From: Alistipes senegalensis
GTDB taxonomy: Bacteria > Bacillota > Clostridia > Oscillospirales > Ruminococcaceae
DNA length: 64,000 nucleotides
Assembly (NCBI GenBank): GCA_023665275.1
Contig: JAMPEF010000001.1
Location: forward strand, 40,924 to 104,923
Direction of reading: 5' to 3'
Both the position numbers and the translations under genes were made by a program. Below, piece by piece: positions 1-64,000 of this stretch; position 1 is the stretch's first letter, and every line of letters begins with the position of its first letter. The notes beneath the pieces are model-generated. The model saw only the letters and a list, made by a program, of their open reading frames with translations, was not told the origin of the DNA and made no database searches.

Positions 1-417
1 TCGCATTTTTAGCCGTTCAGCTAATCTGATAGATTTTGTATTTCTTGAATTTATTTCTGCAAATATGCGACGGACACCAAGAAATGAAAAAGCATATTTT
101 ATCATACCATATATACTTTCATAAGCATATCCTTTGCCCTGAAATTTACTATTAAAGGTATATCCTATCTCATAGTTACCAGAATCCTTATCAGAAAAAT
201 ATATTTTGCCGATAACTTTATTATCTAAGACAACAGCAAAAAATTCCTCACTTTTTGAGAAGTTTATTGCCTCCTGAATACAAGCCTCTTTTGTAAAAGT
301 TTCATAAGGTTCAAAATATGTAACTTCAGTATCTGTCAAAATATCAGCTAAATCTTCATAATCATCTGATATGAATTTTCTGATTTTCAAGCGTTCAGTT
401 GTAAATAATACAGACAT
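1..417 (-). CDS. GNAT-family N-acetyltransferase (RimJ/RimL-like); partial, C-terminus runs off the window start
   Basis: Hand translation of the minus strand from the ATG at 415-417 gives MSVLFTTERLKIRKFISDDYEDLADILTDTEVTYFEPYETFTKEACIQEAINFSKSEEFFAVVLDNKVIGKIYFSDKDSGNYEIGYTFNSKFQGKGYAYESIYGMIKYAFSFLGVRRIFAEINSRNTKSI. This shows a GNAT-like motif arrangement. The ORF is open to position 1. Confidence 0.55.
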   Translation of the reverse strand, partial: MSVLFTTERLKIRKFISDDYEDLADILTDTEVTYFEPYETFTKEACIQEAINFSKSEEFFAVVLDNKVIGKIYFSDKDSGNYEIGYTFNSKFQGKGYAYESIYGMIKYAFSFLGVRRIFAEINSRNTKSIRLAERLKMR

Positions 418-513
418 ATATACACCTCCGTAATTTCTAATTTATCCTGATTTTAAAGTACAACAGGCAGGAATTACCCTGCCCGTGCAAATTATTATAT
501 AAACCGGATTAAA

Positions 514-1743
514 TTACTTGTTGTTACGTTTCTGGTCGAGCTTAGCCTTAACGTGAATCGGAAGTCCAAAGAGGTTAATAAAGCCTGTAGCATCAGCCTG
601 ATTGTAAACTTCATCAGCGTCGAAAGTAGCAACTTCCTCATCATAGAGGGTGTACGGTGAAGTAACACCAGCATTAATGATATTGCCCTTGTAAAGTTTG
701 AGTTTAACATCACCTGTAACTGTCTTCTGTGTTTCAGTAACAAATGCACTCATAGCCTCACGGAGCGGTGTGAACCACTGACCATTATATACAATATCAG
801 CAAACTTTATGCTGAGATACTGTTTAACTCTTGCTGTTTCCTTGTCAAGACAGATAGTTTCAAGTACTTCATGTGCATGGTAGAGAATAGCACCACCGGG
901 AGTTTCATAAACACCTCTTGACTTCATGCCGACAAGACGGTTTTCAACAAGGTCTGCAAGTCCGATACCGTTTTCACCGCCAAGTTTATTAAGTGCGGTG
1001 ACAAGTTCAGTACCATTCATTTCCTTGCCATCGATAGCTGTCGGAACACCCTTTTCAAAGTGAATTGTTACGTATGTGGGCTTGTCCGGTGCATCAATAG
1101 GTGAAACACCTAATTCAAGGAAGCCTTCCTTTTCGTACTGTGGTTCATTTGCAGGGTCTTCAAGGTCAAGACCTTCATGTGAGAGATGCCAGATATTCTT
1201 ATCCTTTGAATAATTTGTCTCTCTGTTAATCTTAAGCGGGATTTCATGTGCCTCTGCATAGTCAATTTCTTCGTCTCTTGACTTGATATCCCATTCTCTC
1301 CACGGTGCAATGATAGCCATATCCGGAGCAAATGCCTTTATAGCAAGTTCAAAACGTACCTGGTCGTTGCCCTTACCTGTACAGCCATGACAGATAGCAT
1401 CTGCACCCTCTGCTATGGCGATTTCTGCAATTTTCTTTGCAATAATCGGACGTGCAAATGATGTACCGAGTAAATATCTGTTTTCATAGACTGCACCAGC
1501 CTGAACAGTCGGGAAAACATAATCCTGTATAAATTCTTCCTTTAAGTCAAGAACGATAAGTTTTGAAGCACCTGTCTTCTTAGCCTTTTCGTCGAGACCA
1601 TCAAGTTCTGTACCCTGTCCGACATCAGCAGATACAGCGATAACCTCACAGTTATTATAATTTTCCTTGAGCCACGGAATGATGATTGATGTATCAAGTC
1701 CGCCGGAATAAGCAAGAACGACTTTTTTAATTTCCTTAGCCAT
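514..1743 (-). CDS. argG: Argininosuccinate synthase
   Basis: 409 aa. N-terminus [19 protein letters not shown] is the PP-loop ATPase motif of ArgG. GGAGG RBS upstream. Full-length type-1 ArgG. Confidence 0.93.
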
Positions 1744-1966
1744 TTTAAAAACCTCCTAAAAAATATTCAATAAATATATTATACACTTATTCACGACAAT
1801 GTCAAGTAGTTTTGGATAAATATTCATTTTTTCAAAAAATATTCACATTGTAGCGCATATTATTCGAAAATTAAAAATTATTACATAATTATTTGGAAAA
1901 TGTCACATTAAAACATATTCTGTTTTGTGAATTTCTACAATTTTTAATAGATTATTTTTATTTTAC

Positions 1967-1995
1967 TTGATATTTTCTGTTTTTAATGCTATAAT
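1967..1995 (+). promoter_or_regulatory. Sigma-A type promoter for ldh (TTGATA-17 bp-TATAAT)
   Basis: Sequence read: TTGATA at 1967-1972, a 17-nt spacer, TATAAT at 1990-1995. This lies about 60 nt upstream of the ldh start codon. Confidence 0.5.
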
Positions 1996-2055
1996 AGATT
2001 TATGTATAAATTCGTATCATGCATACGAAAAATTTTTATGGAGGATATTAAACCA

Positions 2056-3006
2056 ATGAAAGATAATAAAGGTAGTAAAATTTCCGTTCTTGGTGCTGGC
2101 AATGTAGGCGCAACTATTGCTTACACATTTGCAGTACATGGCACTTGCTCCGATGTCGTTCTTGTTGACATCAATGAAGCAAAAGCAAAGGGAGAAGCTA
2201 TGGATATTCGCCATGGTATCTCTTTCGCACACAATCTCGAAATCACCGACGGTACATACGACGATATCGCCGGTTCTGATATCGTTGTTGTTACTCTCGG
2301 TATGGGAAGAAAACCTGGTCAGTCAAGACTTGACCTTATGCAGAACAATGTAAATATCATTAAGCAGGTTATGCCTAATGTCGCTAAAATTGCACCTGAT
2401 GCAATTTATGTTGTAGTAAGCAATCCTGTTGATATTCTTACATACGCTATCTTACAGTGTACAGACCTTAAACCCTCACAGGTTATCGGTTCGGGAACTA
2501 TTCTCGACAGCGCACGTCTCCGCTCAGATATTGCCGAAAAGGCTTGCATAAGTCCGAAGAGCATTCATGCGTATATGTTCGGCGAACATGGCGATACTTC
2601 TTTTGTACCGTGGTCGACAACAAATATCGGTGGTATGAATATGTTCGATTACTGGAAGTCAACAGGTCGTTCACTCGAAGAACTCAATACAGACGAAATT
2701 GAAAACAATGTCCGTATAGCCGGCGGTGAGGTTATCAAGAGAAAAGGCGCTACTTTCTATGCTATCGCACTTTCTGTAAACAAGATATGTGAAACTATTA
2801 TCCGTAATGCAAACAATATCCTTACTGTTTCCACACTTACAAACGGCAGATATGGTATCGATGATGTATGTCTTTCACTCCCTTGTGTTGTTAACGGTCA
2901 CGGTATTGTGGGCGAAGTAAATCCGCCTCTCCTTGATGAAGAACTTGAAAAACTCCGCAAGAGTGCAGACACATTAAAACAGTTTATCGCACAGATTAAT
3001 TTCTGA
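2056..3006 (+). CDS. ldh: L-lactate dehydrogenase
   Basis: KISVLGAGNVGATIAYTFA Rossmann motif, DVVLVDINEAKAKGEAMDIRHG, and overall LDH/MDH-family length. Start chosen at MKDNKG (2056), preceded by GGAGGA. The ORF-track start at 2002 is probably an N-terminal over-extension. Confidence 0.85.
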   Translation: MKDNKGSKISVLGAGNVGATIAYTFAVHGTCSDVVLVDINEAKAKGEAMDIRHGISFAHNLEITDGTYDDIAGSDIVVVTLGMGRKPGQSRLDLMQNNVNIIKQVMPNVAKIAPDAIYVVVSNPVDILTYAILQCTDLKPSQVIGSGTILDSARLRSDIAEKACISPKSIHAYMFGEHGDTSFVPWSTTNIGGMNMFDYWKSTGRSLEELNTDEIENNVRIAGGEVIKRKGATFYAIALSVNKICETIIRNANNILTVSTLTNGRYGIDDVCLSLPCVVNGHGIVGEVNPPLLDEELEKLRKSADTLKQFIAQINF

Positions 3007-3020
3007 AAATAACCACAGCA

Positions 3021-3064
3021 CAGCGGAAAACCGTTTAAAATACGGTTTTTCGCTGTTATTTTTA
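3021..3064 (+). terminator. Rho-independent terminator after ldh
   Basis: Hairpin cagcggaaaaccg / cggtttttcgctg with one mismatch, followed by a T-run. Confidence 0.5.
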
Positions 3065-3083
3065 AGAAAGGAAGTTATTACCA

Positions 3084-4259
3084 ATGAATTATGCTGAAGA
3101 ATCTCTTAAAAAACACTATGAATGGAAAGGCAAAGTAGAAGTTATATGCCGTGCGCCCCTCGAAACTACAGAGGATTTGTCACTTGCATATACCCCCGGA
3201 GTTGCTCAGCCTTGCCTTGAAATTCAGAAAGATGTACTCAAAAGTTATGACCTTACACGCCGTTCAAATCTCGTTGCAGTCGTGACGGACGGTACAGCCG
3301 TACTTGGTCTCGGCGACATAGGTCCGGAAGCTGGTATGCCCGTTATGGAGGGCAAATGCGCTTTATTTAAGGCTTTCGGTGACGTTGATGCAATACCGTT
3401 ATGCATACGCTCAAAATCGGTAGACGATATTGTAAATACTGTCAGACTGCTTGCGGGTTCTTTCGGTGGCGTTAATCTGGAAGATATTTCCGCACCACGT
3501 TGCTTTGAAATCGAAAAGAAATTGAAGGAATGTTGTGATATTCCGATTTTCCATGACGACCAGCATGGAACAGCTGTAGTTACTCTCGCCGCTATGTTAA
3601 ATGCTCTGAAACTTACAGGAAAACACATCGACGATATACGTGTTGTGACAAGCGGAGCAGGTGCGGCAGGTATTGCAATAATCAGACTTTTAATTTCAAT
3701 GGGTCTGAAAGATGTTGTACTTTGTGACCGCAAAGGTGCAATATACAAGGGACGTACTGAAGATATGAATCCCGTCAAGGAAGCAATGGCAGAAATTACT
3801 AATCAGCAAATGCGGAAAGGTACTCTCGCTGAAGTCATAAAGGGGGCAGACGTCTTTATAGGTGTATCCGCTCCGAACTGTCTTACTAAAGAAATGGTAA
3901 AGTCTATGGCTGAAAACCCGATTATTTTCCCTATGGCTAATCCTACTCCGGAAATTATGCCAGAAGATGCTATTGAAGCAGGTGCGGCTGTGGTCGGTAC
4001 GGGCAGAAGCGATTATCCTAATCAGATTAATAACGTTCTCGCTTTCCCCGGAATCTTCCGTGGTGCGCTTGACGTTCGTGCAAGCGATATAAACGACGCT
4101 ATGAAAATTGCTGCCGCTAAAGCTATCGCATCTTTCGTGACCGATGACAAACTCGCTGCGGATTATATTATACCAAGCGTTCTTGACAAATCAGTTGCAA
4201 AGGCTGTAGCCGAAGCCGTTGCACAAGCCGCCCGTGATACAGGCGTTGCACGTATATAA
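3084..4259 (+). CDS. NAD(P)-dependent malic enzyme (short, about 390-aa form)
   Basis: N-terminus EESLKKHYEWKGKVEVICRAPLETTEDLSLAYTPGVA and VTDGTAVLGLGDIGPEAGMPVMEGKCALFK are malic-enzyme signatures. 391 aa. Confidence 0.85.
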   Translation: MNYAEESLKKHYEWKGKVEVICRAPLETTEDLSLAYTPGVAQPCLEIQKDVLKSYDLTRRSNLVAVVTDGTAVLGLGDIGPEAGMPVMEGKCALFKAFGDVDAIPLCIRSKSVDDIVNTVRLLAGSFGGVNLEDISAPRCFEIEKKLKECCDIPIFHDDQHGTAVVTLAAMLNALKLTGKHIDDIRVVTSGAGAAGIAIIRLLISMGLKDVVLCDRKGAIYKGRTEDMNPVKEAMAEITNQQMRKGTLAEVIKGADVFIGVSAPNCLTKEMVKSMAENPIIFPMANPTPEIMPEDAIEAGAAVVGTGRSDYPNQINNVLAFPGIFRGALDVRASDINDAMKIAAAKAIASFVTDDKLAADYIIPSVLDKSVAKAVAEAVAQAARDTGVARI

Positions 4260-4273
4260 TTATAATTAATATT

Positions 4274-4308
4274 CCGGACAGTCATATAAAAGACTGTCCG
4301 GATTTTAC
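4274..4308 (+). terminator. Rho-independent terminator after malic enzyme gene
   Basis: Perfect hairpin tccggacagtc-atataaaa-gactgtccgga followed by TTTT. Confidence 0.5.
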
Positions 4309-4322
4309 AGGAGGAGTTTTTT

Positions 4323-5510
4323 ATGAACCTTAATGATACCCCGTCCGGTGAAAGAGTTCATATTGGTTTTTTCGGAAAAAGAAACGTCGGAAAATCAAGT
4401 CTTGTCAATGCCGTGACAGGTCAGGAACTTTCTGTAGTATCTGATATAAAAGGTACTACTACAGACCCCGTATCAAAAGCTATGGAATTACTGCCACTCG
4501 GTGCGGTTGTGATTACTGATACCGCTGGTTATGACGATTCCGGAAAACTCGGTGAAATGCGTGTCCGGAAAACAAGACAGATTCTTAACAAAACTGATAT
4601 AGCTGTACTCGTCGTGGACAGCACAACAGGTATTTCCGATTCCGACAATGAACTTATTGAACTATTTAAAAATAAAAATATTCCGTATCTAATCGCCTAC
4701 AATAAATCCGATATTAAAAATGTTCCACGTGGAACAAATGAAATTTCCGTCAGTGCTGTGAATAAACATAACATTCATGAACTGAAAGAAAAAATAGCAA
4801 AACTTTATATTTCTGAAAATAAAAAATTTATCGTCAGAGATTTGATAAATCCGGAAGATGTTATTATACTTGTCACTCCGATAGACGCCGCCGCACCTAA
4901 AGGTCGTTTAATTCTGCCACAACAACAGACTATCCGTGATATTCTTGACTCCGATGCTATGGCTATCGTAACAAAAGAATTTCAGTTAGCTAAAACTCTT
5001 GAAAAATTCCCCACACCGAAAATGGTCATAACAGATAGTCAGGTATTCGGTTACGTCAGCAATATAGTTCCGGAAAATATCCCGCTTACATCGTTTTCCA
5101 TTCTGATGGCTCGTTACAAAGGATTCCTTGAAACAGCCGTAAAAGGTGCGTCGTCTATCCGGAATCTATGTGACGGTGATAAAGTTCTTATCTCTGAAGG
5201 CTGTACGCATCACAGGCAATGCGGTGACATCGGCAGTATTAAACTACCTGCTCTTCTGAAAAAATTTACAGGAAAAATTTTAAATATAGAATTATCCTCC
5301 GGAAGAGATTTTCCTGAAGATTTATCGGAATATAAATTAATTATCCATTGCGGTGGCTGTATGCTTAATCAACGTGAAGTGTCTTTCCGTATGAAATCTG
5401 CTACTGACCAGAACATACCATTTACAAATTACGGAATTGCTATAGCTCTTATGAACGGCATTTTAAAAAGAAGTATTGAAATTTTTCCCGATATGGTGAA
5501 TCTGATATGA
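4323..5510 (+). CDS. hydF: [FeFe]-hydrogenase H-cluster maturation GTPase HydF
   Basis: GFFGKRNVGKSSLVNAVTG P-loop, DTAG, and NKSD GTPase motifs. About 395 aa with a Cys-containing C-terminal domain (CTHHRQCGD ... HCGGC) typical of HydF. Contains an intragenic parS-like palindrome at 4721-4736. Confidence 0.8.
   Translation: MNLNDTPSGERVHIGFFGKRNVGKSSLVNAVTGQELSVVSDIKGTTTDPVSKAMELLPLGAVVITDTAGYDDSGKLGEMRVRKTRQILNKTDIAVLVVDSTTGISDSDNELIELFKNKNIPYLIAYNKSDIKNVPRGTNEISVSAVNKHNIHELKEKIAKLYISENKKFIVRDLINPEDVIILVTPIDAAAPKGRLILPQQQTIRDILDSDAMAIVTKEFQLAKTLEKFPTPKMVITDSQVFGYVSNIVPENIPLTSFSILMARYKGFLETAVKGASSIRNLCDGDKVLISEGCTHHRQCGDIGSIKLPALLKKFTGKILNIELSSGRDFPEDLSEYKLIIHCGGCMLNQREVSFRMKSATDQNIPFTNYGIAIALMNGILKRSIEIFPDMVNLI
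4721..4736. promoter_or_regulatory. Intragenic parS-like perfect palindrome TGTTCCACGTGGAACA inside hydF (encodes NVPRGT)
   Basis: Exact 16-mer identical to the array repeat core. Flanks AA..AA give 18/20 of the 20-mer AATGTTCCACGTGGAACATT. Confidence 0.5.
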
Positions 5511-5896
5511 AAAAACGTATTCCATATATAACAGGATTTCTTATCCTCCTGATTGTTGAGGTTTTAATAGCACTTTTTATCTCCGGCGGATTTATCAGAA
5601 ATTATATGGGCGATGTCATTGTAGTATGGGTCGTCTACTGTTTTGTGAAGATATTTCTTGTAAAATCTAACTCTTATCTGACTGCTATCGGTGTGATGTT
5701 TTTCGCCTTTATTGTGGAGTTTCTGCAATATATCCATATAGTTGATATACTCGGTCTCGGGAATATTACATTTTTCCGTGTACTTATCGGGACAAGCTTT
5801 TCTGTCATCGATTTGCTCTGCTATTCTGTCGGAACTGCTATGACTATTATTTTAATATTTCTGCAATCAAAATTAAAAAAACATTTTATTCCCTGA
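5507..5896 (+). CDS. Small polytopic membrane protein (DUF2809-like)
   Basis: 129 aa, highly hydrophobic. ATGA overlap with the hydF stop. Family assignment by resemblance only. Confidence 0.45.
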   Translation: MKKRIPYITGFLILLIVEVLIALFISGGFIRNYMGDVIVVWVVYCFVKIFLVKSNSYLTAIGVMFFAFIVEFLQYIHIVDILGLGNITFFRVLIGTSFSVIDLLCYSVGTAMTIILIFLQSKLKKHFIP

Positions 5897-5963
5897 TAGA
5901 ATATAATAAATAAATCCGTTAATAATAGTATCAGAAAAAATTTCAACACAGGGAGTGAATATT

Positions 5964-6314
5964 ATGTCTGTAAAACGGGGAGAAATTTATTATGCTGACC
6001 TTAGTCCAGTTGTTGGCTCGGAACAGGGTGGTATAAGACCAGTACTTATTGTTCAGAACGATATCGGAAACAAACACAGTCCGACTGTTATTGCGGCTGC
6101 TATAACAAGTCAACGTGATAAGACACATCTTCCGACACATATTGAAGTACAAGCGGATAAGTGTGGTCTTGCAAAAGATAGTATCGTTCTTCTTGAACAA
6201 ATACGCACTTTAGACAAAAAACGTCTTAAGGATAAAATGGGTGAACTTGACCTCGGTGCAATGAACAAGGTTAATACAGCACTTTCAATAAGTTTCGGTC
6301 TTGGAATAACATAA
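5964..6314 (+). CDS. mazF: MazF/PemK/EndoA-family mRNA interferase toxin
   Basis: [50 protein letters not shown] is a near-canonical MazF/NdoA sequence. GGGAG RBS 7 nt upstream. No antitoxin ORF upstream (only 67 bp of spacer). Confidence 0.85.
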
Positions 6315-6317
6315 AGA

Positions 6318-6347
6318 AAGTCCCTTTTTTATAAGGGACTTTTTTTA
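6318..6347 (+). terminator. Rho-independent terminator after mazF
   Basis: aagtccctt-ttttata-agggactt followed by TTTTTTT. Confidence 0.7.
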
Positions 6348-6414
6348 TGCATATTTGTCCGTGTGTTTTCATATTCTGTAATGACAAAACAACAACATCT
6401 GAAAGGGTGATATT

Positions 6415-9036
6415 ATGGGTCTTACAGAAAAAGAAGCATCGGCAAGGCTTAAGGAAGACGGCAAAAACGTCCTTGACGGCGGAAAAAAAACTAATCCGGT
6501 GGCAATATTCTTTAATCAGTTCAAGGACGTTATGGTTATGATTTTACTGGGTGCTACTGTCATATCAGTTCTTCTTGGTGAAATCTCCGACGCTGTGACT
6601 ATAATTCTTATAGTTCTGCTTAACTCTATACTCGGATTTATTCAGGAATACAGAACGGAACATACTTTAGAGGCTCTTAAATCAATGACTTCTCCTACAG
6701 CTAAATGTTACCGTGATGGAGTTCTTAAGGAAATTGACGCCTCGGAACTCGTCGTCGATGATGTGATAGAAGTTGAGGCAGGCGACAGAATACCTGCCGA
6801 CTGTGTTATATTGAAGTCTTTCGGATTTTTTGCAGATGAAGCTATGCTTACCGGAGAATCGGAGGCTGTCGCAAAAATAGCAGGTCTTACAAATGATAAC
6901 GATAATTCTCTGAACAAGGATAATATTGTTTATTGTGGAACATCTGCTACTAAAGGCGTATGTCGTGCAAGGGTAATCGCTACCGGAAAACGTACTCAAA
7001 TGGGCAGAATCTCTGAAATGCTGACCGATATTGACAAGGAAATGACACCTCTGCAAAAACGTCTTGCAGAACTCGGAAAAGTTGTCGCCGTAATATGTCT
7101 CGTAGTATGCGTTGCTGTTTTCGTCGCCGGCGTTCTGCGTGGTGAAGATGTTTTTGAAATGCTTATGACAGGCATTACCATAGCAATAGCTGCTATTCCT
7201 GAAGGTCTTCCGGCAACTGTTACTATTGCACTTGCTCTAGCTGTAAATCGTATGCTGAAACAAAAAGCTCTTGTGAATAAACTTCACAGTGTAGAAACTC
7301 TTGGTTGCGCATCGGTGATATGCTCCGACAAAACAGGTACTATAACTGAAAATAAAATGACTGTTACTGAAATAAGTACGATTGGAGAGAGTTATTATTT
7401 CAGTGGTATGGGCTATCGCATAAATGGAGGTCTTACAAAAGGCAAGGAAAATATCTCGGTAAATCCACAAAATGAAAAATCACTTATGGAAGCGTTAAGG
7501 TGCGGTGTGATATGCTCGACTGCTACAATAAGTACGCTGAAACAAACTAAAAGTCGCAGTCGTGGAAATCTTACCGGAAAAGGTGAATGGCAAGTAACCG
7601 GTGACCCTACAGAAATAGCTTTACTTATCGCCGCCGCAAAAGCTGGTATAACTAAAGAAGCTCTTGAAATGAATTTCCGCAAACTTGATGAATATCCCTT
7701 TGACAGCGAAACACGTTTTATGGCTGTACATTGTTCTGTAAACTCCGAAAAAAGAATTTATTTCAAGGGTGCAGAAGAAGTTATCGTACCACGTTGTACA
7801 CAGTATATGGACGAATCGGGGGAAATAAAAACTTTAACTCCGAAAATACTCCGTGAAATCTCTGAAAAGGTAATAGAAATGTCCGACAAGGCCTTAAGAG
7901 TTCTTGCACTGGCTTACTGCATATCTGATACCTTAGACCCACAAAAAACTAATCTTGTATTTCTTGGACTTTCCGGCATGATTGACCCACCTCGTGAAGA
8001 GGCTAAAACCGCTATACGAAAATGTTCCAATGCCTCAATAAAAACAGTAATGATTACCGGCGACCACATAAATACAGCTGTGGCAGTCGCAAAAAAAGCT
8101 GGTCTCCTTAAAGGCGGTAAGGCTATGACCGGTGCTGAACTTGACCGCCTGACCGATACGGAACTTGACAGGGAAATACATAAATATACTGTCTTTGCAA
8201 GAGTAGAACCAGTTCATAAATTAAGAATCGTAAGAAGTTTTAAACGTCGTGGGGAAATTGTCACAATGACCGGCGACGGTGTAAATGACGCTCCGGCTAT
8301 AAAAGAAGCTGACGTCGGTGTGGCTATGGGAGTTACCGGTACAGACGTTACAAAACAAGCCGCTGACGTTATACTCCTTGATGACAATTTAGCAACTCTT
8401 GTAAATGCTGTAGAACAGGGTCGATGTGTTTACTCAAATATAAGAAAGTTTGTCAGGTATTTATTATCATGTAATATAGGTGAAGTCCTTACAATGTTTT
8501 TAGGAATTTTAATGGGTATGCCTATTATATTACTTCCGGTACAAATACTTCTTGTAAATCTTGTAACAGATGGTCTGCCAGCTATTGCACTTGGTCTTGA
8601 ACCTCCTGAAGATGATATAATGACAAAACCACCACGAAAATCTACAGAAGGTTTCTTCTCAGATGGTCTTATGGGAAAAATTATTTTCCGTGGTGTATTT
8701 ATAGGACTTTCAACGCTTGCATCATTTGCAGTAACATTGCGTACAGGCGGAACGATAGAGGCCGGACGTACAGCAGCTTTGATTACTCTTGTAATGTCTC
8801 AACTTATACACGTTTTTGAATGCAAATCTGAAACAAAATCAATTTTTAAAATAAAATTTTTCAATAATGTTAAACTTGTACTCGCTGTGCTTGTATCTCT
8901 CGGAGCGCTGGCTGTAGCTGTAATGTTTCCGCCATTACAGGCTGTCTTTGAAACTGTAACACTTACTTCACATCAACTTCTTATTGCATTGGGATTCAGT
9001 GTCGCAATTCCTGTTATAAGCGCAATTTTTCAATAA
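6415..9036 (+). CDS. Calcium-translocating P-type ATPase (P2A/P2B type)
   Basis: 873 aa. CSDKTGTITEN phosphorylation motif, TGDGVNDAPAIKEADVG, TGES, PEGLPA motifs. About 10 TM segments. Confidence 0.85.
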   Translation: MGLTEKEASARLKEDGKNVLDGGKKTNPVAIFFNQFKDVMVMILLGATVISVLLGEISDAVTIILIVLLNSILGFIQEYRTEHTLEALKSMTSPTAKCYRDGVLKEIDASELVVDDVIEVEAGDRIPADCVILKSFGFFADEAMLTGESEAVAKIAGLTNDNDNSLNKDNIVYCGTSATKGVCRARVIATGKRTQMGRISEMLTDIDKEMTPLQKRLAELGKVVAVICLVVCVAVFVAGVLRGEDVFEMLMTGITIAIAAIPEGLPATVTIALALAVNRMLKQKALVNKLHSVETLGCASVICSDKTGTITENKMTVTEISTIGESYYFSGMGYRINGGLTKGKENISVNPQNEKSLMEALRCGVICSTATISTLKQTKSRSRGNLTGKGEWQVTGDPTEIALLIAAAKAGITKEALEMNFRKLDEYPFDSETRFMAVHCSVNSEKRIYFKGAEEVIVPRCTQYMDESGEIKTLTPKILREISEKVIEMSDKALRVLALAYCISDTLDPQKTNLVFLGLSGMIDPPREEAKTAIRKCSNASIKTVMITGDHINTAVAVAKKAGLLKGGKAMTGAELDRLTDTELDREIHKYTVFARVEPVHKLRIVRSFKRRGEIVTMTGDGVNDAPAIKEADVGVAMGVTGTDVTKQAADVILLDDNLATLVNAVEQGRCVYSNIRKFVRYLLSCNIGEVLTMFLGILMGMPIILLPVQILLVNLVTDGLPAIALGLEPPEDDIMTKPPRKSTEGFFSDGLMGKIIFRGVFIGLSTLASFAVTLRTGGTIEAGRTAALITLVMSQLIHVFECKSETKSIFKIKFFNNVKLVLAVLVSLGALAVAVMFPPLQAVFETVTLTSHQLLIALGFSVAIPVISAIFQ

Positions 9037-9049
9037 TATAATTTCTGTG

Positions 9050-9300
9050 TAAATTGTTCCATGTGGAACATTTTGTGTTTGTCGGTGCGGATTGTTCCAC
9101 GTGGAACATTTTGTGTTCGTTGGTGCGGATTGTTCCACGTGGAACATTTTGTGTTTGTCGGTGAGGATTGTTCCACGTGGAACATTTTATGTTTGTCGGT
9201 GAGGATTGTTCCACGTGGGACATTTTGTGTTTGTCGGTGCGGATTGTTCTACGTGGAACATTTTGTGTTCGTTGGTGCGGATTGTTCCACGTGGAACATT
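9050..9300. repeat. Tandem array 1: 7 copies of parS-like palindrome TGTTCCACGTGGAACA, period about 38 bp
   Basis: 16-mers start at 9056, 9094, 9132, 9170, 9208, 9246, 9284. Four are perfect. Three carry single central changes: CATGTG, CACGTGGG, TACGTG. Spacer GTGTTYGTYGGTGMGGAT is homogeneous. ORF-track ORFs 9014..9349 and 9061..9324 are repeat artefacts. Confidence 0.9.
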
Positions 9301-9354
9301 TTAAAATTTCCAGTAATATTATAAAATCTCCGTGAAATAATATTATCAAGCAAA

Positions 9355-9374
9355 TTGTTCCACGTGGAACATTA
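9355..9374. promoter_or_regulatory. Solitary parS-like palindrome immediately upstream of the spoVAD RBS
   Basis: ATTGTTCCACGTGGAACATT at 9355-9374. The spoVAD GGGAGG RBS starts 3 nt later. Confidence 0.55.
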
Positions 9375-9387
9375 AGGGAGGTTTTTT

Positions 9388-10398
9388 ATGGCTGAATACA
9401 TTTCACAGGGAGTTTTCATAATTTCAGATACAGTAAAAATTGAAAGTTATGCATCGGTAGTAGGTTCTAAAGAGGGTGAAGGAAACTTAGGAAAGTATTT
9501 CGACGAAATAATAGAAGACAGTCATTTTGGTAAAAGTTCGTGGGAAAAAGCAGAGAGCCGTTTTCAGCTTGAGGCTGTAAGCCTTGCGATACGCAAAGCA
9601 GGAATAACCAAAGAAGATATTGATATTATATGTTCCGGAGACTTGATTAATCAGTGTATCGGTTCGACTTATGGCTTGCGTGAACTGGAGATACCATTTC
9701 TAGGACTATACGGAGCTTGCTCTACTATGGCTGAAGGATTGCTTATATCATCACTGCTTACAGATAATAAAGTGGCAAAACGTGCTGTAGCAGTTACATC
9801 ATCGCATTTTTCGACAGCTGAAAGACAATTCAGATTTCCATTGTCATACGGCGGACAGCGTACACCTACTGCACAATGGACTTGCACAGCATCGGGTGCG
9901 GTGGTACTTTCCGACACCAACGGCACTATAAAAGTAGTAGGTGGCTGTATCGGAAGAATTACCGATATGGGAATAAATGATATAAATAATATGGGTAGTG
10001 CTATGGCTCCTGCTGCCGCTGGAACTATTCAGCGTTACCTTAATGCAACCGGAACTAATCCAGAAGATTATGACTTTATAGTTACCGGAGATTTAGGCAT
10101 GGTAGGCAGCAGACTACTGATTGAATTTTTACAGAAACAAGATATTGATATTTCTGTACAGCATCAGGATTGTGGTTGTCTGATTTTCGACAGCGAAAAA
10201 CAGGATACACATTGTGGTGGTTCGGGTTGTGGTTGTAGTGCAAGTGTCTTATGTGGATATTTTCTGCCTATGCTTGAAAACGGCACAGCTAAAAACATAC
10301 TGTTTATTGCAACAGGTGCATTGATGTCGCCCATGTCGCTACAGCAGGGTGAATCAATTCCGACAATTGCACATCTTGTACATTTAAGAAAGGACTGA
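9388..10398 (+). CDS. spoVAD: Stage V sporulation protein AD
   Basis: 336 aa. Collinear similarity to B. subtilis SpoVAD (thiolase-like fold): GACSTM, SSHFSTAERQFRFP, GSAMAPAAA, and the C-terminal SIPTIAH. Confidence 0.9.
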   Translation: MAEYISQGVFIISDTVKIESYASVVGSKEGEGNLGKYFDEIIEDSHFGKSSWEKAESRFQLEAVSLAIRKAGITKEDIDIICSGDLINQCIGSTYGLRELEIPFLGLYGACSTMAEGLLISSLLTDNKVAKRAVAVTSSHFSTAERQFRFPLSYGGQRTPTAQWTCTASGAVVLSDTNGTIKVVGGCIGRITDMGINDINNMGSAMAPAAAGTIQRYLNATGTNPEDYDFIVTGDLGMVGSRLLIEFLQKQDIDISVQHQDCGCLIFDSEKQDTHCGGSGCGCSASVLCGYFLPMLENGTAKNILFIATGALMSPMSLQQGESIPTIAHLVHLRKD

Positions 10399-10403
10399 AA
10401 AAA

Positions 10404-10769
10404 ATGATATTATGGGATTTGATAAAAGCTTTTCTGATAGGTGGTATCATATGTGCTATAGGACAGCTTTTAATTGACTATACAAAACTAACTCCGGCAA
10501 GAATACTTACAAGTTTTGTTGTTGCCGGAGTAGCGCTTTCCGCACTTGGAATATACAAACCACTTGTTGAATTTGCCGGAGCAGGTGCGTCCGTACCGCT
10601 TACGGGTTTCGGAAATCTTTTAGCGGAAGGTGTCCGAAAAGCCATTGACCGTGATGGTTTTTTAGGTGTATTTACCGGAGGACTTACGTCAGCGGCAGCC
10701 GGCGTGACTGTCGCATTACTTGCCGGACTTTCAGCGTCGGCGGTTTTCAAACAGAAAGACAAGAGTTAA
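10404..10769 (+). CDS. spoVAE: Stage V sporulation protein AE (SpoVAEb-type)
   Basis: 121 aa. IGGIICAIGQLLIDYTKLTPA and FAGAGASVPLTGFGN match the SpoVAC/SpoVAEb family. Length and N-terminus are closest to SpoVAEb. Confidence 0.75.
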   Translation: MILWDLIKAFLIGGIICAIGQLLIDYTKLTPARILTSFVVAGVALSALGIYKPLVEFAGAGASVPLTGFGNLLAEGVRKAIDRDGFLGVFTGGLTSAAAGVTVALLAGLSASAVFKQKDKS

Positions 10770-10770
10770 T

Positions 10771-10810
10771 TAAAAAAAGGCATTTCCGGTGCGGAAGTGC
10801 CTTCAATTTA
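10771..10810. terminator. Bidirectional hairpin terminator between spoVAE and the convergent lipoprotein gene
   Basis: aaggcatttccg-gtg-cggaagtgcctt, flanked by an A-run on one side and a T-rich run on the other. Confidence 0.5.
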
Positions 10811-11443
10811 TTTATTTATTTTTTCTGTCCAGTCAGTGTAAAGATGATTATTTCTTACAAGACTAAGTGCAGAAAGTGCATTTTCGTCATACGTCTTGTA
10901 TGATATACACTGATTTGCTCCGGTATTCATAATCCTGAACCAATTTCTTTTATCGTCTGGAATACAACAACTGTAATCATAATAAATGCTTTCAATAACA
11001 TCGGGTTCACACCCATCATCACGCAGACGGTCATAATCTTTGGCATCATAATTTATTCCGGAAATATATTCAGATAACTTTTGTGTATCTTCTGGAGAAA
11101 AATTTCCGATATTTTCGAGATGATCAGCAATTTCCCACGCAGACTCGTCATGACCGGAAAATTTCTTCACAAAATCATAATTATCGTCCCTGTAATTACT
11201 GTCCATAGTCCAGACAGTGCCGTCACTAAGTACCACAAAATAATACATAATATCTGTATCTGTATATTTTTCTTCCTGATAATTATGAAGAATAGTCACA
11301 AAAAACAGAACTTTATCCATATTACTTTCCGCTGAAATTTCCGGAGTGATTTCTTTTGTCGTATTTCCACAGGCTGTAAACATCATCATAACAAAAATCA
11401 GGAAAATATTTAATATTTTTCTGAACTTACACGCCATAGACAT
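10808..11443 (-). CDS. Putative lipoprotein (unknown function)
   Basis: N-terminal KFRK, hydrophobic run, FTAC lipobox. 211 aa. Overlaps the upstream ORF by about 34 nt, suggesting an operon. Confidence 0.55.
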   Translation of the reverse strand: MSMACKFRKILNIFLIFVMMMFTACGNTTKEITPEISAESNMDKVLFFVTILHNYQEEKYTDTDIMYYFVVLSDGTVWTMDSNYRDDNYDFVKKFSGHDESAWEIADHLENIGNFSPEDTQKLSEYISGINYDAKDYDRLRDDGCEPDVIESIYYDYSCCIPDDKRNWFRIMNTGANQCISYKTYDENALSALSLVRNNHLYTDWTEKINK

Positions 11444-11901
11444 TCACCGTCTTCACAGTTTACAACAACCCAGTCAAATTTTTTTGACATAATATAGAAA
11501 TCTGTTACAAAATATATTTCTGAAAAAGCCATCAATATTTCAGAAATTTCGCCCTCATATACCCATCCGTCTGCAACAATACCGAAATATTTTTTATTGT
11601 CTGAATAATCCGGAATAAGACTTTTTATTGAATTAATATCAGTGTCATCATAGTGTAAGCGTATTGTATCAGATGTCTTAAGATTTTTGCGAAAATTAAG
11701 CCATGCATATGACAAATCAATTTTTTCAGGTTCAAAATACCTTATATTCTTATCATACTCAAAAAATGTATAGTAAAATTTACGTATAATATTTTCATAT
11801 GAAAGTTTTGATACTTCATGAAACTTTGAACGGTCAATATTTTCTTCTTTTATAGTATTTTCAATTTCATTTCTTACTCTGTAACGTTCCTTTTGTGTCA
11901 T
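11410..11901 (-). CDS. Hypothetical cytoplasmic protein (start uncertain; the ORF track begins at a TTG at 11976)
   Basis: Long ORF with no recognisable motifs. Candidate ATG starts at 11961, 11949, 11910, 11901, none with a strong RBS. Confidence 0.4.
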   Translation of the reverse strand: MTQKERYRVRNEIENTIKEENIDRSKFHEVSKLSYENIIRKFYYTFFEYDKNIRYFEPEKIDLSYAWLNFRKNLKTSDTIRLHYDDTDINSIKSLIPDYSDNKKYFGIVADGWVYEGEISEILMAFSEIYFVTDFYIMSKKFDWVVVNCEDGECLWRVSSEKY

Positions 11902-12098
11902 ATGTAACCCCATTTGATTTAGTTTCCTTATTGTAAAATTTTCTATCATTATAACATACATAAAATCAGAAGTCAAGAAAAAATAAATATGTTATCTGTA
12001 TTTTAATATCAATATTGTACTATTACAACAGTTTATCCGATATAAATAATCATTATTTTATAATTTCCTACAAAAATAAATTTTTTTCGGTTTTTCTA

Positions 12099-12127
12099 TT
12101 GACTTTTTCAGAAACACGTGCTATAAT
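12099..12127 (+). promoter_or_regulatory. Consensus-like sigma-A promoter for the tRNA-Met-tRNA-Glu operon (TTGACT-17-TATAAT)
   Basis: TTGACT at 12099-12104, 17-nt spacer, TATAAT at 12122-12127. About 40 nt upstream of the tRNA 5' end. Confidence 0.55.
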
Positions 12128-12167
12128 AATAAAGTCGTAAGGCAGTAATAGCAACGACGTCAAATAT

Positions 12168-12244
12168 GGCGGCATAGCTCAGTTGGCTAGAGTACTCGGT
12201 TCATACCCGATTGGTCGTTGGTTCAAATCCTACTGCCGCTACCA
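12168..12244 (+). tRNA. tRNA-Met (anticodon CAT); could alternatively be tRNA-Ile2 (lysidine) or initiator
   Basis: Cloverleaf folded by hand: acceptor GGCGGCA/TGCCGCT, D-arm GCTCAGTTGGCTAGAGT, anticodon loop TTCATAC, T-arm GGTTCAAATCC, encoded CCA. Confidence 0.75.
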
Positions 12245-12252
12245 TTTAACAA

Positions 12253-12324
12253 GGCCCGTTGGTCAAGCGGTTAAGACATCGCCCTTTCACGGCGGAATCA
12301 TGGGTTCGATTCCCGTACGGGTCA
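12253..12324 (+). tRNA. tRNA-Glu (anticodon TTC)
   Basis: GGCCCGTTGGTCAAGCGGTTAAGACATCGCCCTTTCACGGCGG...GGGTTCGATTCCCGTACGGGTCA. Anticodon loop CTTTCAC. Typical tRNA-Glu sequence. ORF-track ORFs 12183..12371 and the 5' part of 12259..12840 are artefacts over these tRNAs. Confidence 0.85.
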
Positions 12325-12332
12325 CTTCAAAA

Positions 12333-12368
12333 ATCCACAAACTTAATGGTTTGTGGATTTTATTTTTA
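12333..12368 (+). terminator. Rho-independent terminator after the tRNA pair
   Basis: Perfect 10-bp stem atccacaaac/gtttgtggat with a 6-nt loop, followed by TTTTATTTTTAT. Confidence 0.7.
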
Positions 12369-12390
12369 TAAAATTTATAGAGGTAAAACA

Positions 12391-12840
12391 ATGGGACATG
12401 GTTATTGTTTTGATTGCAAAAAATGTCACTATGAATACGATGTATGTGTGGGTTCTTGTATGTTATTTTCTTATACATACAAGCAGATTGTAAATGAAAT
12501 AAAAAACGGTGTACATGGAAATAACTGGAAATATGTTTTTTCAAGTCGAAATGATATGGTTGTAAATGCTACAAAATATCTGTATATCTGCCAATGTGGT
12601 AACTGGTCAGTCGAACCTTCCCTTTCACTGTATGCCCCCAAAAATTCTAATAAACTCACTAAAACATATGTCATGGAATATGATTTAAAATCTGATTATT
12701 ATTGTATCATAAATTATATTCATATATGCAAAAAATGTGGTGCGGAAATGTATAAAACAGATATTACACATAAAACACTGCTCCCCTGCCCCAAATGTAA
12801 CAATATAAATCAGACATCAGGCATTATCAACTGGGATTAG
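12391..12840 (+). CDS. Cysteine-rich hypothetical protein with multiple CxxC pairs (putative zinc-ribbon protein)
   Basis: 149 aa from MGHGYCFDCKKCHYEY. Further pairs CQCGNW, CKKCGAE, CPKCNN. RBS AGAGGT 7 nt upstream. No family recognised. Confidence 0.55.
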   Translation: MGHGYCFDCKKCHYEYDVCVGSCMLFSYTYKQIVNEIKNGVHGNNWKYVFSSRNDMVVNATKYLYICQCGNWSVEPSLSLYAPKNSNKLTKTYVMEYDLKSDYYCIINYIHICKKCGAEMYKTDITHKTLLPCPKCNNINQTSGIINWD

Positions 12841-12904
12841 AATATTGACTTTAATTAAAGCAACTGTTATAACAAATTATAAAATAGTAATAAGGAGTTT
12901 TATA

Positions 12905-13939
12905 ATGAATATGCTTGACAAATACAAAGGTTGTCTTATCGGAGGTGCCGTCGGAGACGCACTCGGATATATTGTGGAATTTTTTCCTGAAAAGAAAATT
13001 TTCGGTCATTATGGTGAAAATGGTATAATAGAATACGAACTCAGAAATAACAAGGCAATTATATCAGATGATACTCAAATGACGCTTTTTACTGCAAACG
13101 GTCTTTTACTTGGTGCAAAAGACGGGTCATACATTCACTCAATATACGATTGTTATAAAGAATGGTTTGTAACTCAAAACTGTGAGTACAAAATAAAATT
13201 AAAATACCGTTCATGGCTTGTGGACATTCCGGAATTATGGGAACGACGTGCGCCAGGCTTTACGTGTATTAGTGCTATTTCTTCTGGTAAAATGGGTTCT
13301 GTAAGAAATCCCATAAACGACAGTAAAGGTTGTGGCGGTGTAATGCGTGTTGCACCTATTGGACTTTTCTTTAAGGATATAAGCAAAATATCACAAACTG
13401 ATATGATTGCAGCGGAAGCCTCTGCCATTACTCACGGTCACGAACTCGGCTATATACCATCTGCATGTTTCGTACATATTATAAACCTTATTTCACATAG
13501 TGATATTCCACTTAAAGATGCAGTTTCTGAAAGCATTTCCCATACAAAAAAACTTTTTAAAAATTGCAAACATATAGATTATTTCTGTCAACTTATGAAT
13601 AAAGCCTTGAAACTTTCCAGACAAAATATCAATGACCTTGACGCAATTCATGAACTTGGTGAAGGCTGGGTTGCAGAAGAAACTCTTTCTATAGCAGTTT
13701 ATTGTGCCTTGAAGTATGAAAATAACTTTGAAAAAGCTATTATTACATCTGTAAACCACAACGGCGACAGCGATTCTACTGGTGCAGTAACTGGAAATAT
13801 ACTCGGTTCTTATCTCGGAATGAATGCTATTCCTGAAAAATTCCTTGAAAATCTTGAAATTAAAGATGTTATTTCTGAAATTGCCTGTGACCTTTATAAT
13901 TATACACCCGAAAATATAAACCCTAAATATCTAAAATAA
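12905..13939 (+). CDS. ADP-ribosylglycohydrolase family protein (DraG/ARH-like)
   Basis: MNMLDKYKGCLIGGAVGDALGYIVEF and DDTQMTLFTANGLL are ARH-family N-terminal signatures. C-terminal Asp-rich NHNGDSDSTGAVTGNILG (metal site). TAAGGAG RBS. Confidence 0.8.
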   Translation: MNMLDKYKGCLIGGAVGDALGYIVEFFPEKKIFGHYGENGIIEYELRNNKAIISDDTQMTLFTANGLLLGAKDGSYIHSIYDCYKEWFVTQNCEYKIKLKYRSWLVDIPELWERRAPGFTCISAISSGKMGSVRNPINDSKGCGGVMRVAPIGLFFKDISKISQTDMIAAEASAITHGHELGYIPSACFVHIINLISHSDIPLKDAVSESISHTKKLFKNCKHIDYFCQLMNKALKLSRQNINDLDAIHELGEGWVAEETLSIAVYCALKYENNFEKAIITSVNHNGDSDSTGAVTGNILGSYLGMNAIPEKFLENLEIKDVISEIACDLYNYTPENINPKYLK

Positions 13940-13940
13940 A

Positions 13941-14288
13941 AATGTTCCACGTGGAACATTTTCAGGTTTTATACAAGCTGATTGTTCCACGTGGAACATT
14001 TTTCAAGTTTCGTACAAGCTGATTGTTCTACGTGGAACATTTTTCAAGTTTCGTACAGACCGATTGTTCCATGTGGAACATTTTTCAAGTTTCATACAGA
14101 CTGATTGTTCCACGTGGAACATTTTTCAAGTTTCGTACAGACCAATTGTTCCATGTGGAACATTTTTCAAGTTTCATACAGACTGATTGTTCCACGTGGA
14201 ACATTTTTCAAGTTTCGTACAGACTGATTGTTCCGCGTGGAACATTTTTCAAGTTTCGTACAAACCGATTGTTCCATGTGGAACATTT
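13941..14288. repeat. Tandem array 2: 9 copies of parS-like palindrome, period 41 bp
   Basis: 16-mers start at 13943, 13983, 14024, 14065, 14106, 14147, 14188, 14229, 14270. Four are perfect. The others have single central changes (TACGTG, CATGTG x3, CGCGTG). Spacer TTTTCAAGTTTCRTACAGACYGAT. ORF 14023..14367 is an artefact. Confidence 0.9.
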
Positions 14289-14366
14289 TATTTTTTCATT
14301 ACGTAATGAAAGGAATATTATTTTATTTTCCGGCATATTATTCTATGATATTTTGGAGGTGATGTA

Positions 14367-16415
14367 ATGGAAAACAATAAATATATTGTAGCACTTGCCG
14401 GAAATCCCAATGTTGGAAAGTCAACGGTATTTAATGCCCTAACAGGCATGAATCAGCATACTGGAAACTGGGCAGGGAAAACTGTTTCAAGTGCAGAAGG
14501 ATTCTTTGAATACAAAGATATGCATTTCACACTTGCGGATATTCCAGGAATGTATTCACTCCGCAACAGTTCCGCAGAAGAAACTACTGCAAGCGATTTC
14601 ATTTATTTTACGGAAACTGATGCTATTATTGTAGTATGTGATGCAACTTGTCTTGAAAGAAATCTAAATCTTGTCATACAAATAACAGAAGTATCTCCAA
14701 AAACTATAGTATGTGTAAATCTTCTTGACGAGGCGAGCGCAAAAGGCATAACCATAGACCTTGATTTATTAAGTCAGATTTTAGGCGTACACGTCGTGGG
14801 CATCACAGCACGTGACGGAAAAGGTCTTGACAAACTTCTTGAATGTCTTTACAACTGCATAAAAGAAGACGCATTACCAGTAAAGCTTCAACTTCCCCTG
14901 AATGACGACATAAAAAACGCCATAACAGATATTTCCCGTATAATAGAAAAAGATATACATAAACTTCCGCCGGAAACTGTCGCAATGCATATACTTGAAA
15001 ACAATACATCTTTCCTTGAAAAAACAGAAAAATATGAAAATATCCATTTTTCAGAGTTTCCGGAAATAGATAAAATAAAATATTCCATGCAAGAAAAAGG
15101 TTTCACGACAGAAAAAATATCTGACGAAATTATTTCCGCAACTATTAAAAAGGCTGCTGAAATTGTTGCAACAACTGTAAGTTATAAAAAATCCTCACCA
15201 TACGTCCGTGACCGTAAACTTGACAGAATATTTCTAAGCAGACGTGCAGGAATACCTGTAATGATTATTCTTTTCGGACTTATATTATGGATTACAATTG
15301 TCGGCGCTAACTATCCGTCGGATTTACTGGGAAAACTTCTTTTCGGACTTGGTGACATAATGTCTAAGGGACTTGCAAAAATAAACGCACCTGAATGGCT
15401 TGATGGTGTACTGATTCAGGGTATATATAAAGTTCTTGCATGGGTAGTATCCGTAATGCTGCCACCTATGGCGATATTTTTTCCTATGTTCACACTTCTG
15501 GAAGATTTAGGGTATCTGCCGAGAATAGCTTTCAATCTTGACCATTGTTTCCGATGTGCAAACGCTTGTGGAAAACAAGCCATAACTATGGCTATGGGAT
15601 TTGGTTGTAATGCTTGCGGAGTTACAGGGTGTCGGATTATAGATTCTCCACGTGAAAGACTTATTGCTATAATAACAAATAGTTTTGTTCCATGTAACGG
15701 ACGTTTTCCGACTATTATTATGATAATTACTATGTTTATTGTAATGTCCGGAAGTTTTCTGTCAACATTGATTCTGCTTGCTGTAATAATAGCCGGTGTT
15801 CTAATGACTCTTGTAATGTCGAAACTTCTTTCATGTACAATACTTAAAGGTGTGGCATCGTCGTTCACACTGGAGCTTCCACCATATCGTAAACCACAAT
15901 TCACAAAAGTACTTATACGTTCAATTTTCGACCGGACTATATTTGTACTTGCACGTGCATGTACTGCCGCTGCTCCGTGCGGACTTCTTATATGGATTTT
16001 TGCTAATGTCCATGTCGGAAATGGTACAATTCTATCTGTTGTTGCAGATTTCCTTAATCCTTTTGCCTGCCTTATGGGACTTGACGGTGTAATATTACTT
16101 GCCTTTATACTGGGATTTCCGGCAAATGAAATAGTATTCCCCATCATACTTATGACATATCTTGCACAGGGAAGCCTTGTCGAAATGTCAGATACTGTAC
16201 AGATTCATGAACTTCTAAAAGAACACGGCTGGAATATCACTACTGCCGTATGTATGATGATTTTCACACTTTTTCACTTTCCGTGTGCGACTACCTGTAT
16301 GACCATAAAAAAAGAAACAGGCAGTCTCAGATGGACTGCCCTAAGTTTTTTACTTCCTACCATTACAGGAATAGTTCTTTGTATGATTGTAAATGCTGTA
16401 AGTATGTTATTTTAG
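14367..16415 (+). CDS. feoB: Ferrous iron transport protein B
   Basis: 682 aa. N-terminal G-domain ALAGNPNVGKSTVFNALTG, followed by polytopic membrane domains with the GCNACG gate motif. No feoA ORF upstream; the repeat array sits there instead. Confidence 0.9.
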   Translation: MENNKYIVALAGNPNVGKSTVFNALTGMNQHTGNWAGKTVSSAEGFFEYKDMHFTLADIPGMYSLRNSSAEETTASDFIYFTETDAIIVVCDATCLERNLNLVIQITEVSPKTIVCVNLLDEASAKGITIDLDLLSQILGVHVVGITARDGKGLDKLLECLYNCIKEDALPVKLQLPLNDDIKNAITDISRIIEKDIHKLPPETVAMHILENNTSFLEKTEKYENIHFSEFPEIDKIKYSMQEKGFTTEKISDEIISATIKKAAEIVATTVSYKKSSPYVRDRKLDRIFLSRRAGIPVMIILFGLILWITIVGANYPSDLLGKLLFGLGDIMSKGLAKINAPEWLDGVLIQGIYKVLAWVVSVMLPPMAIFFPMFTLLEDLGYLPRIAFNLDHCFRCANACGKQAITMAMGFGCNACGVTGCRIIDSPRERLIAIITNSFVPCNGRFPTIIMIITMFIVMSGSFLSTLILLAVIIAGVLMTLVMSKLLSCTILKGVASSFTLELPPYRKPQFTKVLIRSIFDRTIFVLARACTAAAPCGLLIWIFANVHVGNGTILSVVADFLNPFACLMGLDGVILLAFILGFPANEIVFPIILMTYLAQGSLVEMSDTVQIHELLKEHGWNITTAVCMMIFTLFHFPCATTCMTIKKETGSLRWTALSFLLPTITGIVLCMIVNAVSMLF

Positions 16416-16996
16416 ACATCTCCGCCGTATGAACGTACTATAGCTGCAAGTCCGCCCTGATAGCCTGAACCTATTGCATTGAATTTCCATTCACCATTTC
16501 TGTTGTAGAACTCTGCAACAACAAGGGCTGTTTCTATGGAAAACTCTTCTTCAAGGTCAAATCTCAATATAGTATCTCCGGAAGTATCATCTTCATTCTT
16601 CATTTTCGCAACACGTATATATGCATTTGAAACCTGTCCGAAATTCTGGCGACGTTCTTCTGCTTCATGGATTGTTACACAGATAGCTATTTTCTTGATT
16701 TCCGGAGGAAGTTTAGCAAAGTCAATAATAATAACTTCGTCGTCACCCTCTCCGTCACCTGTGAGGTTGTCTCCGGTATGGATTACTGCTCCGTCACGTC
16801 CGCTGAGATTGTTATAAAAAACAAAATCTTCATCACGAAGAAGTTTCCCGTTTTCGCCGAGAAGAAATGCAGAAGCATCAAGGTCAAAATCATAACCGCC
16901 GTCATAACGGTTAGTATCCCAGCCAAGCCCTACAAGTGCAAGACGCATTGTCTCACCGAATGCATATCGCTGACCTTTCTGTAAATTGATTGCCAT
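16412..16996 (-). CDS. TerD-family stress/tellurium-resistance protein
   Basis: MAINLQKGQR start and GDNLTGDGEGDDEVI Ca-binding motif typical of TerD/TerE/YceD. 194 aa. AGGAGG RBS. Confidence 0.85.
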   Translation of the reverse strand: MAINLQKGQRYAFGETMRLALVGLGWDTNRYDGGYDFDLDASAFLLGENGKLLRDEDFVFYNNLSGRDGAVIHTGDNLTGDGEGDDEVIIIDFAKLPPEIKKIAICVTIHEAEERRQNFGQVSNAYIRVAKMKNEDDTSGDTILRFDLEEEFSIETALVVAEFYNRNGEWKFNAIGSGYQGGLAAIVRSYGGDV

Positions 16997-17063
16997 AAAT
17001 AAAAAACCTCCTTTTAAAAGAACGGAACAGCTATTTTTTTATATAAACTGTTCCGCATAAAAA

Positions 17064-17678
17064 TTATCTGTAAAGTGAAATAAGTGCATCTAAACGGCTT
17101 GCCTCTCTGACAGCCTGTCCTATAGCATTGAATTTCCATTCATTGCCCTTGCGGTAAATCTCACCGACAACAAGTCCGGTCATGTTGCTGTAGTTCTCAG
17201 AAAGATTAAACCGGCATATTTCCTGATTTTTTTCCATGTCAACAAGTCTTATAAACGCGTTTTCAATCATACCGAAATGCTGACCTCTTTTATTAGCATC
17301 ATATATGTTTACTGTAAACACAACCTTGTGTATATCCGATGGAAGACGGCTTATGTCAACCATAATCTGTTCATCATCGCCCTCGCCTGCTCCTGTGAGA
17401 TTATCACCCTGATGTATGATTGCACCGCTTGAATGTCTAAGATTCCCGAAATATACAACACTTGTTTTTGTGTCGGTGCTGATAATTTTTCCGTTTGCTC
17501 CGCAAAGTATAGCAGAAGCGTCACAGTCAATATCCTGCTGTGGTACTGAAAACAGGGTCTTGAAAAATCCACCGGACTGTTTCACCTCGTCCCAGCCAAG
17601 ACCGACCATAATTCTCTTAAGTCCGCCACCCTCTTTGCTGAGGTTGATTTTCTGACCTTTCTGAAGATTAATACTCAT
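17064..17678 (-). CDS. TerD-family protein (paralog)
   Basis: MSINLQKGQKINL and GDNLTGAGEGDDEQI. 204 aa. AAGGAGG RBS. 23 bp downstream of the ATPase stop. Confidence 0.85.
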   Translation of the reverse strand: MSINLQKGQKINLSKEGGGLKRIMVGLGWDEVKQSGGFFKTLFSVPQQDIDCDASAILCGANGKIISTDTKTSVVYFGNLRHSSGAIIHQGDNLTGAGEGDDEQIMVDISRLPSDIHKVVFTVNIYDANKRGQHFGMIENAFIRLVDMEKNQEICRFNLSENYSNMTGLVVGEIYRKGNEWKFNAIGQAVREASRLDALISLYR

Positions 17679-17701
17679 TTCTGATTTCCTCCTTCATTAT
17701 A

Positions 17702-20293
17702 TTATTTTTTAGTAGCTACCTTGCGTATCATGTCAATCGGAATAACCATGAATGCAAGTACAATACAGATTAACCATGTCTTTATATTAAGTGGTTCAAC
17801 GCTAAGGAACTCACCACCAAACGTTACAAATACAAACTGTATCAGTAGCAATGCACCCATTACAATAAGGAAATTTTTATTTCTGCCTAAATGTTCAAAT
17901 ACGTTGATTTTTTCTGTACGTGCATTGAAACCATTAAATGTGATAGCCATCATGAACGTTGCAAAAAGTGCTGAACACAGATACGTATCGTCTACATCAC
18001 CAAAAATGTCACGCAGTGCCGGAACAAAACGTATACAGAGACAAAGTGCTGTAATATAAAGTCCGCTGATTACAAACTGCATCATCATTGACTTGCTGAC
18101 AATACTTTCATTACGTGGAATAGGTCTGTCTTTCATGTACTCCTTAAGCGCCGGCTCACTACCAAATGCAATAGCAGCGAGCGTATCCATAGCGAGATTT
18201 ACGAGAAGTAACTGAATAACTGTCATCATTGTAGGCTCACCAAGAAGCGGACCTATGAAACATGTCAGAACTGCCGCAACATTTACTGTAAGCTGGAATA
18301 TAAGGAACTTTCTTATACCTTTAAACATTGTACGTCCGTAAAGAATGGCTTTCGCAATTGAAGAGAAGTTATCATCAAGAATAGTTATATCGCCTGCCTC
18401 TTTAGCAACTTCCGTACCACTACCCATAGCAAATCCGACATCTGCTTTTTTAAGTGCCGGAGAATCGTTTACACCGTCGCCTGTCATACCTACTACGTAA
18501 TCAAGTTCCTGTGCGCAACGTACAAGACGACTCTTGTCAGTCGGCAACGCACGGGCAACAACTCTTAAATTAGGAATAACTTTTTTAAGTTCTTCGTCTG
18601 TCTTTTCATTAAGTTCAGCAGAAGTAAGTGCAACATCTTCCGGATTTCTGATAAGTCCTGCTTCCTTTGCAATAGCAACAGCAGTTTCCTTACGGTCGCC
18701 GGTAACCATTACAACCTGAATGCCGGCGTTCTGAACTTCCTTGATAGCATCAACCGCCTCTTTACGTACATTGTCTCTAATACAAAGAATACATACAAGC
18801 GTAAGGTCACCTTCATCACTGACACCATCACGCTTTGCAACGGCAAGAAGTCGCATTGAACGTCCTGCCTGTTCATCGATATATTTTGTTATTTCCTTGT
18901 GATTATTGAGAACGTTTATATTTCCGTTAGCGTCAACATACTGTGTACATCTCACAAGAAGTTTTTCAGGTGCACCCTTTACGTAAGTATAACTTGCACC
19001 ATTTCTTGAAATAGTAACACTGGACATCTTTTGTGTAGAATTGAATGGATTGAAGTTTGTAGCCTCGTCCTTGTTGATTTTGTTTTCTGCCTTGGCATCA
19101 ATCAGGAAATTCATTAAAGCACGGTCAGTACTATTACCACCGATAACGTTTCCATCACTTGCGGCGGCACTGTTATTAACGCCAGCACCTACAACAATAT
19201 CATCTATGAACTTTTCCGATGTATCAGAAAGTTTTGAAAATTTCTTTACATCACCTGTGATAAATTCAACTACTGAAAGTTTACCCTCTGTGATAGTACC
19301 TGTCTTGTCGCTATAAAGAAGGCTGAGACTTCCAGCAGTTTCAAGACCGTTTATCTTTCTTACAAGTACGTTGTCTTTTGACATCTTAAGGCTCTGGAAT
19401 GAAAGCAGTATAGATGTAAGCATCGGAAGACCTTCCGGAACTGCACATACTATGATAGTAACCGCTACTGTGATAGCATTCATTATAACCTTAATCCAGC
19501 CTATTGCAGAATCAGGTGCACCGTCGCCGATAACAGTCTGTAATATAGTACAGATGATAATTGCAACAGCTCCGATATATCCAAACATTGAAATCTGTTT
19601 TGCAAGTTTGGAAAGTTTAACCTGTAAAGGAGTTTCACGTGTATCTTCCTGAACTTCAAGGGCAAGCTCACCGAAAAGCGTCTTATCACCAACAACTTTT
19701 ACTTCCATATAAGCCTCACCACCGCATACGACTGTACCACGATAAGCATAATGTTTATTGAGCAGGTCTTTTATGTCGTATTTTTCGCCGGAATTTACAG
19801 GATGTTTTTCTGCCTCTTCGGTTTCGCCGTTTAGTGCCGCCTGGTCTACTTTTACTTCACCCTCGACAATTTCGCCATCTGCTGCAATTTTGTCGCCTGC
19901 CTGAAGATAGATAATATCCCCTACAACAACTTCGCTGACATGGATTTCACAAAGCTTGCCATCACGGATAACTTTAGCCATTTCCTTGGATTCTTCTTCT
20001 TCTTTGAGTGCAGAGGCTTTATTTTCCTGTTTATGTTCGCTGATTGAGGAAACACCATTTGCAATTAGTATCGCAATAAGAACACCAACCGGCTCGAACC
20101 ACTCCGCCTGACCCATAAAACATAATACAACCTGTACTACAAGTGCAACGATAAGAATCATAATCATAGGGTCTTTAAAACCTTCAAGAATTTTTTTCCA
20201 TAATGGGTCGGGGGGAATCTGAGTAAGATTATTGTCGCCATGTTTTTTACGACTTTCTTCAACCTCTTTTTTTGACAGTCCATTAAGATTCAT
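17702..20293 (-). CDS. Calcium-translocating P-type ATPase (second copy in window)
   Basis: DKTGTITEG, TGDGVNDSPALKKADVG, PEGLP. Start taken at MNLNG (ATG 20293, AAGGAG RBS) rather than the ORF-track start at 20428. Confidence 0.85.
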   Translation of the reverse strand: MNLNGLSKKEVEESRKKHGDNNLTQIPPDPLWKKILEGFKDPMIMILIVALVVQVVLCFMGQAEWFEPVGVLIAILIANGVSSISEHKQENKASALKEEEESKEMAKVIRDGKLCEIHVSEVVVGDIIYLQAGDKIAADGEIVEGEVKVDQAALNGETEEAEKHPVNSGEKYDIKDLLNKHYAYRGTVVCGGEAYMEVKVVGDKTLFGELALEVQEDTRETPLQVKLSKLAKQISMFGYIGAVAIIICTILQTVIGDGAPDSAIGWIKVIMNAITVAVTIIVCAVPEGLPMLTSILLSFQSLKMSKDNVLVRKINGLETAGSLSLLYSDKTGTITEGKLSVVEFITGDVKKFSKLSDTSEKFIDDIVVGAGVNNSAAASDGNVIGGNSTDRALMNFLIDAKAENKINKDEATNFNPFNSTQKMSSVTISRNGASYTYVKGAPEKLLVRCTQYVDANGNINVLNNHKEITKYIDEQAGRSMRLLAVAKRDGVSDEGDLTLVCILCIRDNVRKEAVDAIKEVQNAGIQVVMVTGDRKETAVAIAKEAGLIRNPEDVALTSAELNEKTDEELKKVIPNLRVVARALPTDKSRLVRCAQELDYVVGMTGDGVNDSPALKKADVGFAMGSGTEVAKEAGDITILDDNFSSIAKAILYGRTMFKGIRKFLIFQLTVNVAAVLTCFIGPLLGEPTMMTVIQLLLVNLAMDTLAAIAFGSEPALKEYMKDRPIPRNESIVSKSMMMQFVISGLYITALCLCIRFVPALRDIFGDVDDTYLCSALFATFMMAITFNGFNARTEKINVFEHLGRNKNFLIVMGALLLIQFVFVTFGGEFLSVEPLNIKTWLICIVLAFMVIPIDMIRKVATKK

Positions 20294-20557
20294 AGACATA
20301 TCTCCTTCTTTTGAATATATTTTTTCAGGTGCGCAAAAGCACACACTTATAGTTAATATTATACATTCCGGAGGGGCATTTGTCAATATCCGGAAACTGA
20401 AAATGTCGTAATTTAGCGAACCAAACAAATTATTATTATTCTATTTGTGAAAATTAACGTCACCTGAATTTTCATGACATACATATAATTGACTGCACTA
20501 AAAACAATATTCATATAATGCCATATCATGCCACAAAAAAGGATTATGATGTTACAG

Positions 20558-20577
20558 AATGTTCCACATGGAACATT
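20558..20577. promoter_or_regulatory. Degenerate parS-like site (AATGTTCCACATGGAACATT) in the shared upstream region of the ATPase operon and fprA
   Basis: One central transition (CACGTG to CACATG) breaks the palindrome. Confidence 0.4.
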
Positions 20578-20742
20578 TTCATTGTGGTAATTTTTTGTGG
20601 AAAATCAACATAAAAAATCTTATGGAAATATTCAGCGTTATTTATAATTCAGACATAAAAAATTTCCTGAAAAAGTCTTTTTTTCCGTGACGGAATATGT
20701 TATAATAGAAGTATTCCAAATATGAAAAGAGGTATTTTAATT

Positions 20743-21897
20743 ATGCATATCACAGATGATATTTTCAATGTCGGCGTCAACGCCCATAATGTTGACTTAT
20801 TCGAGGGACAGTATATCGTCCCTAACGGCATGGCTTATCACTCGTATGTAATCATGGACGAAAAAATAGCTGTACTTGATACGGTTGATGCGAATTTCTC
20901 TGACGAATGGCTCGCCAATATAAGAGAAGTTCTTGACGGACGTAATCCGGACTATCTGATAGTACAACACATGGAGTGTGACCACTCTGCAAACATAATG
21001 AACTTTATGAAAGAATTTCCGGAGACAACTATTGTCGGAAATGCAAAGACTTTCACAATGCTTGCAAACTTCTTTGAAGATACAGCAGAACTAAAAAAAC
21101 TTGTCGTAAAGGAAAATGATACACTTTCACTCGGAAAACATATACTTAATTTTGTATTCGCACCTATGGTACACTGGCCAGAAGTAATGTTCACTTACGA
21201 CAGCACCGAAAAAGTTCTTTTTTCAGCCGACGCTTTCGGAAAATTCGGGGCATCGGACGTTGAGGAAGACTGGGCTTGTGAGGCAAGACGTTATTATTTC
21301 GGAATTGTCGGAAAATACGGCGCACAAGTACAAACAGTTCTGAAAAAAGCCTCTGGACTGGATATACATATAATATGTCCGCTTCATGGAGTTGTGCTGA
21401 CAGAAAATCTCTCCTACTATCTCGGACTTTATAATACATGGTCTTCATACGAAGTTGAGAGTGACGGCGTAATGATTGCTTATACTTCCGTTTACGGAAA
21501 TACCAAGAAAGCCTGTGAAATTCTTGCGGACAAACTCACGGAAAAAGGCTGTAAGAAAGTTGTTCTGTGTGACCTTGCCCGTGAGGATATGGCAGAAGCT
21601 GTAGAAGACGCTTTCAGATACGGAAAAATTGTCCTTGCCTCTCCGACTTATAACGCTGATGTCTTCCCTTTCATGAAACACTTCATTCTTGCACTGACTG
21701 AAAGAAATTTCCAGAACCGCACAATAGGTATTATTGAAAACGGTTCGTGGGCTGTTACCGCCGGAAAAGTAATGCATGATATGCTGGCAAAATCAAAAAA
21801 CATCACATGGCTTGAAAATACTGTAAGCATAAAATCTGCTGTAAAATCTGAAAATCTGATACAGATTAAAAATATGTCTGAAGAATTAATGAAATAA
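20743..21897 (+). CDS. Flavodiiron protein (FprA-like A-type flavoprotein; metallo-beta-lactamase fold plus flavodoxin domain)
   Basis: HMECDHS diiron-ligand motif in the N-terminal lactamase-like domain. C-terminal flavodoxin-like domain (SVYGNTKKACE). About 385 aa. Confidence 0.8.
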   Translation: MHITDDIFNVGVNAHNVDLFEGQYIVPNGMAYHSYVIMDEKIAVLDTVDANFSDEWLANIREVLDGRNPDYLIVQHMECDHSANIMNFMKEFPETTIVGNAKTFTMLANFFEDTAELKKLVVKENDTLSLGKHILNFVFAPMVHWPEVMFTYDSTEKVLFSADAFGKFGASDVEEDWACEARRYYFGIVGKYGAQVQTVLKKASGLDIHIICPLHGVVLTENLSYYLGLYNTWSSYEVESDGVMIAYTSVYGNTKKACEILADKLTEKGCKKVVLCDLAREDMAEAVEDAFRYGKIVLASPTYNADVFPFMKHFILALTERNFQNRTIGIIENGSWAVTAGKVMHDMLAKSKNITWLENTVSIKSAVKSENLIQIKNMSEELMK

Positions 21898-21910
21898 TTT
21901 TTTGATGCTG

Positions 21911-21930
21911 AATGTTCCACGTGGAACATT
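21911..21930. promoter_or_regulatory. Solitary perfect 20-bp palindrome AATGTTCCACGTGGAACATT (parS-like) 13 bp after the fprA stop
   Basis: Exact 20-mer that is its own reverse complement. Confidence 0.55.
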
Positions 21931-21988
21931 TTCGGGAATGCATTAAAAACCGTCTGAAAAGTCATAATATCAGAAAGGAGGGCTTTTT

Positions 21989-22192
21989 ATGAAAATAACA
22001 TTAAATCCCGATAAAGAAGTAGTCGAAAAAATAAAAGAGGGTCTGAAACTGAAAGACGGTTACTGTCCGTGCCGCATTCCCCGTACACCAGAAAATAAAT
22101 GCATGTGCAAAGAGTTCAGGGAACAGATTGCAGACCCGAATTTTGAGGGATTCTGTCACTGCATGCTTTACTACAAATCAAAGGAGGAATAA
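21989..22192 (+). CDS. Ferredoxin-thioredoxin-reductase catalytic-subunit-like protein (FTR-like)
   Basis: 67 aa with CPC(R)...CMC...CHC motifs characteristic of the FTR catalytic subunit fold. AAGGAGGG RBS. Directly precedes trxA. Confidence 0.6.
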   Translation: MKITLNPDKEVVEKIKEGLKLKDGYCPCRIPRTPENKCMCKEFREQIADPNFEGFCHCMLYYKSKEE

Positions 22193-22197
22193 TTTTA

Positions 22198-22505
22198 TGG
22201 AAATCACTATCACTAAGGAAAATTTCGATGATGAAGTACGAAATTATAAGGGAACTGTCCTGCTGGATTTCTGGGCTGACTGGTGCGGACCTTGTATGAT
22301 GCTTTCACCGGCTATCTCGAAAATCGCCACTGAACTTGCCGGAAAAGTTAAAGTCGGAAAAGTTAATGTTGATGAACAGCCGGAACTTTCCGCAGCTTTC
22401 AGAGTGGAAAGTATTCCGTTACTTGTTGTCGTGAAAGACGGCGTTATACAAAAGCAATCTGTCGGAGTTATTCCAGAAAATCAGATACTCGAAATGCTTA
22501 AATAA
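22198..22505 (+). CDS. trxA: Thioredoxin
   Basis: WCGPC active site. 102 aa. AAGGAGG RBS. The ORF-track start at 22128 is over-extended. Confidence 0.9.
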
Positions 22506-22510
22506 AAAAA

Positions 22511-22548
22511 AGTCACGAAGGAAAAATTTTCTTCGTGACTTTTTTGTT
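22511..22548 (+). terminator. Rho-independent terminator after trxA
   Basis: agtcacgaaggaaaa/ttttccttcgtgact hairpin followed by TTTTTGTTT. Confidence 0.7.
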
Positions 22549-22593
22549 TACCAAAAACGAAATCCCACATAATATATAGTGAGGTGATTATTT

Positions 22594-22704
22594 ATGCTGA
22601 ATTTTCTTTTAGGTTCATTTTTCGGTGGTACTGTAGGAATGTTTGCAATGTGTCTGTGTACCGCCGCAAAGAATGCAGATGATTTTTTTGACTCCGAAAA
22701 ATAA
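22594..22704 (+). CDS. Possible small hydrophobic protein (36 aa; below the ORF-track cutoff)
   Basis: GAGGTGA RBS 7 nt upstream of the ATG. MLNFLLGSFFGGTVGMFAMCLCTAAKNADDFFDSEK. Sits between the trxA terminator and the convergent serS stop. Confidence 0.25.
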   Translation: MLNFLLGSFFGGTVGMFAMCLCTAAKNADDFFDSEK

Positions 22705-23997
22705 TTATTTCTTAACCGGAACTGCTATAACGTCCTTACGCATATAGTGACGGAGTGCCTCCGGAATTCTTATACTGCCATCTTCGTTGATGTTGTTTTC
22801 AAGGAATGCTATTAACATTCTCGGCGGTGCTACAACGGTATTATTGAGGGTATGTGCAAAATATTTGTTTCCTTCATCTGTCTTTACTCTTATTCCAAGA
22901 CGGCGAGCCTGTGCGTCACCAAGATTTGAACAGCTTCCGACTTCAAAATATTTCTGCTGTCTTGGTGACCACGCTTCAACGTCGATACTCTTGACTTTAA
23001 GGTCTGCCAAATCACCCGAACAACATTCAAGAGTACGGACAGGAATGTCAAGTGTACGGAAAAATTCAACTGTATAACTGTAGAGTTTATGAAACCAGTT
23101 CATACTTTCCTCCGGTTTGCAGACAACAACCATTTCCTGTTTCTCAAACTGGTGTATTCTGTAAACTCCCCTTTCCTCAATTCCACGTGAGCCGACTTCC
23201 TTACGGAAGCACGGTGAATAGCTTGTGAGAGCTTTCGGAAGTTCTTCTTCGGGAATGATATTATCAATAAATTTGCCAATCATGGAGTGTTCACTTGTAC
23301 CGATTAAATAAAGGTCTTCGCCTTCAATCTTGTACATCATGTTGCCCATTTCCTCAAAGCTCATTACACCAGTAACAACATCACTTCTAATCATAAAAGG
23401 CGGAATATAATATGTAAAACCTTTGTCAATCATGAAATCCCTTGCATAAGAAAGTATACACGACTGTAACTGTGCAATATCTCCGCAGAGATAATAAAAA
23501 CCACTGCCACTTGTCTTTCTTGAACTGTTAAGGTCAATACCGTTTAATTTTTCCATGATGTCGACATGGTGCGGAACTTCAAAATCAGGTACTGCCGGTT
23601 CGCCGAATTTTTCAACTTCAACGTTTTCACTGTCGTCCTTGCCAATCGGGACACTTTCGTCAATGATATTCGGGATAACAAGCATAATTTCATGAATATC
23701 AGCTTCCAACTTAACTTCAAGTTCTTCCATCTCTGTAAGCTTTTCACCGATTTCAATAACTTCCGCCTTTACTTTTTCAGCTTCGTCTTTCTGACCCTTA
23801 GCCATTAAACCGCCAATTTGCTTGCTCTTTACCTTACGCTGATTTCTCAGACTGTCACATTCAACTTTCGTTGCCCTGTACTGCCTGTCCAGTTCAACAA
23901 CCTTGTCTACAAGTTCAAGTTTTTCGTCCTGAAATTTCTTTTTAATGTTTTCCTTTACAATTTCCGGATTTGTACGGATTAATTTAATATCAATCAT
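22705..23997 (-). CDS. serS: Seryl-tRNA synthetase
   Basis: 430 aa. N-terminal coiled coil MIDIKLIRTNPE. Class II motifs (FRKE, GSRG). Confidence 0.95.
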   Translation of the reverse strand: MIDIKLIRTNPEIVKENIKKKFQDEKLELVDKVVELDRQYRATKVECDSLRNQRKVKSKQIGGLMAKGQKDEAEKVKAEVIEIGEKLTEMEELEVKLEADIHEIMLVIPNIIDESVPIGKDDSENVEVEKFGEPAVPDFEVPHHVDIMEKLNGIDLNSSRKTSGSGFYYLCGDIAQLQSCILSYARDFMIDKGFTYYIPPFMIRSDVVTGVMSFEEMGNMMYKIEGEDLYLIGTSEHSMIGKFIDNIIPEEELPKALTSYSPCFRKEVGSRGIEERGVYRIHQFEKQEMVVVCKPEESMNWFHKLYSYTVEFFRTLDIPVRTLECCSGDLADLKVKSIDVEAWSPRQQKYFEVGSCSNLGDAQARRLGIRVKTDEGNKYFAHTLNNTVVAPPRMLIAFLENNINEDGSIRIPEALRHYMRKDVIAVPVKK

Positions 23998-24012
23998 TTA
24001 TAAATACTCCTT

Positions 24013-24864
24013 TTATTCATAGTCCTTTGCGAGTTTTTCAGCAATTGTTTTCAAATCGTCCTTATCATAAAATTCAAGGACGAGCGAACCTTTTTCTCCG
24101 CTATGTTTCACCTTGACTTTACGTCCGAGACGCATATTTAATGCAATTTCCATTTCAGCAAAATAATTGTCGGCCATATCCCGTTCATGTTCTTTCTGAA
24201 ATGCATTGTCTCTTTTATGTATTTCATTTTCAAGCTGACGTACAGTCATTTTACCGTCGGAAGCCCTTTCAGCAAGTTCAGTAAGAAATTTTACATCTTC
24301 AATCACTGCAAGCAGTGCTTTTGCATGACCAATCGACAGACTGCCTGTTTCAAGCATATATAGCACCGTATCCGGAAGTGAAAGTATTCTTACAGCATTT
24401 GCAATTGCAGACCTTGAACGCCCTACCATTTTTGCGATTTGTTCCTGTGTCATTCCGTATTTTTCAATAAGGTCACAGTAACCGTTAGCTTCTTCAACCG
24501 GATTAAGATTCTCTCTTTGAAGATTTTCTATAACTGCAATCTGCATAGCCTGTATATCGGAAAGTTCACGTATATTAACCGGTACTTCATCAAGACCGAG
24601 CATTCTTGCGGCTCTCCAGCGTCTTTCGCCGGCGACAATCTGATAACCACCAATCGACAAAGGTCTGACAAGTATCGGCTGTAACATACCATGTTCACGG
24701 ATAGACGCCGCAAGAGACGTTATTGCCTCTTCACTGAAAACTTTTCGTGGTTGGTCACGATTAGGTTCTATTTCAGAAGTCCTTAATGTTTTTTTTACTT
24801 GTATTTCGCTTGTATTGTCACTGAAAAGACTATCAAGCCCAGCACCAAGCCCACCTATAGCCAT
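24013..24864 (-). CDS. spo0J: Chromosome partitioning protein ParB/Spo0J
   Basis: 283 aa. GERRWRAA ParB box. HTH MTQEQIAKMVGRSRSAIAN. Genomic context soj-spo0J. Confidence 0.9.
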   Translation of the reverse strand: MAIGGLGAGLDSLFSDNTSEIQVKKTLRTSEIEPNRDQPRKVFSEEAITSLAASIREHGMLQPILVRPLSIGGYQIVAGERRWRAARMLGLDEVPVNIRELSDIQAMQIAVIENLQRENLNPVEEANGYCDLIEKYGMTQEQIAKMVGRSRSAIANAVRILSLPDTVLYMLETGSLSIGHAKALLAVIEDVKFLTELAERASDGKMTVRQLENEIHKRDNAFQKEHERDMADNYFAEMEIALNMRLGRKVKVKHSGEKGSLVLEFYDKDDLKTIAEKLAKDYE

Positions 24865-24884
24865 ATTTCAACCTCTTTTCCGGA

Positions 24885-25694
24885 TTATTTCTTGTTGAAT
24901 GAAAAAATTCCCCTGAGTTTTTTCTTCGGGAGTTCGAGAGGCTCACCGAGAAGTTCATGTCCAAGAAGTTCATAAGCCTCCGCACCCTTTGAAGACTTGT
25001 CATAATACATAACAGGCTTGCCATGACTTGGTGCTTCTGAAAGACGTACATTTCTTGGTATCTTTGTTTTGAAAATTTTATCAGGGAAATACTTTTCCAC
25101 TTCTGCAACTACATCATTGGCGACATTAAGTCTTCCATCAAACATAGTGAAAACAATTCCCTCAATATTAAGTACGGGATTATAATTCGTCTTAACAATC
25201 TTTATCGTATTGACAAGCTGTGAAAGTCCTTCCAGTGCGAAAAACTCTGCAAGCATCGGGACTATCACCGTATCACATGCAACGAGTGCATTTATTGTGA
25301 TAAGACCAAGTGCCGGTGGACAGTCAATAAATATATAATCATAGTCTTCACGACAAGTAAGCGTCTGCATTTTTAGACGTTTCATTCTGTTCTCAAAGTT
25401 TATAAGTTCTATTTCGCAACCGGCAAGAGATTCTGTAGCCGGAACTATTGATACATTGCTGAAATCAGTTCCTATAACAGCATCCTGAATCCTTATTTTA
25501 CCAGTCAAGACATCATATGTCGAGGCACTGGCGGACTTTTTCTTAACCCCAAAAGCAGTAGTAGTATTGCCTTGCGGGTCTGAATCAATACAAAGAACCT
25601 TAAATCCCCTTGAACCAAGATAAGCAGCAAGATTTACGGCTGTAGTAGATTTTCCGACGCCGCCTTTTTGATTTGCCACTGCAATTATTTTGCC
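24885..25694 (-). CDS. soj: Chromosome partitioning ATPase ParA/Soj
   Basis: MGKIIAVANQKGGVGKSTT deviant Walker A. Start set at MGKII (25694). The ORF-track start at 25715 is over-extended. Confidence 0.9.
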   Translation of the reverse strand, partial: GKIIAVANQKGGVGKSTTAVNLAAYLGSRGFKVLCIDSDPQGNTTTAFGVKKKSASASTYDVLTGKIRIQDAVIGTDFSNVSIVPATESLAGCEIELINFENRMKRLKMQTLTCREDYDYIFIDCPPALGLITINALVACDTVIVPMLAEFFALEGLSQLVNTIKIVKTNYNPVLNIEGIVFTMFDGRLNVANDVVAEVEKYFPDKIFKTKIPRNVRLSEAPSHGKPVMYYDKSSKGAEAYELLGHELLGEPLELPKKKLRGIFSFNKK

Positions 25695-25788
25695 CATGGT
25701 ATTCATTCCTTTCATTTTTTATATTTAATATTATAGCACCTTTTAAACGCTTTGTAAATAGTAGTTGTACAATTTTTATACTTATCCG

Positions 25789-26270
25789 AATGTTCCACGT
25801 GGAACATTTTCATGGCACAGACTTTTTATTCTTAATTGTTCCACGTGGAACATTTTTCATGCACAGACTTTTTATTCTTAATTGTTCCACGTGGAACATT
25901 TTCATGGCACAGACTTTTTATTCTTAATTGTTCCACGTGGAACATTTTCATGGCACAGACTTTTTATTCTTAATTGTTCCACGTGGAACATTTTTCATGA
26001 CACAGACTTTTTATTTCTGATTGTTCCACGTGGAACATTTTTCATGCACAGACTTTTTATTCTTAATTGTTCCACGTGGAACATTTTCATGGCACAGACT
26101 TTTTATTCTTAATTGTTCCACGTGGAACATTTTCATGGCACAGACTTTTTATTCTTAATTGTTCCACGTGGAACATTTTTCATGACACAGACTTTTTATT
26201 TCTGATTGTTCCACGTGGAACATTTTCATGACACAGACTTTTTATTCTTAATTGTTCCACGTGGAACATT
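25789..26270. repeat. Tandem array 3: 11 perfect copies of parS-like palindrome, period about 46 bp, filling the soj-noc intergenic region
   Basis: 16-mers start at 25791, 25837, 25883, 25928, 25974, 26021, 26067, 26113, 26159, 26206, 26252. All are exact TGTTCCACGTGGAACA. Spacer TTTTCATGRCACAGACTTTTTATTYYTRAT. ORFs 25673..25927 and 25882..26112 are artefacts. Confidence 0.9.
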
Positions 26271-26311
26271 AAAAAAGTCCCACATGAAAAGACTTCATGC
26301 GGAACTTTTTA

Positions 26312-27127
26312 TCATTTTGCTTTCTGAACAGGGATTCTAATTCGATATTCTATGTAGTCATGATGCTGAATTTTCTGTGAATCTGCCGGAATACCAGCCA
26401 ACTGCATCGTTTCCACGGTCTTATTTATGGTATTAATAAATATTTTCACATTCTGAAAAACTTTTGAACGTTTTTTATAGTTTGTCTTTTCACGTTGAGA
26501 GCCGATAAAATCCTCAATAAGTTTTTCAGTACGTTCAACATTAAGATTATCCTTGACGATTTTTTCAAGGATAACAAGTCTGTCTGGTGGACTTGCCAGT
26601 TTAAGTAAAGCTCTTGCATGACGTTCAGTAAGTCCAAACTTTCCTATTAGTTCACGTTCTTCAGGAGTAAGACGCAGAAGACGTAATTTATTGGCTATAG
26701 TACTTTGTGCCTTACCGAGTTTAGCGGCTGCATCTTCCTGTGTCAAGCCATAATATGTAATAAGTCTTTCGATAGCCGCCGCCTCGTCAAAGAAAGATAA
26801 GTCCTGACATTTAATATTTTCGACAAGCGCAATAATAGCAGAATCCCTGTCATTGACTTCATGTATGATACACGGAACTGATTTCAGCCCACATATTTCA
26901 GCAGCCTTTAGATATTTTTCACCTTTAATAAGTTCAAAAACCTCACCGCATCTTTTCACGATCAACGGCTGTAAAACACCGTTTTTCATGACTGATTCTG
27001 CAAGTACTGAAATTTCCGTATCCTGAAAATCCGGATTCGGTTTATTCTGGTCAAGAACAATCATATTTATATCAATCTCAACCACTTTACTGATGAGTTT
27101 TTCTTTTGTAAAATTTAAAAGTGCCAT
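26312..27127 (-). CDS. noc: Nucleoid occlusion protein / second ParB-family paralog
   Basis: 271 aa ParB-like. HTH LTQEDAAAKLGKAQSTIANKLRLL. Position between rsmG and soj matches noc synteny in Firmicutes. Confidence 0.7.
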   Translation of the reverse strand: MALLNFTKEKLISKVVEIDINMIVLDQNKPNPDFQDTEISVLAESVMKNGVLQPLIVKRCGEVFELIKGEKYLKAAEICGLKSVPCIIHEVNDRDSAIIALVENIKCQDLSFFDEAAAIERLITYYGLTQEDAAAKLGKAQSTIANKLRLLRLTPEERELIGKFGLTERHARALLKLASPPDRLVILEKIVKDNLNVERTEKLIEDFIGSQREKTNYKKRSKVFQNVKIFINTINKTVETMQLAGIPADSQKIQHHDYIEYRIRIPVQKAK

Positions 27128-27261
27128 TATTTTTACCTCATATAAATACTCGGGAATTTTTCCCTGTAAAAATATTCTAACACTTACGGGAAATATTTAC
27201 CACACAAAAAAAGCGTCCTGTTTCGACAGACCGACGCTTTTCATGACAATATACAATATAA

Positions 27262-27966
27262 TCAAAGAGATTTCTTTTTTATCTGACTGCTGTTTCTGGG
27301 ATATTTTGTCGGAGTATGCGATATTTTTTTTACAATAACTATTTTTCGGTCATCATCGGAGACATCATAAATAAATTCTTCTGTAATTTTTCCGCCGGAA
27401 AGTTCAATAGCATTATTTCCACCGGAAATATTTTCAGAAAGCCCCTTCATAGCCACAAACACACCACCTATCCGGACAAAAGGCAGACATATTTCACTCA
27501 GAACGGACATATTAGCCACTGCTCTTGCGCACGATATATCAAACTTTTCACGATAATCAGATTTTTTCCCGATAATTTCCGCTCTGTCATGTATGAACTC
27601 CGCCTCAATGCCGAGTTTTTCACATAATATTTTCAGAAAAGTTATGCGTTTGTTCAGACTGTCCAGCAAAGTTATTTTTATATCCGGTCTGAAAAGTTTC
27701 AGCGGTACAGAAGGAAACCCCGCACCTGTTCCGACGTCAATAAGACTTGCATTTTCAGGAATTTCAGCGTACTTGTCAATAAGAACGCTGTCAATGAAAT
27801 GTTTATGAAGAATTTCAACAGGTTCTGTTATTGCTGTAAGATTAACATTTTTATTGTACTCAACAAGAAAATCCGCATATAAATCAAGTTTGTTATATAT
27901 ATTCTCCGGAAGTTCAATGTCATATTGCTGGAAACATTCTCTACAGAAAGCGTATTCAGGAAGCAT
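27262..27966 (-). CDS. rsmG: 16S rRNA (guanine527-N7)-methyltransferase
   Basis: SAM-binding IDVGTGAGFP. Start at MLPEY (27966) with a GGAGGAA RBS, 2 nt after the mnmG stop. The ORF-track start at 27999 is over-extended. Confidence 0.9.
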   Translation of the reverse strand: MLPEYAFCRECFQQYDIELPENIYNKLDLYADFLVEYNKNVNLTAITEPVEILHKHFIDSVLIDKYAEIPENASLIDVGTGAGFPSVPLKLFRPDIKITLLDSLNKRITFLKILCEKLGIEAEFIHDRAEIIGKKSDYREKFDISCARAVANMSVLSEICLPFVRIGGVFVAMKGLSENISGGNNAIELSGGKITEEFIYDVSDDDRKIVIVKKISHTPTKYPRNSSQIKKKSL

Positions 27967-27968
27967 TT

Positions 27969-29849
27969 TTATTGTTCCTCCGTTCTGTGTTGCAGCCATA
28001 CATCAAGAAGTGATATGTCTGCCGGAGAAACTCCGGAAATTCTTGAAGCCTGTCCGAGAGAAGATGGCTGTATTTTGTTAAGTTTTTCAATAGCCTCAAG
28101 TCTAAGACCGTATATACCATCATAAGAGAAATTTTCCGGTAATTTTTTTGATTCGTGCTTTCTCATCTGTTCAATCTGTGCGAGCTGTTTTGAAATATAT
28201 CCTTCATATTTAATCTGAAGTTCCACCTGTTCGGTGATTTCGTCGGAGAGTTCAGGTCTGTCGGGGTCAAAAGGAGCGAGCGACTTATAACTTATTTTCG
28301 GACGGCGTATCAGGTCAGCGAGTTTGCAGCCAGTCGAAAGAGAAGAAGTGCCTGTTTTTTCAAGAAAATGATTAATTTTATCTGTCGGAGAGACATTCAA
28401 TGTATTTACACGTTTTATTTCAGTATTTACTTTTTCTATTTTGTCGATAAGCCTTTTATAACGTTTTTCGCTGATAAGACCGACTTTATATCCTATCGGA
28501 GTAAGCCTCTGGTCTGCATTGTCCTGACGGAGTACAAGACGATATTCACTTCTTGATGTCATCATTCTGTAGGGGTCAGAACAGCCTTTAGTCACCAGGT
28601 CATCAACAAGAGTACCAATATATGAACTTGCCCTGTCAAGTAACATAGGTTCACGATTTTTTATTTTAAGAGCGGCATTAATGCCGGCAACTATTCCTTG
28701 TGCGGCAGCCTCTTCATAGCCGGAACTTCCGTTAAACTGTCCCGCACCATATAGACCTTTTATTTTCCTGAATTCCAATGTATCCGAAAGTTGTGTAGGG
28801 TCACAACAGTCATACTCTATAGCATATGCCGGACGCATTATTTCAACGTCTTCTAAACCGTCAATAGTTCTCAGAAACGCAAGCTGAACATCTTCCGGCA
28901 ATGATGAAGACATACCTTGTAAATAATACTCTTCTGTAGATAGTCCCATAGGTTCAACAAAAAGCTGATGTCTTGGCTTTTCAGAAAATCTCACAATCTT
29001 ATCTTCTATAGACGGACAATAACGAGGACCAACACCCTCAATGCGCCCTGAATAAAGTGGTGAGCGGTCAAGATTTGACAGAATAACTTCATGGGTTTTG
29101 CTGTTGGTGTACGTCACATAACAACATACTTTATTTTCAAGACCTTCAACGGACGTCTCAAAAGAAAACGGTACAATATTTTCATCGCCGTCCTGACGTT
29201 CCATGAAATCAAAATTTATGCTTCTCCTGTTGACACGACATGGTGTACCAGTCTTGAAGCGTCGTAATTCAACGCCGTTTTGAATAAGACTTTGTGAAAG
29301 ATATTTACTTGGCAGTGCTGAATCAGGACCACTTTCATAGGAAACTTCACCAATATGAATTTTTCCCTTTAAATAAGTGCCCGTTGCAATTATTACAGCC
29401 TTGACAGAATATTCAGCTCCGAGAGATGTTACTACACCAGTAATTTTCCCGTTCTCAACGATTATTTCAGCTATTTCAGCCTGTTTCACATAAAGATTGC
29501 GTTGTTTTTCACAGACATTTTTCATATAGTCGTGATACATTACACGGTCAGCCTGTACTCTCAAACTATGTACCGCAGGACCTTTGCCTCGATTAAGCAT
29601 ACGGCTTTGTATGAAGCACTTATCAGCCGCCTTACCCATTTCACCGCCGAGTGCATCAATTTCCCTTACAAGATGTCCCTTTGCAGTCCCACCTATCGAC
29701 GGATTACATGGCATATTAGCTATCTGGTCAAGCGATATTGTAAACATAACCGTCCTGCAACCCAATCTTGCGGCGGCAAGAGCTGCCTCTACACCCGCAT
29801 GACCAGCCCCGACTACTGCAACATCAAAATTTCCCATTTTATATGACAT
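27969..29849 (-). CDS. mnmG: tRNA uridine 5-carboxymethylaminomethyl modification enzyme
   Basis: 626 aa. FDVAVVGAGHAGVEAALAAAR FAD motif. Full-length GidA. Confidence 0.95.
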   Translation of the reverse strand: MSYKMGNFDVAVVGAGHAGVEAALAAARLGCRTVMFTISLDQIANMPCNPSIGGTAKGHLVREIDALGGEMGKAADKCFIQSRMLNRGKGPAVHSLRVQADRVMYHDYMKNVCEKQRNLYVKQAEIAEIIVENGKITGVVTSLGAEYSVKAVIIATGTYLKGKIHIGEVSYESGPDSALPSKYLSQSLIQNGVELRRFKTGTPCRVNRRSINFDFMERQDGDENIVPFSFETSVEGLENKVCCYVTYTNSKTHEVILSNLDRSPLYSGRIEGVGPRYCPSIEDKIVRFSEKPRHQLFVEPMGLSTEEYYLQGMSSSLPEDVQLAFLRTIDGLEDVEIMRPAYAIEYDCCDPTQLSDTLEFRKIKGLYGAGQFNGSSGYEEAAAQGIVAGINAALKIKNREPMLLDRASSYIGTLVDDLVTKGCSDPYRMMTSRSEYRLVLRQDNADQRLTPIGYKVGLISEKRYKRLIDKIEKVNTEIKRVNTLNVSPTDKINHFLEKTGTSSLSTGCKLADLIRRPKISYKSLAPFDPDRPELSDEITEQVELQIKYEGYISKQLAQIEQMRKHESKKLPENFSYDGIYGLRLEAIEKLNKIQPSSLGQASRISGVSPADISLLDVWLQHRTEEQ

Positions 29850-29864
29850 TCAAAACACCTCCCG

Positions 29865-29884
29865 AATGTTCCACGTGGAACATT
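29865..29884. promoter_or_regulatory. Solitary perfect 20-bp parS-like palindrome in the 33-bp mnmE-mnmG spacer (overlaps the mnmE stop codon)
   Basis: AATGTTCCACGTGGAACATT exact. Confidence 0.55.
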
Positions 29885-31247
29885 ATTTACCGACACAGAA
29901 CCTTGAAAAGACCTCATCAACGACAGCGTCTGTAATCTTCTTGCCGGTAAGACTTAATAAATATTGTTCAGCCTCATCAATAAGAACGTTTACAGCGTCA
30001 AGAAGTTCTCCGTTTTCAAGAGCAGAAACAGCAGATTCAACACATATCAGTGCAGAATCTATGCACTTTTTCTGACGTTCATTCGCCACCGATGGTGCAG
30101 AAAATGTATTTTCATTTATCTGAAAAATATCCTCTATAGCCTCACGGAGTTTTTCAATACCTCTGTTTTCCTTTGCAGAAAGATATACAATATGCGGAAT
30201 ATACTTCCCTATTTCTTCCGGAATTTCCGGCAATATACCAATATCGCTTTTATTTATAACGGCTATAGCTTTTCTGCTGTCTATTTTACAAATAAGTTCC
30301 ATATCTTCTTGTGTAAGAGGAGAATTTCCGTCGAATACCGCTATAACAAGTTCTGATGAATAAATAAGTTTTTCCGCAATATTCACGCCTATTTCCTCTA
30401 TTATATCATCTGTCTGACGTATTCCGGCAGTATCTGAAAGCCTGAGAACTATATCACCAATCTTCACGGATTCTTCAACAACATCTCTTGTTGTTCCCGC
30501 AATATCCGTTACAATACTTCTTTCACAACCGCTGAGACAGTTGAAAAGAGTTGACTTTCCCACGTTTGGTCGCCCTACTATTGCCGCAGAGACTCCCTCA
30601 CGTATAATGCGACCACTGTCGTAATTCTCAATAAGCGAAGACAGTTCTTTCCGTACTTCCATAAGTTCACGGTGTAAATTTTCCGGCTCAACTTCCGGTA
30701 TATCATCTTCCGGATAGTCCGCCCATGCCGCAAGGTCTCCAAGGATTTTCATTAGTTTTCCGGAACATTTTTCCGCTTTCCTGAACGCAGCGCCCTCACG
30801 GAGATTTTCCGCCATACGAAGTTCACGCTCACCCTTAGCGGAAATTATATCCATGACGGCTTCAGCTTGCGTGAGGTCAAGTTTTCCATTAAGATAAGCT
30901 CTTTTCGTAAACTCTCCTGCTTCTGCATTTTCCGCACCGTTTTTAAGGATTGTGCGGAGAATGCGCCTTGTAACGTATATTCCCCCATGACATGAAATTT
31001 CTGCCACGTCCTCACCTGTATAGCTGTGCGGCGCACGGAATACAGTTAATATGCAGTCGTCGAGACGTTCATCGTTATCGTGTGCAGTTCCGTAACAGCA
31101 CGTATATCCCGACATTTCGGATATAATCTTATTTCCTGCCGGTACGAATACTTTTTCTGCAATTTTAAGAGCGTTATCTCCGGAAATTCTTATTACAGCT
31201 ATACCACCGGTGGCATCGGGTGTTGAAACTGCTGCTATCGTTGACAA
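29883..31247 (-). CDS. mnmE: tRNA modification GTPase
   Basis: G-domain GRPNVGKSTLFN and C-terminal CVGK. The ORF-track start (31256) is a GTG abutting the AGGAG RBS. A TTG at 31247 has 8-nt spacing and is more plausible. Start is non-ATG either way. Confidence 0.9.
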   Translation of the reverse strand: MSTIAAVSTPDATGGIAVIRISGDNALKIAEKVFVPAGNKIISEMSGYTCCYGTAHDNDERLDDCILTVFRAPHSYTGEDVAEISCHGGIYVTRRILRTILKNGAENAEAGEFTKRAYLNGKLDLTQAEAVMDIISAKGERELRMAENLREGAAFRKAEKCSGKLMKILGDLAAWADYPEDDIPEVEPENLHRELMEVRKELSSLIENYDSGRIIREGVSAAIVGRPNVGKSTLFNCLSGCERSIVTDIAGTTRDVVEESVKIGDIVLRLSDTAGIRQTDDIIEEIGVNIAEKLIYSSELVIAVFDGNSPLTQEDMELICKIDSRKAIAVINKSDIGILPEIPEEIGKYIPHIVYLSAKENRGIEKLREAIEDIFQINENTFSAPSVANERQKKCIDSALICVESAVSALENGELLDAVNVLIDEAEQYLLSLTGKKITDAVVDEVFSRFCVGK

Positions 31248-31271
31248 AAAAATCACTCCTGAAAAAAATAA

Positions 31272-32438
31272 TCAGATTTCTATTTTGCCGTAAAGTCCGC
31301 CCTCAATAGCGTCTTCCGGCTTTGGTCTTTTGTAATCCTTTTCAAAACTCGTCGAAATATCCACTTTTTTTCTTTCAAAGTTTCCCTTTTCATGATTCTT
31401 CGGACGGTTATTCTGACGACGTTCATTTTTCTGTCCGTCGTAACGTTTTTTACCGTTATTACGATTATTTCTGTTGTTTTTTCTAGGATTATCCGATGTT
31501 ATTATTATCTTTCTGTATGGCTCTTCACCCACTGAATGCGATGATACACCATCTATCTTTGATATTGCCGAATGAATAACTCTTCTTTCGTATGGGTTCA
31601 TAGGTTCAAGTGGCTGTGGACGTCCTGAACGGAGTACACTTTTTGACACTTTCACTGCAAGCTGTTCAAGAGTTTCTCTTCTCTTCTGACGGTAATTAAG
31701 ACAATCAAGTGTTATTCTGAAATAATCCTTATCGCCCTTATTTGCTATAATGGAGCAAAGATACTGCATTGAATCAAGCGTTTCACCACGTCTGCCTATT
31801 ATAGTACCATTATTTGCACTTTTTATGTCTATAACTGCACTTTTTTCATTCTGATATACAGTAAATTCCGCCTCAACGTTCATTGCTCTGAGCATACTTG
31901 TTATATAGTCGATAGCAAGTTTAACTTTTTCATGCATAAGCGCCTTATCTTCAATCAGAGTTAAATTTTCTGTAGAATATTCATTGTCATCTTCCGGAAT
32001 GTCTTCAATTTCCGCCGGAGTTTCAGCCTTTTCTTCCGGAATATCTATCGGTTCTTCTTTCACTGCCGGAACTTCTTCAATTACTTCTTCAACTGGTTTT
32101 TCTTCTGGAATTTCTACCGGTTCTTCTATTGTTTCATGAACCTCTTCCGTAACTTCCTCTATAATCTCTTCAACTGTTTCTTCTGCTGGTTCTTCAATCT
32201 TTTCCGGAACTTTTTCAACTACCTTAACAGTTTTTTCCGGCTGTACGTCAGATTTTTCTTTCCTGACTTTTTCCACATATGTTGCCTTTACTCTTGCGTC
32301 CTTTGCTCCGAGTCCGAAAAGACCCTTTTTAGCCTCTTCAACCACTTCAAACTTTATTTCGTTTATATTTCTGCCGAATTTTGCGGCGGCGAGCTTTTTA
32401 GCCTCCTCAACCGTCTTTGCAGTAAAAATTTCAGTCAT
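31272..32438 (-). CDS. jag: Jag/KhpB (EloR) RNA-binding protein with a long Glu/Pro-rich linker
   Basis: N-terminal Jag_N, E-rich low-complexity linker, C-terminal KH (IIGRRGETLDSMQYL) and R3H (ERRVIHSAI) domains. Start at MTEIF (32438) preceded by GGAGGT. Confidence 0.85.
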   Translation of the reverse strand: MTEIFTAKTVEEAKKLAAAKFGRNINEIKFEVVEEAKKGLFGLGAKDARVKATYVEKVRKEKSDVQPEKTVKVVEKVPEKIEEPAEETVEEIIEEVTEEVHETIEEPVEIPEEKPVEEVIEEVPAVKEEPIDIPEEKAETPAEIEDIPEDDNEYSTENLTLIEDKALMHEKVKLAIDYITSMLRAMNVEAEFTVYQNEKSAVIDIKSANNGTIIGRRGETLDSMQYLCSIIANKGDKDYFRITLDCLNYRQKRRETLEQLAVKVSKSVLRSGRPQPLEPMNPYERRVIHSAISKIDGVSSHSVGEEPYRKIIITSDNPRKNNRNNRNNGKKRYDGQKNERRQNNRPKNHEKGNFERKKVDISTSFEKDYKRPKPEDAIEGGLYGKIEI

Positions 32439-32461
32439 ATTCATACCTCCATAAAGGATTT

Positions 32462-33604
32462 TCAATCATCATCATTATCGTTTTCGTTGTATTCTTCACC
32501 ATATTTTTCTGCCATACGCTTGCGTGCTTCGTTAAGTTTATCACGGTTCTGTTTATTCATTTCCGACCGTGAAGCCTTACTCTTTCCGGAACTGTTTCCG
32601 CCGCCGTTCTGCTGACGTTCAAGTTCTGCCTGTTGTTCAAGCATTCTCTGCATGAAAGTCTTTTTTTCCGGATGTTTTTCAGCATAAATACGGGCTTTTT
32701 CCTTTTCTTTTTCGTTTATTTTTTCTGTACGTTCAGGGGTGAAATATATATTAAGTCCTAAATTTATCAGGAACGAAAAAAGTGAACTCCATATCCAGTA
32801 GAAGCCTATACCAGCCGGCAGTGCAAATGCCCATACTACCGACATTACTGGCATTAAGTACATCATAAGTGCCATACAGCCACCGCCGGACTGCATTTCC
32901 GGATTTACTTTCTTTTGGTGAATCTGGCTGTATATTGATTGTACCAGCTGTGCAAGTCCTGCAAGGAATGGTATACAGAAAAGTATTATTGATTCTGTAT
33001 TCCATACTTCAGGGTGAAATTCCGGAATTTTTCCCAGATTTGCCCCGAAAACAGTATAGTGTGAACTGAACTCTGAAACCCTTGTCATGAAGTTTTCAGC
33101 AAGTCCACTGAATTTATCGGCTTGTTTGTCAAGCTGTTCCATGATAGTAAGTTCACTTCTCAGATTATTGAAATTACCGACATTATTTCCGGCAAGTTCC
33201 GCCGCTATATCAAATGCCGCCTGACGTATATTTTTTGATATATGCAGAATATGTGTTACAGGCTTGTATACAACATCAATTACACCGAAAAGCAGCAACA
33301 TCTGTACCAGTGCCGGCATACATGAAGCCATAGGGTTTATACCCTCCTGCTGATACAGTTTCTGCTGTTCCTGCTGAAGCCTTTCCGGATTGCTTGCGTA
33401 ACTTTTCCGGAGTTTTTCCATTTTCGGATTAAGTAACTGCATACGTGCGGAGTTTTTCTGTGTATGATAGTTCACCGGAAAAAGCAGAAGTTTTGTCACT
33501 ACTGTAAATATAATTATTGCCATTGCATAGTTATTGCAGAGCGAATAAATCAGATACATCAGATACCCGAAAGGGATTCCGATAATGTCATAAAGTGAAT
33601 TCAA
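32462..33604 (-). CDS. yidC: Membrane protein insertase YidC/SpoIIIJ
   Basis: 380 aa. NYAMAIIIFTVVTKLLLFP TM1. Conserved YidC core. C-terminal basic tail. Confidence 0.9.
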   Translation of the reverse strand: MNSLYDIIGIPFGYLMYLIYSLCNNYAMAIIIFTVVTKLLLFPVNYHTQKNSARMQLLNPKMEKLRKSYASNPERLQQEQQKLYQQEGINPMASCMPALVQMLLLFGVIDVVYKPVTHILHISKNIRQAAFDIAAELAGNNVGNFNNLRSELTIMEQLDKQADKFSGLAENFMTRVSEFSSHYTVFGANLGKIPEFHPEVWNTESIILFCIPFLAGLAQLVQSIYSQIHQKKVNPEMQSGGGCMALMMYLMPVMSVVWAFALPAGIGFYWIWSSLFSFLINLGLNIYFTPERTEKINEKEKEKARIYAEKHPEKKTFMQRMLEQQAELERQQNGGGNSSGKSKASRSEMNKQNRDKLNEARKRMAEKYGEEYNENDNDDD

Positions 33605-33617
33605 TTTCTAATACCTC

Positions 33618-33914
33618 TCAGTTTTGGTTGTCTTTATCTTCATTATGCTGATTACAGCAGTCGCATGAAGTATGGTCATATTTTTTTATGCGGAACGTAA
33701 ATTTTTCCGGCACATAGTCTATGCCACCCATAGACCACGGATTACAGCGCATAAGACGCCATACGGTAAGCAGTATACCCCTGAATGCCCCGAAGCGTTC
33801 TATAGCTGTGAGGGCGTATGTACTGCACGTCGGATAATATTTACAACATGGCGGAAAAAGCGGTGATATGAACCCCCTGTAGAACTTTACAAGCAGAATA
33901 AGCAGATGTTTCAT
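33618..33914 (-). CDS. yidD: Membrane protein insertion efficiency factor YidD
   Basis: [23 protein letters not shown] hallmark sequence. Confidence 0.85.
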
Positions 33915-34279
33915 TTTTTCTTCTTTTCACCGGAAAATTTTTCATATATTTTAATTATTTCCGGCACTCCGTATTTTTCCATGTATGCGCAGTAATCCTG
34001 TGATTTCACTTCACATAGCGGACTTCTTGCGACAATTACTATATCCACACCGACGGGTAGTTTTATTTCTGCATTACGGTAAGCAAGCCGTATAAGACGT
34101 TTTGCCCTGTTGCGATGGACTGCATTTCCTATCTTCTTGCTTGCGGTTATACCGAGGCGGTTAAACGGTCTGCCATTCGGTCTCACGTATATAACCGAGT
34201 ACTTACAGGTTGTAAATTTTCCCTTTTTGTAAAGGGTTAAAAAGTCTCTGTTATCATTAAGGATTTCTGTATAAAGCAT
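33911..34279 (-). CDS. rnpA: RNase P protein component
   Basis: 122 aa. RNR motif [14 protein letters not shown]. Position between rpmH and yidD. Confidence 0.85.
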
Positions 34280-34381
34280 AATAATAATACCTCAAAAGCG
34301 GAATTTCTGCACGCCGCCGGAAAAACAAGGGGGGTCATTAACAAAAAAGACCACAAAAAAAGATTTTTGTGGTCAGCCCCG

Positions 34382-34516
34382 TCAGTGAGTTAATCTTGCT
34401 CTGCCCTTAGTTCTTCTGCGAGCCAAAACCTTTCTGCCGTTCTTTGTAGCCATTCTCTTCATGAAGCCATGCTCCTTCTTTCTATGGAGCTTTTTCGGCT
34501 GATATGTTCTTTTCAT
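34382..34516 (-). CDS. rpmH: 50S ribosomal protein L34
   Basis: [44 protein letters not shown] (44 aa) with a GGAGG RBS. The ORF-track entry 34382..34618 is an N-terminal over-extension. Confidence 0.9.
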
Positions 34517-34897
34517 ATTCAGTTCCTCCTCTCTCTGAAATGTATATGAACCTCCGGAACTTCCGGCCAGTCCTGAATGCAAACACAAGCAATGCGGACA
34601 AACCGGCATTGCACCCAATTATTATATAACAAAAAAGATGACATGTCAAGCAGTTTAAGAAATTTTTTTCAGATTTTTATATATTTTTATATTTTTTAAC
34701 TTTAAACATTAAAATTATTTATTATATTCTCCGAAGAAAAAATAGTAAAATTTTGATATAATATATTTTTTAAAATAATTTTTTTAAATTTTAAAAAATC
34801 ACATTATTTTCATTTAATTTAAATATTTTATCCGTCATTTTGTTTAAAAATATGCTGTATTTTAACAAAAATTTTTCAATTTTTTTTGAAAAAAGCC

Positions 34898-34926
34898 TTG
34901 ATTTTTTTTGCCATATATGGTATAAT
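34898..34926 (+). promoter_or_regulatory. dnaA promoter (TTGATT-17-TATAAT)
   Basis: TTGATT at 34898-34903, 17-nt spacer, TATAAT at 34921-34926. About 145 nt upstream of the dnaA ATG, inside the AT-rich rpmH-dnaA oriC-type spacer. Confidence 0.5.
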
Positions 34927-35072
34927 ATTTACAGGAAAGAATTGCTTTTTTTATTGTTTCCTACCGGAACTGAATACAGGTCAGCCGGAGCGGAAAAATA
35001 TACATGAAAACTGTATTTTTTTACGTCTTACCCGGAACAGCTCCGGAAATATCATTAATACGGAGGGAAAAT

Positions 35073-36431
35073 ATGAAATCAACGGAATCATTTGAGGAAG
35101 TCTTTGAAAATGTAAAAGAATACTGCCTTGAAAATAACAAGATTCCCGCAATTGGTCTGAATACATGGATAGCCCCCTTAAGACCTGTAAGCCTTGAGGG
35201 CACAGAGGCACGTTTTAAAATTCAAACGGCGTTTCAACGTGACCTCGTAAAAGAAACTTACGGCAAAATACTTAAAGATGCTTTAAAAGTCATTCTCGGC
35301 TATGAAGTGGAAATGATTATTGATGTTGAACCAAGAAACGCACAGGCTGTTTCTATGAATTTTTATGACCCTGAAAGCAAAAATTCTGAATTTTCAAAAT
35401 ATGAATATACGTTTGATACATTCGTGGAGGGTCGTTCAAATGAATTTGCAGTAGCCTGTTGTAAATCTGTGGCAAAAAACTGCGGTGAAACGCCTGTCCC
35501 TGAATATAATCCGCTGTTTATATATGGTGCTTCAGGTATGGGAAAAACTCACCTTATAACCGCAATTTTAAATGCAGTCCGTGAAAAACACCCTGAATTT
35601 AAAATAATCTACATGACCAGTGAAAATTTTGGAAATGAATTTGTAAAGGCACTTACCGCCAAACGTATGGCGGATTTTCATGAAAAATACCGCTCAACTG
35701 ACTTATTTATTATTGAAGATATACAGTTCTTTATCGGAAAAGAACGAATGCAGGAAGAACTCTTTCATACATTCCATAAACTGCATCAGGAGTGCAAGCA
35801 GATTATAATGACATCTGATAAAGCACCGAAAGAACTGCAAAATCTTGATATACGTCTTTTGACAAGACTTGAAGGCGGTCTTATAGCTGACGTTTCCGCA
35901 CCTGACTATGAAACAAGACTCGCTATAATCAACAGAAAATCAGAACTGCTTGACCTTAAACTTTCCATAGAAGTGGCGGAATTTATAGCAAACCGTCTGA
36001 AATCCAACATAAGACAACTGGAAGGCGCTGTTATGCGCCTGAAAGCACTGAATCACTTCTCCGGAAGTCCCATAACCATATCAATGGCACAGGGAGTTAT
36101 TCGGGACGTTCTAACAAATGAACAGCCAACACCAATAACGGTTGAAAAGATAATTACGGAAGTTTCAGGGGTTTACGGCGTATCTCCGGACGATTTGCGC
36201 TCAAATAAGCGTGCGTCGCAAGTTTCAATAGCAAGAAAAGTGGCTATATATATAATCCGTGCGATAACACAAATGCCACTTGCCGCCATAGGTGAGGAAT
36301 TTGGCGGAAGAGACCACTCAACTATTGTATATTCCATAACAAGCATTACCGAATCTATGAAAAAAGACCCTAATCTTAATAATCTTGTGACAAATATAAT
36401 CAATAACATAAAAGAAAAAAGTAAACTATAG
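35073..36431 (+). CDS. dnaA: Chromosomal replication initiator protein DnaA
   Basis: AAA+ Walker A GASGMGKTHL. C-terminal DNA-binding domain VAIYIIRAITQMPLAAIGEEFGGRDHSTIVYS. Start at MKSTESF (GGAGGG RBS). The ORF-track start at 35004 is over-extended. Confidence 0.95.
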   Translation: MKSTESFEEVFENVKEYCLENNKIPAIGLNTWIAPLRPVSLEGTEARFKIQTAFQRDLVKETYGKILKDALKVILGYEVEMIIDVEPRNAQAVSMNFYDPESKNSEFSKYEYTFDTFVEGRSNEFAVACCKSVAKNCGETPVPEYNPLFIYGASGMGKTHLITAILNAVREKHPEFKIIYMTSENFGNEFVKALTAKRMADFHEKYRSTDLFIIEDIQFFIGKERMQEELFHTFHKLHQECKQIIMTSDKAPKELQNLDIRLLTRLEGGLIADVSAPDYETRLAIINRKSELLDLKLSIEVAEFIANRLKSNIRQLEGAVMRLKALNHFSGSPITISMAQGVIRDVLTNEQPTPITVEKIITEVSGVYGVSPDDLRSNKRASQVSIARKVAIYIIRAITQMPLAAIGEEFGGRDHSTIVYSITSITESMKKDPNLNNLVTNIINNIKEKSKL

Positions 36432-38525
36432 TTCGAAATATGAACACTGAAATCCTGCAAGGAAAATTTTTCACCGGAAAACAATGCATTTATTTTAATA
36501 ATATAGCAAATAATATAATATCTAATATAATATTTAGTGCTTAAACTTTTATTTAAGATATATCTTAATCTTATTTTTTAAATAATATCTTTTATAAGGT
36601 TTGTGCAAATTTACCAAATGGCATTTTTGGCAAAATCGAAAATTTCTGTTAACCATATGCAACATTTTGTAAATAAATTGTAAATAATTATAATTTTTAT
36701 TTAAGTTACAAAAAATTAATACGAATTTTTTTTGTGTACTTTTACTAAAAATTTTTGATGTTTTTATAAAAATAACCTGTTTTTACAAGCTTGTGTAAAT
36801 CTGAATAACGATTTATGCAAAAGAAAATACATAATTTTTATAGATTTATTTTTAACTATTAAACAGATATATTTTATATATTTAATATTTTTTAGGCTTA
36901 AAACAGAAATAAATCAGCAGTAATAAGTTTTAATTAATTATTTTTTGTTTATATTTATGAATTGGATATAATTTTTAATATTTAAAAAACTTGGGTATAC
37001 AATTTGACGGAAAAAATCAGCATTGGCTTCCGGAAAAAATGAAAGTTTGTTCTTAAATTTCTTTAAGAAGTTCCCATCTGGAGTGAAAAAAGTGTGAATT
37101 TGGCTTTTTTTAAAAAATATTGCTATTTTCAATAAAAAATATAACATAACTGTATTTTCCGACAGAAACCGAGAATTTCAAGCAGATTTTAAAATTCTCA
37201 GTAAATATAATAACTCTCAAATTTCCTTTAAAACTGGCATTTATTCAAGATAAATTCATATAAATATACAACAGTCTATTTATTAATAAATTATTAATTG
37301 CCGGCTTTACTCTACAGAAAAACCACAAAATTTTCTGAAAGTTCAAAAAACTTAAATAAAAAGTTTTAATTTATTTTTTTGAAATCCAGTTTTTGAAGTA
37401 AAAAAATTACAATTTTATGGAAATCCTAAAAAATTTACCTTGATTTTTTAGCTGTTTACATGGAAAAAATAATTTATTAAAACTTTAATTTAAGTAAATA
37501 ATTTTCCAATTGTTAACCATAGTTAACATATGAACAAATTATTAAGGGTTCAGATGAACCGATTTGGAATTGTTATTTATTTTAATTTTTATTTTTTATG
37601 ACTTTATTATTAAATTTTTATTTATTTTTAGTTAATTTATAAAAAATATAAATAAATTATCCCATTAAAAATCACTAAATATAGCTACAAAAAATAAGTA
37701 AATAAATATAACTTTCTTTTTATGATGATTTAGTGTTTAAATTGTGAAATTATCAATTATGAACTAAATATGTATTTTTTATGAACAATTGCCGTAACGA
37801 AAAATAGCCAAAAAATCGATATCAACTACCTCTTAAATGCCGTTTTTGTGTAATAAATCACGAAAAAACGTTACATGGCAATATGCACAAACAACTTTTG
37901 TGAAAATTAAATTTTAGGCTTAATATAGCGGTTTTTTAAGATACAATATTTTTAAAGAGTACTTTTGTTCTCTGAAAAACGTTGTTTTATAACGATTTTC
38001 GGCATAAACGAATATTCTTTAAAATTTTTAATATTTAAAAAATACCGTTCATAATTTAGACATAATCAGAATATACGTTCTGTTTTGGTCGGAAAAAGAT
38101 AAAAAATTCATGTTATCCCTCGCCTGTTTTTGCCTAAATATAGGTAAAATCAGGTAGACATTGAACGAAATAACAATATACCAAAAGTTTTCAACAAAAA
38201 GAACGTAAGTTCTCAAAATTTTGTTAGATTAATGTTTGCTTTTTGATTTTCACAGTTCCAACACAAAACATGTTTCACTATCAACAGTTTATCAACATTA
38301 ATTTTGTTGAATTATCTATACAAAATATAGCCGTAAAACAAAACTTTCAACTTTTTATTCTCACTTAATTAAGAGTACTAATTTATTATTTATTTATTAT
38401 TTACGCGCCGCTAAAAAAATTCTGAAAAACAAAAAATTTGCAATTCTTGATTTTCAGAATCAAAAAATCAAAAAAAAATTATTATCAATTGTTACCAAAT
38501 TATGAATACAGGAGGAATTTTCAAA
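36432..38525. other. About 2.1-kb ORF-free, extremely AT-rich dnaA-dnaN spacer (putative extended oriC / DNA-unwinding region)
   Basis: No ORF of 60 aa or more apart from an RBS-less 69-aa antisense ORF. Only degenerate DnaA-box-like 9-mers found by eye (TTATCAACA about 38290, TTATCCCTC about 38113). GTTAAC inverted repeat at 37511-37528. Confidence 0.4.
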
Positions 38526-39626
38526 ATGAAATTCATTTGTAACAAATCAGAACTTTGTGAAGCTATCAGCAATGTTTCAAGAGCTGTATCTCCAAAGTCA
38601 GCTATTCCAGCACTTGAAGGAATTAAAGTCAAAGTTTCACCAAACGAAATTGAACTTATAGGATATAATCTTGAAATGGGTATCCGTACGGCTATTAATT
38701 CCATAACAGAAGATTCAGGAGAGTTTGTCGTAAGTGCAAGACTATTCAATGAATTTACAAAACGTATGTCAGGTGACGAAATTAATTTTGAGGTTAATGA
38801 AAATCTTGTAATCAATATTTCATGCAGTTCTACAGAATGTAGTTTTTCTGCAATGTCAGCAGAAGAATATCCGGACTTACCAGCAGTAGATTCTGAAAAT
38901 ACTTTCACTGTAAAAAATTCAGTTCTGAAATCCATGATTAATCAGACAAGTTATGCGGCATCTCTTAATGAAAGCAAACCAATTCTTACAGGCGAATTAT
39001 TCGACATTGCAGATGAAAAATTCAATATGGTTGCAATTGATGGTTTCAGACTTGCAATAAGAAGTGAAACTATAAATAATTCCGGAAAATATCAGTTTGT
39101 AGTTCCTAAAAAAGCTCTGCTTGAATTATCTTCCCTTATAAAAGATGACAGTGACTGCATTATTCATACAAACGAAAGACACATAATATTTGAAACAGGA
39201 AATGTATTCATAATTTCAAGACTTTTAGAAGGAACTTTCCATAAATATAAATTAAGTATACCTGCCGACCACAAAACAGAAATTATTATCAGTAAACGTG
39301 AATTTCTTACAGGTCTGGAAAGATGTTCACTGATTATTGATGAAAAAAATAAAACTCCCATTCACTGTGAGGCTGGTAAAGGTTTCGTAAATCTTAACTG
39401 CAAAACCGGAATAGGAAAAATAAGCGATTCAATAAAAGCTGACATTACAGGTGAAAATGTTATTATCGGATTTAACCATAAACTTATGGCTGATGCTGTA
39501 CGTGCAGCTGATGGTGATAAAATCCGCATACTTTTTAATGGCTCAAAAAAAGTTATAGAAATTCTTCCGCTTGAAAGTGAAAGCTTTATATTTCTCGTTA
39601 TGCCCATAAACCTCAAGAATTATTAA
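38526..39626 (+). CDS. dnaN: DNA polymerase III beta sliding clamp
   Basis: MKFICNKSELCEAISNVSRAV is a typical DnaN N-terminus. 366 aa. GGAGGA RBS. Confidence 0.9.
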   Translation: MKFICNKSELCEAISNVSRAVSPKSAIPALEGIKVKVSPNEIELIGYNLEMGIRTAINSITEDSGEFVVSARLFNEFTKRMSGDEINFEVNENLVINISCSSTECSFSAMSAEEYPDLPAVDSENTFTVKNSVLKSMINQTSYAASLNESKPILTGELFDIADEKFNMVAIDGFRLAIRSETINNSGKYQFVVPKKALLELSSLIKDDSDCIIHTNERHIIFETGNVFIISRLLEGTFHKYKLSIPADHKTEIIISKREFLTGLERCSLIIDEKNKTPIHCEAGKGFVNLNCKTGIGKISDSIKADITGENVIIGFNHKLMADAVRAADGDKIRILFNGSKKVIEILPLESESFIFLVMPINLKNY

Positions 39627-39787
39627 TCTGTTCTTCCAAAACAAGCAGAATACTAGATACAGAAGTAATAATGAAAAATACGGTATTCTGCTTGCTTTTT
39701 ACTGAATTTTATGATATAATTTATTTATGGCTTTAAAAAGCTGTGAATCATAAAAAATCGTTTTTAAAGACGTGAAAGGTTAATATA

Positions 39788-39997
39788 ATGGCAGAAAAAA
39801 TCAAAATAAAAACTGAATTTATCAAGCTGGAAGCATTAATGAAATATGCATCACTTGTAAATTCAGGTGGTGAGGCTAAAATGCTTATTCAGGATGGACA
39901 GGTTTCCGTAAATGATGAAGTATGCACTATGCGAGGTAAAAAAATACGTTCCGGAGATAAAGTCTCTTTCAATAAAAAAGAGGTAGTTGTGGAGTGA
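39788..39997 (+). CDS. yaaA: S4-domain RNA-binding protein YaaA
   Basis: 69 aa. Conserved dnaN-yaaA-recF synteny. S4-like [14 protein letters not shown]. Confidence 0.8.
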
Positions 39998-41112
39998 TTA
40001 TCACTTACGCTGGAATTGAAGGTTTCCGGAATCTTTCCAGAATAGAAATAAATCCCGACCCGAAATATAATATTATCTCCGGACTAAATGCACAGGGAAA
40101 AACCAATCTTCTTGAGGCTTTATGGATTATGTCAGGTTGTAAAAGTTTCAGGTCTTCCCGTGAAAAAGATTATATTTCACTCTACGGAAATAAAATGATT
40201 GCTGAAATCAGTATTCTTGACAATATCCGTGAACACAAAATACGTACTGAAATTTCACGTGGAAACAACATAAAAAACATAACTCTTAACGGCGTGAAAC
40301 AAAAAGGTTCTAAATCTCTTTTTGATGTCTTCCGGTGCATTGCATTCATACCCGATGATGTGGATATCATTAAAGGTTCGCCCGAAAAAAGAAGAAATTT
40401 CATAGATATGGCGTCTTCTCAGTTAAACCCATCATCTGTTCTGCACCTTAACCGCCATAACAGAATTATAAATCAGCGCAATGCTCTGCTGAAAGAAATC
40501 ATGAATGGCAGTACAAAACCCGATATTCTCAGAACTATAGACAGACAAACCGCCGAAGAAGGTGCTTTTATTTCTTATATGCGTCATGATTACGTCGAAA
40601 GAATAAACCATATATGTGGTGATTTATATCGTACTCTTTCCGGTGGAAATGAAAATCTTGAACTTGAATATAAATCAAACGTCTATAAGCCAGAAAACTT
40701 TAAAAAGCCTTTAAATTCTGAATCCGCTGAAATTTATTTCAGAAAATTACAGGAAACTTCAAGTTATGACATCAAAACAGGTACTACACATATGGGCGTA
40801 AACCGTGACGAAATTCTGATAAAAATAAATGGTCTGAGTGCAAAAGAATACGCATCACAAGGACAGATAAAAAGCACTGCACTTGTAATGAAACTTGCAC
40901 AGGCGGAAATTTTCATGGAAAAATCAGACGATTCACCGGTCATTTTCCTTGATGACGTCATGGGTGAACTCGACGAAAAAAGACAGAAATTTATTTTTGA
41001 TATTATCCGTAATATGCAGGTTTTTATTACCACGTGTAACGAAAGTTCATTACTTCCGGAAATAAAAGGAAAAATTTTTCATATACACGACGGAAAACTT
41101 ACCGAAGAATAA
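39994..41112 (+). CDS. recF: DNA replication and repair protein RecF
   Basis: [13 protein letters not shown] Walker A. Signature and Walker B ([11 protein letters not shown]). 372 aa. Confidence 0.9.
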
Positions 41113-41278
41113 TTTATAATATCCTAAAACCCTCAGGAGAACGACAGAGGCTTTCTATGCGTTTCCGTTGAATTAGTAGTATAGTTTGACCTTGAAAGCA
41201 CACAACGTCGAATACGGGCACTACAGAACGTTTTGAAAGACATTGTGTTTTTAAAAATAAATTTCGGGAGGCTGAAAA

Positions 41279-41527
41279 ATGTATCTTCACATAGGGAATA
41301 ATTATTCCGTGAATCCTTATGATGTTGTCGGGATATTTGACATAGAAAACACTACAACAGGTAAATTTACAAAGAAATTTCTTGAACGTGCTGAAAAAAA
41401 TCACTTGTGCATATATGCGACTTACGAAATGCCAAAAAGTTTCATTGTAACCGTAAAAAACGGTATGGAAAAAGTCTATATTTCACAATTATCAGCGTAT
41501 ACCCTGAAAAAACGTCTGAATGGGTAA
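41279..41527 (+). CDS. remB: DUF370/RemB (YaaB)-like small protein
   Basis: 82 aa between recF and gyrB, as in B. subtilis. GGGAGG RBS. Confidence 0.65.
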   Translation: MYLHIGNNYSVNPYDVVGIFDIENTTTGKFTKKFLERAEKNHLCIYATYEMPKSFIVTVKNGMEKVYISQLSAYTLKKRLNG

Positions 41528-41599
41528 ATTATAAACAGAAAAATATGACAGAAACTTTCTTGACGGAATCGGTTAATTTTGAAAATCGGAGGTAAATTC

Positions 41600-43522
41600 A
41601 TGAGTATACAAAACAACAATTACGACGAAAACGACATACAAGTTTTAGAGGGTCTGGAAGCTGTAAGAAAACGTCCGGCAATGTATATAGGCTCTACCGG
41701 TGAGGGTGGTTTACATCACCTTGTATATGAAATTGTCGACAACTCAATTGACGAATCTTTAGCCGGTTTCTGCACGGAAATAAACGTTGAACTGCTTAAA
41801 GGTGACGTAATCCGTGTGTCAGATAACGGGCGTGGTATTCCTACAGGTATTCACCAGAAAGAAGGCATTTCAGCGGCAACGGTAGTGTATACGGTACTTC
41901 ATGCAGGCGGAAAATTCGGCGGTGGTGGCTATAAAGTTTCCGGCGGACTTCATGGTGTAGGTGCATCAGCTGTAAATGCTCTTTCAGAATGGCTTGAATT
42001 AACTGTCTATGATGGTAAAAATATATGGTTTCAGAAATTTGAAAGGGGAAATTATTCCGAACCTATAAAAATTATCGGAAAAACTGAAAAAACCGGAACT
42101 ACTGTAATGTTTAAAGCTGACAATGAAATTTTTGAAACTACAGTATATAACCGTGAAACACTCCTGAAAAGATTACGTGAACAGGCTTTCTTGAACGCAG
42201 GTTTAAAAATTAATTTCACGGATTCACGACATGAAAATATATTTTCAGAAACAATGCATTACGAGGGCGGAATAAAACAATTTGTTGAACATATCCACAA
42301 GGTCAGAGGACTTGAAAGCCTTTCCGGAAACGTTATTTATTTTTCCGGAAATTACGGAGATATGACTGCTGAAATAGCGTTCCAGTACAATGACGGCTAC
42401 AATGAATTAATCTTATCTTTTGCGAATAATATTCATACAAAAGACGGTGGCTCACATGAAACCGGTTTCAAAAATGCACTGACAAAAGTTGTAAATGAAT
42501 ACGGAAGAAAAATGGGTCTTCTGAAAGAAAAGGAAAAACTCGGCGGTGATGATATCCGTGAGGGACTGACTGCAATTATTTCTGTAAAATTAACTGAATG
42601 TGAATTTGAATCACAGACAAAAGTGCGTTTAGGAAATCCTGAAGTAAAGCCATTTATAGAAAAATTAGTACAGGAAAAATTAATGAATTTCCTTGAAGAA
42701 AATCCGGAAATTGCCAAAATGATTTTTGAAAAAAGTCTCTCTGCACTGAAAGCCCGTGAGGCTGCACGTCGTGCAAGAGAAGCCGAAAGAAATAAAAACG
42801 CTTTCGGAAAAACTGCAATGCCTGAAAAATTAGCGGACTGTTCAGAACGTGACAACCGTTATACAGAAATCTATATTGTTGAGGGAGATTCCGCCGGAGG
42901 TTCAGCAAAACAGGGACGTGACAGACGTTATCAGGCTATACTTTCATTGTGGGGAAAAATGCTTAACGTCGAAAAAGCAAGAATTGATAAAATTTACGGA
43001 AATGATAAATTATCGCCGGTAGTTTCCGCACTTGGAACGGGTATCGGTGAGGATTTCAACATTGAAAAGTTACGTTACGGAAAAGTTATCATCATGGCTG
43101 ATGCCGACGTTGACGGAATGCACATAAGGGCATTGTTATTGACGTTCTTTTTCCGCTATATGCGACCATTAATCACAAACGGAAATATTTATATAGCACA
43201 GCCTCCGCTTTTCAGGGTTGAAAGAAATAAACAGATTCGCTATGCATTTTCCGACGAAGAAAGAGACCAGTTTATAAAAGAACTTTCGGAAGACGGAAAA
43301 TACAAGGTTGATATTCAAAGATACAAGGGTTTAGGTGAAATGAATCCAGAACAGTTATGGGAAACTACAATGAATCCGGAAACACGTACAATAGTTAAAA
43401 TTTCCATGGAAGATGCTTTAAAAGCTGACGAAATTTTTACCGTTCTTATGGGAGATAAAGTTGATTTAAGACGTAAATTTATAGAAGAAAATGCAAAATT
43501 TGTACAGGATTTGGATATATGA
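41600..43522 (+). CDS. gyrB: DNA gyrase subunit B
   Basis: YDENDIQVLEGLEAVRKRPAMYIGS N-terminus. GHKL ATPase and TOPRIM (EGDSAGGSAKQGRDR) motifs. Start at MSIQ (41600, GGAGGT RBS). Confidence 0.95.
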   Translation: MSIQNNNYDENDIQVLEGLEAVRKRPAMYIGSTGEGGLHHLVYEIVDNSIDESLAGFCTEINVELLKGDVIRVSDNGRGIPTGIHQKEGISAATVVYTVLHAGGKFGGGGYKVSGGLHGVGASAVNALSEWLELTVYDGKNIWFQKFERGNYSEPIKIIGKTEKTGTTVMFKADNEIFETTVYNRETLLKRLREQAFLNAGLKINFTDSRHENIFSETMHYEGGIKQFVEHIHKVRGLESLSGNVIYFSGNYGDMTAEIAFQYNDGYNELILSFANNIHTKDGGSHETGFKNALTKVVNEYGRKMGLLKEKEKLGGDDIREGLTAIISVKLTECEFESQTKVRLGNPEVKPFIEKLVQEKLMNFLEENPEIAKMIFEKSLSALKAREAARRAREAERNKNAFGKTAMPEKLADCSERDNRYTEIYIVEGDSAGGSAKQGRDRRYQAILSLWGKMLNVEKARIDKIYGNDKLSPVVSALGTGIGEDFNIEKLRYGKVIIMADADVDGMHIRALLLTFFFRYMRPLITNGNIYIAQPPLFRVERNKQIRYAFSDEERDQFIKELSEDGKYKVDIQRYKGLGEMNPEQLWETTMNPETRTIVKISMEDALKADEIFTVLMGDKVDLRRKFIEENAKFVQDLDI

Positions 43523-44046
43523 CAGATAAATATTTATTTGAAAAAAATTATTCAGTTCCATTTGAAATTTTCCGTGATGGATATATTGAGTTTCAGAAAA
43601 AATTTGTATTTCCACAAGCAAACGTAACAGCGATTGCATTTCTGATTTTAGCAGGAGTTTTCATATTCGCCGTAATTGACGATAATTCACAGTATTTTGC
43701 ATATTTACTTATATTTGCAAGTCTTGCAATGGCTGTACGACAATGGTATAATCCACGTAAATTACGGGCAAATTTATTTGAAAGTTTTCATGAAACTGAA
43801 AATTCAGTATATAAAATTTCCGTCACTGAAAATTATGTTGACATTGCAACAGTTTCAACCGGTGAAAATTTCGAAAATGAAGAGGAAGACTTACCGGAAA
43901 AAAGCCGTATTCCTGTTGACGAAAATTTTTCAGTACTGGAATATGATAAATATTTTCTTATTTTTTCCGGAAAAATTATATTTTATATTATTCCGAAAGA
44001 AAATTTTTCTGAAAACGAAACCGGAATTTTAAGAAATCTAAAATAA
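43519..44046 (+). CDS. Hypothetical membrane protein between gyrB and gyrA (YcxB-like)
   Basis: 175 aa, two TM helices. ATGA overlap with the gyrB stop. Confidence 0.45.
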   Translation: MTDKYLFEKNYSVPFEIFRDGYIEFQKKFVFPQANVTAIAFLILAGVFIFAVIDDNSQYFAYLLIFASLAMAVRQWYNPRKLRANLFESFHETENSVYKISVTENYVDIATVSTGENFENEEEDLPEKSRIPVDENFSVLEYDKYFLIFSGKIIFYIIPKENFSENETGILRNLK

Positions 44047-44067
44047 TTTTACAGGAGGTAACAAATT

Positions 44068-46620
44068 TTGCTTTATAATGATAATTCAAAAGTAATCAAT
44101 ACGGAAATATGCGACGAAATGCAAAATTCTGTATTGAATTATGCAATGTCGGTAATTGTTTCAAGAGCGTTGCCAGACGTCAGGGATGGTTTGAAACCGG
44201 TACACAGAAGAATTTTATATACACTCCACGAAAACGGACTTACACCAGATAAGGCATACAGAAAATGCGCCGATACAGTCGGTGCGGTATTGGGTCGCTA
44301 TCACCCACACGGTGATACTTCTGTTTACGATGCACTTGTAAGACTTGCACAGGATTTCTCAATGCGCTATCCGCTTGTCGACGGTCACGGAAATTTCGGC
44401 TCTATTGATGGCGACGGTGCGGCAGCTTACCGTTATACAGAAGCAAAAATGTCCAAAATAACGCTTGATATGCTAACTGACATAAATAAAGATACTGTAG
44501 ATTTTGTATCAAATTATGACGACAGATTAAAAGAACCCGAAGTTTTACCATCACGTTTTCCGAATCTGCTGGTCAACGGTTCTGTAGGAATTGCCGTCGG
44601 TATGGCGACAAATATTCCACCACATAATTTAGGTGAGATTATTGACGGTCTTAAATTTTTAATTTATAATCCGGAATGTTCACTAGACGAACTAATGGAA
44701 TTTATCAAAGCGCCTGACTTCCCGACAGGTGGTATCATCATGGGAAAAGCCGGAATCCGTGCAGCATATGCTACAGGTCGTGGAAAAATAATTCTCCGTT
44801 CACGTACACATTTTGAAGAAATCAAAGGCAGAAACTGCATTATTATTGATGAAATTCCGTTCATGCTAAGAAAAGAAAGACTCCTTAAAAGCATAAATCA
44901 GCTTGTAAGGGACAAGAAAATAGAAGGTCTTTATGATTTGCGTGACGAATCCGACAAGGACGGAATGCGTGTTGTTATTGAACTCAAAAAAGATGCAGTA
45001 CCGGAAATTGTTTTAAATAAACTGTTTGCATTGACTCAGTTGCAGGATACAGTCGGAATTATTATGCTTGCCCTTGTCAACGGCGAACCAAAAATTTTAA
45101 CGCTCAAAGAAATGTTGCAGAATTATCTTGAATTTCAGGTTGAAGTAATTCAGAGACGTACAAGATTTGATTTGAAAAAAGCTCTTGAAAGGTCACATAT
45201 TTTACAGGGTTTTGTGCTTGCTTCCGACCATATAGATGAAGTAATTGAAATTCTCAAGAAAAGCGGTAATATTTCAGAAGGCAAGAAAAATATCATTGAA
45301 AGATTCAAAGATGTTGATATTTCGGCACTTCTTGACCATGAAAAATATGATTTCACAGGGCTACACGTTGAAAATCAAACAGGACTTTCCGACAGTCAGG
45401 CGGAAGCTATTGTACAGATGAAATTAGGCGCTCTTACCGGTCTTGAAAGACAGAAAATTACTGACGAACTTTACGGATTACTTACTAAAATTTCAGATTT
45501 TGAAGACATCTTAAACGATATAAACAGAGTATATGAAATTATTATAAATGACCTTGATAATATCAGAAAAAAATTCAATGATAAGAGGCGTACAGATGTT
45601 GAATCGGTCAGCGGTGAAGTCGATATTGAAGACTTAATTCCGCATGAAGATTGTGTTGTTACGCTCACAAATAACGGATATATCAAGAGAATGCCCGTCG
45701 CCGAATACAAAACACAGAAACGTGGTGGACGTGGTATTACAGGCATGAAACAGCGTGAAGAAGATTTCGTTGAAGAAATGTTTGTATGCGGAAGTCATGA
45801 CAATATTTTATTTATTTCAAATTTCGGAATTATGTATAAATTAAAATGTTATGAAGTTCCGGATGGTACAAAGGCATCACGTGGATTTAATTTAATAAAT
45901 CTGCTTTCACTTGAATCTGGTGAAAAAATTACGGCAATGATAAAAACAACTGATTTCAGTGAATATAAATTCATAACAATTGTTACAAGAAACGGCAAAA
46001 TCAAGCGTACAAATCTTTCACTTTACAGAAACGTTAGTAAACGTGGATTACGTGCAATAGGTCTTGACGATGGCGATGAAATAGCAGGTGTACGCCTTAC
46101 CGACGGCAATGCACAGATTTTTGTTGCAACACACGATGGTATGCTTATACGCATTGAAGAATCAAAAGGACGCTCTATGTCACGTACAGCGCACGGCGTG
46201 AAAGTAATTAAATTGCGTAAGGGTGATTACGTTGTAGGCATTGCCCGTATGCGTGAGGGTGCATCTCTGCTGACTGTAACGGAAAACGGTTACGGTAAAC
46301 GTACAGAAATTTCAAATTATCGCATTCAGAACAGAGGTGGTTATGGTCTGAAAAATTACCGTGTTGACGAAATCCGTGGACATGTATGCGGAATAAAAAT
46401 CGTCGACGAAACGGACGATATTATTATGGTTTCAAGCGACGGAATTATTATCAGGATTCTTGCAAGCGATATAAGAATTATGGGTCAGTATGCAAAGGGA
46501 GTCCGTGTGATGAGAGTACGTGATGGCGCAAAAGTTGTAGCTTTCACCCGTGCCGAACATGACGAAAATGTAGAAACTGAAAAGGTTGAACAGAATGAAA
46601 TTACTGAAAATGAAGAATAA
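44068..46620 (+). CDS. gyrA: DNA gyrase subunit A
   Basis: 850 aa. Active-site region AAAYRYTEAKM (catalytic Tyr). GyrA-box-containing C-terminal beta-pinwheel. Confidence 0.95.
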   Translation: MLYNDNSKVINTEICDEMQNSVLNYAMSVIVSRALPDVRDGLKPVHRRILYTLHENGLTPDKAYRKCADTVGAVLGRYHPHGDTSVYDALVRLAQDFSMRYPLVDGHGNFGSIDGDGAAAYRYTEAKMSKITLDMLTDINKDTVDFVSNYDDRLKEPEVLPSRFPNLLVNGSVGIAVGMATNIPPHNLGEIIDGLKFLIYNPECSLDELMEFIKAPDFPTGGIIMGKAGIRAAYATGRGKIILRSRTHFEEIKGRNCIIIDEIPFMLRKERLLKSINQLVRDKKIEGLYDLRDESDKDGMRVVIELKKDAVPEIVLNKLFALTQLQDTVGIIMLALVNGEPKILTLKEMLQNYLEFQVEVIQRRTRFDLKKALERSHILQGFVLASDHIDEVIEILKKSGNISEGKKNIIERFKDVDISALLDHEKYDFTGLHVENQTGLSDSQAEAIVQMKLGALTGLERQKITDELYGLLTKISDFEDILNDINRVYEIIINDLDNIRKKFNDKRRTDVESVSGEVDIEDLIPHEDCVVTLTNNGYIKRMPVAEYKTQKRGGRGITGMKQREEDFVEEMFVCGSHDNILFISNFGIMYKLKCYEVPDGTKASRGFNLINLLSLESGEKITAMIKTTDFSEYKFITIVTRNGKIKRTNLSLYRNVSKRGLRAIGLDDGDEIAGVRLTDGNAQIFVATHDGMLIRIEESKGRSMSRTAHGVKVIKLRKGDYVVGIARMREGASLLTVTENGYGKRTEISNYRIQNRGGYGLKNYRVDEIRGHVCGIKIVDETDDIIMVSSDGIIIRILASDIRIMGQYAKGVRVMRVRDGAKVVAFTRAEHDENVETEKVEQNEITENEE

Positions 46621-47428
46621 TTTTCTGAAATTATTTCTTGTTTTATCTGCCGGATATATTTTTGTGGAAAATAGATTCATGCTGAAAACACGACATGAAT
46701 TTTCCGTAAAAAATAAAAAAAATGATATAAAGATTGCACATATTTCAGACGTGCATAAAAGCAGATTCGGGGAGAATAATTCCCGAATCTGTCGCATTTT
46801 AGAGCGTGAAAAATCTGACATTATTTTCATTACCGGAGACCTTGTTTCACGGACAGAAAATAATTTTTCAGGAATAAAAATCTTCCTTGAAAATTTAAAT
46901 AAAATTGCTCCGGTATTTTTGATTTACGGAAATCATGAACAATCTTTACCTGAAAATTTCCGGAATGAATTTATTGAAATTATAAAAAATTCCGGCGGAA
47001 TTTTACTTGAAAACAAATCCGTTAATTTAAAAATAAATGGCAGAAATTTAAATATATACGGTCTGAAAGAAAATTATAAAGTCTATAAAAATTGTGAAAC
47101 TTACAGAAATCTTGAAAAAATAACGCCGACAATTCTTAAAAATCTTTTAGGGAAATCACCGGAAAATAAAACAACAATTCTGCTTGCACATAATCCTCTT
47201 TTTGCGGAGGCTTATGCAGAATGGGGTGCAGATTATACTTTTTCCGGACATATTCACGGCGGACTTATAAGAATTTTAGGCAAGGGGATTTTATCACCAG
47301 AAAGAAAACTATTTCCGGAATATTCAAAAGGAATTTATAAAATAGGGAAAATGAAATTATGCGTTTCCGGTGGACTGGGAAAATTCAGAGTTTTCAATCC
47401 ACCTGAAATTGTATTTTACAGAATATAA
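46595..47428 (+). CDS. Membrane-anchored metallophosphoesterase (calcineurin-like)
   Basis: HISDVH, GDLV, GNHE, and HGG motifs. N-terminal TM/signal. Start ambiguous (46595, 46610, 46679); overlaps the gyrA 3' end. Confidence 0.7.
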   Translation: MKLLKMKNNFLKLFLVLSAGYIFVENRFMLKTRHEFSVKNKKNDIKIAHISDVHKSRFGENNSRICRILEREKSDIIFITGDLVSRTENNFSGIKIFLENLNKIAPVFLIYGNHEQSLPENFRNEFIEIIKNSGGILLENKSVNLKINGRNLNIYGLKENYKVYKNCETYRNLEKITPTILKNLLGKSPENKTTILLAHNPLFAEAYAEWGADYTFSGHIHGGLIRILGKGILSPERKLFPEYSKGIYKIGKMKLCVSGGLGKFRVFNPPEIVFYRI

Positions 47429-47440
47429 TTTACATAAATT

Positions 47441-48061
47441 CTATAAAAAAATCGCAAAAATAATTAATAAAACTCCGCCAGCCCACGAAAAATCATATTT
47501 AAATTCAGATAATTTTTTTCCGGTAAAATTTCCTGAATTTATTGAAACAATTCCGGCAATAAATGTAAATACAAAAGCTGGAAAAGGTTTTATTCCGGCA
47601 AAACCGCTGCTTATTCCCGTTGCCGCCGAATCAAGCGAACTTGCAAGCGCAAGGGCAGCGGCTTCCGTCGCTGAAAGAATTTTTGAATTATCAAAATCCG
47701 CCGTTGTTTCATCAAGATATAATTTCATTACAATTCCATATTTTCCGGAACGGACAGAAAGTTCACCCTTTTCGGAAATATGATTTGTAATGCTTTTTAG
47801 AATGCTCCTGAAAATTGTCATTATACCGATTAAAATTATTATAATTTTTCCGGAAATACTGCATACTTCCGGTGGCAGAAATCCGGATATAAAGTCCGAA
47901 AATTTCAGCGATATTCCGAGCGTTGCGGCACTTATGAAACTTATTACTGACATAGAAAAAAATGGTATTTTTATACCACTGTTACAGTAAGTCACTGCCA
48001 CAAGGTATGTATCTAAACTTACAATTATTGCAAGAAAAATTTCAGCGTACAATTTCATCAC
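47441..48061 (-). CDS. ytaF: Sporulation membrane protein YtaF-like (MntP-family fold)
   Basis: 206 aa polytopic membrane protein with DUF204-type duplicated halves. Confidence 0.6.
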   Translation of the reverse strand: MMKLYAEIFLAIIVSLDTYLVAVTYCNSGIKIPFFSMSVISFISAATLGISLKFSDFISGFLPPEVCSISGKIIIILIGIMTIFRSILKSITNHISEKGELSVRSGKYGIVMKLYLDETTADFDNSKILSATEAAALALASSLDSAATGISSGFAGIKPFPAFVFTFIAGIVSINSGNFTGKKLSEFKYDFSWAGGVLLIIFAIFL

Positions 48062-48124
48062 CTCCGGTATATAATATGCATAAAGTTACTGAGACGTCAA
48101 AAAAATAAAACGAGGTAATCTATT

Positions 48125-48673
48125 ATGTACGAACTTATAAATAATAAATACATTAAAATAAAAGAATATAAAGGTCAGCGTGTTGTGACCTTTAAGGATA
48201 TTGATACCGTCCACGAGAGACCCGACGGAACGGCAAAAAGAAATTTTAACGAACATAAACAGTATTTTATAGAGGGACTGGATTACTTCAAAGTTAAGGT
48301 TTCAGAGGTCAGTACGAATTTCGTGCCGACCTCCACAAAAGGCTATAATCCACATGCTGACATAATTCTGCTTACTGAATCCGGCTACCTAATGATTGTA
48401 AAATCTTTTACTGACGACCTTGCGTGGAGCGTCCAAAGAATGTTAGTCAATGCTTACTTTCGTTCACAGCAGAAGCAGTCAACGGAAAAGTAATCTGGTA
48501 TAACAAAAATCGATATTATCGAAGGTATAAAATACTTCTGTGAACAGCATACTAAAAATTATTTGTATATTAATAGGAAAATCGACAATCTCATTGAAGA
48601 GAATCGCAGGCTTAGAGAAGAAAATATAAAGTATAAACTGATACTACAGAAATTCTATGAAAAATTTTTGTGA
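48125..48673 (+). pseudogene. ORF6N/KilA-N-like (phage antirepressor-type) gene interrupted by an in-frame TAA at 48491-48493
   Basis: The reading frame continues in the same frame after the stop (SGITKIDIIEGIKYFCEQHTKNYLYINRKIDNLIEENRRLREENIKYKLILQKFYEKFL). It stays collinear with the intact paralog at 58199..58777, where Tyr occupies the stop position (EKY vs EK*). Confidence 0.6.
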
Positions 48674-48776
48674 AAACTGCGCATGATATAGTACTATATT
48701 TTTGTGCGTTGTGACCGTGGAATTTTACCGGAAAATATGTTATAATTAATACATAAAGTTCAAGGGAGGCTCTGAA

Positions 48777-49271
48777 ATGTACAATGTAAATGATGTCGTT
48801 GTTTACGGCTCTAATGGTGTATGCACGGTAATATCTGTTGAAGAACGTGATTTCAGCGGTGAAAGTGTAGAATATTATGTTCTCCGTCCTGTAAATAATT
48901 CTAAAAATACTTTCTATGTACCAGTATCAAATACTTTCCTTACCGGAAAAATGCACCATATTTGCACAAAAAAGCAAATAAAAAATCTTATTGAAGTGAT
49001 GTCTGATGAATGTTGTATATGGATTGACAATGAATTACGGCGCAAGGAAGAATACCGCAAAATTATTGACATTGGTGACCGTCTGCAACTGGTTAGACTG
49101 ATAAAAACTCTTTATATCAAAAGCAGTGAATTAAAAGGACAGCATAAAAAATTACATTCCGCCGACGAAAAGTTTTTCAGGGAGGCTGAAAATATTCTGT
49201 ATGAAGAATTTGCATATTCCCTTGGAATCCCCCGTGATTCAGTCGTTGAATATATAAAGAATCATATATAA
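48777..49271 (+). CDS. CarD/CdnL/TRCF-family RNA polymerase-binding regulator
   Basis: MYNVNDVVVYGSNGVCTVISVEE is a Tudor-like RNAP-interacting domain typical of CarD_CdnL_TRCF. 164 aa. Confidence 0.7.
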   Translation: MYNVNDVVVYGSNGVCTVISVEERDFSGESVEYYVLRPVNNSKNTFYVPVSNTFLTGKMHHICTKKQIKNLIEVMSDECCIWIDNELRRKEEYRKIIDIGDRLQLVRLIKTLYIKSSELKGQHKKLHSADEKFFREAENILYEEFAYSLGIPRDSVVEYIKNHI

Positions 49272-49415
49272 TAATTTTTCCCGTTTTTTCAGAAACGGGA
49301 AATTTTTGTTATTAAATTTTAAAAATTAATATATATTTTACAATATTATTTTTTTAAATTATATTGACTTTTATAAAAAGTTATTATATAATAAATATAA
49401 AGAGGAGGTGTTCTT

Positions 49416-49907
49416 ATGTATACTAAATCTAAAATAATGTTAGGATGCGTCGTTTTAGCTGGAGTAATCTGTACATCATCTTTTTTATCGTATGCTCAAA
49501 ATGACGATACAGCAGTTACCGGAACAGCGGCTGAAAATCCTGATTATGAAGAGATGTTAGCTCCTTATGAAAACGTTTTCAATGAATTTAACAATTCACA
49601 TGGTACAAATTATGGATTCATGACGGACGAACAGTTGGAAAGGTTCGGAAAATCACGTGAAGAGTACCAGAAGGAAATGGTTGAAGAATACGCAAGTATG
49701 ACCCCAGAAGAATTTGAACAATTTTTAGATGAGACGTATTCAGAAGACCAGAAATTCTTGTCGGAAATGGAGGCATATTCCAAAGAACAGAAATTATCTC
49801 CGGAAAATCTGCCGTACTACCAGAAAGAAGAATCTGAAATTGAAAAGGAGACAATATGCGTTTCAATTAAAGATAATTCTTATGGTGTTCACTATCTCAA
49901 AGACTAA
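49416..49907 (+). CDS. Secreted acidic protein (signal peptide), unknown function
   Basis: Signal peptide MYTKSKIMLGCVVLAGVICTSSFLSYA. AGGAGG RBS. Shares an N-terminal module (E..FN..G..Y...T.EQLER.G.S.EE) with the next gene. Confidence 0.55.
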   Translation: MYTKSKIMLGCVVLAGVICTSSFLSYAQNDDTAVTGTAAENPDYEEMLAPYENVFNEFNNSHGTNYGFMTDEQLERFGKSREEYQKEMVEEYASMTPEEFEQFLDETYSEDQKFLSEMEAYSKEQKLSPENLPYYQKEESEIEKETICVSIKDNSYGVHYLKD

Positions 49908-49930
49908 AAATAATAATGGAGGTTTGATGA

Positions 49931-50632
49931 GTGAAAAAGAATAAGTTTATTGCTGTATTACTTGCAGCCACAATGTCAATTCCAACAGCTACTTCATATC
50001 TTGCTGTAGCTGCTGAAGACCCATTAAGCAATTATGCAGAAATTGTATCAGAATTCAATAAAGAATATGGTACTTCCTATCAAATTGCTACACCTGAACA
50101 GCTTGAAAGGATAGGAGAAAGCACTGAAGAAATAGTGGATTTATTCAATGAAATGAATGAAGAAGAGTTTTGGAATTATCTTTATGATGCATATTCTATG
50201 GATTTAGCAGACGATTCAGATGAAACCTCAATTTCATTTAATGAAATGAATTCTGCAAATATTGAATTTTCTTTAAATTCTATAAACCCTTCAGTTGATA
50301 CACAAGCTACCTATACAGGAACACAGCATTTTTATTATCGTGGTTCTGATGCACAAAGTTTATATATAACAGCAACGTGGTCATATGGTGACGGATATTA
50401 TCGCTATAGTCCTTATTTACAAGGTAGTGGTTATACAAAAACAGAAGGTAGTTATCCATATTATGCTGCATACAATTTAAGTGCTACAACCCAGAATGCT
50501 TCTCGAGAAATGGCTTGTTCGTTTACTTGTGATAAATATATTGGTAACGGAATAACAGATATAACTGTTTACACAGTCAATGTAACTTTTACTGCTGGCG
50601 GCGGCGACGTTTGGCGTGCTGTTAGTATATAA
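49931..50632 (+). CDS. Secreted protein, paralogous N-terminal module plus Tyr/Gly-rich C-terminal domain
   Basis: GTG start with a GGAGGT RBS. Signal peptide. C-terminal about 110 aa rich in Y/G/T with two Cys (CSFTC). Confidence 0.5.
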   Translation: MKKNKFIAVLLAATMSIPTATSYLAVAAEDPLSNYAEIVSEFNKEYGTSYQIATPEQLERIGESTEEIVDLFNEMNEEEFWNYLYDAYSMDLADDSDETSISFNEMNSANIEFSLNSINPSVDTQATYTGTQHFYYRGSDAQSLYITATWSYGDGYYRYSPYLQGSGYTKTEGSYPYYAAYNLSATTQNASREMACSFTCDKYIGNGITDITVYTVNVTFTAGGGDVWRAVSI

Positions 50633-50743
50633 ATCTATAAAATATGATGCGGAATTATTAATTTTAATTCCGCATTTTTGATTATGAATCACAAATCATA
50701 TTCACTGTTCTTTCGAATAGTGAATTTTTTTTGTAAATTCATA

Positions 50744-50772
50744 TTGCATTTGCTCTCTTTTTGTGGTATGAT
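50744..50772 (+). promoter_or_regulatory. carB promoter (TTGCAT-17-TGgTATGAT, extended -10)
   Basis: TTGCAT at 50744-50749, 17-nt spacer, TATGAT at 50767-50772 with an upstream TG. Confidence 0.5.
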
Positions 50773-50821
50773 ATATGTTAAGAATGCCATAAGGCAAATT
50801 TTTATGTTAGGAGTAATTACC

Positions 50822-54040
<3,219 letters not shown>

Positions 54041-54056
54041 ATTCTGAAATTAAAAT

Positions 54057-54096
54057 TTCCTGTTATTTCCTGAAAAAATAACAGGGAATTTTTTTA
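54057..54096 (+). terminator. Rho-independent terminator after carB
   Basis: ttcctgttatt/aataacaggga hairpin followed by ATTTTTTT. Confidence 0.65.
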
Positions 54097-54227
54097 AGCA
54101 AAAAAGTTATATAAGGCAAAAAAAACCATAAAAAAACAAAAATTCAGGGCATAAACGGGATTTTTCAGTAAACAATAAACTTACACTGCCGAAATAGCAG
54201 TGATTTGATGTAAAGGACTGATTTTGT

Positions 54228-54620
54228 TTGAAAAAGACTTTATTTACCTGTACTGTAATGCTTACGTGCATGGCTTTTGTTTCGTGCGGAAACAACGATA
54301 ATATGGATTCTTCCATTGATAATGAAACGTATGTCACGGAATACACTACCAGACAAAAACATACAGACGATGACCGCTATTATGATGATGAACACTATGA
54401 AACTGATGACAACGGTAATGTTGATACGAAAGGGAGTTCTGATTCCGTTAAAGACCACGCACACGACGCTGTGGACGGCGTAGAGAATGCAGGTGAAAGC
54501 ATAGTGGACGGTGTAGGCGATGCCGCAGGTGACATCATAGACGGCGCAGGAGATGCTGCTGACGACATCATAGACGGGCTGGACGGTGAAACAACTACTG
54601 AAATTACAAGTGAACAATAA
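54228..54620 (+). CDS. Acidic lipoprotein with DxxGDxIDG repeats
   Basis: Apparent TTG start. Lipobox FVSCG. Asp-rich repeats (DGVGDAAGDIIDGAGDAADDIIDG) suggest Ca-binding-like repeats. Confidence 0.5.
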   Translation: MKKTLFTCTVMLTCMAFVSCGNNDNMDSSIDNETYVTEYTTRQKHTDDDRYYDDEHYETDDNGNVDTKGSSDSVKDHAHDAVDGVENAGESIVDGVGDAAGDIIDGAGDAADDIIDGLDGETTTEITSEQ

Positions 54621-54666
54621 TATAAAAAAGGAACTGTATTAATAAAAATACAGTTCCTTTTTTAAT
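54621..54666. terminator. Bidirectional terminator between the lipoprotein gene and the convergent ABC ATPase gene
   Basis: aaggaactgtatt-aataaaa-atacagttcctt, flanked by A-run and T-run. Confidence 0.6.
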
Positions 54667-54697
54667 AAAAGATGTAAATGAAGATTAAAAAATCAAA

Positions 54698-55825
54698 TCA
54701 GTTTACAATAGTTTCTTCTGTTTCCTTGTCGAAGATATGGATTCTGTTCGGGTCGAGTGCAACCTGAATTGTATCGCCTGAACGTACAGTAGAGCGTGAG
54801 CTTACACGTGCAGTAAGCGGAATGCCTTCACAGTTAAGATAGAGATAAATTTCAGCACCCATCATTTCAGTGATTTCAACCTGACATTCAATAACACCGG
54901 TTGTAGCATTTGAGAGATACATTTCTTCGTCGTGGAGATTCTCCGGACGGATACCGAGTGTAATTTCCTTGCCGACATAGTTCTGAAGTTTTGAATTAAC
55001 CTTTGATTCAGGTACGATAATTTCAAACTTTCTCTTAGCTGAACCAAATTCAACTATGAATTGGTCATATTCTCTTTCATACTTAAGTGTAGCATCAACG
55101 AAATTCATTGTAGGAGAGCCAAGGAAGCCCGCAACGAATTTATTAGCTGGTTCGTCGTACATTTTCTGTGGTGTGTCAATCTGCATAACCCAGCCGTCTT
55201 TCATACAAACGATTCTGTCGCCCATAGTCATAGCTTCTGTCTGGTCATGGGTAACGTAAATGAAAGTTGTTCCGAGCTGCTTATGGATTTTAGAGATTTC
55301 AGTTCTCATCTGACCACGGAGCTTAGCGTCGAGGTTTGAAAGAGGTTCGTCGAGTAAGAATACTTTAGGAGAACGCACGATAGCACGACCGAGTGCCACA
55401 CGCTGACACTGACCACCGGACATAGCACGGGGCTTTCTGTCAAGGAGGTGTGAGAGGTCAAGGATTTTAGCGGCTTCATTAACTTTTCTTTCGATTTCGT
55501 CCTTAGGAACTTTACGGAGCTTAAGACCGAAAGCCATGTTTTCAAAAACGGTCATATGCGGATAGAGCGCATAGTTCTGGAAAACCATTGCAATATCTCT
55601 GTCCTTAGGAGCGATGTCGTTTACAAGACGGTCACCGATGTAGAGTTCACCTTCTGAGATTTCCTCAAGACCTGCAATCATACGAAGAGTTGTTGACTTA
55701 CCACAGCCGGAAGGACCAACGAAAACGATAAACTCCTTGTCTCTTATGTCGAAAGTTGTGCTGTGGACAGCCTCGACATTACCAGGGTAAATTTTCTTTA
55801 TTTGTTTAAGGCTAAGACCTGCCAT
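54698..55825 (-). CDS. msmX: Sugar ABC transporter ATP-binding protein (MsmX/MalK/UgpC family), orphan
   Basis: GPSGCGKST Walker A, LSGGQ signature, DEPLSNLD Walker B, C-terminal TOBE-like domain. No adjacent permease or SBP genes. Confidence 0.85.
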
Positions 55826-55935
55826 TTAAATATTCCTCCAATACAAATTTTTCTTCCGGCACAAAAATGAAATACCGGCTATAATAATATAATAACAGAT
55901 TTCTGAAAATTTTTCAAGATGTCAAATTGCCGAAG

Positions 55936-56721
55936 TTATGACCGATTGTTTATTAATTTTGCCGAAAAATCACCTTGAAAATTCCTGATTAAAAGGTCAA
56001 AATCCGGCTCTGAAAACAGACTTTCAACATTTTTGTGCAATAATTCCATATGTTCGCCTAACCCCAGTTTTTCGGGGAGAACCAGTCCGCCGACCGAAAT
56101 TCTTATTAAAACATCTACATGATTTCCGGCGGCTGAAAACATTCTTTTTACCTGATGATATTTGCCCTCGTGGAGCTTGATAAAAGCCAGTTTATCGGAT
56201 AATTCTGCTACTTTTACGTCTGCTGGCAGACACTGGTAACCGTCAGCTAATTTTAAACCATTTTTGAATAAGTTAATATATTCACTTTTAAAGGGACTGG
56301 CAAGTTTCACAATATAGATTTTAGACACGTGTCGTGTGGGGGAAAGAATACGGTGGGCAAGTTCTCCGTCATTTGTAATAAGAAGGAGTCCAAGGGAATC
56401 CTTGTCAAGCCGTCCGGCAGGAAACATATCTTTAGTGCGGAGGCTTTCGGGCAGAAGATGCATAACACTTGTGCCGTCGCTGTCGGAAGTTGAGGAGACA
56501 TAGCCAGCCGGTTTATTTAGGATAATATACCTGAATTTCTGATTTCTTATTTCGTTTCCGTCAACGATAACATGAACAGTATCGGGATTTATTTTCATAT
56601 CAGATTTTTTAATAATAATTCCGTCAGCGGCGACAAGTTTTCTGCTGACAAGATTCTTGATTTCACTGCGTGAATATTCAGACCGTTCAGAAATAAAACG
56701 GTCAATTCTAATTAAAGACAT
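55936..56721 (-). CDS. Pseudouridine synthase (RsuA/RluB family) with N-terminal S4 domain
   Basis: MSLIRIDRFISE S4. Catalytic GRLDKDSLGLLLITNDG. Start at 56721 (GGTGA RBS). ORF track over-extended. Confidence 0.8.
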   Translation of the reverse strand: MSLIRIDRFISERSEYSRSEIKNLVSRKLVAADGIIIKKSDMKINPDTVHVIVDGNEIRNQKFRYIILNKPAGYVSSTSDSDGTSVMHLLPESLRTKDMFPAGRLDKDSLGLLLITNDGELAHRILSPTRHVSKIYIVKLASPFKSEYINLFKNGLKLADGYQCLPADVKVAELSDKLAFIKLHEGKYHQVKRMFSAAGNHVDVLIRISVGGLVLPEKLGLGEHMELLHKNVESLFSEPDFDLLIRNFQGDFSAKLINNRS

Positions 56722-56777
56722 ACTTTTCACCTGCCTTGAATATATTTTTGATAATAGAACTTTCGGGGGGAATTTAC

Positions 56778-57209
56778 ATGAAAAAGAAAATATTTTTTCT
56801 TGCACTTGTTGCAATAATAATTTATGCGTTTATTTTTTTTACTGCTGAAAAAAGCGAAAATAATTCAGAAAATAATATGAAGTCAGAAATACCCGCAAAA
56901 ACAGCCGCCGAAAGAATAAATTATTTTTCAATGCACGGCTGGGAAGTTGAAGAAATTTCCGGAAAAAATATAATTATTCCGTCAGAGTTTTCCGGTGAAT
57001 ATGAAAAGTATGCAGAAATTCAGGACAAACAGGGTTTACCGCTAAGGGAATGTGCCGGAAAAAATGGGTTTCTTTACGTTTATGAAGTACGTAATTACAG
57101 TCCGGAAAATATGAAAATGTGTGCTGAATTAATTACTTGTGAAGATAAAATAGCAGCCTCGCTTGTTTACAGCGAGGACGGTGTAAGTGTACATATTCCC
57201 GTAAATTAA
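56778..57209 (+). CDS. DUF4830-like membrane-anchored protein
   Basis: N-terminal TM anchor. 143 aa. Family assigned by resemblance only. Confidence 0.45.
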   Translation: MKKKIFFLALVAIIIYAFIFFTAEKSENNSENNMKSEIPAKTAAERINYFSMHGWEVEEISGKNIIIPSEFSGEYEKYAEIQDKQGLPLRECAGKNGFLYVYEVRNYSPENMKMCAELITCEDKIAASLVYSEDGVSVHIPVN

Positions 57210-57234
57210 ACCGGAAATATCAACGGATATTGAT

Positions 57235-57612
57235 TTAAAATATATTCAGTAAATCTCCAATAAACGGAAGTTTTAAAGCCTTTCCCTTATATGCACCATA
57301 TGCAAGGGCAATTGAAACAAGAACCTGTACAATACCGATTAATATTCTTGCAATACCACCGAAAAATGGAATAATTCCGATAATTTTAATAATAATATCA
57401 AGTACGATTGAAACAATAAACCATGTCAGTTGCTGGTTTGCATGGAATTTGCAGAATACAGAATTTTTATCAGCAATAACAGGAAGAAAGAAAAGCACCG
57501 GAATAAGATACGGAAGTACAGCCGCAACGCTGTTTTTCTGAATGTCATTGCTGTTAAAACGGCATTCTGTTTCCTTATCATTGAAATTTTCAAGAATATT
57601 ATCAATATTCAT
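57235..57612 (-). CDS. DUF4870-like small membrane protein
   Basis: 125 aa with two TM helices. Motif KFHANQQL typical of the family. Confidence 0.5.
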   Translation of the reverse strand: MNIDNILENFNDKETECRFNSNDIQKNSVAAVLPYLIPVLFFLPVIADKNSVFCKFHANQQLTWFIVSIVLDIIIKIIGIIPFFGGIARILIGIVQVLVSIALAYGAYKGKALKLPFIGDLLNIF

Positions 57613-57615
57613 AAA

Positions 57616-58065
57616 TCAATCTCCTTTTTTAAATTCACCTATAGTTGCAACAAAACTTTCAATATCTGTGAAATCATTATATACAGACGCAAAACGTATA
57701 TATGAAACCGGGTCAATTTCCCTTAATTTTTCAAGAATAATTTCGCCTATTTCCCGTGAAAGTGCAACGGTTTTAAGGGCATTTGCGTAATAATTTTCAA
57801 TATAATCTGCAATTCCTGAGACCTGTTCAATAGTTACAGGTCTTTTTTTAATTGCGGTAAAAATTCCTTTTATAAGTTTGTTACGGTCAAAATTTTCATA
57901 AGTTCCGTCTCTTTTTTCCACCATAAGTAAAGGAATTTCAACGACTTCATAAGTAGTAAATCTGCCCTTACATTTAAGGCATTCTCTGCGACGACGGATT
58001 TTTTCGTCCGCCGGTCTTGAATCGGTAACTTTTGAGTCATCAAATCCACAAAAAGGACATTTCAT
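57616..58065 (-). CDS. nrdR: Transcriptional repressor NrdR
   Basis: MKCPFCGFDDSKVTDSRP ... CLKC zinc ribbon plus ATP-cone. 149 aa. ORF-track start over-extended. Confidence 0.9.
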   Translation of the reverse strand: MKCPFCGFDDSKVTDSRPADEKIRRRRECLKCKGRFTTYEVVEIPLLMVEKRDGTYENFDRNKLIKGIFTAIKKRPVTIEQVSGIADYIENYYANALKTVALSREIGEIILEKLREIDPVSYIRFASVYNDFTDIESFVATIGEFKKGD

Positions 58066-58198
58066 ATTTTCTCTGCCTCTTTTCTGCAAAATTGAACTTA
58101 TTTCCATAATGGAAAAAGTTATATAAATTATAGCATATATTATAATTAAAGTCAAGAAAATATGACAAAAAAATTCTTATATTCATAAAACAAGAAAA

Positions 58199-58777
58199 TT
58201 AATTTTTTATTTCCTCAATTTCTATTTTACGTTCAGCAATTTCATTAAAAAGTTGTTGTAATATTAATTTATACTTTATGTTTTCTTTGGTAAGACTGTT
58301 TATTTTTTTATTAAGATTATCAATCTTCTTATTGAAATATAAATCACGTTCAGTGTTTTGTTCACAGAAAAATTTTATACCTTCAACAATATCGGATTTT
58401 GTCATACTGGCGTACTTTTCCGGTGATTGTTGTTGCTTTAATTGGAAGTAAGTGTTGACTAACATTCTTTGCACACTCCATGCGAGGTCATCTTTAAAAG
58501 ATTTGACAATCATGAGATAACCGGATTCAGTTACAAGTATTACTTCCTCAGGTGTTCCGCCTTGTGGTCTTATTATACCAAGCGTCCGAATTTCGGACGG
58601 CTGGTTTATAATGAAGAAATCCTTACCCTCTATGAAGTGTTCTTTATTATCATTGAAGCGCTTTCTGGCTGTACCGTCTAGTCTTTCGTGGACGGTATCA
58701 ATATCCTTGAAAGTTACAACACGCTGACCATTATATTCTTTTATTTTTATATATTTGTTATTTATAAGTTCATACAT
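58199..58777 (-). CDS. ORF6N/KilA-N-like (phage antirepressor-type) protein, intact paralog with C-terminal coiled coil
   Basis: 192 aa. N-terminal 55 aa nearly identical to the protein at 48125 (MYELINNKYIKIKEY.GQRVVTFKDIDTVHER). C-terminus DNLNKKINSLTKENIKYKLILQQL. Confidence 0.6.
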   Translation of the reverse strand: MYELINNKYIKIKEYNGQRVVTFKDIDTVHERLDGTARKRFNDNKEHFIEGKDFFIINQPSEIRTLGIIRPQGGTPEEVILVTESGYLMIVKSFKDDLAWSVQRMLVNTYFQLKQQQSPEKYASMTKSDIVEGIKFFCEQNTERDLYFNKKIDNLNKKINSLTKENIKYKLILQQLFNEIAERKIEIEEIKN

Positions 58778-58999
58778 AATAAATTTCCTACGAATTTCTA
58801 GTATAGCTTTATTATATCATATAAAATTATAAAAGTAAACTATTCTTTAATAATATATGTCCGTCACTGACGTACAAGCGTATTCACCAAAAATACATAA
58901 TACATTTTCTGAAATTTGGCTTTTCTATCAATTGATTTCCGGCGGAAAATGGAATATAATATTTATTGGTGAATTTATATAAAAGGAATGGTATTTTTT

Positions 59000-60340
59000 A
59001 TGGCTAATAAAGTAGTTAAATTCGGCGGAAGCAGTCTCGCTGACGCCAATCAGTTCAGAAAAGTTGCAGATATAATTAAAAGCGACGACAACAGAAAATA
59101 TGTTGTGCCATCAGCTCCTGGTAAGCGTTTTTCTGGGGACATAAAAATAACTGATATGCTTTACAGATGTTGCGAACTCGCCGGAAGCGGTATGGATTTT
59201 TCAGAGGATTTCCAGACCATAAAAGACCGCTACAACGGTATCATATCGGAACTTGGTATAAATATGTCTCTTGATGATGAATTTGAATCTATTGTCAGGG
59301 AATTAAAGGCACGTCCAGCTAAAGATTTTGCAGCAAGTCGTGGTGAATATCTCAATGGTAAAGTCCTTGCGGCATATCTTGGTTTTAATTTCGTTGACGC
59401 CGCCGATGTCATTATTTTCAACAACAAGGGCGTACTTATGCTTGATGATACTGTAAAAGCTGTCCGCAAAAGATTAAAGAATCTTGATAACGCCGTAATC
59501 CCCGGATTTTACGGACGTACCACAGAGGGTTATGTAAAGACTTTTTCCCGTGGTGGTTCAGATGTTACGGGTTCTATAATCGCAAACGCCGTAAGGGCTG
59601 AAATTTACGAAAACTGGACGGACGTTTCAGGTTTTCTTGTTGCAGACCCACGAATAGTTGAAAATCCTGATGTCATTGAAGTAATAACTTACCGTGAACT
59701 CCGTGAGCTTGCCTATATGGGTGCATCTGTACTCCATGAGGACGCTATTTTCCCTGTACGTTCCGCCGGAATACCAATTAATATAAGAAACACCAACCGT
59801 CCGGAAGATGCCGGTACTATGATAGTTTCCGATGATTTCGATTTCAGTCGTGAAAGTCTTAACCATACAATTACGGGTATCGCCGGACGTAAGGGCTTCA
59901 GCACTATAAATATTGAAAAAGCCATGATGAACAGTGAAACAGGTTTCGGAATGAAAGTTTTAAAGGTTCTTTTTGATAATGGGCTTTCATTTGAGCATAT
60001 GCCCTCTGGTATTGATACTATGAGTATAACTGTTGACAGTTCAAAATTAAACCCCGTGCGTGAAAAAGTAATAGCAGAAATCAGAAAAGAAGTAAATCCC
60101 GACCACATAGAAATTGAGGACGGAATAGCATTACTTGCTATTGTGGGACGTCGTATGAAAAACACAAGAGGTACTGTTGCGCGAATTTTTGCCTCAATGG
60201 CACACGCAAGAATAAATGTCAAGATGATTGACCAAGGTTCAAGCGAACTTAATGTTATTATCGGTGTAAGCGAACATGATTTATCCGAAGCTATCCGCAG
60301 AATTTACGATATGTTTATAAATTCCGAAAAATCTTTATAA
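59000..60340 (+). CDS. Aspartate kinase
   Basis: VVKFGGSSLADA and the amino-acid-kinase fold. C-terminal ACT domains. About 446 aa. Confidence 0.9.
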   Translation: MANKVVKFGGSSLADANQFRKVADIIKSDDNRKYVVPSAPGKRFSGDIKITDMLYRCCELAGSGMDFSEDFQTIKDRYNGIISELGINMSLDDEFESIVRELKARPAKDFAASRGEYLNGKVLAAYLGFNFVDAADVIIFNNKGVLMLDDTVKAVRKRLKNLDNAVIPGFYGRTTEGYVKTFSRGGSDVTGSIIANAVRAEIYENWTDVSGFLVADPRIVENPDVIEVITYRELRELAYMGASVLHEDAIFPVRSAGIPINIRNTNRPEDAGTMIVSDDFDFSRESLNHTITGIAGRKGFSTINIEKAMMNSETGFGMKVLKVLFDNGLSFEHMPSGIDTMSITVDSSKLNPVREKVIAEIRKEVNPDHIEIEDGIALLAIVGRRMKNTRGTVARIFASMAHARINVKMIDQGSSELNVIIGVSEHDLSEAIRRIYDMFINSEKSL

Positions 60341-60354
60341 TTTAATAATAAAAT

Positions 60355-60390
60355 TTCCCTTGTCCGTAAAATGACAGGGGAATTTTTTTG
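60355..60390. terminator. Terminator hairpin after aspartate kinase (shared with the convergent gene)
   Basis: ttcccttgtc-cgtaaaat-gacaggggaa followed by TTTTTTT. Confidence 0.55.
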
Positions 60391-60882
60391 TTAGTATGAA
60401 TTGGATATCCTGAATTTCCATTCAAAAGCCTGTGGGTTTTCATTAAGATTTTTCCAGTCATTTTCGTCGGGAATACACTTTCTTATTTCATTCAAAATAA
60501 ATGTATTAGTATGTTTTATACATTCCAATCCCCATATAAAACGCCTTAATTTCCATGCATTTTCAACGTTTGACATTTCCCGTGCCATACTGTCAGACCA
60601 TTTATATTCACTTTCAGGAACAAATGAATTTTCCAACAGATAGCCATATATTTCATGCAATGCGTTTTCCGGAAATGGTATTTCAAAATCTTTACTTGTA
60701 TATTTCTGTCCGGAATACTTGTTTGCAATTTCAATAAGACCATCCCGTATATATTCAAAGCTCCATGTACACCAATAACATATTTCAATATAATTATCCT
60801 CAAAAAAATCATAATCCCTGCTGATAAGACGACCAGTTTTTTTTTCAGTAATTTTTGTTTCAATGTATAAGTCTAAACTCAT
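60391..60882 (-). CDS. Hypothetical Trp/Cys-containing cytoplasmic protein (immunity-protein-like; no family recognised)
   Basis: 163 aa. AGGTGA RBS. Confidence 0.5.
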   Translation of the reverse strand: MSLDLYIETKITEKKTGRLISRDYDFFEDNYIEICYWCTWSFEYIRDGLIEIANKYSGQKYTSKDFEIPFPENALHEIYGYLLENSFVPESEYKWSDSMAREMSNVENAWKLRRFIWGLECIKHTNTFILNEIRKCIPDENDWKNLNENPQAFEWKFRISNSY

Positions 60883-60945
60883 ATTTTCACCTGCTTTCGT
60901 GCCTATTTTAATTATTTGTTTATTTGCATAAATCAGAATTTATGA

Positions 60946-61335
60946 TTATAATGCTTTCTTCAAATCGGATACATAAAGTGCCTGCTGTTTTTTTAGAAAT
61001 AACTTTATAAAAGGCTTCATTATCAGTTTCTTTGGAGTTATATCTTCTATAAATTCGATTTCAGTATCACCATTATGTGAGGAAAAAATACCCGTCCAAT
61101 GCCCTTTCATATTATCATTTTCCATATCAAATTCCCATCGCTTATAAGGCTTAGTTATTGTAATTGTGAAAGTGGTTGCATATCCATTTTTTGTATACTC
61201 AATAAACTGGTTATCACTGATAATATCTATATTGCTTAAATCACTTCGCCATTGAAAATTTTCTAAAGATGTGATAACATTCCACACATCTTTTATATTG
61301 TTATGCAAAACTGCCTTGATACTTGAAACTGCCAT
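60946..61335 (-). CDS. SRPBCC-fold (START/Bet v1-like) hypothetical protein
   Basis: 129 aa. AGGAG RBS. Fold assignment by resemblance only. Confidence 0.45.
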   Translation of the reverse strand: MAVSSIKAVLHNNIKDVWNVITSLENFQWRSDLSNIDIISDNQFIEYTKNGYATTFTITITKPYKRWEFDMENDNMKGHWTGIFSSHNGDTEIEFIEDITPKKLIMKPFIKLFLKKQQALYVSDLKKAL

Positions 61336-61493
61336 AATTAATACTCCTATAATTTCCTATTATTTTACTAATATTTTACATAAAAAAACTGTTATGTCAA
61401 TAGAAACGCCATAGTATTTCAGTCTTATAATCAAAAATACTATGGCTAAAAATTTCTATACGAGTATCAACATTAATGTCCGTCCCGTTATTA

Positions 61494-63440
61494 TTATCTT
61501 ACTTTTTTAGCAATATCGTCAATCAGTTTCATAACTAAATCATTCTGTGACATTGAGCCTAAATCACCCTCACGTCTTGAACGTACCGAAACAGTACCGT
61601 TTTCAACTTCCTTGTCGCCGACAGTAAGCATAATCGGAAGTTTTTCCACAGTTGCGGAGCGTATCTTGTAGCCGACTTTTTCCGCTCTGTCGTCGATAGT
61701 AGCACGTATTCCGACAGCCTCAAGTTTTGCGAGTACTTCATTGCAGTATTCAAGATGTCTGTCTGCAACCGGAATAATTCTCACCTGCTCCGGAGCCAGC
61801 CACAGTGGTAATGCACCTGCATATTTTTCAATCATATAGGCAAGAGTTCTCTCATAACAACCAAGCGACGTCCTGTGTATGATATACGGACGCTTTTTAG
61901 TGCCGTCAACATCGACGTATTCCATGCCAAATTTTTCAGCAAGAAGCATATCAATCTGAATTGTAACAAGCGTATCTTCCTTGCCGTAAACGTTCTTGTA
62001 CTGAATGTCAAGTTTAGGACCATAGAAAGCCGCCTCATCAATACCTATTTCGTACTCAACACCGAGGTGGTCAAGGATTTTAGTCATAACAGCCTGTGCT
62101 TCCTCCCACTGTTCAGCAGTACCTTCATACTTGTTTTTAGGATTGGACGGGTCCCACTGTGAGAATCTGAAAGTACAGTCTTCAAGCAGTCCTACTGTTT
62201 CAAGCATCTCTTTTGCAAGCTCAAGACAATCTTTAAATTCTTTTTCCGTTTGGTCTGGACGGAGTATAATATGTCCCTCTGATATTGTAAATTGTCTTAC
62301 TCTTATAAGACCGTGCATTTCACCGGAATCTTCTTTCCGGAAAAGTGTTGAAGTTTCGCCAAGTCGCATAGGTAAATCACGGTAAGAACGCTGTCTGTTC
62401 AGGAATACCTGATACTGAAACGGACAGGTCATCGGACGGAGTGCAAAACATTCTTTAGTTTCGTCGTGTGGGTCGCCGAGAATGAACATTCCGTCAAGAT
62501 AGTGATCCCAGTGACCAGAAATTTTATATAACTCACGTTTTGCGAGATAAGGTGTTTTTGTGAGTAAATAGCCGTGTTTCTGTTCAACGTCCTCAACCCA
62601 GCGTTGCAAAGTCTGGATAACTCTTGCACCTTTCGGAAGAATAATCGGGAGTCCCTGACCGATACAATCAACAGTTGTGAAGTATTCAAGTTCACGACCA
62701 AGTTTATTATGGTCACGGAGTTTAGCTTCTTCACGCTGTTTAATGTCTGCTTCAAGTTCTGCGTTTTTAGGGTATGCAACGGCATAAACTCTTGAAAGCA
62801 TCTTATTCTTTTCCGAACCTCTCCAGTAAGCACCCGTGCATGAAAGCAGTTTGAATGCTTTGACCGGTGCGGTAGTCATAAGGTGAGGACCGGCGCATAA
62901 ATCAATAAATTCACCCTGCTGATAGAATGAAATCGGTTCACCCTTACCGGCGTGTTCTTCACAGAGTTCAACTTTATATGGTTCGTTGATTTCCTTGAGT
63001 TTAACAATAGCGTCTTCCGGTGAAAGTTCAAACTGTTCCAGTTTAAGACCTTCTTTGACGATTTTTTTCATTTCTGCCTCGATTTTTTCGAGTTCCTCTT
63101 GTGTGAACGGCTTTTCAAGGTCAAAATCATAGTAGAAGCCGTTATCAATTGCCGGACCTATAGCAAGTTTTGCGTCGGGATAAAGTCTTTTTACAGCCTG
63201 TGCAAGAATGTGAGACGCCGTATGCCAGAAAGTTTTTTTACCGTCCATGCTGTCGAAAGTACATACTTCAAAATCACAATCGCTGTCAATGATAGTTCTT
63301 AAATCCTTGACTTCACTGTTGATTTTAACACAGCAGGAGGCTTTATAAAGTCCCATACCAATGTCCTTTATAATTTCGTAAGCCGGTACGGAATTTTCAA
63401 TTTCTCTTATACTACCGTCTTTGAGAGTTAATTTAATCAT
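61494..63440 (-). CDS. thrS: Threonyl-tRNA synthetase
   Basis: 648 aa. TGS, editing, class II catalytic (HRTSLG... motifs) and anticodon-binding domains. AAGGAG RBS. Confidence 0.95.
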   Translation of the reverse strand: MIKLTLKDGSIREIENSVPAYEIIKDIGMGLYKASCCVKINSEVKDLRTIIDSDCDFEVCTFDSMDGKKTFWHTASHILAQAVKRLYPDAKLAIGPAIDNGFYYDFDLEKPFTQEELEKIEAEMKKIVKEGLKLEQFELSPEDAIVKLKEINEPYKVELCEEHAGKGEPISFYQQGEFIDLCAGPHLMTTAPVKAFKLLSCTGAYWRGSEKNKMLSRVYAVAYPKNAELEADIKQREEAKLRDHNKLGRELEYFTTVDCIGQGLPIILPKGARVIQTLQRWVEDVEQKHGYLLTKTPYLAKRELYKISGHWDHYLDGMFILGDPHDETKECFALRPMTCPFQYQVFLNRQRSYRDLPMRLGETSTLFRKEDSGEMHGLIRVRQFTISEGHIILRPDQTEKEFKDCLELAKEMLETVGLLEDCTFRFSQWDPSNPKNKYEGTAEQWEEAQAVMTKILDHLGVEYEIGIDEAAFYGPKLDIQYKNVYGKEDTLVTIQIDMLLAEKFGMEYVDVDGTKKRPYIIHRTSLGCYERTLAYMIEKYAGALPLWLAPEQVRIIPVADRHLEYCNEVLAKLEAVGIRATIDDRAEKVGYKIRSATVEKLPIMLTVGDKEVENGTVSVRSRREGDLGSMSQNDLVMKLIDDIAKKVR

Positions 63441-63455
63441 GATTTTTTTCTCCTT

Positions 63456-63833
63456 TTAGTTTAATTTTCCTGTCACTTCAATGCCGTTATCGTATCCGAG
63501 TTCCATAGAAAGCGGTACAAGATAACCGTCTGTGCTGTCCACATTGAAACATACTACAACGCCGTCTTCATCGATATCGACGTATGCGCCGGTAATCTGA
63601 ATACATTCCGCAAGAAGTTCAGCCGTACCGCTGTAGTAGCCATCATCGGTTATAATTTCGGCGATTTTTTTCTTGTTGCGGTTGAGTTTGTCAAGTTTCT
63701 GTGCTATTTCGCTGAAATTATCCATGATTTCGGATTCTTCTTCAACGTAAAAACGCACAATGACGTTACGTTCCCAAAGTTTATAGGTGATTTCAAAAGC
63801 CTCTTCCTTTTCGTTGTACTTAATCTGTCCCAT
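63456..63833 (-). CDS. Hypothetical acidic protein co-transcribed upstream of thrS
   Basis: AGGAG RBS 9 nt upstream of the ATG at 63833. 125 aa. Sits between the T-box leader and thrS. Confidence 0.5.
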   Translation of the reverse strand: MGQIKYNEKEEAFEITYKLWERNVIVRFYVEEESEIMDNFSEIAQKLDKLNRNKKKIAEIITDDGYYSGTAELLAECIQITGAYVDIDEDGVVVCFNVDSTDGYLVPLSMELGYDNGIEVTGKLN

Positions 63834-63842
63834 AAAATTCAA

Positions 63843-64000
63843 CTCCTTTTTGATAATAATAAAAGTCCCCCATACCGAAAAGGCACAAGGGACGACTAAA
63901 AAACCGTGATTCCACCCTGATTCACATAGAAAAAATAACTATGTCTCATTGTCTCTATAACGGGAGATACCGGCGTTTATTGGACGCACTCCGAGGTGGT
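63843..64000 (-). ncRNA. T-box riboswitch leader (partial, extends past window end)
   Basis: Minus-strand read: AATCAGGGTGGAATCACGG (plus 63905-63923) matches the T-box consensus AGGGTGGNACCGCG region. Followed by a terminator hairpin (gtccc...gggac + TTTT, plus 63861-63896) just upstream of the 63833 ORF. Confidence 0.5.

Follow-up and report, generated by a model that had tools for sequence, protein, structure and literature searches.

An expanded 2-kb spacer, poor in DnaA boxes, as the probable dnaA-dnaN half of the chromosomal replication origin in one lineage of rumen Ruminococcus

Bacterial replication origins are usually found and modelled through their clusters of DnaA boxes. The Firmicute oriC is bipartite (incC of B. 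subtilis, oriC2 of C. difficile) and includes a basal unwinding system (BUS) composed of DnaA boxes, DnaA-trios and an AT-rich element (PMC6669920, PMC8287927, PMC7561715). Species-specific DnaA boxes are also known, among them TTTTCCACA of cyanobacteria and the 12-mer of Thermotoga (DoriC/Ori-Finder; PMC6323995, PMC10225481). Here we describe a dnaA-dnaN spacer from a rumen Ruminococcus (Oscillospiraceae), located at positions 36432-38525 of a 64,000-nt window (the whole stretch of DNA that was analysed, to which all coordinates refer). We read it, with a probability of roughly 0.6, as one half of the chromosomal origin of replication, the one between dnaA and dnaN, which in one lineage has grown to about 2 kb and lost nearly all of its DnaA boxes.

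The spacer separates dnaA (35070-36431, + strand; the start MKSTESFEE... matches relatives, an alternative ORF start lies at 35004 and the TAG stop ends at 36431) from dnaN, the beta clamp gene (38526-39626, + strand; ATG at 38526, AGGAGG at 38510-38515), within the syntenic order rnpA-rpmH-dnaA-dnaN-yaaA-recF-remB-gyrBA. An exact-sequence look-up of the DnaA protein from either of the two start codons gave no record. At 2094 bp and 21.7% GC, against 37.1% for the window, it far exceeds every other gap within the 64 kb in size and AT-richness, and its longest ATG/GTG/TTG ORFs encode 69 and 55 aa; a sequence-only reading that had described an AT-rich spacer of about 2.1 kb with essentially no coding potential was correct on each point. 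The cumulative G-C curve of the window reaches its minimum at 38613, on a flat floor spanning 34731-39712, while all long frames between 22.7 and 33.6 kb are on the - strand and all those between 35.0 and 47.4 kb are on the + strand, the switch being located between rpmH and dnaA. The spacer therefore adjoins dnaA and dnaN at both the GC-skew minimum and the gene-orientation switch, as expected of an oriC, and the skew analysis proposed by the sequence-only reading places the origin here and not elsewhere.

The length of the spacer, unusual as had been noted, is not unique. Spacers among about 45 related loci (L numbers) range from 234 to 2132 bp and mostly measure 0.3-0.8 kb, while those of species-level relatives are equally long (1.9-2.1 kb). 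Across two sister clades of a single-gene NJ tree the lengths are 2094, 2132, 1906, at least 1453, 1526 and at least 1265 bp, compared with 466 bp in R. flavefaciens. A misassembly or chimeric join in an AT-rich, low-coverage region might be suspected from the at least nine short-read contigs of the lineage that end within the spacer (L001, L002, L182, L049, L050, L171, L173, L181, L184). However, L049 and L050, which are independent contigs of the same strain, are 100% identical to the window over 36880-41000 and 37808-41000 (1.65 and 0.72 kb of the spacer), and in both L003 and L172 a single contig spans a spacer of this size and shows the conserved islands described below in the same order; an assembly artefact is hardly credible. 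The same-strain contigs confirm the sequence but are of no use for footprinting. Contig ends fall in the spacer in nearly all short-read MAGs of this lineage, which therefore systematically lack the origin.

Over most of its length the spacer diverges at about the rate of synonymous sites. Identity between the window and L003 is 0.61 (shuffled control 0.51) compared with 0.61-0.64 at 4-fold sites, and between the window and L171 it is 0.72-0.76 versus 0.83, with 0.85 in the rpmH-dnaA intergenic region. The distal AT-rich filler (36432-37520) has no block common to all three full-length relatives other than a weak A/T block at 37097-37127, and it contains several of the least stable 30-mers (36508, 36865, 36670). 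Because drift is close to neutral, most of the roughly 1.75 kb outside the core proposed below would serve no sequence-specific role. These distal 1.75 kb have nonetheless stayed long and extremely AT-rich, a retention that might be due to weak pressure for deletion and not to function.

We conclude that the spacer is a lineage-specific variant of a bacterial origin rather than a gene for an RNA, an overlooked gene or an insertion. A gene or pseudogene was rejected: the longest frames (79, 77, 64 and 59 codons) have no Pfam match and are not conserved in relatives, the longest stop-to-stop frame (79 codons) is of low complexity, and there are no gene calls in the relatives' long spacers. The relatives share the long spacer but no conserved ORFs that would point to a missed small gene. 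The sequence-only reading had also suggested a decayed insertion, which would be a gene, mobile element or prophage remnant eroded between dnaA and dnaN. Insertions at this site do occur, since L006, L007, L012 and L043 have a DUF2726 gene there (E 8e-27), which accounts for their 1.2-kb spacers, and AT-richness is typical of foreign DNA. Here, however, there is no remnant ORF and no Pfam match, distant blastn searches of 50,697 phage and 72,556 plasmid records gave no similarity, terminal repeats are absent and the only repeats in the spacer are low-complexity A/T tracts. Moreover, the long spacer of the sister clade is made of origin elements (box modules) and not of foreign genes, with the islands in the same order. 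We consider an insertion very improbable.

Canonical DnaA boxes are nearly absent, as had been claimed: the spacer contains one copy of TTATCCACA with a single mismatch, and the 64 kb contain no perfect copy. When up to one mismatch is allowed, the whole window has 21 matches versus 20.5 expected, and these form no canonical cluster. A canonical-box scan is nevertheless the wrong test here, because the DnaA box of the family is TTTTC(A/C)ACA; that Oscillospiraceae use this sequence and not TTATCCACA is part of the reason why so few boxes had been noticed. The family box emerged from de novo discovery pooled over 40 related spacers, where TTTCAACA occurs 137 times versus 8 expected (34 of the 40 loci), TTTCCACA 61 times versus 4.6, and TAGTAGTA/TACTACTA, followed by GGGG/CCCC, 42 times versus 0.8. 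In relatives the elements are arranged as box-CCCC-(TAC)n-AT-rich, 110-240 nt from dnaN. Alignment of DnaA domain IV showed that the reading helix of the window protein is GGRDHSTIVYS, compared with RDHTTV(I/L)HA in B. subtilis, E. coli and Aquifex, and that RDH(S/A)T(I/V)VY is present in all DnaA proteins of the family. In E. coli DnaA, residues T435, H439 and P423 contact bases. Because the box is TTTTC(A/C)ACA and is paired with an altered DnaA reading helix, the canonical-box scans of origin finders mis-score the whole family.

Scoring with the family box itself (at most one mismatch) left the spacer depleted, with 3 copies versus 6.5 expected, or 1.4 per kb. Densities in L003, L172 and L002 are similarly 0.8-4.7 per kb, against 8-36 per kb in the rest of the family, where L175 has 31 boxes (20.3 per kb) and L184 has 28 (22.1 per kb). 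No box cluster was found anywhere in the 64 kb, and at its density the window spacer falls well below the DnaA-box arrays (datA/DBC-like; at least 8 per kb in the family). Possible remnants in the window's clade of the 42-nt box module of the sister clade are unconvincing, the sole weak match lying at 38242-38301 (E 0.08).

What remains of an ordinary origin lies close to dnaN. A position-weight matrix (PWM) found seven family-type matches within 165 bp (38188-38352, six of the seven on the + strand), a weak cluster directly 5′ of one of the least stable 30-mers: TTTTCAACA at 38188, ATTTTCACA at 38246, GTTCCAACA at 38255, CTATCAACA at 38278, TTATCAACA at 38289, AATTCAACA at 38305 (- strand) and CTTTCAACT at 38344, just one of which is a perfect box. 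Two box-like 9-mers had been picked out by eye; both are present, TTATCAACA (38289-38297) within this cluster and TTATCCCTC at 38113-38121, the latter not conserved in relatives. The PWM and trio scan that had been recommended returned these candidate boxes together with a trio-like run (38367-38381, + strand) of five NAN triplets, AAT TAA GAG TAC TAA, located 14 nt past the 38344 box. This run aligns with AAT TAC TAA TAC TAA AAA in L003 and sits where L175, L184 and L173 have (TAC)n/(CTA)n. Immediately past the trios, as in a BUS, is an AT-rich run (38374-38403), a candidate unwinding element that is one of the spacer's five least stable 30-mers and is bounded by a GC cluster, CGCGCCGC (38404-38411). 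At about 27-30 nt it is of ordinary size, which speaks against the expanded unwinding element that the length had suggested.

Conservation in the proximal module is confined to short elements, namely TTTTCAC, T.TC(A/C)ACA, ACTA, the AT-rich run and CGCGC. The first two represent two boxes that are invariant in four genomes (window, L171, L003, L172); the AT-rich region is identical to L171 at 36 of 38 positions, where the regional average is 76%, and its CGCGC-type boundary is also present in L171, L003, L172, L182 and L184. The last box lies 181 nt from dnaN in the window, 181/172 nt in L175 and about 178 nt in L184. As a whole, the region falls below the 72% conservation threshold in the three-way alignment, and at the position of the 38344 box L171 has TTTTAAACT, with TTTTCAACG just beside it, such that this box is not conserved at its exact position in the nearest relative. 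The BUS rule demands a box with at most two mismatches, a spacer of 0-16 bp and at least three NAN trios on the same strand as the box (PMC8287927). The 38344 box has two mismatches, a 14-bp spacer and five trios, but an equivalent match arose within 400 nt of dnaN in 106 of 300 Markov shuffles, and for this reason the argument for the proximal module is one of positional homology. The formal BUS rule discriminates poorly in DNA of 78% A+T.

Viewed in this light, the dnaN-proximal segment looks like a degenerate unwinding module, positionally homologous to the textbook modules of L175, L184 and L173. We propose that the origin core may comprise just the approximately 340 bp nearest dnaN. The weak family-type boxes at 38188-38352 would recruit DnaA, which would extend from the last box at 38344 across the trio-like run (38367-38381) and open the adjoining AT-rich 27-mer (to 38403), bounded by CGCGCCGC. 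Such a core would be a degenerate form of the relatives' box-GC-(TAC)n-AT-rich module, held at the same distance from dnaN.

The only conserved elements of the spacer, absent from the sequence-only reading, are islands containing TTATGAAC. Island A (37525-37600, + strand) comprises TATGAAC (37529-37535), AAATTGTAAAG, the dyad GTTCAGATGAAC (37548-37559), which reads GTTCATATGAAC in relatives, CGATT and GTTATTTATTTTAA...TTTTTATGAC; the window, L003, L172, L002 and L175 all retain it, and L184 has a related copy. A GTTAAC-CATA-GTTAAC inverted repeat remarked upon earlier does exist (37512-37527) but is not conserved in relatives. Island B (37744-37815, + strand) consists of GTGAAATT, two direct copies of TTATGAAC (37757-37764 and 37779-37786) and then GTAACG-AAAATAG-CAAAAA; the two copies are exactly 22 nt apart, and the spacing is the same in L003 and L172. 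Site C (38045-38057, - strand) follows an A-run and reads CCGTTCATAATTT, which is AAATTATGAACGG on the - strand; it is conserved about -470 to -580 from dnaN in the window, L171, L003, L175, L184 and L173. Finally, the dnaN leader (38482-38525, + strand) reads TCAATTGTTACCAAA-TTATGAAT (38500-38507)-AC-AGGAGG (38510-15), and its AAATTATGAA(C/T) site is kept in both sister clades (window, L171, L003, L172, L182, L175, L181, L184). The distances of these sites from dnaN, about -975, -747/-725, -470 and -25, hold in the window, L003 and L172. TATGAAC occurs 5 times versus 0.38 expected in the window and 7 versus 0.46 in L003; pooled over the clade, it is found 23 times versus 1.5 expected, in six of six sequences.

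Two known dyads were rejected for island A. The 16-bp palindrome parS (TGTTNCACGTGAAACA) is unrelated to GTTCAGATGAAC, the spacer having only a three-mismatch match at 38271; true parS (TGTTCCACGTGGAACA) is abundant in the rest of the window, with about 33 copies. Read directly, the dyad is GTTC-N4-GAAC, the inverse of the LexA Cheo box GAAC-N4-GTTC. A metagenome scan with the 17-mer GTTCAKATGAACCGATT gave 120 matches, all attributable to chance, and none with dnaA, dnaN or spacer similarity.

We read the TTATGAAC islands as putative binding sites for another protein, or as low-affinity DnaA sites. The second option has a specific form, in which the sites (AAATTATGAAC and AAATTATGAACA forms) are specialised or low-affinity DnaA boxes of this clade that replace the TTTTCAACA arrays, the distal kilobase still acting as a DnaA-assembly platform. 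Only positions 3 and 5 distinguish TTATGAACA from the family box TTTTCAACA, position 3 having the canonical base A, and these two mismatches fall within the published box criterion (PMC8287927), so that by the operational definition of the field the sites could simply be DnaA boxes. In addition, the 7-nt cores TATGAAC and TTTCAAC share a register (positions 2-8), the 22-nt direct spacing of island B equals the 11/22-nt box spacing in the L175 modules, and the TATGAAC-type motif is the sole motif strongly enriched where boxes are missing. However, TATGAAC is absent from almost all other spacers of the family that have the same DnaA reading helix, and the boxes adjoining the unwinding module remain of the TTTC(A/C)AC type even in the window's clade. 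Conservation of the motif extends 5′ (AAATT) and not to position 9 as in the family PWM, and reading the island A dyad as boxes would give two 9-mers that overlap by 4 bp. Furthermore, L175 and L184, with their roughly 30 ordinary boxes, share island A, site C and the leader site at conserved positions, and this coexistence argues for a separate class of site. That the sites are the clade's DnaA boxes is possible, but on balance doubtful.

The reading with a separate binder supposes that four or five (A)AATTATGAAC sites (islands A and B, site C and the dnaN leader), at fixed distances from dnaN, would be bound by a sequence-specific protein. This putative binder may modulate initiation and/or dnaN transcription, in a manner differing from ordinary high-affinity DnaA binding. 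A bolder version, rather unlikely in our estimation, would make the (A)AATTATGAAC sites the operative origin-recognition elements in place of DnaA-box arrays, read either by a DnaA of shifted preference or by a new protein that binds the origin and now sees to recruitment or regulation instead, with the AT-rich tract serving as a sequence-independent platform for melting or architecture.

The islands might instead be promoter or RNA elements of a transcribed spacer, for example an extended 5′ leader of dnaN, a non-coding RNA of the kind that the sequence-only reading had envisaged, or both. Transcription near origins influences initiation, and a promoter-like TTAATA-16-CATAAT directed towards dnaN (38028-38055) overlaps site C; a TTAAT-type -35 stands at the aligned place in relatives, and no terminator-like site follows dnaA in the spacer. 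Yet promoter-like matches number 31 versus a shuffle expectation of 25.9, which is not above chance, the TTATGAAC motif is found in both orientations, and a structured RNA is unlikely at 22% GC with drift at the neutral rate. An E-value-mode scan of 34000-39500 against Rfam 15 gave just two chance-level matches, far under gathering scores, the spacer has no tRNA or tmRNA, and the sole consensus structure is a 4-bp hairpin in island A (-2 kcal/mol). We judge the transcript reading improbable; the non-coding RNAs proposed earlier found no support.

With the origin reading, one locus offers a natural series: R. flavefaciens has a short, box-rich spacer, the sister clade has long spacers with about 30 arrayed boxes, and the window's clade has a long, box-poor spacer with degenerate trios and a new conserved motif. 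This series makes it possible to compare how many boxes an origin needs and which ones, what long arrays are for, and which other proteins might bind an origin.

Set beside the Firmicute oriC and BUS, the window spacer likewise lies at the skew switch, flanked by dnaA and dnaN, and its dnaN-proximal order of boxes, trio-like run, AT-rich run of about 27 nt and GC cluster is alike. It differs in being 4-20 times longer than usual, in its box (TTTTC(A/C)ACA and not TTATCCACA), whose density is at or below chance, in its degenerate trios (AAT TAA GAG TAC TAA versus (TAC)n), in the position of the GC cluster after the AT-rich run and not between box and trios, and in having no box cluster upstream of dnaA. 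Like the Oscillospiraceae box, the cyanobacterial box has T for A at position 3; TTTTCCACA is a minor variant in the window's family, whereas the major variant TTTTCAACA has A at position 6 and goes with the helix RDH-S-TIV-Y, which replaces RDH-T-TV(I/L)-H. In the species-specific-box literature considered (PMC6323995, PMC10225481), TTTTCAACA was not found as a DnaA box.

The sister-clade spacers of L175 and L184 resemble E. coli datA and the DnaA-box clusters of B. subtilis, which titrate or regulate DnaA from outside the minimal origin, in being arrays, with about 30 boxes in repeated 42-nt modules, and could plausibly be a DnaA sink or platform at the homologous place; the window lacks the boxes and has kept only the length, the AT-richness and the TTATGAAC islands. 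(A)AATTATGAAC is not known to match any of four established consensus sequences, the 0A-box TGTCGAA, parS TGTTNCACGTGAAACA, the Cheo box GAAC-N4-GTTC and CtrA TTAA-N7-TTAA. As with the Spo0A 0A-boxes of B. subtilis, CtrA in Caulobacter and SeqA, IHF and Fis in E. coli, the window likewise has a short motif, distinct from the DnaA box, that is repeated at conserved origin positions, with one copy dyad-symmetric.

The gap between dnaA, which ends at 36431, and dnaN, which starts at 38526 behind an AGGAGG at 38510-38515, was examined as the spacer 36432-38525. It spans 2094 bp at 21.7% GC, compared with 37.1% for the window, and no gap in the 64 kb is larger or more AT-rich. The sequence-only reading had described an AT-rich, ORF-free gap of about 2.1 kb here, and this description held in full, with nothing coding found. 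The two longest ORFs from start to stop have 69 and 55 aa, and a search of the spacer for tRNA and tmRNA genes found none. An insertion would be a further way to account for the spacer; however, the longest stop-to-stop frame (79 codons) is of low complexity and gave no match in a Pfam search, leaving this explanation with little support. The cumulative G-C minimum lies at 38613, within a flat stretch of the curve between 34.7 and 39.7 kb, and the genes run on the - strand at 22.7-33.6 kb and on the + strand at 35.0-47.4 kb, switching at rpmH|dnaA. Therefore the replication origin is at the dnaA-dnaN locus, which is where the skew check proposed by the sequence-only reading places it. On the other side of dnaA, the rpmH-dnaA intergenic region (34620-35069) lacks a box cluster; it carries a perfect TTGACA-17-TATAAT on the - strand (34649-34621), pointing to rpmH, and a TG-extended TTGATT-17-TATAAT (34898-34926) pointing to dnaA.

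By its DnaA and DnaN, the window falls in a Ruminococcus lineage of the Oscillospiraceae that is known almost solely from MAGs; the window organisms are uncultured, and their DnaN is 73% identical to that of R. flavefaciens. Spacer lengths were compared over ~45 related loci. Most of the family has 0.23-0.8 kb (466 bp in R. flavefaciens isolates), so that the earlier claim of an abnormally long spacer was upheld. Longer spacers were found at the related loci L014 (1150 bp), L175-177 (1526 bp), L184 (at least 1265 bp), L172 (1906 bp) and L003 (2132 bp), and in L002 and L182, contig ends that come from the same MAG (GCA_029055625.1; at least 1453 bp). Spacers of ~1.2 kb at L006, L007, L012 and L043 owe their length to an inserted DUF2726 gene (169 aa; ~7382-7890 in L006 and likewise in the others; Pfam E 7.8e-27), with the box cluster and trios downstream of it; no gene was called in the other long spacers of related loci. 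In an NJ tree of DnaN, a single gene and hence indicative only, the window, L171, L003, L172 and L002/L182 form one clade and L175, L184, L173 and L181 its sister, with R. flavefaciens outside both. Tree and lengths together suggest that the long spacer is a derived trait shared by the two sister clades. Within R. flavefaciens, an IS200/IS605-type Y1 transposase gene (PF01797) lies between a remA-like gene and gyrB in L178 (9067-9474) and L180 (4864-5385) and is missing from that position in L179.

At least nine short-read contigs of the window's lineage terminate within the spacer (contigs ending there are L001, L002, L182, L049, L050, L171, L173, L174, L181, L184 and L185). Because their end positions vary, coverage loss in DNA of 20-25% GC, rather than a repeat, is probably the cause of the breaks. 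The origin is systematically fragmented in MAGs of this lineage. There is little support for the spacer itself being an artefact of misassembly, since two further assemblies match the window with 100% identity wherever they reach into the spacer.

Canonical DnaA boxes, of which the sequence-only reading saw only weak look-alikes in the spacer, occur at chance level in the window and are sparse in all relatives. Pooled k-mer enrichment over 40 family spacers recovered TTTCAACA (137 observed vs 8 expected; 34 of 40 loci), TTTCCACA (61 vs 4.6) and TAGTAGTA/TACTACTA (42 vs 0.8), the last followed by a G/C run. Family box and DnaA helix were traced across L001-L048, L172, L175 and L178, using the 3' ends of dnaA and the spacers. 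The family layout, box(es)-CCCC-(TAC)n-AT-rich at 110-240 nt upstream of dnaN, is the basal unwinding system (BUS) architecture described for B. subtilis and widely predicted (PMC6669920; PMC8287927). The R. flavefaciens module (L178 5915-5950) has TTTTCCACC and, after it, seven NAN triplets (CAC AAT AAC AAC AAC AAT AAT); its trios are of the CAA/TAA type, not (TAC)n, and trio sequence varies within the genus. In all family DnaAs, GGRDH-S-TIV-Y (RDH(S/A)T(I/V)VY with variants included) stands in place of the RDH-T-TV(I/L)-H of B. subtilis, E. coli and Aquifex, and the proline matching E. coli P423 is shifted in position. The altered helix positions, including the P423 counterpart, are presumably base-contacting. 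Helix variant and family box co-occur, a relationship that is correlation only. Species-specific boxes in the origin literature include TTTTCCACA of cyanobacteria and a 12-mer of Thermotoga; TTTTCAACA was not found as one in the literature searched. Origin finders that use the canonical box would under-score the whole family.

Counted as matches within one mismatch of the family box TTTTC(A/C)ACA, boxes number 3 in the window spacer (1.4 per kb), where shuffles predict 6.5. Its clade members L003, L172 and L002 have 3.8, 4.7 and 0.8 per kb, whereas nearly all other family spacers have 8-36 per kb, and the sister-clade spacers hold 31 (L175) and 28 in 1265 bp (L184). Family boxes are not enriched in the 400 bp upstream of dnaA, and a search across the 64 kb found no cluster of them. 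In the sister spacers (L175 4475-6000; L184 1-1265), a 42-nt module, TTTTCMACA-ga-CTTTCAACA-ctaaactaacagg-TTTTCAACA, recurs at intervals of ~229 bp, accompanied by sets of five boxes arranged head to tail at an 11-nt period; such arrays may serve as a DnaA platform or sink within the origin. A search for module remnants in the window's clade found none that convinced, and the 30-box arrays would have been either lost in this clade or amplified in its sister. Short-spacer outgroups keep 5-12 boxes and a clean trio array, and for this reason the box and trio poverty of the window is read as derived.

A PWM built from out-clade boxes gave seven matches within 165 bp at the dnaN end (38188-38352), six of them on the + strand, and six in the remaining 1.75 kb. 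The DnaA-box scan suggested by the sequence-only reading thus points both ways, with family-box matches gathered in this stretch but fewer boxes than expected over the whole spacer. The last box, CTTTCAACT at 38344, lies 181 nt from dnaN (181/172 in L175, ~178 in L184 and 195 nt in L003). It is followed by 14 nt and five NAN triplets (AAT TAA GAG TAC TAA; 38367-38381). Next come a T/A run up to 38403, which ranks with the least stable 30-mers in the spacer, and CGCGCCGC at 38404-38411. TTTTCAC, T.TC(A/C)ACA, ACTA, the AT-rich run and a CGCGC cluster are kept in the window, L171, L003 and L172; the AT-rich run is identical to that of L171 at 36 of 38 positions, where the surrounding region averages 76%. 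L184 shows the same layout in undegraded form, including a CGCGCGC block after the AT-rich run. The 38344 arrangement fits the published BUS rule (PMC8287927), but so do 106 of 300 shuffles of this AT-rich spacer, and the assignment as an unwinding module therefore rests on positional homology. Position and AT-rich element agree with oriC membership; canonical boxes in the window do not.

Just before the CTATCAACA box, ATGTT(T/G)CAC at 38271-38286 does not vary among the window, L171, L003 and L172 and resembles a parS half-site, with 3 mismatches to full parS. Left of dnaA, three tandem arrays (9053-9371, 13943-14289 and 25791-26270; units of 38, 41 and 46 nt in about 7-9, 9 and 11 copies, respectively) carry a perfect 16-bp parS-type palindrome, TGTTCCACGTGGAACA, in each unit, and single sites occur at 4721, 20560, 21913 and 29867. 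These ~33 sites lie in intergenic gaps, all within 30 kb of dnaA (70 strand-matches vs 3 expected). Because parS sites are normally dispersed singles, the arrays are unusual.

Between the window and L003, identity is 83-87% in the coding flanks, 85% in the rpmH-dnaA intergenic region, a level of conservation on a par with coding DNA, and 61% in the spacer (shuffled control 51%; 4-fold degenerate sites 61-64%). Against L171 (DnaN 98% identical), the spacer reaches 72-76% and 4-fold sites 83%; thus most of the spacer changes at a rate near or above neutral. In a three-way comparison the sole conserved remainder was a weak A/T block (37097-37127), the dnaN leader (38482-38525) and two islands, A (37525-37564, continuing to ~37600) and B (37744-37767, continuing to ~37815); site C (CCGTTCATAATTT, 38045-38057) emerged from pairwise and four-way alignments. 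Both islands, the leader and site C contain TTATGAA(C/T). TATGAAC occurs 5 times in the window spacer (0.38 expected) and 7 times in that of L003 (0.46), and when pooled over the window's clade it is by far the top motif (23 vs 1.5, 6 of 6 sequences), with the family box weakly enriched (12 vs 3.4). Sites at about -975, -747/-725, -470 and -25 from dnaN are kept in three genomes between which neutral sites are saturated, and in each of them the two copies in island B keep a spacing of exactly 22 nt. The small motifs of the sequence-only reading were all correctly located, but relatives do not conserve TTATCCCTC or GTTAAC-CATA-GTTAAC. Among GC-containing words in the spacers of the box-poor clade, TCCGGAA/TTCCGGA ranks second in enrichment (10 vs 1.6, 4 of 6 sequences; for example CTTCCGGAAAAAA, 37024-37040).

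The island A dyad, GTTCATATGAAC, differs from its L175 counterpart, GAACATATGTTT, at two positions on each side, and symmetry about CATATG is preserved. As a hairpin it would have merely 4 bp (-2 kcal/mol), which favours a candidate site for a dimeric protein over RNA. Were the spacer a transcript, an RNA signature might be sought elsewhere in it; however, a permissive Rfam search of the spacer gave no match and promoter-like and terminator-like sites do not exceed their frequency in shuffled sequence, and there is little support for this explanation.

Island A, site C and the leader site recur in unchanged order in L175 and L184, among ~30 ordinary boxes, and were absent when sought in R. flavefaciens and the rest of the family. 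These (A)AATTATGAAC sites could be low-affinity or re-specified DnaA boxes, as two mismatches, in identical register, separate them from the family consensus. We consider this unlikely, because they form a distinct class beside normal boxes in the sister clade, because boxes at the unwinding module stay of the TTTC(A/C)AC type in the window's clade, and because conservation extends 5' and not to box position 9. The (A)AATTATGAAC sites are therefore treated as putative sites for a protein other than ordinary high-affinity DnaA.

The best-supported reading of these comparisons is that the spacer is a lineage-specific expanded origin spacer in two parts. A degenerate yet recognisable unwinding module would lie at the dnaN end, preceded by a long, extremely AT-rich tract of mostly unconstrained sequence with a few conserved putative protein sites. 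Retention of 1.3-2.1 kb across two clades despite neutral-rate substitution suggests selection on length, spacing or AT-richness. The tract might, for example, provide a platform that is architectural or has a destabilised duplex, or it might insulate the unwinding site from transcription of dnaA. Three elements appear new within the literature searched: the family box TTTTCAACA with its DnaA helix variant, the 30-box arrays opposite box-poor spacers in sister clades, and the TTATGAAC islands. The spacer occupies the place equivalent to the dnaA-dnaN part of the Firmicute bipartite origin and, by analogy, would be functionally alike.
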